A stretch of 61,494 nt of DNA, from contig NW_015160224.1 in assembly GCF_001447785.1 (NCBI RefSeq), positions 1,017,259 to 1,078,752 of the forward strand, read 5' to 3'. This stretch comes from Gekko japonicus (taxonomy: Eukaryota). Numbering within the stretch: position 1 is the first letter of the stretch; each line of letters begins with the position of its first letter. Made by a program: the position numbers and the translations under genes. Positions 1 to 61,494 of the stretch are shown in pieces. Below the pieces are notes generated by a model, which worked only from the letters and a program-made list of their open reading frames with translations, searched no databases and had not been told where the DNA came from.

Positions 1-602
1 CCACACTGCAGCAGAGAAGAACCATACAAGTGCCCCCCCCACAAGTGCCCAAAACCCCCCAAAAGCAAAACAATCTGCTGCTGGTTCTGCTGCTGGGCCT
101 GGCTGGCTGGCATTGGCATTGGTGATGCACATACATGCTCCCTCAGCCTGTGTGCTGCCGCTCCAGTGCAGTCTGGAGAGATTCTCTGGTTTGACCTAGT
201 TCTGGTTTTGGNNNNNNNNNNNNNNNNNNNNNNNNNNNNNNNNNNNNNNNNNNNNNNNNNNNNNNNNNNNNNNNNNNNNNNNNNNNNNNNNNNNNNNNAT
301 TGGCAATGCACAGACATGCTACCTCAGTGCTGCTGCTGTAGAGAGATTCTTTGGTTTGAGCCAAGTTGTGTTGGTTTTGGGGTTTTGGGCACCCAGTTTG
401 GCGGCANNNNNNNNNNNNNNNNNNNNNNNNNNNNNNNNNNNNNNNNNNNNNNNNNNNNNNNNNNNNNNNNNNNNNNNNNNNNNNNNNNNNNNNNNNNNNN
501 NNNNNNNNNNNNNNNNNNNNNNNNNNNNNNNNNNNNNNNNNNNNNNNNNNNNNNNNNNNNNNNNNNNNNNNNNNNNNNNNNNNNNNNNNNNNNNNNNNNN
601 NN

Positions 603-1216
603 GAAAAAAAGTATTTTTTTCCCACCATAGAGAACAATGGAGGGATGGGGGCAACCTGTTTGGGGGCCCATAGAATTGGACCCCCTGGTCCAATCTTCTT
701 GATATTTGGTGGGCATGTTGGGGAGAGGTTCCAGTAACCACCCTCCAAGTTTGGAGCCTCTCCCTCTAACCCCCCCCTAGGGGTCTGCAAAAAGGAAAGC
801 AGAAGGTTAAAATCCCATTGAAATGCATTGCCGCCGAATTTCGGCGGCAAACCGGGAATACAGCAAGCTGATCTGGGGGGACTGGGGGCACCCTCTTTGG
901 ATGCCCCTGGAATCGGACCCCCTGGACCAATCTTCTTGAAACTTTGGGGGTCTTTCAGGGAGAGGCCTGAGCAGCCACGGTCCAAATTTGGAGGCTCTAC
1001 CCCCTCCCCCCCAGCCCCCCGCAAAGTTTCAAGAGGTTTTTTGCCATTGACTTCAATGGCCCCATTGGTTATAATGGACCCGAATTTTTTCGGGATTTTT
1101 TTTCGGGATTCGGGAAAATGCATAGGAAGCCATTTCGGAATTGCAAAAGCCGAAAAAAGCCGAAAAACGTTATTTTCGGCTTTTTTCGGTTTGGGATCCC
1201 GAAATGCACATCCCTA
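603..1216. mobile_element. End of a non-autonomous DNA transposon (hAT-like) with internal subrepeats
   Basis: Ends ...CGAAATGCACATCCCTA (TAGGGATGTGCA-type terminus); repeated GGACCCCCTGG(T/A)CCAATCTTCTTGA units; other terminus not visible (gaps, window edge). Confidence 0.5.
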
Positions 1217-1529
1217 GTGGAGAAGCTTCTTGGGAAAAAAAAGGGAATTTGAGGAGGGTGCCGGGGAGCAGCAGTGAGTAAAAGATGTGGCTTCTCCCCT
1301 CCCCCCCCCCACCGCCACACTTCAAATGAGGGGTCCTCAGCCTTTTTGAGCCTGTGGGTACCTTTGGACTTCTGACACAGGGCGCGGCCACAAAATGGCT
1401 ACTGGGAGAGGTGGAGCAACATGCACGCACAAGAAGCGCAAGGCCTAGTATGAAAAAAATAGGCTGGGGAAAAGGAGAGCATTAAACCAATAACGGTAGT
1501 GGCAGGTGCCACTGAAACAATGTTACGTT

Positions 1530-1736
1530 ATGTTGTCGAAGGCTTTCACGGTCAGAGTTCATTAGTTGCTGTAGATTTTCCGGGTTGTCTGGCCGCGGTC
1601 TTGGCATTGTAGGACCTGCACTCCATCTTTCTGTGTTACACCTCTGAGGAGGCCAGTCACAGCTACTGGCGAAACGTCAGGTCCTGCAATGCCAAGACCA
1701 CGGCCAGACAACCCGGAAAATCTACAGCAACTGATG
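1530..1736. mobile_element. Penelope-like element remnant (inverted pLTR hairpin)
   Basis: 59-bp inverted arms 1560-1618 / 1678-1736 with ~3 mismatches, flanking a CTGAGGA...GAAACGTC motif typical of Penelope pLTRs. Confidence 0.7.
1640..1682 (+). ncRNA. Minimal type I hammerhead ribozyme motif
   Basis: ACCT / CTGAGGA / G / GCCAGT-CACAGCT-ACTGGC (6-bp stem II) / GAAA / CG / TC / AGGT (stem I partner). Confidence 0.6.
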
Positions 1737-2139
1737 TTACTTTAACCTGTACAGCCAATCAGAAGCCATTCTGGGCAGGAGGCCCACATGGCCCCACTTG
1801 ACAGGCCCCGAGAAAGGTGTTGGTGGGCACCGCGGCACCCTGCCTTCCTGTCTTCCCCTGCACTTCTGAAGCAGAGGTTCCAGGTTGGGCTGCATTGGCC
1901 TGGCAAGCAGGGGAAGCAGCCTCACCAGCCAGTCCCCTTTCCCCCCGAGAGAAGTTGTTCACCCCACCCTTGGGTGCAGGACTGGCAGCCGCCTGCATTA
2001 GGAGGACACTCCTTGCGCCCCCCGGGTGCCAACCCAGGGTGTTTTTTGCAGCAATGGTAGTAATGCCCCTCTGTGGTTTTAGTGATGAAATTCTGATGCT
2101 TCTCCACGCATTGACGTATGCCATGCTTCTCCCTTGAAG

Positions 2140-2281
2140 GAACGTGATGGTTTTGGAAGCCTCGCTGTGGCCCGGGGGAGAGGTCGTGGCCGTGGAGACT
2201 GGAGTGTCGGGACTCCTGGAGGCGTGCAGGAAATCACCTACACGGTGCCGGCGGATAAATGCGGCCTTGTCATTGGCAAAG
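2140..2281 (+). CDS. FUBP3: FUBP3 exon: RG-rich linker and start of last KH domain
   Basis: cccttgaag|...|gtgagc; encodes [47 protein letters not shown](G), matching recalled FUBP3. Confidence 0.96.
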
Positions 2282-2551
2282 GTGAGCAGCCTGGGCATCG
2301 AAGGTCCTCCCTGTGAGCTTGTTAAGGAAAGTCGCTGGAGGTATTGCTTTGAGGAGTTGGAAAGGATCACTCCTGATCTGTGGTCTCTTCCCAAGGAGCA
2401 CCTCCCCTGTTCCTCTTATCTGTGCCCCTCCTCTTCATGGGTCCATGTCGCCGGTAGGGTTTTGCAACGGCCGCTGGTGCTCAGCAGCTGGCAGCTCTTC
2501 AACGCTTGGGAGAGTCTGCCAATTTGCGCCTTCACCACCTGGTGTTTTTAA

Positions 2552-2676
2552 CAGTAGAAAAGAGCAAGAGTCCAGTAGCAGCTTAAAGACTAATGAAACC
2601 TGTAGCAGGGTGTGAGCGTTCGTGAGTCACTGCTCACTTCTTCTGGTGCTCCTGGACTCTTGCTCTTTTCTACTGT
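2552..2676. mobile_element. Penelope-derived palindromic remnant
   Basis: CAGTAGAAAAGAGCAAGAGTCCAG...CTGGACTCTTGCTCTTTTCTACTG inverted arms; decayed hammerhead-like core on the minus strand. Confidence 0.55.
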
Positions 2677-5600
2677 GTCAGACAGACTAACAGGCTGCCC
2701 ATCTTGGTGTTTGTAGATCAGGGGTCAAACAAGTGTGATAACACAGTACACGGGATCATGAAACAAACAAGCACTGCATAAATAACGCAGATCAAAGAGT
2801 GCCCGGGTAATATAAACAGCAGGAAAACACATCATGTAATGCACAAGTACATAGGTAGTACGGAACAGGTAGTACAAAGACGAAGACTCCGGATTTCAAT
2901 CTTCATTTCGCTTTTACTGAGTTTATGGAGGAAACCATTTCTTTTACCTGTGCTCTCCAGGCTGTCTCTCCGCTGTTTGCCTGATCCATTGCTTGCTGTC
3001 TTCATCATTCCACTTTATGCCACGTCATCGTTTTATTCCGCTTAATTGCTTTTCAGTGTTAATTTATGGTGTATTAAATTTTTTTGGAAAACCTCTCTGG
3101 AAAAATATTTTTCCCCCACAGGGTGAGATATAAATTTAAAGAAATGGAGCCCTCATGGTGTACCTCTGAAGGAAGCCCAGTTGTGGGGAGAAGGCTGCTC
3201 CATGTCCTGGCTGTGGACGCCTCTGCCTCCCCCCCCCCCCCGGCCGGGGTTTTCGGTTTAAAAGGCCTTTGGGGGTCTGATCCAGTGATGCTCTTCCCGC
3301 TGCCAATGCCAACTTTTGTCCTACATTACCCTTGACTGCCCGAGGTCCGTTTGTTTATAAAAATCTTCCTGGTTCTGGAAGAAACTCAGACTTGGGTCTC
3401 AGAGGCTCTCTGGAGTCTGAGGTCGCTCTCTGGAGTCAGGAGGTCGCTACCAAGAATCATATTTCTGAACTCACCCCGTCATTCACAGAACCAGCTGGCA
3501 CGCACTGACAGCCCCCACGGGCAAAGGTCGGAGCAATCTGAGCCTTAAAAACCGAAGTTTGGCCCCTCAAACGCTACTTCATTTGCCCGCACCCAAATGC
3601 TACTTCACCGCCCGCGCTGACTCGTTGAGCTGCTGGTGGGTCTCTGGTCCCCCCCCCTCCCTTGCACACTCTGGGGGTGTCTGTGGGGTGCAGCTTTCCT
3701 TTGTTTTTTAAAGAAGGGAAGACAGTCCTCCAATTGTCCCGTGCTTCCCTGTGTGCCAGCACTTGGAAACAGACCGCAGCCTCCATGGGCCCCTGGTGGA
3801 TTTCCATGATAAACGCCCTGATCTCGACAGATAATGCAGCCCAGCCCTGCTCTTGTCAACTCTGCCTTTTATTGCTGTTTGATTAATTACTTTACAATTT
3901 TGCCATCCAGCTGTGGGGGTTTGGTGGAGGTTGTGCATGCACTGCTGTGCCTCCATCAGGCTGAAGAATGGAAGGCGCCTGTTGAGTGACTCTCGTGGAC
4001 GGGTGCCATGTGCTGAGCGGGTGACCTTGTTTGCCAAAAGGGGGCAAGGAGCATCTCCTGGCGCTGGCTGGCATTGCGCTTGCCTCCACCGCAGGGCTTC
4101 CCGGGGCCCAGGAGGGGAAGGGCTCTTGCAAGTACTAGAGAGTGGGTGGCAGTGCGCAAACGCTGCTCCCGCTGTTGTCTCCATGTTCGTTTTTTTTGTA
4201 GTACTTCCCAAACCTGCAAAACTTGTTTTGACCAGTGGCAACAAAAGAAAAGAGTTCTCGCACCCCAGGAAACGTGCTTCTTTTGTATCTTTCGGACAAA
4301 GCCGTAGCCTGTTTGCAAGCAAAGCCATGACTCAGGAGTGAGGATTTACTTATAATTGGGGGGGCGGGGGAGGCGAGATCACACAACCACCTTCTGTACA
4401 AATCTTGTTTAAAAATTAAATTGGCGCAGAGGTACACTAGCAGCAATTCTCGAGCAAATAGCTATTTATCAGTTCCCTCCTCTTGTTCCTGGAGGAAGCG
4501 GCTGGCCGGCCTTTAGAATCTTCCTGAATGCCTCTCAGAGGGCAAAGGTCCCTCCCATCAAGGCCTTTGCTCCAAGGCCAAGGGACGGGGGACTGGGCTT
4601 TTCCAGGGCCAGGGGGAGAGAGGATGACTTGCCCCTCACGGTCCTTACAGAGCGCCTTATTGACTGCAAAGAGGTTCATGATTGACACCTTGCCGGCAAT
4701 GCATTTCAGATTCGAGACCGATCCATTGCTTCCATTTTCAGTGTAAATAAGACTGGAATAATTATTACTAGTGGTGTGATGATTTTTAAAATAGCAGTTC
4801 GAACTGCAGAATATGACCTGGTATTTATTCAGCAGCTTTTCACGGGTATGACATTGTTTTCAGTTATATCACTACATTGTTTTTGTAGTTAAGAAGGTGC
4901 TGTGAGAAGGTGGGGGAGGGGATTTATAAAAATCCCCATTCCATCCCCAAGGACCCCCCCCCATGGTGCAGGATGTTCACGGGGGGGTGGGGAGGGAGCA
5001 GGCTGACTTGGTTGCTTTACCTTTCTTTCATCCTTTGACTCTTAGCCGCTCTCAGTGTACTGTGCCTTTCCGGGACATGCTGTGTACTCACCAGACTGGG
5101 TGTGCCCCCCCCCCTTTCATTTAATTTACAGTGTGTCATTTTTTAGCATATCTGGGGAATGCCCCAAGTAGTTAGACTTCCAGTGGTGTCTGTTTTGACC
5201 TGATTTTTTTAATTTCCCAATTGTCCTGGCGGCCTACCCCACCTGACTACTAGATATGGTGATAAACCAAATAGTCCATAGTTGTGTGTTACGGCATGTT
5301 GTGTAACATTTCAGGAAAACAGTCTTCAATGCTGAAAGTACTTAAAATATATATCTGAATTGTTTTGTTTGTTGATGTGAAGACAGCTGCAAAATAATAT
5401 AATCCTGGGGGGGGTTGGAACAGGTAAAGCTCTGTATAAATTCTGCCTCATCATTTGTGTTAAGGTGTAATGAATCAGCTTATTTTTCTCCCCTTTCCCA
5501 CCATATCTCCCCCCCCCCATATCTGAGACCCAACAAAGGGTCATGGCTTACAGGGTTCTACTTGGGGGACCTGGATGCAAGTCCCCATTTGGGTCGTCAG

Positions 5601-5713
5601 GAGTCCCCATTAACAGGAGTCAGCCCAATGACAATAGTTTGCCTATTCTCTAGTAAAACCTACTTTATTCTCTAGACAAACAGCTCATCATGTGGTCAAG
5701 CTGTTGATGGAGT

Positions 5714-5854
5714 AGAACAAAGTTTGAGTCCAGTGGCACCTTTATGACCAATGAAGTTTAATTCTGGGTATAAGTTTTTGGGTGCACGCAACTTATACCC
5801 AGAATTAAACTTCGTTGGTCTGAAGGGTGCCCCACTGGACTCAAACTTTGTTCT
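5714..5854. mobile_element. Penelope-derived palindromic remnant
   Basis: AGAACAAAGTTTGAGTCCAGTGG...CCACTGGACTCAAACTTTGTTCT, near full-length inverted repeat. Confidence 0.55.
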
Positions 5855-7259
5855 GTTGTTTCAAACCCAACATGGCCGCCCACCTGAATCTATGTTCCTG
5901 GACTTGTAACTCTTCAAACAGCATGCTTGCATTAATGGTCTGTATTATAAAAACTACTGTGTGCACCGGGGTGAGCGGGTGGGCTGTGCTCATTTTCTCT
6001 GGGCTGGAGGTTTGAGTCTGTGTGTGTAGCTGCAGTCGGATGGGAAGGGGCAGGTCAGAACTTTAGGCAACCAGGCCTATTTATGTGCTGCTCTGCAGAC
6101 CTCACAGCTCCAAGTCAGGCATTCCTTGGGCTGTGTGATCTACTGTTTGCATAGACCAGTTTATGTTCTCCTGGACCGTGACAGCAAGAGCTGTCTATTT
6201 GCCGCAAGAAGGAATTGCCTGTCCCCTGGCTGTACATATACATAATGGGGGGGGGGGTTTGACCTGAAAAAGAGCACCTTGACTTGTTTGCCTGCATTGG
6301 AAGGGCAAGTGGTTGCAGAGACTTGCTGATTGGTGTTGTCCACTTTTTCAGCAGATTGCCCTCCTCATTCCTGCAGTTGTTTCAGCTGGTGGCCCCATCT
6401 AGGATTTGGGGAGGGGGGAGTCATGCCACGTATGGCACTTCCCCCGCCCCCTTTTGCTCTGCTTCAGTGAGGCTAACCTCCAAAGCTGTGTGAAATTTGG
6501 AAAGGAAAGAGAGAATTCAACCATTGTGGCTGCAGTAGAAGCCTTTGTTAGGCAAATTTCATTGAGACCACGATATACACACCCCCTTGCATTTTTATGT
6601 GTCTCTCTTTCTCCCTGTCCTTTTGACTGCCGAGTCAAACCAAACTTTCATTAGTCTTGCTCCTCCCTATGACAAGCCTCTCCTGTTTGCTCATTTTAAG
6701 GGGTCTGCATTGGTAGGCGAGGGGGGGTGTCTTGTTCAAGGCAGATGGGTATCAGTTGTCTTTGAAGTGTGTTGGTGGACAAAGCTGTGTGGTGGCCTGC
6801 ACATTATTGTAGAGAGGAGAGGGGAGAGGCTGCACATTGTGTGTCTGTAAGAGTTAATGCTCTAGGTCTGCCTCCACCCAGTGGGAATGCATGCCCAGGG
6901 ACTCCACTGACGGTAGCCAGTTTTCACAGTTGCCCATTCCAAGGGCAAGCAAGGCAGGATTGAAGCCGGTGCCTCCAGTTTTAACTTGGGTGGTGTGAGC
7001 AGATAGTCACCTGTCTGAACAGGGGAAGCACTGCTGCAGTCGTTCAGTGACCATGGGGGGGTGTTTCCTTGCTCTCCGCGGTCCCTGCACACTTGGCCAC
7101 TGAAAGTTCTGTGGTGAGACTCCTGCCGAAGCGTTCCAAGCAAGTGCCTTTGTTCTTCCATCATTCTTGTGCTTGTTACACAGGGGTCGGTTCCCACACC
7201 CACTCATGTCACTTGTTACTGCCCATCTTGACTGGGTCTGCACAGGCCACGGGAGTTAG

Positions 7260-7549
7260 AGAAGAAGAAGAAAAAGAAGAGATTGGATTTATACCCCGCC
7301 TTTCACTACCCAAAGGTGTCTCAGAGCGGCTTACAAACTCCTTTCCCTTCCCCTCTTCACAACAGACACCCTGTGAGGGAGGTGGGGCTGAGAGAGCTCT
7401 GGCAGAAACTGCTCTTTTTCAAGGACAGCTCTTATCAGAGCTACGGCTTGCCCAAGGCCATCCAGCCAGGTGCAAGTGGAGGAGTGGGGAATCAAACCCG
7501 GTTCTCCCAGATTAGCGTCCGCGCACTTAACCACGACACCAAACTGGCT
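7260..7549 (-). mobile_element. tRNA/CORE SINE (Squam3/MIR-like) with (CTT)n tail
   Basis: Minus strand has an A/B-box head, CORE-like body, L2-like end and GAA-repeat tail; near-identical to copies at 29875, 41362 and 45301. Confidence 0.8.
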
Positions 7550-8085
7550 ACACCAAACTGCCATTTCAGAGGGTGCCATTTTTGACTATGCAGTCTCCCT
7601 ACAGTTAGAACTGGCACACTGATGGGAGGTGTTCTAGTCCAAGTGTCTCCACCCTTCTTGAGTCTGCGGGCACATTTGGCATTCTGACCCGGCATGGTGA
7701 GCACAGCAACAAAATGGCTGCTGCAGGAGGAGGAGGAGCCATCCGCAAAACGATTGCTGTAGTTTGCCTTCCGTCACACCATGGAGATCCTTGTGCTGTG
7801 GTGGCAGCTGCTGTCAAAGCAACACTTTTTTGAAATCTGCACAGCCAGCCCAGAGGCACCTTGTTGGGGAGTCCTGTTCCAGCCCGTCCCTCTCAATGTT
7901 GTGCTCTTATGGTTTACTTGAGGAGATTGTTGGGGGGTTTTTCACATAGGAATGCTAAAATAATACAGGATACTTGACTGGCAGATGGAAGTGGTCTCGT
8001 CTGATTTTTTCACCGGAGGACTCCTCTACCTGTGCAGGCTGTGCATAGAGCCTGTGCAAGGCGGTGGATCAGAACAGGAGACAAC

Positions 8086-8288
8086 CAAGGCTCCCTCTCA
8101 GCTGTGAAGTCTTGGGAGCAAACATTCTACTTTGTGAGCTACTGGCATTAACGTAAGTGAGCGATTTGGCTAAGGCATAAATTAGTTTGCTCTGGAGCCA
8201 TCCTTCCTGAGCCAAGACAAAAATATGTGAGCTGGAGGCTAAAAAACTGTGAGCTAGCTCACACTGACTCAGCTGAGAGGGAACATTG
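8086..8288. mobile_element. ~205-bp hAT-type MITE, family A
   Basis: Terminal inverted repeats like CAGTGTTCCCTCTAAGCTG; degenerate 8-bp TSD gagacaac/gcgaccac. Confidence 0.8.
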
Positions 8289-8623
8289 GCGACCACTGAG
8301 TTAGTTGCGTCCTGCTTTGCTCCCCAGTGGAAGGGCAGCCTTGGTCTCTCTGTGCCAGGCCAGGAGGCCTTTGCCCTCCCACTCGCTCAGGTCTTAAAGG
8401 GTTACCTGCAAGAAAGGGGCCGAGGCTGAACTTCCAGGCCGCTGGCGGTTCCAGTCCCTTCCTTTCCAAGCCTTCCTGACCTCTGCTTGGAAGGCCCCCG
8501 GCACCTGTAAATCCTCCTCCTACAAACAGTGATCGACTGAGTGTCACATAAAGCCAATGACCAAAGCAGCCAACCTCTCCCTCCCTCTCTTCTCCCTGCC
8601 CCCCTTCATCTCCTCTTCCATAG

Positions 8624-8784
8624 GCGGCGAGAACATCAAGAGCATAAACCAACAGTCCGGAGCCCACGTGGAGCTTCAGAGGAACCCGCCTCCCAACACG
8701 GACCCCAATGTGCGGATATTCACCATTCGAGGAGTCCCCCAGCAGATCGAGCTTGCCAGACATCTCATAGATGAGAAAGTTGGC
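8624..8784 (+). CDS. FUBP3: FUBP3 exon: KH domain (GKGG loop) completion
   Basis: Pyrimidine tract + tag|...|gtgagt; encodes [53 protein letters not shown]; phases compatible. Confidence 0.97.
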
Positions 8785-9087
8785 GTGAGTACAGCGCAGG
8801 GCGCTCATGTTTCTCGACCCCCCACCCACTTTTGGAGAGCACCCCCCCCCCCCCGCGAGGGCCTATCTGCGCGAGGTCATATCTGCTTGCCGGACTAGAT
8901 GCTGGGGGGAACAAAGGTGGGAGGAACGCCACCGAAGGATGTGGGCTGGGGGGGGGCCCACCGCCGTTCCCATTGTATCGTGCTTGTGGTAATCGAAAAA
9001 AGTAAATTGCTTTTGTACAAAAAAAAAGAAAAGACGTCGAGACCCTTTGGACAGCACCCTATAAGCCTCCTTTCTCTCTTTTGACAG

Positions 9088-9158
9088 GGTACTAGCCTGG
9101 GGGGCCCTGGAGGCTTTGGGCAGAACCCCTTCAGCCAGCCACCTGCCACTCATCAAAA
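9088..9158 (+). CDS. FUBP3: FUBP3 exon
   Basis: ttttgacag|...|gtaagc; encodes GTSLGGPGGFGQNPFSQPPATHQ(N). Confidence 0.93.
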
Positions 9159-10123
9159 GTAAGCTTCCTCGTTTGCCCCTCATACCCCTCGAATGCAGTT
9201 TCACACACACACACCCTGCGATGTCTTGTTTGCATCAGCCTCTTTGCAGAGCGTCCTTGTTGTGCGAGGCGGCTCGCAGTGTAACAGATAAGTTGAGCAG
9301 TACCTGTCTTGGAAGAGGGCACAATCCAGAATTTCGTGTGAGCAACCATGGGAAGGGGGAGAGGAGTCGGGCCAGCGGAGGAAGAACGTGCGTTCCGTTC
9401 ATCGATTCAGCAAGCTTAGTGTTGGGAGTGAATCTCCGGGAGGAAGAGAAAGCCTTGCCCTCAGTCCTGGGACCCTTTGCCCAGAGGTGCTGGCGACTTA
9501 TGCTGTGGTTTCCTGAATGCAGAGTGGGTGGTTCCTCCCATGCCCGTGGGCATGATGCACCTGGCCCCTTCTGTTAGGGACATATAAAGCCCCTTTTATA
9601 CCCCTGGTCTGTCTCGCTCAGTGTTGCCTGCTCTGACTGGCAGCTGCTGAAGGAGAGAAGGGGCATCCCTCGTGCTTTGCTACCTGAGCGCCTGAATGGA
9701 ACCTGGGTCCTTCTGCATACGGAGCATGCCGTCCAGGATCCTGAGTCAGTGCATCCAGCTTGGTCATTGTCCACTCCGAGGGGCAGCAGCCTGTCAAGGC
9801 TCAGAGGCAGAACTTCTCCAGCCCCTGTTGCTGGGGGTCCTTTAACTGGAGAGGCCGGGGGCTGGACCTGGGACAACTTTCTGCACGAAGGGCCACAGAG
9901 CACTGCCCCTCTCCTAGTATGTAGGCTTAGTTCTGGCAGTAGATGGGTATAAGGGGCTGATGTGGAAGGGGGAGGGGAAAATGTGAAGATGGGCAGAGAG
10001 AGGGCATCAGACAGATGTTCCAGGAGGGCGTTTTAGGCATAAGGGGACAGCAAGGGAGAGGTGTGGAGCCACTTCAGAAAGCAGAAGAGTTTCAGACATC
10101 TGAGGCCGGCAGAGCTGAAGGGA

Positions 10124-10430
10124 TAGAATCATAGAATGTTAGAGCTGGAAGGAACCTTGCAGGTCATCTAGTCCAACCCCCTGCACTCTGCAGGAGCATA
10201 GCCGAAAGAGAGCCCTACAACATTCCCGAAAGATGGCCGTCCAGCCTCCGCTTGACAACGTCCAACGAAGGAGCATCCACCAACTCCCGAGGCAGTCTGT
10301 TACACTGCTCAACCACTCTTACAGTTAGGAAGTTTCTCCTGATATTTAGCCGGTATCAACTCCCTTGTAATTTCCACCCATTAGATCTAGTCTTGCAATC
10401 CGGAGCAAGAGAGAATAGAACTGCTCCATG
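10124..10430 (-). mobile_element. CR1 LINE 3' fragment
   Basis: ATAGAATCATAGAATG...GGTCATCTAGTCCAACCCC, the CR1 3' octamer-repeat terminus in reverse. Confidence 0.75.
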
Positions 10431-12814
10431 ATACAGGAAGTGCCTTAAAGTTGTGATAATGTTGCCACTGCTGGAAATTCACCTCTCCCTGTTTTGGTTA
10501 CCATCTCTTGGGTAACTGGATACTGTTTGAACGGGAGCACAAGCGAGGGCCTTTTCAGTGGCAGCCCCACAACTGAGGGACAACTTAATAGCGGTCCCCT
10601 GAGTTGTGGTTTTAAATTTGGTTTTTAACATTTTTTTAAATTCTCTGTGTTTTATCTGCATCGTAAACCTCCTTGAGCCCCTTTAGGAAGAACGTTTTGA
10701 AGGAATGAAGAAATAAATAGAACTGTCACCTTGGTTCCTACTTGGGCTGTGGAATTTGATTGTCGATGTGCGGTGTGTGTGTGTGTTATATCATGACGGG
10801 CTCCGACAGGTCGGTCGGTCTGGTGCTGGGCTTCTTGTGGGAACGGTATTTGTTATCGTGTTTGGGGCTGAATCCTTCCAGGAGGGGGCTGGCCTTTGAT
10901 GCATGTGCTTGGGTGTACTTTATTTCTGGTTGGTCTGATGCGTTGTGTTTTAAGTTAATATCGTAGTGTGTTCTTTGTTCTATTGAGCAGAATGTGGGAT
11001 ATTCCATTTTTAAGAGAAATGAATGAAACAGAGAAAGGTTGGTTTGAAAGGTCTCCTTGACCACGAGAGTGAGGGCTGCACAGTGTGTGTGTGTGTGGGG
11101 AGCGGAGACTATAGTGCTGCCTCCATGGTAACTCCAACGCAGCTCCAGTAACATGCAAAGCTTCCGCCTGTCATTATACCGGAGGAGTGTGCGGGGGGGG
11201 GGGGGGCGGGGGGGGCGCGCTCTCGCCACNNNNNNNNNNNNNNNNNNNNNNNNNNNNNNNNNNNNNNNNNNNNNNNNNNNNNNNNNNNNNNNNNNNNNNN
11301 NNNNNNNNNNNNNNNNNNNNNNNNNNNNNNNNNNNNNNNNNNNNNNNNNNNNNNNNNNNNNNNNNNNNNNNNNNNNNNNNNNNNNNNNNNNNNNNNNNNN
11401 NNNNNNNNNNNNNNNNNNNNNNNNNNNNNNNNNNNNNNNNNNGGGGGGGGGGGGGGGGGGGGGGGGGGGTGCCGGGCAGCCAGCTTCCCCACCTTGTTCA
11501 GTTAACAGAGGAGCCCGTGCCTACTTTGGGGAGGGGGGAGAGAAGGGATTAGACCTGCTTTTGGCACCAGTGCCTGGTCTCTTCCATCTTCCTGTACCAC
11601 TACCTGATTTGGATAGTGTCACTTTGGGGGACAGAGGCTGCTTGACATGCAGAAGGTCCTGGGATCAATCAGATTTATTATGACCAACAGATCAGTCAGC
11701 AAAGAAGCACAGTTTACATATAAACACGTGTTCCACTGTTTCCACTGTGGAAACAGCTGGTAGGAATACAGACGCTGAGGGTGGGGAATATGTGCGTCTC
11801 TCCCTTCCAGTAGTGCTGAGGGCAGGCGGTTAGCGTGGGCTAGGGTGAAAGCTCTGTGGTATTTGGGGAGTTTGCCGGCTCAGAGTTTTAGCTGTGCTTC
11901 CCTGCCATCAGATAGAGATGTTCCTGAGCTCTATTGGCTCGGAGAACTGCATCCCGGATTCATTGTTTGAGTATTTAACTCCCAAGAACCCGAGATGGCA
12001 TCTTGCTAAGGGGGAGAGAGGCAGAGCAGTTGTATTTTATTCTCCACCACATCCACCCAACCTGAGCAGTGGCTGTCCACAAGAACTAAGGGGGTTAATC
12101 CAGATGGGTTAAGATTTAGGTTGAGCCAAAAGCATACAGCTTGATACCAAATACAAGCTTCAAGTGACATCTGCCGCGATTCTGTTCTGAGAGTTGCATG
12201 TGGTGTGCAGCGAGAAACACCCAAATATACATGTGAGGAATTTAGATTGAACTGCTTCCAAGGGACGGAAGTCTCCATACAGATTTGCGAACCATACAGA
12301 AGATGGGGTGTCCCTTTGCCCCAGAAAACTTTAATTCCACAGGGGATACGTGAGTAGAAAAACCTCAGAATAGCTGGTGCCAGTCTTTGTGCACTCTTGG
12401 TAACCTGGTTCATTTGAGCCCTCCATGGACCTGTCAATTGAAACTCTGCCCCTAAATATTTGAAGATCTTCCCCTGTTCTGTGTTGTGTTCATCGATTTG
12501 CTTTCTATGTTCAACATATCTCCTGGTGAAGACTAGAATCTTGGTCTTTTGGAAATGTATTTTTAATAGTTCCCTTTCGTGGTATGCTCTTACACAGCCA
12601 TTTTATCCTATCCAGGATAGGATAAAATGGATGTGTCGTCTGCATCTACTAGGGCGGGTATCGGTCTGCCTGCTAAATTTGGCGGGCAAAACTCTGGATT
12701 CAACAGAGCTAGCACCATTGAATTAATAAAAAAGTTAAATAGCACAGGGGCCAGAACCTCTTCCGTCATCCTGCACCATTATCTGATTTGGATGGTGTCA
12801 CTTTGGGGAGCAGG

Positions 12815-13475
12815 GCCCAGGGCTGCTTGGTCTTGCAGAAGGTCGCAGGATCAATCCTGGCATCTCCAGTTAAAAACATCAGATAGGAGGTGATGTGATA
12901 TGAAAGACCTCTGCTTAAGACCCTGAAGAGCCGCTGCCAGTCTGAGTAGACCAGGGACAGCCAAACTTGCTTTTAACATAAGAGCCACATGAAATAAATG
13001 TCGAGATGTTTGAGAGCCACAAGATGTGAACAAATATTACACACACATTTTTATTGGAAAATACACACATTTGCCTTTTATTAACATTAAATGAGAGACT
13101 GCCAAAAATAAAAACAAAAGGGGTTAAAAGCAGATATTGATCATTATATTTATTTGTCGAATGATATTTATTTGTCAGAGAGAGAGAGTGCAAATAGATG
13201 GGGGAGGGAGAGAAAGAAAGATGAAAAGAAAGAATTTAAAGTTAAAGTTGCTTTCTTTCTCTGTCCCCCCCCCCAGCCAACGCAGGGAGGGGAACACAGA
13301 TCGGGGAGGCATGCCTCCCCTCCCCTTCTCCAGCCACCCTGCCAGGAGCCACACAATTTATACAAAAGAGCCACATGCGGTTCCCGAGCCACAGTTTGGC
13401 CACCCCTGGAGTAGACAGCCCTGACCTCGATGGAGTCCCAGGGGTCTGATTCAGTATTAAGGCAGCTTCATGTAT
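12815..13475 (+). mobile_element. tRNA-head SINE with CR1-like 3' end, split by a MITE
   Basis: Same family as 42645 and 58350; sequence resumes in register after 13416. Confidence 0.7.
12952..13408. mobile_element. hAT (Charlie-like) MITE
   Basis: Termini CAGGGACAGCCAAACT / AGTTTGGCCACCCCTG; perfect 8-bp TSD GAGTAGAC at 12944-12951 and 13409-13416. Confidence 0.9.
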
Positions 13476-13812
13476 GAGCCTCATAAGTCAGGTGGCTAAA
13501 TTAGTAAGTGAGGCTACATTAGTAAGCGAGCCCATCTGCGTATGAAGGAGGCTGCCCAGGTAGGGCTTGGCATTCCAGACATAAATGCGTTCCTGCCCAG
13601 CAGACTTTCTTGGGGTGGGGGACCAACATCCCACCGATCCAGCTTTTGCTCAGAATGGGTCCAAACGTGGTGCTCGCATGACACACTGGCGTCAAGGTTA
13701 CCATCTTGCATCTCGGTGAGCGCTCGTGATCTGTCACTGTGCAGCCCAGCTGTGCATTCAGCCTGGGTGAGTCTGTCCCGCTTCGCCGACCCTCTTGCTT
13801 TGTCCTCCACAG

Positions 13813-13889
13813 TGGTCCTCAGGCGTTCATGACGCAGAGTTGGGGCGGCACTTACCAGCCGTGGCAGCAGCCCGGACAGCAGGTTCCAA
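13813..13889 (+). CDS. FUBP3: FUBP3 exon
   Basis: tcctccacag|...|gtaagt; encodes GPQAFMTQSWGGTYQPWQQPGQQVP. Confidence 0.94.
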
Positions 13890-16800
13890 GTAAGTGTCTC
13901 GGGATTACAGGACGGGGGGGGAGGCAGTGGGCTGTGGAGTAGCGACCGAATTGGGACGCGGTGAAGCAGAAGTCCTTTGTTCCCTGCAGCACGTGGAATC
14001 TATTGCTGCAGGATGCCGTGGTGGCTGCCCCAAGACAAACGGGACAGCCAGCTAGTCAGAGTGTGATTGGACAGATAAATGGAGGTTGGGCCCATCGGTG
14101 GCTAGCTGCATGGGAAACTCTGTGTTCAGATGCAGCCTACCTCCGCAGCAGATGCTGGGGAGAGCTGTCGTAATCTTTGTGGCCGCCTTGCAAGATTCCA
14201 CTAACATTTGACCACTGAGTGTTAAAGAGTGCCGGAATTCAAGACTTTGTCTTCAGATTGCAGATTTGGGGAGTAGACGGTTGGGTTTCGGGACACCCCC
14301 TTGTCCCTGTAAAACTCCCTACATTTTTGTGTCTGTGCGCTCCAAGATTCCCAGTGTCCTGTTTTCACTACGTGGTGCGAGTATTATCAGACAGGATAAC
14401 CTCGCCTGAAGTGGTATAGCCCTGTGGCATGGCCCGCATGCTGCCAAATGCGTGAGAGTCTGGTCTGATTCAGATGCTGAGAGCTGGAGGTAGGGGAAGG
14501 GGCGTAGCTGAACGGCTGCAGGGGTGCCTCTGATGCGGAGGGCAGGAGAGGGGCTCCCTTCTTCCTGGGGCTACTGATATACATGGGCTCGGTCTTGAGA
14601 AGGGGACGTGTGAGCCACCACCACGTGGCTGCCTTGGAGACAGGAAGGAAATAAGGCCGCACTGAGAGGTAGGGGGGTAAAGAGGCACAAGGTGCAAGGG
14701 AGAGCAGTTTATTTGGCTTTCTAGATCCCAGCATGTTTTGTGTTAAGCTCCGTCAGGGGATCTAATAAAACAAAAGTTAAAATAGATGCAATTACGTCAA
14801 TATATGTAAACACCAGTATTATATCATTTAAGACGTATAAGTTAATTTTAAAAAATTAAGATTTATTTTTTTTAAAAATGAATTTGGGAACCATGCGGAG
14901 CATGGCGTAGGGAACCCAACATATTCTCTGTTGTGCTACAAATAACGTCTGAGCGGTTTATTGCCTGAAGCCTTTTTATATAAACTGAAAAAGATGCATT
15001 CAGGGTGGCCATTAACACAAGGGCCCTCTCAGACCAGGCTGGCAGTGTGGCATCCCTCAAGCAGAAGCTTCTCTGGCTCCTGCCTTGAAACAGACGGGTC
15101 AGTTGGGTAGAGCTCAGGATGGTTTGTAGCCAGGTGCGGTGGAGGAAATCCAAGTTCCCATTTAACCCTCCAAGGTTGGGCCGTGGCCTCTCTGTGGTGC
15201 AAACAGAGCGCAAGATGCTGGCTCCGGGGGTAATGGCTGCCCTTGCGTGGTGGTGCTCCATGGGCCATCTCAGTGACTCTTGGGCCCTGCTGGGAAGGAG
15301 GCCCCTATAGTGGCCAGACTGGAGCTGAAGCCCGAGGAGCGCTCTGGAGTGGGCAAGCGGGCACCCAGAGCTCCTCGGTATGCCGCTTCTCTGCTTCTCC
15401 TTGCTCCTCAAGACACAGTTCAGGTGTCAACGTGTAAAAGCCTTTCCTGGCATCTTTCTTCCCTGTCGCCGCTGCTTGTGTGCTGCCTTCTGCTTGCAGA
15501 GGCCCCTCTGCTCCCCTGCCCTCTAACCGCCCGGTGAGGCTTCAGGCAAGCGCCAAGGGCCACCGGGCTTCCGGCCCTTCTCTCCCTTCCTTCTGCTGCT
15601 GGCTTCTTCCGCTTACCTGCGGGGGTGGGGAGAGGAGCAGGTCTTCTTGTCTGCGCAAGTGTGGAAGTTGGGAGCCCTGCCCACAAGAGCCGAGGTCACA
15701 CGGGTCTCCCACTTCCGTAGGTGCCCCTTGCTACGCTGCTGTTGTAGCAAGTCTCGGCCGTTTGCCGGATGGGCAGGCTGCCCCCACTGACGTGTGTACC
15801 ACGAGGCAAATCCAAAATGGAGATTAGATTGGAAGGCGGTGCTTCTTTAAAAAGAACACCAGGGCGAATTCCAGCGGAGCGGTACATCTATTGATGGCTG
15901 TTAACCGTGATTGCAAAGTAGAACTTAGATTTAAAAGGAATTAGATTTAAAAAAAACACCAGGGCGAATTCCTGATGGCTGTTAACCGTGATTGCAAAGT
16001 AGAACTTCCATGCACAGGGGCAGTATATCTCTGGGTAACAGGGAGGGGGGAGGCCTTCATCTCCTGCTCGTGGCATTTCAGCAGACACCTGGCTGTGCAC
16101 TGTTGGGCAGACCCGACAGGGCTGCGAGAGACGGCTGTGCTCCAGCACAGCGGTCCTTCCAAGCTTTCCAGACCTGGAACAACCCCCCCCCCCCCGAGTT
16201 GTGGGCAGAGGCCCTGTGACATCAGAGTCATGTGACAGAAAAGGAGGCGAAGTCACGACTGGGGTCTGCCATTCAAAAAGCGCCATTTCAATTCCATACC
16301 TGAAAGTTGGGAAGGGCACAGCTATAGTTCCGATTAAACATCGAGAATATCGTTACCCTTCCAGAAAATCACGTATGGGGAAATTTCCATTTTTATAAGC
16401 ATCAGTGTAGTGAACATGGTCGCCGTGCCCTTTCTGCTGGGCCTGTCCTCCTGCGGGCAAGGAGAGGCAGGGGGTGCACATCCTTGCTCTCTGGGTCACC
16501 CAGAGCGCCGCCCCCCCNNNNNNNNNNNNNGGACCTGCTCTAGTTTGCGATGCCCTTGGCCAGACAGGGCCTCTGCTCTCCGGTGTGACTCTGTTGGGGA
16601 CTGAAGGAAGGGAGCGCCCTTCTGAGCCTCCATCAGGCCTGGCGGTGCCAGGCTTCTGCTTTCTGTGGGCTGAAGCTGGTTCAGGGAGGCTTACAGAAAG
16701 GATTAAAACACATAGGTAACAGTTAAAACAGTCAACTCACAATTCTTATGTTAGTAGCAGGATCGGGGAATCAAAACCTTCTGACACTCCACTAGCCTCA

Positions 16801-17093
16801 CTATCCCTAAATAACCTTTTTTTAACAAAAAACAAACAAAAGCTTTTCTTGGCACACTTGTGAGTGGTGCAGACGGCCTTGAGGAAATGCAACTGGCAGC
16901 CAGTGACATCAGAACGGGGCGAATTTTGGCTCAGATCTCGATTTTTGTCTCTGGCTGTCCTGATGATGGGAGGGGGGGCTGGTTTGTTCCCTGCTCCCTC
17001 GGCATCCTCTTGGCTGAACCCGGTTGGCGGTTGTGGGGCGGAGGGATGCTTGCTTCCAGTGGGGTTCACGGGTTTCTTCTCCTCCTGCTGCAG

Positions 17094-17162
17094 ATCACAA
17101 TGGCACCCAGTCAGGCCAGGTGGAGTTTACCAAAGCATGGGAGGATTATTATAAGAAACTAG
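17094..17162 (+). CDS. FUBP3: FUBP3 extra, probably alternative, 69-nt exon encoding an additional YM repeat
   Basis: ttcttctcctcctgctgcag|...|gtaaat; phase 1-1; encodes (N)HNGTQSGQVEFTKAWEDYYKKL(G). Confidence 0.85.
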   Translation: MTMAPSQARWSLPKHGRIIIRN

Positions 17163-17179
17163 GTAAATAACCTACAAAA

Positions 17180-17492
17180 CTCCTCACGGCCTAGTTCTTT
17201 TTTCCCTATTCACTCACTTTATTTTTAATCACAAACACCCCACCCCCATCAGTCTCCATTTCATACAGCTCGAGATTTTTGCTCTCCTTCAGCACTTCCG
17301 CCTTCCATTGTGTCGTGTAACCTAGGGCACTGTGTGCACGCTCTACAATTCAACAAGGGCACAAGAAAACCTGCATGAACATGGTGCTTGACCTTGCTGT
17401 TCTGCTTCCTGGGTTTGGTTATAAAATCAAGAGCCCGTTTCTAGCCCTTTTTGGCTGCAGTTATATCCTTGAAAACCCGTGAGCAGTGCATG
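17180..17492 (+). promoter_or_regulatory. Putative intronic splicing enhancer: YCAY cluster plus two UGCAUG
   Basis: 8 YCAY in 17184-17264; TGCATG at 17372-17377 and 17487-17492. Confidence 0.5.
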
Positions 17493-18799
17493 CTGGGGGC
17501 TAGGCTCCCAAGGACTGCAGATAGTTCCCTGTCCTCCCCGTGACTAGTACATTCCAAGTGAAATGTTAAAAATAGCGTCTTAACAGTGCAAGAGGAAAGC
17601 AACCTGGCTTAATTGCTTCACTGACACAAGGCCACAAGCTTGTTGTGACACTTGTGATCTTCAGAAAAGAAAAAAGCCCAAACCAATGAGTATGCGCAAA
17701 CCTGTGTGTAACGGAGCTGGATTTCCCTTGCAAGTCGTGCACACAGGAATGCAGTCGTGTGTTTGGGTTGTGCTCCCGGGCTGTTCACTTTTCTCGCCCT
17801 TCCTGCAGAACTTGTCCTTCTCCCAAGTCGTTTCAGGACCCATCCTCTTGCCGTTTTGAACGTGGAGAGAGAGGAGCAGTCTGTTCACGCCTGTAAACCC
17901 CCCCCAAGCCCCCCCTCCACATGTCCTCTTAGTTTTTAATTACTTCCCACCTCCAATAAATTAGCCAGCCCCCGGGGTGAAAACACTTTGCCTTGAGACA
18001 CATTTTTTCCAGCGTGGCCTCTCGACCTGCCCGTAGTCTGTGATTCTGCTTGGAAGAAAAGGCGTTGAAGGGGGCCTTTGTTGGCATTAGCGGGGGTGGG
18101 GTTTGCCATGCTGGCCCTGACCCCTGGCCAGGCAAGTTGCTGACTTCCAGCTTCGGTGGAGCCTTTTAAGTGCCCCCAGTGCCTCCCCCTGCCAGGCCTC
18201 CACCACCGCCCCTTCAGAAGGCTCTTCTCCTTCGTGGGTTTCCTGCTTCATGTGCCCCCCCTTTCCTTACCCCCCTTTCCTTAAATGCATGCTGCTTTCC
18301 TCGTGGTGTGCGTGCATTTTCATTTGTTTGCCATTGTTGGGGGGGGGCTTTAGAGGAGATCTTTGAAGTTCGTGCTGTTGTCTTGGGGGATGGGGAGCAT
18401 CTAGTTCTCACGGATCCCAGCTCAGGGGGAAAAGGAGGCCTCCCGTCAACTGTAACCTGAAAATCAGGAAGCAGTCCCCCCACTACCACAGCTTCCTTCT
18501 CCCCCACCCCAATCAGGAAAGATGCCTGCAGCAGTCTCAATTCAGAGATCATTGCAAATGATGTCAGATGTTCTCTAAAGAGCCCAGTCTTGGTTTCTGA
18601 GCCAGTCACTGGCATGGCTCACGTGGTTCCAATGTAACAACAGCCCTGCATTTGGCTTTTCGTAACAAGACAGAGTCTGGAGAATTGTTGGATCCCCCAT
18701 CTTCCCCTTGTGCACAGCTTGAACTCAGCCCTTGTGCTTTCTGAGCAAGCGAGTGTTCTCTCACAATCTACAGGCTGCAGCCTCTTCTCTTCCCTCCCA

Positions 18800-19255
18800 G
18801 CCAGGCTTAAACCAGCGCCCCCTCTCCCATTTGACCAAGAATTTGCCTTGGCTATTTTGCTCCTGGGTTGAATTCAAAGTGTTGGTTCTGACCTTTAAAA
18901 GCCTTCTGTGGTCTGGGCTCAGGGTATCTGAAGGCCTGCCTGCTCCCATGTAAACCTACCTGGTTACTGTTCGAATCATCTGAAGCCCTATCCCACATTG
19001 CATCAGTACCTGAAATAAGGTGGGTGATCATGCAAAGCAGGGCTTTTTCCGTGGTGGCACCTCAGTTATGGAACATGCATCCCACATTCAGCCGGTGCCA
19101 AGTCTACAGAGTCCTAGGCACAAACTGCAGAAGGTCTTTCTTTATCCAGGCTTTCTGTTCGTGTTGAAATGTGATCTTAATACGCGATTGTCTGTATTTT
19201 TTAATTGTCTATAAGCTGCCTTGAGCAGTTCTGGCGGGAGGGGCTGGATAGAAAA
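18800..19255 (+). mobile_element. L2 LINE 3' fragment
   Basis: Degenerate W..EFKVLVLTFKSL motif followed by an L2-type 3' end. Confidence 0.65.
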
Positions 19256-19496
19256 GTCTGAAGGGAAATGGCCTGTGCTGTGGAGTCCCCAGTCTGGAGA
19301 GAGGAGCACCGAAGGTCGTTTGGATTCAGGCAAAGAGAGAAGTGCAGAAGTGCTTGGATTTTTTTGAGCCACGCATGAGGGATGGGGGGGCATCGGTTGG
19401 GGCCTCTGCTCGCCTACCCTGCAGTGCTGTGGGTCATTGGGTGAGAGGCGGTGTCCCGCCCCTGATGGCCGTCGGCCCTGTGTTGTCTTTGTGCAG

Positions 19497-19568
19497 GTCA
19501 ACAGACCCAGCAGCAGAACAGCCAGCCAGATTACAGCAAGGCATGGGAGGATTATTACAAGAAACAGA
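19497..19568 (+). CDS. FUBP3: FUBP3 exon: YM repeat
   Basis: ctttgtgcag|...|gtgagt; encodes QQTQQQNSQPDYSKAWEDYYKKQ(S). Confidence 0.95.
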
Positions 19569-20304
19569 GTGAGTGGCACTGGGCTGTGCGGGGGTGGGGG
19601 GGGTGGAGCATGCAGAGACTGGGCGTCCTGGACCGTGGAGTGGCGGGCTGGTGCCTCGGAGGGGCAGGTCTCCAGTTTCTGTCCCTCCCTTTGTTTGCTC
19701 CAAAAAGGGTTCATCCAGGTTTCATAACTTCAGAATACTTGCTTCTTGCTTGCCCCTCAAGTACTTGAAATGTTTGACAGTTCCTTCTTCAGCCCCGGGG
19801 GTTGATACCAGGGCAGTGGGAGCCACGCTAAAAGGCACGAGGTACCACGGACCAGCCCTCAAGTAGGGTAGAGCAGTGGGGCACACACTGGGCCCCGTAA
19901 GTCGGAAGCTATGAGCCATCCAGCGTGGAGGGGGAGAATCACAGTGTGGGGTGGAAGCAGGCCTGACCTTCGGAGACAGGCAGCTCCATCTTGCTGCTAC
20001 CGAGGGTCTCTGTGAATCAGTCTCATTCCACAGAGCAGTTCTGGTTGCAGAATGCCCTCCCACCTACAGCGCTGGTGGAGCCGGGGTGTGTGTGTGTTCT
20101 GAAGCTCCTCTCCCCCCTTCAGCTTCTTGATATAGCGGGTCTCCTTGTGTCCCTCTGTCCGTTAGACAGCCCCTGCCTCTGTGCTGGCTTTTTCCTGGCC
20201 AAGGCTCAGCGCTGCCGGCTGAATACTTCAGCCATGGCCACGGGATGTGGAACTGCTGCCGGTCGTTGGCGTTCCGATCAGTCTACATTTGTTTGCTGCC
20301 CTTG

Positions 20305-20520
20305 TCTTTACCCCGCCTTCCTCTCCCGTGGGGGGGCCCCCAGGGGGCACTTACACCACCCTGCTCTCCTCCGTTTTGTCTTCGGAACGACCCCGTGGCT
20401 CGGGCTAGGCTGAGAAAACGTGACTGGCCCACGGTCACTCAGCCGGCTTCCATGGCACAAGTGGGGATGAAAACTTGGGTCTCCCAAGTCCTGCTCCAGC
20501 CCTCTGACCACTGCACCCCG
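20305..20520 (-). mobile_element. Old CORE/MIR-like SINE
   Basis: GGCTGAGAAAACGTGACTGGCCCACGGTCACTCAGCC CORE-like segment. Confidence 0.6.
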
Positions 20521-20786
20521 CTGTCTCTTCCGCACAGCGAAGCGTGTCCCCTGCCCCAAGCAAGCCATGCCTGAGGCCGAGTCTCCTCCCTCCCAGCCTG
20601 CCTGCTCGCAACAAGCCGCCAAGGGGGCATCCGGGGCCCACAGCCATCCCCGGAGCTCACCGGGGCTTAACCCCCCCCACTCACACGGATCGTGGCCAGG
20701 CGCTATGCCTGGGCTGGGCGTGGGCTGGCTACCGGTGTCCCGGCTTCCTCTCCTGCTGACGGTGTGCATTTCTCCTTCCCTTCCAG

Positions 20787-20914
20787 GTCACGCTGCTACT
20801 GCCGCTTCTCAAGCAAGCTCCCAGCCAGACTACACGATGGCCTGGGCAGAGTATTACAGACAGCAAGCGGCTTATTACGGGCAGACACTAGGGCAGGCTC
20901 AGGCCCACGGCCAG
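20787..20914 (+). CDS. FUBP3: FUBP3 exon: last YM repeat
   Basis: ccttcccttccag|...|gtgggt; encodes HAATAASQASSQPDYTMAWAEYYRQQAAYYGQTLGQAQAHGQ. Confidence 0.96.
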
Positions 20915-21009
20915 GTGGGTGTTCCCCTCTCAGCTTCACCCATAGTTCTGCCTGCTTTCCTGGCTGGCCCTCCTGTGCTTGGCTCAGCCTCCCAAATATC
21001 TCCTGGGAT

Positions 21010-21290
21010 GAATCACAGGATCACAGAGCTGGAAGGGGCCACAGAGGCCTCCCCCGCTCAGTGCAGGATCCGCCCGAGAGCATCCCTGGTGAGGGTTTGT
21101 CCAGCCGCTGCTTGAAGACTGCTGGGGGGGGGGGCTCACCACCTCCCTTAGGCAGCCGATCCCACCGTGGCACAACTTGAACTGTAAAAAAATGTTTTCC
21201 CTAAGATCCAGCCAGTACCTTCCCACGGGAACAGCTCCCCGCCCTCCTCTAAGGGACAGCCTTTCAGACATTTGTACTGAGGGGGTGGGG
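21010..21290 (-). mobile_element. CR1 LINE 3' fragment
   Basis: GAATCACAGGATCACAGAGCTGGAAGGG terminus; similar to the 10124 copy. Confidence 0.65.
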
Positions 21291-21699
21291 GGGAACGGCT
21301 GCCAGTTTCCAAACATTTCTTTTCCGCGTCACTTGGAAGTAGATTTAACTCACCACAGGCCAAGCAGATGTGGCTTACCCACAGTGGATTGTCTAGCTGC
21401 CAGCACAAAAATGAGGGCAATGTTTCCTTGTCCTAGCTGTGCATTTTATTTTTGAATCACCTGCCCTCACGGGAGCCCGCCCTCTGCATCGCTGCGTGAG
21501 TCCCCTTAATTGGATGCCTTCAGAAGTGACTTGTACAGACAGTCGGGACGCAGGATCCTCTGCGAGGCAACTTTGCCTTGTCTGTGTGGTAGTGATTCGC
21601 CTCTGTTGTCTCCCAGCAGCGGCTGTCTGAGACATGGGAACAGAACAGTAAATCATACAGAGATGCAGCTGGCAGCCTGTTGCAGTTGGTCCTCATGGG

Positions 21700-21907
21700 C
21701 AATGTTCCCTCTAAGCTGCGGAATCTTGTGAGCCAGAAATTCTACTTTGTGAGCTCCTGGCATTAAAGCTGTGAGCGAGCGATTGGGCTCCTGCATAAAT
21801 TAGCCTGCTCTGGAGCCATCCTTCCTGAGCAAAGACAAAAATGAGTGAGCTGGCGGCTAAATAACTGTGAGCTAGGCTCACACTAACTCAGCTTAGAGGG
21901 AACACTG
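21700..21907. mobile_element. hAT-type MITE, family A
   Basis: CAATGTTCCCTCTAAGCTG...CAGCTTAGAGGGAACACTG; TSD ctcatggg/ctcacagg. Confidence 0.85.
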
Positions 21908-22559
21908 CTCACAGGAGCCTTTTTAGTAGCCATCCTCACAGACCCCACACGACTGTATCCCGGCCTGCAGTGCTGAAATGGCGGGATTGGTAGGGCACTG
22001 TCCTTGACAGGACCGGTCTGTGTGGGGTCATCCATTCATGACGGTTGGGGTGTCACCTCTTGTCCCGTCAGTCCTCCAGTAGGACCATCTTCTGCGGGGT
22101 TCCAGGCCTGCTGAGGTCATCCTGGAGAAAACGGTGGCGGGGGGGGGGGAGCAGTGCAGACTCTCCACAGAGCCATGAGGTCTTTCAGTAGCTTAAGGCC
22201 ACTAAAGCAAAATGGGACTTCTGTGTACGCAACGGCAACATATCTCCAGGCACCAAATGCCCAGAGACACAGGATGGCTGTGTGACCACGGTTGGAAGCA
22301 AAGCAGAAGGCTAACCCTTGGGCCAGATCCAGAAAGGAGCTCTCGTTATCTAAGCACTTTCCAAATGATAAAAAGGGAAGCCCAGCCCTCATCCTCACTT
22401 GCCCCCTCCCCTTTTTTAAAAAAGCACGCCTGTGGGAAGTCACACCACTCCATGTTTCAGCGGGTGGCTGTGTTGGACTGCCGTAGAACAGCTAAGCTGA
22501 TTCCAGAAGCGGTTGGGGGGGGGTAAGCTTCCGAGAGGCAAAGCTTCCTTCGTCTCTGA

Positions 22560-22815
22560 CGTGGGAGATTGAACCTGGGGCGTTCTGCACGCCACGCATG
22601 CACTCTGCCACTGAGCCATGGCTCCTCACAGGAAGCTGCCTTCGACTGAATCAGACCCTGGGTCCATCGAAGTCAGTATCACCCACTTAGATTGGCACCG
22701 GCTCTCCCGGGTCTTTCACATCACCTCCTGCCAGATCTTTTTAACTAGAAGAGCCAGGGATCGAACCTGGGACATTCCGTATGGAAAGCAGATGCTACAC
22801 CACTGAGCTACGGAC
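22560..22815 (-). mobile_element. tRNA/CR1-tail SINE, one head fragment plus one near-full copy
   Basis: Reverse complement of the 42645/58350 family. Confidence 0.7.
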
Positions 22816-23049
22816 CCTGCCCTGTCAGCTGTCCCAAGCTGTAAGAGCGGGACCATTGCAACATAAGTCATTCAGAGCTCATTCCCCCCCCCCACCCCCC
22901 GTTCATGGGTACACAAATCAAGAAGCCCAAAGTGTACCAACTCCCTGACCTGCCTGGGGGTGCAGGTGTGCTCCCAAGCGTGTGAGTGTTCGAAATCTCC
23001 AGAAGGTGGTTGAACAGGACTTCTGTTGTTCCAAGAGCAAGATGGGAAG

Positions 23050-23245
23050 GGGAGGAGGCTCAGTGATAGAACATCTGCTTGGCATGGAAAATGCCCTGAA
23101 TTCAATCTCCGGCATCTCCGGTTTAAAAGAATCCAGTAGTGGGTGATGCAAAAGACCTCAGCCCGAGACCTTGGCAAGCCACTGCCAGTCAGAGTGGACG
23201 AGACTGACCTTGCTGGACCAGTAGACTGAATCCATTTCATGCACG
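23050..23245 (+). mobile_element. tRNA/CR1-tail SINE
   Basis: GGCTCAGTGATAGAACATCTGCTTGGCATG head; same family. Confidence 0.7.
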
Positions 23246-24289
23246 TTTAAACATTCGCAAGCAAAAGCAAAAATGAAGTAATACATTTCTAACCCTGTCT
23301 TTATGGCTCAAGATGGGTTACAAATCATATTTAAAAACATCACAATTTAAAACCAACAAAATAAAACACCAGATAACCCCACCTTTCCCCAAGTATACCT
23401 GCAGTTCATACCCCATTAAAAGCTCTGGCATAGAAGATGGCCCAGCAGCCCTTCCTGACAGTTTCGAGAGATGGAAAAGCGAGAGAGAGAGAGAGAGACG
23501 TTCCATTCGTGTTGTAAAGTTTTATTGCCAGCAACTCTGGTTGGCCTTAGTGCAGACCTTTGATTTAATTTAGCATGTGTCCAAGTTATTCCTATGGAAG
23601 GCTGGTAAATAGTTCCCTCTCAGAGATACAGAATACAAAGGTTGTCTTCTCCTGCCAAATGACACAGCGCACAGCTGCAGATGTGTGGAGTAGGGAAATC
23701 AGGAGCTTTCTCCAAAGGGCTGGTAGGCCGCTGCTGGGAGCAGGCTGTTGGCCTGGTCAGATCCAGAGGGGCTGCTTGTGTTATATCCAGGCAATGTGCT
23801 CACCGGGGGTGGGGGTGGGGTCGATCAATGACTATTAACCATGGTTAGTGAGATAGACTTCCCTTGTACTTGGGGGTTCTGGTTAGCTGGAGGGTCACAG
23901 TGAAGAGCCATTGAACCCCGTCTTCTGTGAATTTGTCTAATGGTTTTTGGAAGAATCGAAGACCCGTGCTAGGCCAGAACAAAGGGAGCTTCCCTGTCCA
24001 ACGTCCTGTTCTCGACGGTGGCCTGGCCACCCAGATAGCCCTGGAAAGCCCCCAAGCCTGGCACGAGGGCCGTAGATCCATGCTGCTGTCTGGCTTGGCA
24101 CAGGGTGTTCCGCTTCTGCACAAGGCGCTTCTCCGGGGAGCACAGGTGGGGTTGGGGCAGTTGTCTTATTGCCAAGTCCTTGGGTGCCCCCTGGTTGATC
24201 ACGGTGCAGAGGATGCGAGAGTCTGGTTTTCCATTCTAGAGTTTCGCTGAGAAATTTTAACCGGTCTTTCTGTTTCCTCTTTCTTGCAG

Positions 24290-24298
24290 GAGCAGTAG
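24290..24298 (+). CDS. FUBP3: FUBP3 terminal coding segment (EQ-stop)
   Basis: Long pyrimidine tract ttcctctttcttgcag|GAG CAG TAG, giving the recalled FUBP3 C-terminus ...QEQ*. Confidence 0.92.
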   Translation, partial: EQ

Positions 24299-25845
24299 GA
24301 CAAAGTCTGCGTGACCTTTTTTCTTTCCCCCCCCCCCCCCCTTTCTCTTGGAATCAATGTGGAAGTAAACCTTTTTGTAACAGAGGTTTCTAGATTTGCA
24401 ACATTTTGATGAAGACTTTTTGTTTTTGTTTTTTTGTGAAACACTAGTTGTTAGGATAATCTATACTGAACTTTTCTAAGAATCAGGAACAATTAGTAAT
24501 GTACTAAACTTCATGGACATGCTGGGTAGTTTGGGGGGGGGGGCTAATTTTATTCTCTCCCCCCACCCTTTGGCTTTTTTTGTTTCCAAATTTGTAAGGA
24601 AAAAGAAAAGAAAAAATAAAAGCAAGTCTCCGGGATTCTTTTTGGAGGGAAGCCCAGAGTGCAGCCGGCACCAAAACGTACCCCAGGGCTGTGACATTTC
24701 AACATTGTGGATTTCTGTGTGTGTGTCCCCCCACCCCCCCCCCTTGTGTTTTTAATTTTAAATCTTTTCTGTTGTAACAGAAAGAGGCTTGGAAGTCTTA
24801 GGTGGTATGTAACAAATTCTAAAAAAGATAAATTTTTAAAAAAACAGTATTTAAATATTCTTAAATATGTAAATTCATTAAATATTTTACTTCTAATTTC
24901 TTGTATCTTGGCTGTCTTTTTTGATTTTATTGCATTTTTTAAAAAAACTGAATTATGGTATGTATTGTAATTATGTGACTTTATCAAGGCAGCCTTGCTG
25001 TCTGACTGTCCGGCAGGTTATTGGGGGGGGGGGGGGAGAATTTTGTAGGGGTTGTATAATTTCTAGAGATCTAAAGGGTTAATATAAAAAAAACAATGTT
25101 TAATTTTTTAGCGATACTATTTTTTTCCATGTCTCCGTTGTTGGTTGCATTTGTGTATCTAAGACCTCCAAGCTTTGTCTTAAAAAATAGAAAAAAAACA
25201 AACAAAATACCTTTTTGTCTATTTCAGAAATAAATACTGTTATTTTTAATATTAAGAAGAAACTGCTATTAGTACCTTTAACAAACACTGTGGAACATTA
25301 AAACATATAAAATAGTAAGTAGCTATTTTTTAATTCCAGGGTGTGTGTTGGCTTCCCCCCCTCCCCCCATCATTTGTTTTCGTTTTCGTTTTTCTTTTTA
25401 AGTATTTTCTTATCTTAATATTTGTCAGAATTTACCTAGAGAAATAAAATGAAATCTAGTATTAACCACAGGTATGCGCTAAATAATTTTTTTGATTTAA
25501 TAAAAGGGATAATATGGTTTCCAATGTTTACTGTAGTGTTTTCTTGTACAGATAACAGTGTATTTTTAAAGGAGAAAAAAAAACCCCCAGAAGTAAAGCT
25601 ATTTTTCCTTGACATTTTTAATTGACCTCCGGGGACATTCCGTTTTGAAATGTACTGAAGTGACTGTTCTAAGACCCTTCCCCCCCGCCCTTTATTTCTT
25701 TATAATGCTTGAAATGTCTAACTATACAGAGACACAATTGGATAATGTTGAGCATGATGTGTTTTAAACAAAAAAAAATGTTCTTTTTATTTGACTGACA
25801 GTTGCATTTTACACTCTCTCTATAATAAAAAAATTCCACAAGATG
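24299..25845 (+). other. FUBP3: FUBP3 3'UTR
   Basis: Repeat-free AU/U-rich tract after the stop; composition shifts after the distal AATAAA. Confidence 0.75.
25824..25829 (+). terminator. Likely main polyadenylation signal
   Basis: AATAAA followed ~15-25 nt later by GU-rich TGTCTTGTGG; other AATAAA at 25229, 25443 and ~25499. Confidence 0.65.
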
Positions 25846-27677
25846 TCTTGTGGCTTAAGTATTACATCTGTTTGGTCCCTGCTCCTTTCCCTCTGAGACA
25901 GCCTGTAGAAGAAACGGCCCCTGCCGTGGCCATGGCCTGAGCTTCCCTGGTTTGTGGGTGCCTCCTTTGGACAGTCTAATTGGGGGAGGGAGACACAACT
26001 GGCTGGTGGCTTCCATTGCTCCCAGGCTGGCTTTCTTTGAACCCTGCTTTATGCGCCGTGTGAAAGTGCCATTTCTGTGTTGCTACAAAAAGTGTCTGTG
26101 TGTCTCCAAAGTAAGGTGCCATGAGAATTAAGTGGCACTCCCAGGCCAGAAGATCACCCAGGGAAAGGAAGCGTCCGTTAGGAGGACTGGTGCAACGGCT
26201 TCTCTGGTGGCATGCTCTGCCGCTTGGTTTTTGAGTTGTGGGCGCGGTTATATCCCAGTTTCTCACGGTCCTTCCCACTCTTATCCCCCATGCTCCTTAG
26301 AAGAATATTTTTGCCTCCACCAGCACCTGGTAGTGTAGTCCTTTGGGAAGAAATTGGGTTTCCTCTTGCCCATCAAATCACCCTCCCCAATCTTTGCCTT
26401 GGACTCAACAAAGCCAGCAAATCTCTTCCTTACCGTGTTTCCCGTCTTCTCCCACACACACAGAAACTTTTTCGCTAGTTGCTCCCAACCTGGATTGGGC
26501 CATACTCTGTGATAATGGTGCCTTCTACAACCTTCGTTTCCTTTCCCACCCCACCCCAGCCACCTCCCCCTGTTTACACCCCCTCCCCCAATGCCCTGGC
26601 ATCTGCTCAATTAAAAAAAAGGACGACCCCATCTGCAAAAGTGGTGACTTGAAGGCCCGTTGAAAGCCGGAAGAAAAAGGGGGGATATGACATCTCTTAA
26701 ATACACCTCCAGAGAATCAAGACAGGCACACGCATGAAAGATGGGACGGTAAAAGCCACTCGGGCAGAGGAGTGGAGGGGGGGGGAAATGGAAGGGGGGG
26801 AGAGGAGGTATAAATGCTGATGGTGGGGATGGGAATTAGAGAGAGGGCATTACTGAGAAGACTTCCTACTAATTCATCTCCCGAGCTCGGTGCCAAAAGA
26901 GCATTTGGCATGGGGTCTCTGGGAGCAATTGTGTGATGATGAACCCTAAGGTGTCCCTTAATTGAAGAGAGAGTATTGCTGCCCATCAGACCGAGAGCCA
27001 TAAATGGTGAGGGAGGAAAGATGAGAGAGGATGCATTTTCTTAAATGTATCTGTAAGTACAGATGAGTGTCTCCCTAGTGAAATGTCCAGAATATGAATT
27101 ATGTAGCTTCAACTCTGATGCAACCTTCATTTGTTTGTTTGTTTTTAATATCGAGTGGGCGGGGCATCCAGGTTCGCAAAAGGCCCTTGGAACTGGGCCA
27201 GCCATTAAGGCATATGGCGCCTGGTGAAAGCTGGGTTTTTCATCAGCTGTCTGGTGTCAGGGAAGAAGTCTTAAGTGCTTGAAAAGTTACCAAATCCAGC
27301 AATCGATTTTCTACCCCCCCCCCCCCGCCTTCTCTTCCCCTCACCCCCTCTTGCATTAGACCTGCAGAATATTCAGTGAAAAGAATGGGGAGTCCAAAAG
27401 CAATCTGATAGGTCTCTTCTGCAGTACTGTATCTTTCCATCTTGCGCTGGCTCTTTGGATCACAGCCAGATACGTAGAACAAGGCTTTGCCATTACCAGA
27501 ATTGCTGTTGACTCACACTTGCAATCTGTGGTACGCTCTATCCAGTTTGCTGGAAGTTAACTATATTTAGCCCTCTACCTCCGTCTTTCTGTTTGACATC
27601 TCCAGTCAGTCCAACTCCTCCTCCCGTATTAAGAAAAGAAATTGTCCCTGCACGTGAAACCAAAACTCCCATCGAGG

Positions 27678-27935
27678 CATAAGAGCAAGCCTGCTGGATC
27701 AGACCAGTGCTCCATCTAGTCCAGCACACAGTTTCACAGAGTGGCCAACTGGTTGCCATAGTGGGCTGAACAGATAGCAGAGAGGCCAAGGCCCTCCCAT
27801 GCTACTTGGCAAGTACAAGCTCGGGTGTCCTTGGGAAGCTCAGAACCAGAGCATGGAAGTGGCAGCGGCATCGGGTGTTGAGAGTTGTAATGCCTCTAGA
27901 TATGGAGGCCCTGCTAGCTTTTGTGGCTAATAGTC
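27678..27935 (-). mobile_element. CR1 3' fragment
   Basis: CATAAGAGCAAGCCTGCTGGATCAGACCAGT...CCATCTAGTCCAGC. Confidence 0.6.
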
Positions 27936-29619
27936 GTAGACTTGGTTACTATGAGTTTGAATTAATTGGGTCCTTCACCATAACTGTGTGCTGGCCAATG
28001 GCTAATGCCGTGAATTCCGCCTGTCTAGCGTCGTAGGGATATTCCATGGTTTGAATCGTCTATATACTAATAATGATGTGTGGCCCCCATCTGCGGATAC
28101 CTAAATCTGTGGATAGGTGCCCCACTGACACGAAACAGAAAAATCTGAATTAAAAAAAAGTATACAGGGGGTTTAAATCCTCCCCCAAATATAATTGTAT
28201 TGTCTGCACATGTCGGCAGCTGGGCTCAGAGATGGGGGAGATATGGGATTTCCCCCCCATTGCAGCCCCCCCCCCCCCCCCCCCCGCCTTGGGCAGATCT
28301 ATTCCACTGACAGAAGTTACTGCCTCCAGTGTCAGAGGGAAGGTTCCTTCTGCCAGAAGAAATCTGGTCTGCTAGCAGTATGGGTCTGGGGGATCTAACT
28401 CACATTTCTTGATGTAAAGCTAAGAGATCATACATCACTCTTGTTTTTATCATCTGATTGTGCGCGCATAACAAACTGCAGTGCAAGCATTGCAAAGGTT
28501 GAAGTTCTGAGCGATTAAGATTCTAGTACAGTACTTCAGGGTATACAATTCACGGGTTTGGCTGAGGATTCCTAGATGCATGGACGTGTGTGATTCACTC
28601 TGGGGCATGTGCTCCTTCAGTGCTCAGTGCTGCTCTATATGGATCAGGTGTTCCGTGACAGCATTTTGCAGCTCTTGCTGGAAAGCCTTAAGATGAGAAC
28701 GGCCCCGCGCTGGACCAACTGGGTGCCAGGGTCTTCTTCTGGATACCTCCCCCCCAGCACAGCTGCTTTGTTGTCTGCTTACCCGTTTTCAGCCAAGCAG
28801 CGTGCATCCACTGAGTTTGTGCAGAGAGAAGAGGAGCAGCAGACCTGATGCTGGCAGTTGGCAGCAGGGAGGACGGGGCTGGGCCCGGACTCGGGAAGGG
28901 TGCCTGGCTGCTGGCTGGAGCTCCCCTCTCCTAGGTGCCATCTGTCATCGGAAGTCTTACCCACTCGTGATTTCCCCAGCCTTGTGTCCGTGGGTGCCGT
29001 GGCACCCGCCAGCACCTGTCCTGGGGCCCACTAGGTGTTTTTAGAAAGTGGGTGGAGCTTTTGCCTAGTAAGTGTTTTAATTGGCTATTGGAGATTGGAT
29101 TAACTGTGCAGTGTTGTTTTTTTAAATGTTGCTCAGGCAGCAGCTGCCATCACAGCCCAGGGACCTTCATTGTGGGGCTCTGCTGCAGCAGCCACTGCAG
29201 GGCGGGCTCTGCTTCGTGGAGAAGTCATTTGGGGGCTGCACCTGCCACACTCTCTCGGAATTCCAAAGGTGCCCACAGGCTCAGAAAGGTTGGGGGCCTG
29301 GTCTACCTTGTGAGGTGTGTGGGTGATGGACGGCCAGCCCTGTTAGACTCTGCCTTTCCATCCGATCGTAAGGGGTCCTCTGCTCTTGTGGAACCTCTGT
29401 ACAGAACTGGGGAAAAGGTGCTGGAGGTGTTTTTGTTGCTCTTCTTTGCAACAAGTCCCTACGTGGCTCAGAATAAAGTACAGGGCAATACATAGGGAGG
29501 TGGGGGGGGGGAGGATTTCCTGTTACTGTCCCGTCAGGCTAGAGAGGAGGAGAGGTGTGCCGTTGGGTCTCCAGGGCCTAACCTGCTTAGCAGTAAATCT
29601 ATTTGAGCAAAGTACTGTT

Positions 29620-29870
29620 TAAGAACGGAAGAGAAGCCAGTGTTGGATCAGGCCAATGGCCCATCCGGTCCAACATTCTGTCACACAGTGGCCAAAAATA
29701 CCAGGGGCCTCCAGGAGGTCCAGCAGTGGGGCCAGGACACTAGAAGCCCCTCCCACTGTTGCCCCCCCCCCAGGCACCAAGAATACACAGCATCCCTTGC
29801 CCCAGACCGAGAGTTCCTATCTATACCTTGTGGCTAATAGCCGCCGATGGACCTCTGCTCCATATGTTGA
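29620..29870 (-). mobile_element. CR1 3' fragment
   Basis: Closely matches the CR1 3' end at 31421-31610. Confidence 0.75.
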
Positions 29871-29874
29871 TCCA

Positions 29875-30140
29875 ATTGGATTTATACCCCACCCTTCACT
29901 ACTCAAAGGTGTCTCAGAGCGGCTTACGAACTCCTTTCCCTTCCCCTCCCCACAACAGACACCCTGGGAGGGAGGTGGGGCTGAGAGAGCTCTGACAGAA
30001 ACGGCTCTTTTCCAAGAACACCTCTGCCAGAACCATGGCTTGCCCAAGGTCATCCAGCCAGGTGCAAGTGGAGAAGTGGGGAATCAAACCTGGTTCTCCC
30101 ATATTAGAGTCCGTGCACTTAACCACGACACCAGGCTAGC
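29875..30140 (-). mobile_element. Squam3/CORE-like SINE
   Basis: Near-identical to 7260-7549. Confidence 0.8.
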
Positions 30141-30145
30141 CTGAT

Positions 30146-30300
30146 CTGCAGGGTCAACCCTGCTTAGTATTTCAGTGGGAGACTGCCAAGCATCACGATG
30201 CAGAGACAGGCAGTGGGCGAACCACCTGTAATGAATCACTTGCCTTGAAAACCCTACAGTGTTGCCAGAAATCAGCTGCAGCTTGATGGCATTTTACCCA
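30146..30300 (+). mobile_element. 5S-rRNA-derived SINE fragment with RTE-type tail
   Basis: GCAGGGTCAACCCTGCTTAGTATTTCAGTGGGAGACTGCC resembles the 5S C-box region; tail CTTGCCTTGAAAACCCTAC...CAGCTTGATGGCA. Confidence 0.45.
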
Positions 30301-31199
30301 GACATGCATTGTATAAAAGGGATCAGCTGTGCATTTTATGGCCTTCTAAGGGAGCCTCAGGAAGCCAAGGCCAAGAAGAGATGGGGTGGGATTGGGCAGC
30401 AGTGGAGATGATCTTCAGCAGTGGGTCCTCCCTTCACCTCTCCATGAATTCTTGGGTGCAGATGTGCGTGAGCACGTGCACACACCCTATTCTGACAGAA
30501 AAAGGGAATTGCAAAAAAACCCCACACCCCATGCCTAACACCTAAAAGTCTTTATAGATCAGTAATCCCTACAGGCCGGGCTACTCTTTGCATGAACAAC
30601 AGCTCCGTGTGCCCTTGCTTCTCATCTACGCAGTGCCCCAAACACTGTTTCGTGCACAAACAAGGCAAGACTGTCTTACCTTTGGAGAAAGATGATTCCT
30701 TTGCATTAAGTCAGAAAATCAGTGTAGCTCAACAAACAGAAGACTGGGGTGGGGAGCACCGTTTACAGGCTACAGTAGCAGACAGGTTTAAAGAGGCCAG
30801 CCTAGCAAACCCAAAGCAACTCAAAACCAGTGCCTGATGCCCACTCGCCAGAGCCATCTTGGGGAAGGCCCTGCTGCCTGCCACTCTGAGCCAAAACATC
30901 ACATGGAATTGGAATCAAATCACGCGACTTGTCATTCTCATGAATAGCCTAATAAGTTCCCACCAATACATACGATATACATTTGTCGCACATTGCCTGC
31001 GATTGTATATCCTATCCTTCCCATCAGAATCCTGGTTAAATCAGTTCTCAACACCATTCACTTCGAAGAAAGTTTAGTTTATTGAGACGCTGATAGATAC
31101 CCAAGGTACTTGGTGTACCATACTTCCCCCCCACACACACACAATGTTATCCTCACAGCAAGTTTGTGAGGTACGTTTGTCTGAGAGTGAATAACTGGC

Positions 31200-31410
31200 C
31201 CAGGGTCCCACTTCCCTTTTCCCTTGCGACAGGGACCCAGAGTGACTTACATCATTCTCCACTCCTCCATTTTAGCATCACAACAACCCTGTAAGGTAGG
31301 TTAGGCTGAGAGTGCGTAACTGGCCCAAGGTCACCCAGCCAGCTGCCATGGCAGAGTAGAGATTCCAACTTGGGTCTCTCGCAGATCCACGTCAGCACAC
31401 TCTCACCATG
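31200..31410 (-). mobile_element. Old CORE/MIR-like SINE
   Basis: CACAACAACCCTGTAAGGTAGGTTAGGCTGAGAG...GGCCCAAGGTCACCCAGC. Confidence 0.65.
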
Positions 31411-31420
31411 ATGTATATCT

Positions 31421-33280
31421 TTAAGAACATAAGAGATGCCAATGTTGGATCTGGCCAAAGGCCCATCCAGTCCAACACTCTGTTACACAGTGGCCAAAAA
31501 TACCAGGTGCCATCAGGAGGTCCACCAGTGGGACCAGGACATTAGAAGCCCTCCCACTGTTGACCCCCCCAAGCACCAAGAAGACAGAGCATCACTTGCC
31601 CCAGAGCCCCAGAGCTAATAGCCACAGTGAATTCCATGTGTTAATCACTCTTTGGGTGAAGAAGGACTTCCTTTTATCTGTTCCAACCTGACTGCTCAGC
31701 AATTTCATGGAGTGCCCACGAGTTCTTGTCTTGTGAGAAACGGAGAAAAGTACCTCTTTCTCAACCTGCTCTATCCCATGCATAATCTTATAAACCTCGA
31801 TCATGTCACCCCTCAGTCGTCGTTTCTCCAAGCTAAAGAGCCCTAAGCGCTTTAACCTTTCCTCATAGGGAAAGGGTTCCAACCCTTTTATCATTCCAAC
31901 CCTTTTCTGCACTTTTTCCAAAGCTATACTATCCTTTTTAAGGTGTGGTGACCAGAACTGCACACAGTATTCCAAATGAGGTTGCACCATTGATTTATAT
32001 AGGGGCATTATGATATTGGCTGATCTGTTTTCAATACCCTTCCTAATAATCCCCAGCATAGCATTGGCCTTCTTTATTGCAGTCACATACTGTCTTGACA
32101 TTTTCAGTGAGTTATCTACTACTACTCCAAGATCTCTCTCTTGTCCAGTCTCTGCCAGTTCAGACCCCATCAACGTGTATTTATATTTAGGGTTTTTGGC
32201 TCCAATGTGCATCACCTTGCACTTNNNNNNNNNNNNNNNNNNNNNNNNNNNNNNNNNNNNNNNNNNNNNNNNNNNNNNNNNNNNNNNNNNNNNNNNNNNN
32301 NNNNNNNNNNNNNNNNNNNNNNNNNNNNNNNNNNNNNNNNNNNNNNNNNNNNNNNNNNNNNNNNNNNNNNNNNNNNNNNNNNNNNNNNNNNNNNNNNNNN
32401 NNNNNNNNNNNNNNNNNNNNNNNNNNNNNNNNNNNNNNNNNNNNNNNNNNNNNNNNNNNNNNNNNNNNNNNNNNNNNNNNNNNNNNNNNNNNNNNNNNNN
32501 NNNNNNNNNNNNNNNNNNNNNNNNNNNNNNNNNNNNNNNNNNNNNNNNNNNNNNNNNNNNNNNNNNNNNNNNNNNNNNNNNNNNNNNNNNNNNNNNNNNN
32601 NNNNNNNNNNNNNNNNNNNNNNNNNNNNNNNNNNNNNNNNNNNNNNNNNNNNNNNNNNNNNNNNNNNNNNNNNNNNNNNNNNNNNNNNNNNNNNNNNNNN
32701 NNNNNNNNNNNNNNNNNNNNNNNNNNNNNNNNNNNNNNNNNNNNNNNNNNNNNNNNNNNNNNNNNNNNNNNTTGCCAAGCCCGGACTGTTTAAAAAGGAG
32801 CCTGTTGCTCTGTTGTTTGTCTCCTTCTGGTTCTTCTGACTTTGTGTTCAATAAAGCTGTTATCACTGTTCACCTGCTGCCTCGAGTCTCGTATCTAACA
32901 GTTTTGTTCATCTATGTTCCTACTAATTCTTTCCTTAATAATGGTTTCCACCAATTTACCCGGTATCGATGTCAGACTGACTGGCCTGTAATTTCCCGGA
33001 TCTCCTCTGGAACCCTTTTTAAAGATGGGAGTGACATTTGCTACCTTCCAGTCCTCAGGAATGGAGGCAGATTTTAAGGAAAGATTACGTATTTTTGTCA
33101 GGAGATCCACAAGTTCACATTTGAGTTCTTTCAGAACTCTCGGATGTATGCCATCTGGGCCTGGTGATTTATCAGTTTTTAAGTTGTCTAACAGTTTTAG
33201 GACCTCCTCTCTCGTCACCTCAATCTGACTCAGGTCTTTCAACACCCCTCCCGAACTCAGCAGTTCTGGAGTGGGCAAGC
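31421..33280 (-). mobile_element. CR1 LINE, 5'-truncated, with ORF2/RT remnants
   Basis: DKSPGPDGIHPRVLKEL...DWKVANVTPIFKKG...NYRPVSLTS and KCKVMHIG...LEYCVQFWSP...EKRRLRGDMIEVYKIM; TAAGAACATAAG 3' end; spans an N gap. Confidence 0.93.
32772..32900 (+). mobile_element. 3' part of an LTR inserted in the CR1
   Basis: TTTAAAA box, AATAAA and terminal ...CTAACA; CR1 coding sequence resumes at 32901. Confidence 0.55.
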
Positions 33281-33690
33281 TGCCCGCTTTGACCTAAAGA
33301 AAGTCTTTGACCTAAAGAAAGTGTCAGTGTTGTGCTGTGATTAGAGGCTGGATTTGGAAGATGGCACGGTAAGGTAGGGGAGTATTACTGCTGACAGGAG
33401 GAAGAGGGAGAATGGCATGCCTAAGGCCACCAAGTGAATCAGTGGCAGAGGCTGGCTCCTTCTTCGTAGCTCTTAGCCCCTTGGGTGCATCAGCATCCAG
33501 GCCCCGAGACTGCTTCGTTGCATTTGAAACCATCAGTCACTGTGTCACTTGCTGCAATTTTTTTACTAACTCTACATACAGAACACACTGTCTCATTCTG
33601 GGGATTCCAGCAGCCCAAAGCCACCCGTGCCAGCCAAAAGATGTGCCCGACCATTCTATCCTCTGCTGCAGAAGGTCTATCAGTGGGCCT

Positions 33691-33693
<3 letters not shown>

Positions 33694-33730
<37 letters not shown>
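33694..33730. repeat. (CT)n microsatellite
   Basis: Direct reading. Confidence 0.95.
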
Positions 33731-33736
<6 letters not shown>

Positions 33737-33779
33737 TTCTCTCACTCTCCAACTCTCATACTGCGTGAGGGGAAGGGGG

Positions 33780-33985
33780 AACCAGTGTGGTGCAGTGATT
33801 AAGAGTGTCAGACTAGTATCTGGAAGACCCAGGTTCGAATCCCCACTTGTGCCGTAGAAGCTCACTGGGTAACCCCGTCAACCTCATCTACCTCACAGGG
33901 TTGTTGTGAGTATAAAATGGAGGAGAGGGGGACAACCTAAGTCACTTTCAGTCCCCATTGTGAGAAAGGCAGAATATAAATTAAT
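33780..33985 (+). mobile_element. CORE/MIR-like SINE
   Basis: GTGGTGCAGTGATTAAGAG A box; GGTTCGAATCCC B box; CORE segment. Confidence 0.75.
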
Positions 33986-35419
33986 TTTTAACAATTTTTC
34001 CCAATATCATAAAATAGTATTAATTCTAAAACAACACTCAAGGAAAGACTGCTGGGTTTTAGAGGTCACCAGCTTTCCCCTCTCCAGGCACACACACATT
34101 TTTTTCTGTGTCTTTGCATAACATCGGTGTTGTTTTGCCCTCTCTGCTTATGTAGATTTTCCATTCTCAAATTGGGTACATTTGGTAATTCTTGCCACTT
34201 TCAGGAAGTACTCCGATTGTTGAGACTTGCATATTCTTTGCATCTTTCATGGCAAAATTCACTGTTCCTTTTGTTCTCTTTTCTTTAATAGATTTTCTTT
34301 TTACTCTAGCAAAAATGGTTGAAATGCCTGTCATTGTAATGTGCGACTCCGCTCCGTTATCGGCCAAGTCTATTAATGTAAATTGTCTTGTCTAATTAAA
34401 GGTTTGTACCACTATCTTGTTGTCTTATTTTTATTTATGTTATTTCTTTTTATCCTAAGGCTCAGAGAAAGGGGACAGGATAAAATCCAAAGCTCTGGCA
34501 GCAATCGAGAATTTAGATCTGCTGTTGGTTCATGAGTGAATTTTTAAGTGTCTGAGTTGTGGTTAAGTCTGGGGCAATTGCCAGTCATTTTTCTTAGGAG
34601 GGGCTATCATATCATTGGGGGGGGGGCCCTTCAAAGAAGTGAATGGCGAATTCATGATTTCTTAAACTAGCATTGCCAGCGGGCTAGTTTTTGACTGGCA
34701 AGGTCAGATTTTGCCCTCTCTGGCTGTTTGCTGCATTTCTTGTTTATCTAATAATGGAAGGTCTAGGAGAGATGCTGGGTTTTGACTGTTGCATGCCTTC
34801 AGGAATTTGCTGCACTGTAGCTTTAAGAACTTCATGGACGAACTGTGCAGGAGAGTTTTACTCTCATTTTCAGTGAAGGCTTCTTGTGTCTCAAAAGTAA
34901 GCTTCTCTTTCTCTCCTGATAGCTCCTCAACCAGGAAGGGGTGGGGGGAAGACAAAGAGTGCTCAGCACCACTATTTTGCCCCAGGGTTGTGCTGTCTGG
35001 CAGGCAGTCTTGCCAACCTCCAGGTGGGAACTGGAGATCTCCTGGAATTCCAACTCATCGACTACAGAGTTCCCCTGGAGGAAATGGCAGCTTCAGAGAG
35101 CAGGATCTACGGCAGCATATCCCTGCTGAGCAATCTTCCCTTCCCAGACTCTGCTCTCCCGAATCCTCAATCTCCAGGAGGACTCTCCCAGGCCAGAGGC
35201 AACCCTAGCAGAAGCTATACCTGTTTGTGAACGAGCACTTTCACGGGTTTTGAGCTCCCTGTGCTATGGGTTCACCTGCTCTATACTGTGACTTTGTTTC
35301 TGGAAAGATCAGTGGCTTTCCCTGGCTTTTGATACGCTGCTCTACTCAGTTTCTTGAGTTCTGCCCTGAACGACTTTGGAGTTCTGTACTATAGATTCAT
35401 TGATTATCTTTTCAACTAG

Positions 35420-35718
35420 AGCCTGATACCGATTTCCCACAAGCAGCTGCGCCGGCCTCGCTCTTCCCTTCCCCCGATTTTAAGCGTCAGTTTCCCACTA
35501 CTTGCTGCTCGGCTGCATTTTTGACCCGCAGCTTTACCCGATTTCCCCCGCATCCTTTTGATCCTCAAAAAACAGGATTGAGAAGATACGGGGGAATCTG
35601 GCGAAGCTGCGGGTCAAAATATGGGCACACAGCAAGTAGTGAGAAATTGATGTTTAAAATCGGGGGATAGGGGCGAGCGAGAGCGGAGCAGCGGCTTGTG
35701 GGAAATCGGTATCAGGCT
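35420..35718. mobile_element. Fully palindromic MITE (PIF/Harbinger-like)
   Basis: AGCCTGATACCGATTTCCCACAAG / CTTGTGGGAAATCGGTATCAGGCT, with internal inverted blocks. Confidence 0.7.
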
Positions 35719-35750
35719 GCCCCCCAATCCCTTCCTGCCGGCCCCCTCAC

Positions 35751-35963
35751 CGATGCCCCCTCTCAGCCATGGAGTCCTGTGAGCCAAAATTCTACTTTGT
35801 GAGCTCCTGGCATTAAAGTTCTGAGCAAGCGATTTGGCTGCTGCTGCTGCATAAATTAGTTTGCTCTGGAGCCATCCTTCCTGAGCTAGGACAAAAATGT
35901 GTGAGCCAGAGGCTTAAAAAACTCTGAGCTAGCTCACACTAACTCAGCTTAGAGGGAACACTG
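35751..35963. mobile_element. hAT-type MITE, family A
   Basis: Family body; TSD cccctcac/ctcctcac. Confidence 0.8.
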
Positions 35964-37446
35964 CTCCTCACTCAGTTTACCAGGGGGTGGCATTACTGGC
36001 TGCCAGCTGAGCCAATCTCTGTTTTGCCTTAATTCAGTGCTGCAAGCAAGTCCTGCCCTACAAAGACAAAGCACTTTTTTCTTCCTCTTTAACCCAGGCT
36101 GATTTATACCAGAATGATAGTTTGTTGGGGAGGGTGCTGTTCGTCTGTGCTCATGATCATAGTAGCTAATAGCAGCACCAGAGAAATGCCCTACGCCCTA
36201 GAATTCACCTCAATAGTTCAGCCATTGGGGCTACACTTTGTTCATGAGTAGGAAACTGGCTGTAAACTCATCACTGGCAAAAAGGATGGTGGATAGGGAA
36301 ATAAGCCTTCAAGCACCAAGCAAAGGGTGCTTTAATGCTTACAGATGTTAATGGCTCTAGCCAAAGTTGAACAATACGTTTACCATCTCACACTTTTTTA
36401 GAATGTCACACTCAAGGGACAGAGACTTGGACAGTCAACTAGCTAGAGAATGAAATCTCTTCCTCTTGTAGCAGGAAGATCAGAATTACAGCAGAGCAGG
36501 GCACAGGCTCCCAAGGGGATATTAATAAATAACTGTGAATTTGTTAGGTTCCTCAGTCAATTCACTCTCCACACACACTATATGTTGTGGGTTCCAGATC
36601 CTTTGTTAGGACTGGGGGGAAACACGGGAACATACAAGTTATAGGTAAAACCAGGGGTCATTTCCTGCAGGGGCGCACAGGAGCGGAGCTCCAGCAGTAA
36701 AGAGCCCAGGGGGCGGGCACATGCAACAAGCCCCACCCCCTGCTCCCAGCTGCCCTCAGTCAGAGCAAGAAGCAGCCAGGTAAGTTGCAGAGCCCCCCCC
36801 CCGGGCCCCCAGTCCAAAACAGTCCAGTGGCACCTTTAAGACCAAGTTTTATTCAGGTACAAGCTCTCCCTCCTCTGCGAGGACAGATCTGCACGTCCCC
36901 CCCCCCAATAGCTAGCAATCCAAAACAGTCCAGTGGAGCCTGAGCGGTGGGTGTTGCCTTCTGACACACTTCCGGTGATGTCAGGGGGTGTGGCATATGC
37001 AAATGAGTTAAGCTAATGAATTATGCTAATGAGCTCCTGCACCTCTTTTTCTACGAAANNNNNNNNNNNNNNNNNNNNNNNNNNNNNNNNNNNNNNNNNN
37101 NNNNNNNNNNNNNNNNNNNNNNNNNNNNNNNNNNNNNNNNNNNNNNNNNNNNNNNNNNNNNNNNNNNNNNNNNNNNNNNNNNNNNNNNNNNNNNNGTAGA
37201 GGGTGAGAGGACAGCTCTGCTTGATGCTTTTGAACAGACCATGTGTGCTCCTTTTTTATTTCCTATTCAATTTTCCTATATTTCTAATAAGTCTGATCTC
37301 TGTAAACACACTGTGCTTATTCGGCCTTGCTATCTGAAATGCAGGGATGGGGAGGAGATGCGTGCTGCATTGTGCTCAAGGGTTGGGGAAGGTGTGATAG
37401 ATCATCCAGCACCAGCTCCTAGAAGTGAAGTGGGAGATGCAGCAAC

Positions 37447-37648
37447 TAATGCTCCCTCTAAGCTGTGGAGTCTTGTGAACAAAAATTCTACTTTGTGAGC
37501 TTGGGGTATTCAAGTTGTGAGTGAGCGATTTGGCTGCTGCATCAATTAGTCTGGAGCCCTCCTTCCTGAGCGGAGACAAAAAATCTGTGAGCTGGAGGCT
37601 AAAAACCTGTGAGCTGGCTCACACTAACTCAGCTTGGAGGGAATACTG
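37447..37648. mobile_element. hAT-type MITE, family A
   Basis: Perfect 8-bp TSD GCAGCAAC at 37439-37446 and 37649-37656. Confidence 0.88.
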
Positions 37649-37701
37649 GCAGCAACTAGATGGAGCATCCAAACAGCACCACAGGTATAGAGAGCTGGAG
37701 G

Positions 37702-38980
37702 CACAAATCCATCCAGCAAGAGATGGTTGATTTTCTGGCGGCATACAAATTCCATAAATGGGCAACCAGTCACAAACTTCACAAGCTTCAGAAGGAAATA
37801 ATACCAAGGCTTCTATCTGCTGGTATTGCCCATTCATAGAATTTGTATACTTTCCTAAGGGATGTTTTTCTGATATGTCTATATCCCAGATTTTGTTTGT
37901 GGAAAATTGTAATAGTTATTACTGAAGAAGATTTTTGAAACAAAGTTATTAATATCCGGAAGCTTAGTTTTCTACTGACTTGAATCATCTGACCTATATT
38001 TGACTCCTCTACAACAGCTTTGTTGCCACTTATGTGTTATTTTTATTGACTTATGAATTGATTATACACCCGACTTATCTGAAATTGCTTAACACTTGTC
38101 CTATGTGCTATGTAATATTTGCCTTTTTGTATGCATCATGTAATATTGGTTTTATTTATTTATATATTAGCTTTTGCTATATTCAGTGTCCTTTTTACAC
38201 AGCTTTGCTTTGCCTTTGCTGTGTGATTGCTTATTGTTTACACATATTGTTTTGATCATGAGGAGGGGGGGGGCACTGCCAAGCACAGACTTGGGACAGC
38301 TGCGAGGAACGGGGCTCGTTTGACCATTCCTTCACAGGGGCATTTTGCCACACAAGATAAGGGGGGGGGGTGATCCTGAAATCCCACCCCCTTGAACCAG
38401 GAGGAGACTTGGGTAGGCAGAGCTGGCCGAATCAGTTGGGTGTCGTTTGGAGTAGCAACTCTTTTTTGGGGGGAGGGGGGAGCCAGTTGCCACCAATGCT
38501 CCCTCTAAGCTGCGGAGTCTTGTGAGCAAAAATTCTACTTGGTGAGCTTCTGGGCATTAAAGCTAGCACAAATCCATCCGGCAAGAGATGCTCTCTGATT
38601 TTCTGGCGGCATACAAATTCCATAAATGGGCAACCAGTCACAAACTTCACAAGCTTCAGAAGGAAATAATACCAAGGCTTCTATCTGCTGGTATTGCCCA
38701 TTCATAGAATTTGTATACTTTCCTAAGGGATGTTTTTCTGATATGTATATATCCCAGATTTTGTTTGTGGAAAATTGTAATAGTTATTACTGAAGAAGAT
38801 TTTTGAAACAAAGTTATTAATATCCGGAAGCTTAGTTTTCTACTGACTTGAATCATCTGACCTATATTTGACTCCTCTACAACAGCTTTGTTGCCACTTA
38901 TGTGTTATTTTTATTGACTTATGAATTGATTATACACCCGACTTATCTGAAATTGCTTAACACTTGTCCTATGTGCTATG
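37702..38980 (+). repeat. ~410-bp near-identical direct duplication (37702-38111 and 38567-38980)
   Basis: CACAAATCCATCC...CACTTGTCCTATGTGCTATG occurs twice with very few differences. Confidence 0.9.
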
Positions 38981-40189
38981 CCGGCCTGGCGGGCTCCCCC
39001 CCCCCTACATTTTACTGACAGTAGGCTGGGAGAGATATTAATTAAAAGGGTAATGTTAATAGCAGTCCTGAGGAGCATGTGTTCTATTGCAGCTTCACAC
39101 ACATTAAGACCAGACAAGGTATAATCCCAAACAGACATCACACACCAGCAGCCACATACACAGTGCTGCCCGTGCTTGCCGTCTACCATCAAGACAAGTC
39201 ATTGATTGCCCCCCCCCTGGAGCCTGCCATCCCTACCCCCATTCAGCCCCAGCTCCCTCCCTTCACCTCACGCTGCACCACTTGTGCTTCTACTCAGAAG
39301 TAAGGAAGGAAGGGTTCTTTTAAAAATTATGCTCCTCAAAAAATTTAAATGCCCCCCCAAAAAATAAACCCTGGCTACAGGCCTGGGGAGAACCCTCTCC
39401 CAGCTCCAGGTAGGCAGGCAAGCCGTAGCACCAGGCCACGCCTTCTCTGCCTTCCAACCAGCCGGCCAGCAGGGCTTCCAGCCCGGCCCCGATTCAAGCC
39501 CCTCTTTGCTGCTCCGCGCTGCAGAGTCAGATGATGAGGCTGTGGGGGAAGGCAAGGAGAGGCCTGCAAGGCTGCTGGCTGGCAGACAGGGAAAGGGCGG
39601 CGGCAGAGAGTCCTCCAGGCAGCCCAGAGAGTCCCGGCCCAGGCGGCCTGCGCTGCCAAGGAAGTTGTGAGGCCTTAGCAGGAAAAGGCTGGGCGGGCTG
39701 GGCTTGTTACTCCCGGAATGTCGTTCCTGCTCGAAATGACCCCTGATGCCACTGATAAATTCTCTTTGAACCAGAAGTGTTCCTATTCTAAACCTAAACT
39801 CTCATTCTTTCAGCAGCGGAAAACATCGCATGTCTTGGATGGCGCAAATCAGCATTCTGGGTGGAGCTCTGTACCAACCGGCCCCATCCCACTTATGGCC
39901 CAGTTTTGGCGGGAAAGGTCAAGGCTGTAGCCACTTCCTTGAGGGTTCCAGGTGAAGGAGTAAAACCCCTAGGTAAGGGGGACTTTCTGTGTGGTTTGAT
40001 AGGAAGTTTTTGTTAATACATCATGCTCCTTCCTGATGCCATCAAGCCTCACCGCCTAACTTATCTGCTGATGGCTCTTTGCATTTGCAGCTAAGCTCCA
40101 AGTGCCTGCCAATGCTGGACTCCAAAGTGAAAGTGCAGACACAGCTGGGTGAACGCTCTCTCTTTTCACTTCTTTTTATAGAGAGCAGA

Positions 40190-40385
40190 GAGGCCGTGGC
40201 TCAGGGCTAGAGCATCCTCTTGGCATGCAGAAAGTCCTGGGTTCAATCCTTAGCATCTCCAGTAGTTAAAAGGACTGGATAAGTGTGTGATGTAAGACCC
40301 TGGAGAGTTGCTGCCGGTCAGAGTAGACGAGACGGATCGTGATAAATCAGTGGTCTGACTCAGCAAGGCAGCATCATGTGTCCAT
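40190..40385 (+). mobile_element. tRNA/CR1-tail SINE
   Basis: Same family as 42645. Confidence 0.7.
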
Positions 40386-40689
40386 GTTTTTTTTAAAAAG
40401 AACATTTATATCCAAGTTTTCTATTAAAAATACTCAAGGAAACTTACAAAAATGTTTAAAGCCTCACAAAAGCAATATCAAACAAATAGCACCTACTGAA
40501 ACCTCTTAAAATGACCAAAGAATTGGCTTTACTATAAAAGGCCTTCTGGAATAAGAAAGTTCTCAGCTGACGCCAGAAGGTCTCTAATGGTGGTGGAACC
40601 GTCTGCAGTGCAAGGGGGACTGGGCTCCTCGGGGCAGGGGTGGCCCTCCAGAAAGCCCATGGCCAAGTCTGTACAAAGGTGAAAACCAA

Positions 40690-41240
40690 GGTGGATCGTG
40701 AAGAGCGACAGGAAGAGCTCTCTAGAGTGGGTGGATGGGGAACCCTGTGGCAAGTAAAGTTCAGCACCGGCAAGTGTAAAATGATGTTCGCTGGGGGTGG
40801 GGGGATCCTCACTCCAAATACATGCCAAGCTGATGGGGTCTGAACTGGCCAGGCCTGAGGGAGAAAGAGATCTTGGGGTTATAGAGAAAAGCTCAATGAA
40901 AATGTCAATCCAGTGGGAGGCAGTGGTGAAAAAGGCAAATTCCACGCTGGGGATTTTTTGGAATAGGATAGGAAAATAACGTGGCCAGTAATGTGGTGCC
41001 CGGCTGCAGACTAATGGTGCAGCCTCATTAGAAGTTTGTACTGTTCTGGTCCCCGTATCTCAAGGTTATGGCAGAGCTGGAAAAAGCACAGAAGGGGGCG
41101 ACCGAGACGCTGAAGGAGTCGCAGCTGTTTTCCTGTGAGGAAAAGGGACTCTTTTTGAAAATTAGATGAAAAGGTAACTAAATGGGCACATGGTAGAGAT
41201 TTATACAATTATGAACCAGGTAGAGAAAGTAGATAGCAAG
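40690..41240 (+). mobile_element. Degenerate CR1 RT C-terminal fragment
   Basis: WQVKFSTGKCKMM; ERDLGVI...KKANSTLGI. Confidence 0.75.
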
Positions 41241-41361
41241 AACTCCAAAGCATCCCTTTTCTCCAGGGGAACTGATCCCTGTCGTCTGGAGATGAGCTGT
41301 AATTCCAGGGGATCCCCAGGCCCCACCTGGAGGCTGGCATCCCTGAAAAAGGAAAGAAGGT

Positions 41362-41645
41362 GATGATGAAGAAGAAGAGAAGGAGGAGGAGGAGGAGGAG
41401 ATTGGATTTATACCCCGCCCTTTGTTCAGAGCAGCTTACAAACTCCTTTCCCTTCCCCTTCCCCTCCCCACAACAGGCACCCTGTGAGGTAAGCAGGGCT
41501 GAGAGAGCTCTTTCCAGAACTGTCCTTGAGAGAACAGCTCTGACTGGCCCAGGGTCATCCAGGAGCTGCGACTGGAGGAGTGGGGAATCAAACCTGGTTC
41601 TCCCAGATTAGAGTCCACACACTTCACCACTACACCAAACCGGCT
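41362..41645 (-). mobile_element. Squam3/CORE-like SINE
   Basis: Same family as 7260; GAA/GGA-repeat tail. Confidence 0.8.
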
Positions 41646-42644
41646 CCCACTACACCAAAGATCCTCTTTGACAACTCAAAAAAGGGTGTGCTGAGAATCA
41701 TGCAGTCTGCACAAACGCGATGCAGGATGGAGGCTATGAGGTGGAGGAGAGCTGGGTGAGATTGAGTGGGAAAACTGGCTGGATCCAACCCGTACATTTA
41801 AAAGATTGGAGGGGGAGGGGGAAGGACCTGCATCACATTTGGCCAAATGGATTACGGTAATCTGATTGCATTTATGAAAGTTGTAGACAAATTGAAAATC
41901 CGCCCGTTAACAACAACAGTTATTGTCACTAGTCAACAAGCACAAACCAAACAACTCACTGGGGGGGGGGGTCTGCAGGGTGTGACCCTGGCATCTTGGC
42001 CATCTGGGGCCGAAGGTACCATAAATGCCTTACAGGTTCCTAAACTCATCTTTGATGGGTCTATTTTTATGACACATATATAATATGAATCTACTTGTGT
42101 GATGGGAGATTGCAAAGAATCTGCAAGGGAAGGCCAAGCACAGCTAGGACATCTCTTCCTGCGAATCTGCGATAATTCTCAGGTTTGCAGCAGTGTCAAA
42201 AAGTGAAAAAAATAATGGGAGTTTAAAATTTGGCAGGCGTTTTAAGTTGCCTAGCAACCCACGATGCCAGTCTAAAAAGACCTTTAGAAAAATAGTGGGG
42301 CCAGGTTTTTCCTCCCCACAGAACTGCAAGGGGGGGGGACACCAAATTCCAGACTGCGAGGAAAGTCATTTGTAGATTGATTTGCTGCTGTTCTCCCTAA
42401 TGGGACCCAAAGCAGCTTGGCCTAGGCTGGCTCAGGGCGGCTTTGTAGATGGACAACTGTACCTGGTACAAAACTATTTAAAAAAACCCTGTACTCTGGG
42501 GCCAGTGACCCCAGGGAACCTGCCACAGGCTATGAGCCAAGGACCAGGGCCTTTTGATCCTCACCCCTTGGGTTATGCCCACTTGAGGCAGGAAGAGGAA
42601 ACAAAGATACAACTGAGATGTCGCAGGGAACAGCAATGGAGGTG

Positions 42645-42855
42645 AGGGGCTGTGGCTCAGTGGCAGAGCCTCTGCTCGACATGCAGAAAGTCCCAGGTTT
42701 GATCCCTGGCATCTCCAGCTAAAAGGACCAGGCACTGCAGCAGGTGATGGGAGAGACCTCTACCCAAGGCCCTGAAGAGCCGCTGCCAGTCCAAATAGAC
42801 AGTCCTGACCTGGATGGACCAGGGGTCTGATTCAGTAGAAGGCAGCTTCATGTGT
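42645..42855 (+). mobile_element. tRNA/CR1-tail SINE
   Basis: GGGGCTGTGGCTCAGTGGCAGAGC...GGTTTGATCCC head; tail GATGGACCAGGGGTCTGATTCAGTAGAAGGCAGCTTCATGTG. Confidence 0.8.
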
Positions 42856-43702
42856 CCAGCAAGTCTTGTAATCTGCTCTCTCCGTCCCCTGATGGTCACC
42901 CTGGACAGCCATATAGTTATTGATTTTTGTGTTGGATCTGAGTCGTACGAGGGGAGAGAGGGAGATGGTCACGGGCCCAGAAGCCACTAAAGACTGTGGG
43001 GTCTCACTGGCTGAAGAAGAGCTGTATTTTACCAACCCACCCAGCACATTTCAATCTCTACAGATGCGATCTTAACAGATTGTCATAGGAAATGCTGATG
43101 TTAAACATAGGTGGGAAAAGGTGTCCCCAGTGTGGAAGCGGCAGTGATTGGGGTAGAGTCTCACAAGGGTGGCGTCTGCAGGCACTGTGCCCTCACCGCT
43201 CACCGCTCACCGCCACCTCCACTCCCACCGTATTCCTGCCCCTCCTCTGTTACGCTGACACAGAAGTGCCGGCTCTGGCTTGGGGAACTCCAGGAGATTT
43301 GGAGGGGAAGCCAGGGGAACATAGGGCCTGGGGAGGGGGGGGCCACAGTGGGGTACATAATGCCACAGAGTCCACCCTCCAAAGCAGCCATTTTCTCCAG
43401 GGGAACTGATCTCTATAGCCTGGAGAGGAGTCGTAATTCCGGGAGCCCCACCTGGAGGATGGCAACCCTCCCCAGCAGCCTCCCCCCTCTCCCCAAAGCC
43501 CTTCCCTGCCTGACAGCTGAGCCACGGTGCGCAGAGCACTGGAGCTTAGCTTGGGGGAGCCATCAAAGGGTTCAGAGGGGAGTCTGGGATCAGTGGCGGT
43601 GGCAATACCAGGTCATTTCAGGCACTGCACGGAAAGGTCTTTTGCCCGCCTCCCTCAATGATCATGTGTCCTTCAAATGCAAAGAACAAAAATTGACCTT
43701 CA

Positions 43703-45047
43703 GGAGACTTCTGGTTTATGGCGACATGCAGGCAGATACATCTCCCGGATGTCCCAGGGATGCAAACTGCACACCAGCGTGTAGGAGGGAGTGTGACGGT
43801 CGCGACCCCCCCAGAGCCTTGGGGGGCTGAGTCAGGTTGAAGTGAACATGAAGATTTAAAAAGATAGCTGCCGCCCTTAAAGAGTGACGGGAAGCGAGCG
43901 GGGGAGGGGCCCCTCCCAAACGCATAAACGAAAACACGGACTAAAGAGGGGGGAGCGGAAAAAAATAAACGTTTGAAACTGTTTTAAGAGACTTACCAGA
44001 GTGCAGATAAGCATTTGGGCAAAAATCAGAGACTTTAGCAACTTTTTGATAAGTAAACAAATCCAAAAAGATGGCGGGGAAGAAACCGGAGAAAGAAAAA
44101 CTTTTGAAAGTGAAACTAGTGGGTAGTCCTTGAACGGAAGAGACCACTGAGCTTTCAAAAATGTTGGCAGNNNNNNNNNNNNNNNNNNNNNNNNNNNNNN
44201 NNNNNNNNNNNNNNNNNNNNNNNNNNNNNNNNNNNNNNNNNNNNNNNNNNNNNNNNNNNNNNNNNNNNNNNNNNNNNNNNNNNNNNNNNNNNNNNNNNNN
44301 NNNNNNNNNNNNNNNNNNNNNNNNNNNNNNNNNNNNNNNNNNNNNNNNNNNNNNNNNNNNNNNNNNNNNNNNNNNNNNNNNNNNNNNNNNNNNNNNNNNN
44401 NNNNNNNNNNNNNNNNNNNNNNNNNNNNNNNNNNNNNNNNNNNNNNNNNNNNNNNNNNNNNNNNNNNNNNNNNNNNNNNNNNNNNNNNNNNNNNNNNNNN
44501 NNNNNNNNNNNNNNNNNNNNNNNNNNNNNNNNNNNNNNNNNNNNNNNNNNNNNNNNNNNNNNNNNNNNNNNNNNNNNNNNNNNNNNNNNNNNNNNNNNNN
44601 NNNNNNNNNNNNNNNNNNNNNNNNNNNNNNNNNNNNNNNNNNNNNNNNNNNNNNNNNNNNNNNNNNNNNNNNNNNNNNNNNNNNNNNNNNNNNNNNNNNN
44701 NNNNNNNNNNNNNNNNNNNNNNNNNNNNNNNNNNNNNNNNNNNNNNNNNNNNNNNNNNNNNNNNNNNNNNNNNNNNNNNNNNNNNNNNNNNNNNNNNNAG
44801 TTAAAAGTATAGTTAAAAGAGAATTAACTTAGCATAACCGACTATGTTCATTGTTTTATTAGCTTTTTATTTAAAAAAAATAACATTGACTTAAGCTGAT
44901 GTAATGATCTCCTACTCTTGGGTTTTTAGTTTGTAGTGGGTCTTTTTTCTTTCTCCTAGATGTAGTTCCCCTTCCCATATTTTCGGTTGTAGTTTGTAGT
45001 CTGTAAAAAATCAATTAAAAATTCCCCTCAGGGGGATAAAAAAAAAA
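43703..45047 (+). mobile_element. L1-like element with 5' end, poly(A) and TSD (gap inside)
   Basis: Starts GGAGACTTCTGGTTTATGGCG; AAGATGGCG at a putative ORF1 start; ATTAAA plus A-tail; TSD aaaaattgaccttca / aaaaaccgaccttca. Confidence 0.6.
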
Positions 45048-45300
45048 CCGACCTTCAACGAGCTTCCCTTGTTCCATCTTCCCCCCCCCCCTCCACAGAT
45101 AAACTCATCGGGTTGCAACCTGATTCTCTGCATACTTTACCTACAGGCAAGTCCCATGGGGCTCAGGAGGGCTTACTAGCTGCAATCAGGGGGGGTGGGG
45201 AGCTGCGGAACCTCTGAGCTGGAGTCCTGGACTTCCACCCCACAGCCAAGCCTGATGGCACCATTCATCTCTTCACGAGCATGTGGGTGGGGGTCTCCTT

Positions 45301-45597
45301 CCAGTTTGGTGTAGTGGTTAAGTGTGCGGACTCTAATCTGGGAGAACCGGGTTTGATTCCCCACTCCTCCTCTTGCACCTGGCTGGGTGACCTTGGGCAA
45401 GCCGCAGTTCTGATAAGAGCTGTTCTTGAAAAAGAGCAGTTTCTGTCAAGAGCTTCTCTCAGCCCCGCCTACCTCACAAGGGTACCTGTTGTGGGAAGGG
45501 GGAGGGAAAGGAGTTTGTAAGCCGCTCTGAGACACCTTTGGGTAGTGAAGGGCGGGGTATAAATCCAATCTCCTCTTCTCCTCCTCCTCCTCCTCCA
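45301..45597 (+). mobile_element. Squam3/CORE-like SINE with (CCT)n tail
   Basis: CCAGTTTGGTGTAGTGGTTAAG head; TGTAAGCCGCTCTGAG...GGGTATAAATCCAATCTCCTCTT tail. Confidence 0.85.
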
Positions 45598-45741
45598 GGT
45601 GCCCCGTTCACCATGAAGACGGAGGCCTTTTCCTCCCCTTCTCTGTTTGGGGGACTGAGCTAGGAGCAGGAGGTTCCACCCCTGTAGAAACAGTGAAGAT
45701 GTTCCCTCAGGGCTCATTTGCTGGCAGGTATGGTTCCTGCC

Positions 45742-46097
45742 GTGGAGCTGCGGTGGCTCAAGTGGTTAAGATGCTGAACTGCAGGCTGTGGAAGGTCAGT
45801 AGTTCAGCGGTTCAAGACCCGGGTGCCGCAAGACAGGGTGAGCTCCTGTCTCTAGTTCCAGCTCCTGCCAACCTAGCAGTTCGAAAGCAAGAAATTGCAA
45901 GTAGATAAATAGGTACCACTCCGGTGGGAAGGTAACAGCGTTCTGTGCGCCTTGGTGTTTAGTCATGCCGGCCACATGACCACGGAAACGTCTTCGGACA
46001 GCGCTGGCTCTTCGGCTTTCAAACGGAGATGAGCACCGCAACCGTAGTGTCGGATTCGACTGGCTTTCGAGCAAGGGAACCTTTACCTTTACCTTTT
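45742..46097 (+). mobile_element. Full-length Sauria SINE
   Basis: tRNA head, CAACCTAGCAGTTCGAAAGCA...GTAGATAAATAGGTACC body, (ACCTTT)n tail, perfect 13-bp TSD TATGGTTCCTGCC at 45729-45741 and 46098-46110. Confidence 0.92.
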
Positions 46098-46983
46098 TAT
46101 GGTTCCTGCCACCTCATGTCGCATTCGTCAAGTTCGGGATCAAAGCCTTGATATCTTAAAATAATGCAAAATGTTGTTACATCAAATTATTCCCAAGCTC
46201 AGCGTAGCATTTAAATAGATGACCTACATTGCTGGTTCAATGAAAAGGCCGGGTCTGCTGCTCCCCAACATTGGCAGGGTGGGTCTTCTCTCCGCCCTCC
46301 CTCCCTCCCTCTGTTGTTATAGTGTATTTACAGTAATTTGTATTAGCAGAGGGAAATTAGCTGCTGGTGGTCCAGGCGTTTAACACTGAAGTCCTTTTTA
46401 TTTGACAATATGCTGATTTATTGGGAACAGATTTCCCTTTACTGCATTTATAATTTATCGTGAGGGGGGAGAACCCAGCCCATTCACAAACACTTGCCTG
46501 TGCAGACAGACTTTCCTCCACTTGATAATTAAATGGGACCATTTGTGCAGGAGAGAGGGTGTGTGTGTGTCAAAGTGAAAGCTAACAGATTCATGCCCAG
46601 ATTCTTGAATCTTACATTTTGCACCTGAATTTTGCACATGGAAATTTGTATCTGAGGACTGAAAGCTGGTATCTAAACAGATGTTCAGATATTCATTTAT
46701 CCTTGAAATATAGGCATTTGTTTATCCTTTAAATGCCAGGAGGGACTTTGTTCTTTGGCTTAGAGTTACACAAGGGAAAAAATGTCATTGTCCGAACAAA
46801 GTGGGATTCAAATACTTCTCACCAGCATGTGAAATGGCAAGCTGGGGACTGCACGGTGCTTTAGTTTTCATGTGCATGAATCCACATACATGTGCATGAG
46901 CAGCAAGAGGCAGCCATCCTGTTCTCCACACACACCCCACCTGACTCAAAGAATTAACTGCTAGAGAATGGAGGGGTTGAGGC

Positions 46984-47189
46984 CAGTGCTCCCTCTAAGC
47001 TGTGGAGTCTTGTGAGCAAAAATTCTACTTTGTGAGCTCCAGGCATTAAAGTTGTGAGTGAGCAATTGGGCCGCTAGATAAATCGGTTTGCTCTGGAGCC
47101 CTCCTTCCTGAGCTGAGACAAAAATGTGTGAGCTGGAGGCTAAAAAACTGTGAGCTAGCTCACACTAACTCAGCTTAGAGGGAACACTG
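46984..47189. mobile_element. hAT-type MITE, family A
   Basis: CAGTGCTCCCTCTAAGCTG...CAGCTTAGAGGGAACACTG; TSD gttgaggc/gtcgaggc. Confidence 0.9.
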
Positions 47190-47694
47190 GTCGAGGCTTA
47201 ACCCCAGAGGTGGCAACTCATGCAATCAAATATTTTTAATACGGCAACCTCAGAAGGACAAAATAAGGACAGGAATTTACTTGAGATAGGAGGACCAGAA
47301 AATAGGGATGATCCCTGGCAAAACAGAGATATTTGGAATTACTGACTATGGCTCAGTTATGCCGTAACGGTTAAGGGATCCTGACTTGCCTGTCAGTTGA
47401 GAGCATGTCGGTAGGATGCAGAGATGGCTGGTTCTTTACAAGGTAAACCGTGTGGAATGGAACCCAGACCACTCCTGTCCTACAACATGCTCCCCCCCCC
47501 CAGCCCTTTACAATGTGCCATTGCTTCATCTCGGAAGTCAGAGTTTCCAGCCGGACTGCAGCTGATCTGACTGGACCCTCCTGTGGCTCCACCTCAATGC
47601 TGCTCACCTACTCAGGGCTCAAAAGTGCCAAGCCTCTCCCTTCTACTGACCTGGCTGGCTCTAGCCCAGAACAGAGGGTCCCTGAACGAAGGAG

Positions 47695-48180
47695 GGTGGC
47701 CCATCTCCAGGTGGGGTCTGGAATTACAGCTGCTCTCCAGAGGACAAGGGGTCAGTCCCCCCCCTTGGAGAAAACAGCTGCTTTGGAGGGGGGACTCCAA
47801 GGAATGATACCCCAGGCTCGACCCCCATATTTCCAGTGACCGACCCACCCGGAGATGGTAGCCTTAGCAGCAACCCGCTCCGACACCCTTCCTGCACAGG
47901 GGCCAAGGGTTTGGAGTGCACTGTGTTCAGGCAGGGCAGCTAGGGTTGCCAGCCCCCCGCCAGGCACTGGCAGGGGAGGAGGACTTAGGGTTGCCAGATC
48001 CAGGCTGGGAAACTCCTGGAGATTTGGGGGTGGAGCCTGGGGAGGACAGGGACCTCAGTGCGAGGTACAATGCCACAGAGTCCACCCTCCGAAGCATCCA
48101 TTTTCTCCAGGGAAACTGATCTCTGGAGCTGAGCTGTAATTGGGGGGGGGGGGTGCCACCTGGAGGCTGGCATCTCTAAG
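47695..48180. mobile_element. Cluster of TAGGGTTGCCA-terminus (hAT-like) MITEs
   Basis: Related copies at ~35005, 41255, 43270, 50878, 51715 and 61150 share CAGTTCCCCTGGAGAAAATGGCTGCTTTGGAGGG. Confidence 0.6.
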
Positions 48181-48974
48181 GGCAACGGACATCCTGGGAG
48201 GCGCAGGCTGGAGCAGCTGCCCTCAACCTGAGCTGCACCCGCCAGCTGCTTGGCCCATTGACGCCCGACAGCCCGCCCCAGCTCTGGAACAGATGCAGTG
48301 CTTATCTCCCCCCCCCCCCCCAAGGAAGCAGAGTCAGTTGCTAAGCTGATGCTGACGGGGACTGCGGCCTCCTCCTTTCCAGCTGTGAGCTTCCCCTGGC
48401 TGCTTAGATGAGCATTCTGCTCCTTCCCTTATCTCTCAAGGAAATCCTCTTTCAAGGAGTTTTAGCAAAACCAGCCCTCTGATCTCTCTCATTATTCCAC
48501 TCCCTGGGGCCAGCCGGCTCTCTAATCTGAGCCCAGCTCTCCTGCAGGTGCTCCCCCCCCCCCCCCGGGGGGTTAAACTGCCCTCCCCACGATGATCCTG
48601 CCCCTTGCTTGCCCCAGTGCCCTGCTGGACTTGCATTCGGAGTCAGGATCCTTGGGCTGCACTATTCACAGGGAGGGTAGTGAACGTCTCCACAGCCCAG
48701 CCAGGATTGCAGCCTCCCCAAAGTCCTTCTACCTGCTTCTTCTCCTCCTCCTCTTCCTCCTCCTCCTCTTCATTGTATTATTAAACGAAGGGGACCCAAA
48801 GGGGCTTACACTATTCTCTTCTCCTCCATTTTATCCTCACAGCAACATTGTGGGGTAGGCTAGGGTGAGATCATGTGACTGGTCCAAGGGTCAGCCTGCC
48901 AGCTTCCGTGGCAGAGCAGGGATTCAAAGCCACATCTCCCAGTTCCTCGTCCAGCCCTCTGGCCACCGTGTGTG

Positions 48975-49800
48975 TCTGAGCGTCAGGGGCCATCGAGTCG
49001 CTTTCGACTTACAGCGGCCCGATGAATTCATGTCCTCCAAAACATCCCCTCATTCACAGCCTTGACCGGGTCTCGCAGACTGAGGGCCTTCGGGGCTTCA
49101 TTCAGTTCATCTCCTGTTGGGTCTTCCTCTTTTCTTCCTGCCCTCAACTTTTCCTAGCCTTGTTTTCTTTTCCAGCAAGTCTCGCCTTCTCATAATATCA
49201 CCAAAGTGGAACGAGCTCCCAGAGGAGATCCGGGCCCTGCGGGACTTGGCACAGTTCCGCAGGGCCTGTAAGACGGAGCTCTTCCGCCAGGCCTTTGCAT
49301 AGGAGCTGCTGCCGCCATTGTGCCACCACCGAGTTGCCATCTATGACGGTGGATTAGATCTATAAGTGAACCGGCCCTGGGAAGACGCCTAGATGACCAA
49401 AGAACTTATGTTGTCAGGCTAGGTTGATAAAAGGATCCCATCTTGGAGAGATAAGTTAATATCTAGAGCACCGCACTTTATTTATTGATTGCTTTATACT
49501 GTTTTAACTGTTTGTTATGGCACTTGCCGCTGTTGGAAGCCGCCCTGAGCCCATCTGGGGAGGGCGGGATACAAATCTAACAAATAAATAAATAAATAAA
49601 TAAATAGCCTCGGATGAGTCATTTTAGCTTCTAGAGAGAGCTCAGGCTTGATTTGATCTAGAACACCCTTATTTGTCTTTCTGGCACTCCACGGCATCTG
49701 TTAAATTCTCCCCCAACGCCACATTTAAAATGAATCAACTTTCTTCCTGTCAGCTTTCTTCCCCCTTGTACATAGTAACGGGGAACCCTATGGCATGAAT
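48975..49800 (-). mobile_element. RTE/BovB-like LINE 3' fragment interrupted by L2
   Basis: PWSARKTNKGVLDQIKPELSLEAKMT and FGDIMRR..LEK...LGKVEGRKKRGRP motifs. Confidence 0.8.
49206..49606 (+). mobile_element. L2 3' fragment with (AAAT)n tail
   Basis: WNELPEEIRALRDLAQFRRACKTELFRQAF; AGCCGCCCTGAGCC...GGGCGGGATACAAAT(AAAT)n. Confidence 0.8.
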
Positions 49801-50983
49801 GGCCTTGGCCTTGGCCTTGGCCGCCAGCGACACACACACACACCCCAACACTCCAGGGTCTTCTCTTCTAGCTCCTTCCTGGCCTCCCTTCTCAGTCTCC
49901 GCCTCCTCCTGACCGCTTGGCTGCCTTGGGCCTTTTGGCTGGCGATTCCTTGCGCATCCCAGGCTGGCCCTTTCTGTGCTGCTCTGGATACGGATATTCC
50001 AGTCAACGGAGCCAGCATGGCGACGCAGGGTGCGTGTCGGCCCCGGTAGGTGAGGGAAGAAGGGAGGCTGCTGCTTTGTGGTGAGAAGGGACCTCTATCT
50101 AAAAAATAAGAATTTTGCCCCCCCAAAAATTAAATTCAAGAACAAGGATCAAAATGATTTTAATAAATGAGGTAAATAGGTCGTTTCAGGTGGGAGGAGT
50201 AGAACAGGAGGGAGGCTCTTGGTCACATGGAATGTGGTTGAGAAGCAGAAACCCAGAGGCAGACGTGAGAAGGCTTGGCATTTAATTTAGTGGTGGTGGT
50301 GGGGAGAAATGCTGCTGAGACTGAATTTGCTGATAGGTGGAGACTCTCTAGAGCGACTGGCAGTGCAGCGTGCAGGATTGCATTGTTAGTGGGGCAAGAG
50401 CTGCACTTCGTACCGGCTCAAGGAGTCCTTTCATCTGTCCTGACTTCGTACGTTCCCAGACTGAGGCCTGGAATAGAAAAGAGGCATCAAGGCCTGGTAA
50501 ATCCTGCAGAAGTGAAGCCCTGGTGCCTTGGCCTTTAACTGGGAATCGTGCTGGGAGCCAGGTCCAAACCTTCTCTCTTCCTCATGGAAGTCTTTGGAGC
50601 AGTGGGCACATTTAGGTTTCACTCCAGAAGTGCCTCCATTTATATTTGGCCATGCAGGTGAGTGGCAGCCAGCTCTGTGAACAGAGAATGTGAAGGAGGC
50701 TCCCTTAGAGAGATGCTTGCCTACGCGTGTCACTGCAGGGCCTCTGGGTTCCGGCTGCCTGCGCCTGCCTTGGGTTGCTCCTGCGAGTTACTCACCCTTT
50801 GGGTGGCCCACCTGTCATCTAAAGGACCTTTTCTGTTGTGGCCCCCACTTTGTGGAACAGTCTCCTGGGGTGTGTGTAGGGTTGCCAGCCTCCAGGTGGG
50901 GCCTCAAGACCTCCCAGAATCACAACTGGTCTCCAGACAACAACGGTCAGTTCCCCTGGAGAAAATGGCTGTCTTGGAGGGTG

Positions 50984-51535
50984 TGTTGAGGTACTAAGAC
51001 ATAAGCTGTTCCAGATCATATGCATCTGCCTGACAGATGACAGCTCCTAATTAACAGAGACGACTGGAGCAAACTAGTTTTAGCCGGTGCTGGAGAGCTG
51101 GAGTCAGAATGACTCAGCTCAAGGTACTGATTGGCTACTGACATGTATATATGTAGTTACTGTACAGTCTATTCAGTTCCCTCTTGATAGGCGGATGCTT
51201 GGCGAAGCACTTTGCTTGTTGCTTGTGTATACCGGCATCACCAACAACCTTGTAAATAAACTTGTAAATACTTTCTACACTTAACCGTGTGGACAGTAGA
51301 CGTCTTTGGACTGGACTCTCTTTTGCTAGATCGGTGCAGGCATTCAACACACTATCCTAACACGGTTATGGGCCCAGAACCCGCTGCAGCCTGTGCCATG
51401 TGCTGGATATAATAGCAGAGCACCAAAGGAGTACCATAGTGGATGTCTGCCAGCGATCCTGAGTCAGAGGTATTCGAGGAAAGTGACCACAAGTCTGCTG
51501 AGCCTGAGGAAAGCCGTATGGCCCAGATACCGATG
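50984..51535 (+). mobile_element. Copia-type retrotransposon remnant: LTR (50984-51362), PBS and short internal stub
   Basis: TGTTGA...CTAACA LTR with TATATA and AATAAA; PBS GGTTATGGGCCCAG at 51364-51377. Confidence 0.75.
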
Positions 51536-51799
51536 AACTCCATGGCATTCTACCCTGCTGAGGTCCCTGTCCTACTCAGACACCCTGCCCTCTCCAGACT
51601 CCACCCACAGCTCCCCAAGGTTTCCCCAACCCAAAGTTGGCAACCCTTGGTGCAGGGGGTGCTTTCTCTAGATGTCTTTTGCCTCTTTGCCGGGGCTTTT
51701 CATAGGGATAGACTTAGGGTTGGCAGCCTCCAGGTGGTGGCTAGAGACCTCTTGCTATGACAACTGACCTCCAGGCAACAGAGATCAGTTCCAAGGCTA

Positions 51800-52680
51800 G
51801 TCAGACATCCCTGGGGCCGGGGCCTGCTAAAAGATGTTGATTTGCGGACCTCAGTGTCCTCCAGGGCTCATATGGGGGAGAGGTGGTCTCGAAGGTATGC
51901 TGGCCCCTGGCCATATAGGGCTCTAAAGGTAAGCACCAGCACCCTGAAATGGATCCGGCATTCAATAGGCAGCCAGTGCAGGTCATGCAGCACTGGGTGG
52001 ATGTGTGCCCGCACAGGCATCACCGTCAACACCTGCGCTGCTGCATTCTGCACTAGCTGCAACGTCTGGAGCAGAGTCAAGGGCAGCCCCACATAGAGTT
52101 ACAGTGGTCCAGTCTAGAAGTCACCATTGCATAGGTCACTGTAGCCAGTTCCTGGGGAATGGGATATGGGGCCAACTGCCTGATCTGCCACAGATGAAAA
52201 AACCCAGACCTGACAGTGGTGGTGACCTGGGCCTCCATAGAACGGGAGACATCCAGGAACACCCCGAGACTCTTCTCCCTCAATACTGGCACCAATGGAG
52301 CACCATCAAAGGTTGGGAGCCTGATTCCCTGACCCAGTCCACCGGGACTCAGGTACAGGACCTCCGTCTTTGATGGATTTAACTTCAGCCAACTCTGTCA
52401 CAACCAGCCAGCCACAGCTTGCATCCAGATCACCTGGGGTCATGTCCAGGTGACCGTCCATCAGTAGATAGAGCTGGGAGTCATCCGCATACTTGTGACA
52501 ACCTAGCTAATATCTCCAGATAATCTGGGCAAGGGGGCGCATACAGATATTAAACAACATGGGGGAGAGAATGGCTCCCTGCTGCACACCACATTCCAGC
52601 AGGTGCCACTGAGATAACTCCCCCCCCCCCAGCACTACCCTCTGTCCCTGATCCTGGAGAAAAGAGGTCAGCCACCATCC
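51800..52680 (-). mobile_element. L2 LINE ORF2 fragment
   Basis: GAILSPMLFNICMRPL; LQLVQNAAAQVLT...HIHPVLHDLHWLPIECRIHFRVLVLTFRALYGQGPAYLRDHL. Confidence 0.88.
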
Positions 52681-52822
52681 CATGTTGCATATATGAAGGA
52701 GTGGGGAGGGGAGGGGAGTCCTTGGGAGCTCTCTGCCAGCATAGTGAAATAAGGGCTGAACTTCAGTTCCCTCCCTGTTAGAGATATTTAAGCCCAGGTC
52801 TGGCCAGAGTAGGGTTGCCAAC

Positions 52823-53140
52823 TAGGGTTGCCAAGGCAAAAAACCTCACTGGTGGGGGAGCCTCGCCGGGCTCTGGGAGCTGTCTCCGGATGCCCGCGCG
52901 TGCGCCGCCAGCGCATCACCAGAAGTGACGTGCGACGTCGACCATGTTGAGGGTGTGGCCCCGATCGTCAGAGGGAAAACCATAGTTTTCCCTCCGACGA
53001 TCCGGGCCACGCCCCCAACATGGTCAACGTGGTTGCGCTTCGGGGGCGGAGTTCCCCCCCGGGGCCCGATTCCATGGCGCCGGAAATCGGGCCTCCAAAG
53101 CGGGGGTTTACCCGCCACCCACCCCCACTTGGCAGCCCTA
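52823..53140. mobile_element. CpG-rich palindromic MITE
   Basis: TAGGGTTGCCAAG...CTTGGCAGCCCTA termini; internal inverted repeat centred on GGGAAAACCATAGTTTTCCC. Confidence 0.6.
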
Positions 53141-53512
53141 AATATTCTGAGAGCAAAACCTGCACCTCCCGGACTCTTGCTGGCCTGACCTCTGCTCAGA
53201 CAGACTTTCCTCCCCTGGAAGGTGGGATCCAGTGGGCCTTAGGGTACATATTCCACCACCAGCCCAGCAATGCTCCCTGTAATATTCTGCAATATGCACG
53301 TACCCGTTATCACTCCAGCCATCTTTGGAGGCCCCTGCACATGGCAGGCGGCTAGATGGGCAGCAACCCCAAAAAAGAGCCTTCTCGGTGGTGGCACCAA
53401 AACTTTCAGACTCCCTCCCCAGGGAGATTTTGTCTGTCTCCCTCAATCAGTGTCTTTAGCCAGCAAAGGGAGGACTTCTTTGGGTTCCATCTGGCATTCC
53501 CCCAATACTGGT

Positions 53513-54150
53513 TATTTATTTATTTATTTATTATTTCGGTTTCTATCCCACTCGAACCCCCCATGGGTCTCTGAGCGGCTTACAGTATTCTTAATTAACC
53601 CTATCTATGGCCACATTTCAATCGGGGTGGGGACTACCCTACCGGCACCCTGTGGAAGGAGTTGTTGTACTTCTCACTCCTGGTTCGGCTGATGGCTCTG
53701 CGCTTTGTTCCGTTCTCCTTCTTGCAATCCTCGGTGTCGGCTGGTAGGTCCATTTGGTGCACGGCTCGTATCGGCGCGGCCTTGGCTCCGTCCATCGTGG
53801 CTCCGCCTGTGCCTCACACTCCCCTGCGTCTCCTGGCTCTGCCTGCCGACGTCTGGTCACAGCTTGCTGATGTTGTGCTCGATCGCCATTTTTCGCCGCT
53901 CGCCATCGAAGTTCTTCACTCGCCACCGATGTTCCACCCCCTTAATGGTGGAAGGGTGCTCCCTGCCATGTAAGGCAGGTACCCGATTTATCTACTCGCA
54001 TCATGATGTAATTTATTGCTTTCGAACCGCTGGGTGGGCAGGAGCTAGGATTAGGGCCAGGAGCTCACTCTGGCCGCGGTGGATTCGAACAGCTGTAGCA
54101 GCTGTTTGCAGATGTTACCAGCAGGTGGGTCTAACCACCTGCGCCACCGC
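53513..54150 (-). mobile_element. Composite SINE: Sauria-type head, unknown body, L2-type (TAAA)n tail
   Basis: 7-bp TSD TACTGGT at 53506-53512 and 54151-54157; interrupts an L2 3' end (~53180-54310). Confidence 0.7.
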
Positions 54151-54985
54151 TACTGGTATTGTTTCCCTATGTGTTTTTAATTGACTGTTTTATCATTTTA
54201 AATGTATTTTTAATTGCTCAAATGTTGTAATGTGTGTGTGTGTTTTAAGTTCGTCACCTTGTGGACCCTGCTGGGGTGGAAAGGTGGCATAAAAATGTTT
54301 TAAATGATACAGAATAATAATTTATCTTGCATTTTCGATGTCTCCTCAGTCCCTGGTGATATTATCTGATAAGGGAAGGTGTTTGGGTAGTTTTAAAAGA
54401 AGTAGCAGCCATTCAGGTGGGCCAGAGCTCAGTGGTAGAACTTGGCATGCAGGAGGTTCCAGCTTCAGTGGCTAGCACCTCTACATCGGGGTATCTCTGG
54501 AATCTCTGGTACCTTTGCCCGATACCCTGGAACCCTGCTGCCAATCACTGGAGCCAAAATGGAGCTAGATGGACCGGTGGTCTGAATCCCTGTCAAGTAG
54601 CTTCTTATGGGGAAGGGCTGTGGTTCAGCGGGTAGGACATCAGCCTCACCTGCAGAAGATCCCAGGTTCATAAAAGCATGAGAACATTAGAACTGGCCTG
54701 GTGGAACACTCTTCCAGGGCCTGTAGAACAGAGTTGTTCTGCCGGGCCTACAGTTGAGAGCAGTACCGGACCCCCCAGCTGATAGGCTGCAGTCAGTTCT
54801 AGCCTCCCCCCTTCCCCATTATGTTCCCTTCTATATATGTTGTATACTGCCCCTCTGTGTGAATTTTTACGCCATCTTAAATTTTATAGTAACTGTCTTA
54901 TTGATTTTTGTACTTATTGTTGTTGTCCAGAAGGTTTTACGCTGTATATTCATCTGCTCTGAGCCACTTCCATGGAGAGCAGGAG

Positions 54986-54987
54986 AT

Positions 54988-55038
<51 letters not shown>
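54986..55038. repeat. (GATA)n microsatellite
   Basis: Direct reading. Confidence 0.95.
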
Positions 55039-55442
55039 CCCATCCTGCCTCACACAATGGACAACCAGTTCCTCTGGATGGTCAACAACAGGCCATAGAG
55101 GTCGAGGCCTTCCCCTGAATTGCCTCCTGGCTTAGCGCCTCTGAATGTGGAGGTTCCCCTCAGTCACCATGGCTAGTAGCCATTGGCAGACTTATCCTCC
55201 ATGAATCTATCTAATCCCCTTTTGAAGCCATCTATGCCAGTGGCCATCACCACATTCTCTGGCAGAGCTCCACATTTCAATCACTCTCTGTGTAAAGCAG
55301 TATTTTCTTTTGTCCATCCTGAACCTACTGCCCATCAGCTTCATTGGATGCCCTCGAGTTCTGGTATTGTGGGAGAGGGAGAAAAAGTTCTCTTGGTCAA
55401 CTCTCTCCACTCCATGCCTGATTTTATAAACCTCTCTGTCAT
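55039..55442 (-). mobile_element. CR1 3' fragment
   Basis: EVYKIRHGVERVDQENFFSLSHNTRTRGHPMKL...RKYCFTQRVIEMW. Confidence 0.85.
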
Positions 55443-57503
55443 GTTGGAGAGGCTGCCAGTCAGAGCAGGCAATACTGGCCTTGATAGAATACAGGTCAGA
55501 CTCAGTATAAGGTAGCTTCTTATGGGGAGAGGCTGTGGCCCAGTGGCAAAACATCTGCTTTGTAGGCAGAGGGTCCTAGGTTCTTGACCCCCAGTTTCAG
55601 AGGATCTCAAGGAGGAGCGTTTCCACCCGAGACTGAGGAGACTCTGCTATGGCAACTTCCACACAAACCCCTCCTCCCCTCCCTCTCTCTCTCCTTGCTG
55701 CTACTTAATGCTGTGACTCTTTTGCCAGAGTAATCAAGAAAACATCGTTGGAAGAGAGACAGGCAACACAACTATCTCATTCTGCTTTACCAGGACACCT
55801 GCCGAGCAAAACAGAGGCTCATAATGGCTGCTACTCCTGTTCAACTATTATTGTTGGACTGTTTACAATTTGGCAGTGCCGGAATGTGTTTACACAGGAG
55901 CTGCGATACTGCCGAGAAGCCAGGACCCCGGAAACAAAGCAATCCTTTTAGGTATCGAAGCTGCTCTGGTACCAGACCGCTGGATAGCTGGCACCATGCG
56001 GATGCATTTCATAGTCCTTTGAGTGCCATCTTTCAAAGCCGAGGCCATTAGCACACAATGCAACATGCAATCGATTATTCCGTTGCTCCTCGGAGTTTCC
56101 AAGTCCTTGAACTCTGCAATTAATTTTTGAATGGTTTTTTCATGCCCAGGTTTGGAACACAGGTATTTCTGAAGGTTTCAGGCTTTGATTGGCAGAGGTG
56201 GCCTGCAGCAGAGACACAGCGATGGCCCACTGAAGGCCTATTGACCTGGATACCTTTGAAACAATGGCATGCGGGTGACGTCAGACTCGGTTTCTCCTGC
56301 CCACCTGATCCATATGGGTCTGTGGGTCTCCTAAATAGGCCTGGAGTCAGTAATGAGGCTGAATGGGGGACTATGAAATCACAGCTCAATCCAGGCAAGT
56401 TGGAGAAGGCTGTTGCTAGAATATCACCTCCAGTCATCGGTGACATGATTTATCTTTGTTTGGAATGGGGTAACACTCCCTTGGGGTTCAGAATGGGGTA
56501 ACACTCCCTGAGGCTCACTGTGATGATGACAATTGTATTTCGCTAGGACAAGAAGAAAATAAAAGGGCCACTCCAGTCACTGAAAAATAAAACTAAGGCC
56601 AAGTCCAGTGGTGCAAGTACAAGGAAAAAATATATATTATTACTCAGCTAAAAATTCCCTGCATGTTTCAGCAAGAGGCTGCTTCAGGAGAAATCTGTAA
56701 TATAGTAATACAAATGCAATACAGAATTCTCATGATTACACAACAGTGGTTATTTAATTAAAATTATACAAGTAAATACGTTTTTAAAAAAATCAAACTG
56801 CAATTTGTGCATTGTAGTATCAAGTAAATACAAAAACCATTAAGTATAACTGCTAGAGCTTATTCTGCCCTTATGACTGCATGAAAGAAAACAGGGGGAG
56901 AGAGGAAGAGAGACTCCCTATGCGTATGAGAGATAAGACAGGCCATCCAGCACTCAACAGGTTTTGGATCAATCTTAAAAGAATCTTTCCTCTGCCTAGA
57001 TGAATGCTACAAACCTGTAAGTCTTTCAGTGTTCCTTCAACAAGAGTACAAGATCAGTAGCTATAACCAGTTAGCTGAGCAGTACAATATATTTTTTCTT
57101 TTAATTGCAACAGTGGCCTTGGCCTTATTTTTATCTGACAAATGTATTTCCCCAGGAATTAAAAATTCCCTGCTGGCTCACTGTTTGCTCTCAGGTACAA
57201 TTCGAAGTATTGCTTTTGACTTAGAAGGCTAGGATATCTGAAGCCCCACCTGTCCCCCTCTGCCCACCCACTGGGGTCGCCTGTGGGAGTTCTCTGCCAG
57301 GTTTTCCCCCTTCGGAGATGGGGCAAGCATGGTCTTCTTGGTGCTGACACCCTGATTATGAGATTTCCTTCAAATATGCAATTATTAGAGTTAGATGCCA
57401 GACTATGTCTGCTGTATTCTCACAACCTGTTCCAGATGGTACTATAAATCTGCTTTGAGCCTGATGTGGAAGTGCTGAGGGAGAGCATTTAAATTGTTTT
57501 AAT

Positions 57504-57760
57504 GAGCCAGCATGGTGTAGTGGTTAAAGTGTCAGACTCTGATCTGGGAGGCCCAAGTTCAAATCCCCATTCCTCCATGGAAGCTGGCTGGGTGACCTTG
57601 AGCCAGTCACACACTCTCAGCCTAACCTGCCTCACAGGGCTGTTGTGAAGATAAAGTGGAGGAGAGGAGAAGGATGTTCAGCCACTTTGGGTCCCTCCCC
57701 ATTGGGGAAAAACGTGGGATAGAAATAAAGTAAATAAATTTATAAAATAAAATTTAAAAA
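57504..57760 (+). mobile_element. CORE/MIR-like SINE with (TAAA)n tail
   Basis: GAGCCAGCATGGTGTAGTGGTTAAAG head and CORE segment. Confidence 0.8.
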
Positions 57761-57764
57761 TTGA

Positions 57765-58205
57765 GGCCCCGGTCACACAGGCCAGATAACGCCCCGGAGC
57801 AAAATAAAGCACGGTAGCCCGATCACACAGTCCCCCGAGTCTCTGTGCGTAGGCTGTTAGCTGTTAGCTGCAGCGTGGCAAAGAAGCGGCGCGGCGCGAT
57901 CACACAAGCGTTTCGCATTTGTGTGCATGCGCTTACAAAAAACATCCGTTTTGCAACGGGACGTGGACAGGCGCCAGATGCCACGGGATACTAGCGCTTC
58001 TGCGATCAGACGCCCACCTGTGCCGCGCGTTTTCCGGATACTAGTGCACTTTCCTTGGTACTTTTTAACTCTGCATCTTCGGCGGGATGCCACAGGTTGG
58101 CCACGGGTGCGCTACGCTTCCCAGATGTTGCAGTGTGATCGCGCCCTGAAAATCCACCCGACATTAGTGCCTTTCACGCGGCAAAATCTCCGTGTGACCG
58201 GGGCC
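57765..58205. mobile_element. PIF/Harbinger MITE
   Basis: Termini GGCCCCGGTCACAC / GTGTGACCGGGGCC; 3-bp TSD TGA. Confidence 0.88.
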
Positions 58206-58349
58206 TGAGTAAAGAAATGGCAGAAAAATGGAACATATTTTATTTTATTAAACAAATTTTCAAAGAGGCTCTGTTTGCAGTTAGTATCAATGCCTGGTCG
58301 GTCCTCACCTTTTGGAGATTAGAGCAGCCATTGGGGGACCATTAGGAGG

Positions 58350-58562
58350 AGGGGCTGTGGCTCATTGGCAGAGCCTCTGCTTGGCATGCAGAAGGTCCTG
58401 GGTTCAACCTCTGATATCTCCAGTTAAAAAGGACCAGGCAGTAGGTGGTGCAAAAGACCTCTGCCTGGGACCCTGGAGAGCCGCTGCCAGTCAGAGTAGA
58501 CGAGACTGATCTCGATGGACCCCAAGGGTCTGATTCAGCAGAAGGCAACTTCTTGTGTTCAT
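58350..58562 (+). mobile_element. tRNA/CR1-tail SINE
   Basis: Same family as 42645. Confidence 0.8.
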
Positions 58563-59653
58563 TTGAAATAGACACCATCCCAGATCAAGAGCATTTGCTG
58601 AGGAATCACTGGGGACCAATTTTTACTCTGGGCCTGTGAAGCAATCAGATCTGCCTGAGAAGCCCCACTGTGTGTCTCATGAAGTCCAGATTTTGGAGGA
58701 GGGGGTGCTTGAGTTTCAGGACTGAGCTCTCTGAAATTCCCTTTACACAAATCCTAGAGTGAAGTCTTCATAGAACTTCTTGCTGTCCCTTGGATCCAGC
58801 TGCAAGTCTTCAGTGGGACGTGGGGGGGGATATACATTTTAATGGGCTTGTATTTGAGGATTTGCCTTGTATTGTCTCACGTACAGTAAAAACTCTGGAT
58901 TCTGGCTACCTAGGAACTGGTATTCTAAGGTATACTGCCCTGCCCTTCATGGTTCCATTTAATCATCATGGTTAATAGCCAGTGATGGGATTACCTATCC
59001 ATGATTTCTCCCTCTATTTCCTTTTAAAACCATTTAAATTGGAGACTTTCACTACAACCGAAGGCAGTGAGTTCTGCAAATCCATCACTCGTTGTGCAAA
59101 GCAGTGGGAGTGGTTTGTTTTACTTCTTCTGAAGTAAATGCCTGGCAACTCACCTTCAGTTTTACCCTGAATCTACTGCCCGTCAGCTTTCTTGGGTGTT
59201 CCCAAGTTCTAGTTTAAAAGAAGGAGAACTCAGTCATCTCCCCCCCCCCATCTTTTCTTAAGACTGGGGTCCTCAGTCTTTTTGAGGCTGCGGGCACCTT
59301 TGAACTTCTGAAACAGCATGCTGGGCACCGTCACAAAATGGCGGCTGCAGAAGGTGGAGCCAGCCACAAAATGCCTGGCAACTCACCTTCAGTTTTACAG
59401 TGAAAATCCTTGTGCTGTGGTGGCACAGCCAATCAAATCTCCCATGGCCAATCAGAAGCCTTGCTGGGCAAAAGCCCCAACTGGTCCCACCTACTTTCTA
59501 CAGACACTGGGTGGAAAGTTTCAGTGGGCGCCCAGTTGGGGATCCCTGTCTGTCTCAGACTCTCCTGCAGGGAAGGTGTTCCTACTCATTGATAATCTTG
59601 GTTGCCCTTTTTCTGCACCTTTTCCAGCTAACATGTTTTAGCTGGTCTGACTA

Positions 59654-60205
59654 AGCCCTTTTCGCATTACCTTTCTGAACTGGATATTATTCGTTATTGG
59701 CCTGTCATTGCGTAGTGATCCAGGGGCGGAGGTTTCACACAACAATTTTCTTCCTGTTAATGAGCCATGTCTGAAGTGTTATGGCCATTTCAAACTGCGC
59801 AACTTCCCCCCCACACTTTTTCACCTTGCGCGTGATCTTCCTTGGGTTTTTAAAAAAATGTTCTACTGGGAGTGCTATGGCGCTAAATCTTCCTTGGGTT
59901 TGTTTGTTTTTTTAATGTTCTACTGGGAGTGCTATGGCGCTAAAACAGGACCACAAATTGGCACCATAGCGGCACCATTTTGATGCCTGGACTCCATTGA
60001 GACTCACTGAGGCATCTCAATGGTGCCGCTATGGCACCAACTTGAGGTGCTGTTTCAGTGCCATAGCGCTCCCAAGAGAACATTTAAAAAAAACCTTGAA
60101 GATCGCACACGGGGCAAAAAAGGGCAGGGGGAAGCAGCAAAGCAGGAAGCACTAGTGGGCATTTCATACAGCGCACCATAGTGATTCAGAAATGCAAAAA
60201 GGGGT
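59654..60205. mobile_element. Palindromic Harbinger-like MITE
   Basis: AGCCCTTTTCGCATT / AATGCAAAAAGGGGT termini; internal hairpin ~59914-60085. Confidence 0.55.
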
Positions 60206-61494
60206 TGAAATGGGAAGACAGTAGTTTACATCAACAATACCTCAGGCACACGTCACCAACGGGAGACAACCGGGATTGTATGAAAAGGTAAATAAATTCC
60301 ACTAGCAGCCGGTTACTAAAATGGGTCTGTCTGAAATAACAGGGGGGGGGTTAGTAACCAGTTACTGAAACGGAAATACGTAGGCAGTCTGAAAATGGCC
60401 TTCAAAACTGTTCCAAATGTAGCCACAGCATCGATCTATACAAAGGCATTATAATATTGTGTGTTGTTGTCAGTCTCTTTTCTAAGAATCTCTAGCCCAA
60501 GGGTTTGCCTTTGAAATCACATACCAAAATGTGGAGGGTGCACATGGATTGTGGAGGGTCATTTATCATTTGCCTCTCAAGTTTCGTGGCAAAGGATCTT
60601 GCAGATGGCTGCCCATCACTTGAGCTGATCTCCATTCAGTTCTGCACACTTCAAGATGTCTTTGTTTATTGACAGGAACAAATCAGCTAGGGTTTTGTCC
60701 TTCTTTGTCAAAGGGATGTTTTGTGACTTTGGACAACAATTTGTTCTTTAAAATCACATCCCTGGTTCATCCTATGCATGAGGCTATAGTTCCTCAGTGT
60801 TGAACACTTTGCACCTGTTCAGGTGTATTTTGAAATTCCCCCTTCACCTGTCCCAGGGCCTAATTCCCTGTGTTGCCAGCAGTTGGGGTTTTTTTGGGGG
60901 GGAGGCTGAATATTCCTGAAAGAACCCGCAGCCCAGGTGTGTAGGGTTAGGGGATGGATGCAGCTCCCTCATCGGGAAGGAACAGATATTCTGCACATGC
61001 TCAGAAGCCATTTTCACCATTCTAGGGCTACTCCCAGGAGTGCTGTGATACCCTGGAGTTCGTCTGTCTGTCTGTCTGTCTATCATCGTCTGCCGGAGTT
61101 TCTGTCTCAGGATGCCCCTGTTTCTCTTACCTGTTGACTTACCGGTGCTCCAGTTGCCAGTTCTGGTTTGGGAAACTCCTGGAGATTTGGGGAGGGTGGG
61201 TTCTGGGGAGGGGAGGGGCCTCAGCAGGGTGTCATGCCCTGAGTCCCCCCCTCCAAAGCAGCCAGTTTCTCCAGGGGAACTCATCTCTGCAGTCTGGAGA
61301 GGAGCTGTAACTCCCGCAAATCTCCAGCCGCCACTTTGAGACTGGCCGCCCTACGCAGAGTCCCCCCTCCAGGGACTAGTGATTGATCCACGGTCATCTG
61401 AGCTTCACAGCACGGGGGAGATCTGAATCCTTCTCTGAGACCCCCTAAAAAGGGTTGCCAACTCCGGCTTGGGAAATTCCTGGGAATTTGGTGG

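Follow-up and report, generated by a model that had tools for sequence, protein, structure and literature searches.

Alternative splicing of a tyrosine-rich repeat exon in gecko FUBP3 and its distribution among vertebrate protein models

FUBP3 exons in the window and the cassette exon

We analysed a stretch of 61,494 nucleotides of the Gekko japonicus genome, referred to here as the window, which carries exons of FUBP3. Residues 344-584 of gecko FUBP3 isoform X1 (P0018, XP_015266996.1) were placed on the window by tblastn, and the gecko X1 homologue P0013 contained four KH_1 stretches and FUBP_C above the cut-off, identifying the gene as a FUBP3 orthologue. The exons and splice sites were assigned as follows.

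8622..9158, plus strand: two upstream FUBP3 exons, 8622-8784 (KH4 region) and 9088-9158, from tblastn with isoform X1 and contig joints
13813..13889, plus strand: upstream FUBP3 exon, donor spliced to either 17094 or 19497
17073..17093, plus strand: acceptor of the cassette exon, polypyrimidine tract and CAG, from the sequence and RNA joint 13889>17094
17094..17162, plus strand: cassette exon (repeat A), 69 nt, phase 1-1, adding 23 residues with one tyrosine-diad (YM / FUBP_C) repeat
17163..17168, plus strand: donor GTAAAT of the cassette exon, from the sequence and RNA joint 17160>19495 (cut +2)
19497..19568, plus strand: repeat B exon, 72 nt, phase 1-1, skipped in other species' models
20787..20914, plus strand: repeat C exon, from the pattern, RNA joints and tblastn
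24290..24298, plus strand: first bases of the last, stop-containing exon, joint 20911>24287 (cut +3)

The exon before the cassette stops at 13889, after the first base of a codon, and the exon after it begins at 19497; the cassette exon is therefore phase 1-1 and causes no frameshift whether it is used or skipped. The exon is an open frame with no stop, and the spliced products with and without 17094-17162 were both stop-free with the frame kept. A preliminary description of this DNA had proposed the acceptor, the GTAAAT donor, the phase, the 69 nt length and the open frame, and all of these held, with RNA reads placing the ends of the exon exactly at 17094 and 17162. It had also proposed that the exon encodes a third YM repeat. 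A degenerate repeat-core pattern matched the window only at 17132 and 19538 (0.00 matches expected, none in 100 shuffles), and the third repeat of FUBP3 lies at 20840. Taken alone the exon gave a weak match to FUBP_C of 14.8 bits (E = 0.02), below the whole-protein cut-off of 20.1. The proposed likeness to the next exon was borne out at the 3' ends, where 33 of the last 45 nt were identical.

The cassette exon donor, earlier described as weak, scored 3.9 bits on a rough weight matrix. This is not distinctive, as five other FUBP3 donors scored 5.9, 5.5, 4.1, 2.6 and 0.0 bits and the donor of the repeat B exon fell below that of the cassette exon on the same matrix. A weak donor as the cause of skipping was unsupported by this rough score.

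The exon and its skipping are already annotated in RefSeq, in the gecko and in many other species. When the four exons of 13813-20914 were joined, the cassette exon among them, the 115-residue product was an exact substring of G. japonicus isoform X1, and the same join without it gave a 92-residue product that was an exact substring of G. japonicus isoform X4 (P0043). The same exon in the same frame is carried by the X1 models of Heteronotia, Chelonia, Trachemys, platypus and echidna and by chicken X2. The exon had been described as missed by the open reading frame track, which is a prokaryote-style track; RefSeq has the exon, and little of its novelty therefore survives. The RefSeq records examined are predicted models and do not include inclusion levels or regulation. 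No publication on the exon, its regulation or its loss was found among literature listings and the starts of abstracts, a scope that excluded subscription papers and splicing databases. There was no FUBP or KHSRP match in the two files searched from the PMC4494069 supplements, and the passages seen of PMC13376808, PMC12084880, PMC13292931 and 10.1101/247601 held nothing on FUBP3 isoforms. Being annotated, the exon adds no new gene part, and what may be of use is the comparison across species. The picture of a switchable repeat that is ancestral and not found in therian or amphibian models may be new.

Inclusion and skipping in RNA

Splicing was assessed in raw RNA-Seq data from three runs of one study, of which 3-12% of each run was read; the runs carried no tissue labels and the counts are small. 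The upstream inclusion joint 13889>17094 was covered by 15, 11 and 10 reads in the three runs, the downstream inclusion joint 17162>19497 by 20, 5 and 9 reads and the skip joint 13889>19497 by 5, 15 and 4 reads, all with GT..AG ends. The three joints by which the preliminary description could be checked were therefore all present, and its claim of a switchable exon held in three of three runs. Mean inclusion was 0.78, 0.35 and 0.70 (about 35-78%), and inclusion was unequal among these unlabelled runs (chi-square p = 0.0007 for the downstream junction and 0.049 for the upstream junction). We also examined contigs that join exons from datasets X1, X8, X16 and X17, which are RNA by guess only. 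In the contigs of dataset X1 (not to be confused with isoform X1) the downstream inclusion joint had a depth of 51.7 versus 151.8 for the skip, and contigs of X8, X17 and X16 contained the skip only; contig assembly drops rare forms. Together these data demonstrate that 17094-17162 is a real, alternatively spliced cassette exon of FUBP3.

Low RNA read and contig cover was seen over the introns around the cassette exon (window 14100-19400), with none at 19624-20376 in the raw runs. This low cover may reflect slow splicing or partial intron retention. Very deep read pile-ups at 10100-10400, 12900-13460, 21700-21910 and 22550-22750 of the window came from interspersed repeats abundant in the RNA runs.

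Sequence motifs downstream of the donor were evaluated post hoc. YCAY is a Nova-type motif and TGCATG an Rbfox-type motif, and such motifs downstream of an exon promote its inclusion through Nova and Rbfox. Two groups were present.

17184..17264, plus strand: cluster of 8 YCAY, candidate intronic enhancer, just 3' of the cassette donor
17372..17492, plus strand: two TGCATG (17372 and 17487), candidate enhancers, within 400 nt of the donor

The first 100 nt past the donor contained 7 YCAY. At least as many were present in 0.36% of 5888 100-nt windows, and the counts were 0-4 in six other FUBP3 introns and 0-1 in four paralogue introns. Mononucleotide shuffles of the same 100 nt reached 7 YCAY in 11% of cases (p = 0.11), and by this measure the excess was not significant. 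At least two TGCATG were held by 1.5% of 400-nt windows. An excerpt of one report describes Nova and Rbfox factors as promoting mature neural splicing and acting on a reporter exon (10.1101/247601). Nova/Rbfox-type control of FUBP3 exon inclusion is possibly at work and is taken here as a lead only.

Origin of the repeat and its distribution among vertebrates

The gecko genome (2.49 Gb in 191,500 contigs) was searched with the exon, and two further loci were found, which from family sequence features we take to be FUBP1-like (L003/L006) and KHSRP-like (L004/L007). Both loci had the repeat order upstream-A-B-C. Repeat A in gecko FUBP1 and KHSRP had a K-K-L/M-G ending and was followed by a phase-1 donor, placed at the codon where FUBP3 has its own. 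Repeat B of both loci had a K-K-Q ending, likewise followed by a phase-1 donor. The A-B-C order, with both A and B followed by a donor of phase 1, was thus common to all three gecko paralogues. The paralogues also differ, as gecko KHSRP carries repeat A at the end of a long exon that holds the further upstream repeat as well, and that upstream repeat was found in gecko FUBP1 and KHSRP and not in FUBP3 by pattern search. A shark protein named FUBP1 had repeats A, B and C. The shared order, ending and donor phase together with the shark protein suggest that the cassette exon most likely predates the split of FUBP1, KHSRP and FUBP3. The earlier proposal of an ancestral family exon agrees with the matching repeat, donor position and phase of the two gecko paralogues and with the presence of the exon in fish and coelacanth FUBP3.

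A recent tandem duplication of the next exon, or a chance look-alike within an intron, could produce the likeness over 33 of 45 nt. The amino acid identities would also allow it, as over 18 residues FUBP3 repeat A matched repeat A of FUBP1 and KHSRP at 12 positions each and FUBP3 repeat B at 11. By sequence comparison, identity over these 18 residues alone fails to separate A from B, and position, ending and exon border do separate them. Both forms of this explanation are very improbable and are refuted by the spliced reads, by orthologous peptides in coelacanth and ray-finned fish and by the same position, ending and donor phase at the exon border in both paralogues. At the KHSRP-like locus L007:3900-5100 (G000:C13549) the repeat B and C exons appeared twice, 616 nt apart and nearly identical (motifs at 4068/4297 and 4684/4913), owing either to an error of assembly or to a genuine tandem duplication.

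The distribution of repeat A was determined in the best 120 of 595 matches, ranked by a repeat-containing query, with up to 15 members of each cluster. We sorted 340 of the 353 proteins by clade using their source names and set aside 13 (the query peptide, 9 unnamed records, 2 short fragments and the shark FUBP1). Each count below is of proteins reaching the tail among the matches listed; isoforms are not independent, and absence from a protein model is not absence from DNA.

Geckos: 4 of 8 models
Other lizards: 1 of 16, a skink
Snakes: 0 of 15
Turtles: 15 of 20
Crocodilians: 2 of 4
Galloanserae: 3 of 10
Neoaves: 0 of 35
Monotremes: 5 of 7
Therians: 0 of 104 (marsupials 0 of 10, placentals 0 of 94)
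Amphibians: 0 of 59 (caecilians 0 of 14, salamanders 0 of 8, frogs 0 of 37)
Coelacanth: 5 of 9
Ray-finned fish: 18 of 18 score-ranked, and 23 of 29 cluster members (24 by eye, the pattern having missed P0320)

Many therian, amphibian and snake records labelled X1 were without repeat A, and X1 of platypus, echidna, turtles and two geckos contained it. Birds with the exon by model were galliform (chicken X2). Fragments with the repeat among shorter therian, amphibian and neoavian proteins came to three candidates only and were uninformative. Four unnamed records (P0005, P0007, P0279 and P0282) were genomic open frames that contain the exon with read-through intron flanks. The flanks of P0007 and P0282 resemble those of P0279, whose exon variant matches chicken, suggesting that more birds may keep the exon than the models show.

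The exon peptide was identical to that of the gecko at 23 of 23 residues in turtle and crocodilian, 22 of 23 in skink and chicken, 19 of 23 in monotremes, 17 of 23 in coelacanth and 12-15 of 23 in four ray-finned fish. It was better kept than repeat B (21/23) in non-avian reptiles. These identities point to purifying selection on the exon where it is retained. In the salmonid models P0060, P0073, P0078, P0083 and P0297-P0310 repeat A was often degenerate, with another residue in place of one tyrosine and a proline inside the helix, a possible case of decay in progress. As eel, loach, arowana and coelacanth have skip-form models, skipping was probably possible already in bony fish. The exon did not arise in the gecko, and the human two-repeat FUBP3 is the derived state. 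The exon had been called extra, which applies relative to human only. The protein models suggest that therians and amphibians have fixed the skipped form.

Repeat number also varied through repeat B. Among birds, turtles, marsupials, placentals, amphibians and coelacanth there are models that skip the repeat B exon (19497-19568) and are left with one repeat, and a 548-aa FUBP3 form without repeat B is common to human (named isoform X1, P0204) and other catarrhines. Skipping in so many models suggests that FUBP3 in general varies in the number of its repeats. No repeat B skip was seen in the gecko among the six joints listed for the raw runs or among the contig joints listed.

Possible roles of the additional repeat

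All nine gecko repeat units matched Pfam FUBP_C (PF09005) and the core A-W-x-x-Y-Y was invariant in all nine. In excerpts of the literature, three tyrosine-rich motifs of FUBP1 are needed for activation and TFIIH is recruited (PMC11338137), and for Drosophila Psi a single Y motif activates a reporter, both repeats are strongest and their deletion abolishes activation (PMC5027480). We consider it somewhat probable that an ancient, frame-preserving cassette exon switches the FUBP3 tail between three and two YM repeats and that inclusion raises multivalent binding to the transcription machinery and activating strength. Inclusion would give three tyrosine-diad repeats and skipping two. The added repeat would contribute one amphipathic binding helix, and the tail would make more multivalent contact with the transcription machinery, resulting in stronger activation. 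TFIIH, Mediator or U1 snRNP proteins are candidate partners, and inclusion may be tissue-regulated, possibly by factors of the Nova/Rbfox type acting on the intron that follows. A gain in activator strength on inclusion is our extrapolation from these reports, and the tuning of activation-domain valency through TFIIH that the preliminary description proposed is likewise a hypothesis. Human FBP3 is named as the strongest activator of the family in an excerpt of PMC2631590, and with primate models that are without repeat A this suggests that repeat count does not simply set potency. Also against the activation model, repeat A is missing from the models of five groups (therians, amphibians, Neoaves, snakes and nearly all non-gecko lizards) and, judged from these models, is dispensable in many lineages.

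A known parallel is the set of hnRNP GY-rich cassette exons in mammals, which Gueroussov and colleagues reportedly showed in 2017 to tune the multivalency of the tails of RNA-binding proteins. Those exons are likewise frame-preserving and change the count of tyrosine-bearing motifs in a low-complexity tail. The FUBP3 exon is unlike them in that it appears to have been skippable already in fish and is missing from therian models, whereas the hnRNP exons are newly skippable in mammals. A broader scenario is possible but doubtful, in which the exon serves the activation tail of FUBP3 as a tissue-regulated switch of valency with a Nova/Rbfox-type enhancer, goes back to early jawed vertebrates and disappeared independently in at least two lineages (therians and amphibians) and perhaps in up to five (with Neoaves, snakes and lacertids). 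If true, human FUBP3 would be a fixed short form of a protein that most vertebrates could toggle between one, two and three repeats.

The FUBP family literature is divided between transcription and RNA processing, as stated in an excerpt of PMC5027480, and the extra repeat could act in splicing, where it would offer U1 snRNP or other proteins of the early spliceosome a further place to bind, like the AB domain of Drosophila PSI. Excerpts of two reports fit this role, one stating that the PSI AB domain is required for U1 snRNP interaction (PMC6890465) and the other that FUBP1 mediates U1 snRNP interactions (PMC11079029, citing Ebersberger 2023). A profile of the nine gecko repeat units found one PDB sequence, the PSI chain 2bn5_A/2bn6 (E = 0.006). 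We take 2bn5/2bn6 to be the complex of PSI with a U1-70K peptide. The aromatic core of the PSI AB domain, whose repeats are needed for both activation and U1 snRNP binding, is homologous in sequence to the gecko repeats, but the match spans 11 residues only. No PDB match at E up to 10 was obtained with the exon peptide alone, and full-length P0013 gave KH-domain-type matches and no tail match among the best 60 of 79. The partner peptide of PSI is proline-rich and human U1-70K has a proline-rich stretch, but where the last two coding exons of gecko SNRNP70 meet (L011:2830-4454, G000:C1170) no such stretch was found. HepG2 eCLIP, in an excerpt of PMC12533644, also places FUBP3 mainly on 3' UTRs, and we regard the splicing role as unlikely but as a serious alternative. 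About as unlikely is a redundant repeat heading for loss, with partial skipping as unregulated drift of no functional effect. Neutral loss would explain the absence of repeat A from therian, amphibian, Neoaves, snake and lacertid models and the skipping of repeat B in many models, including the 548-aa form of human and other catarrhines. However, a decaying exon would not be expected to keep full peptide identity between gecko, turtle and crocodilian and 19 of 23 residues in monotremes, and inclusion differs among runs.

FUBP proteins differ in YM repeat number. Cells of gecko, turtle, chicken or fish naturally provide pairs of FUBP3 isoforms with a difference of exactly one repeat, in which the effect of repeat number on activation strength or spliceosome contact could be cleanly separated. 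The comparative picture is not surprising and concerns specialists in FUBP and in the evolution of splicing.

Two minor observations were made along with these searches. A second SNRNP70 copy in the gecko genome (L014, G000:C7880:229400-232500) was intron-poor and broken by a stop, an insertion and a frame change and is likely a processed pseudogene. The window also contains an open frame at 32898-33293 on the minus strand that resembles a fragment of a CR1-type LINE reverse transcriptase.
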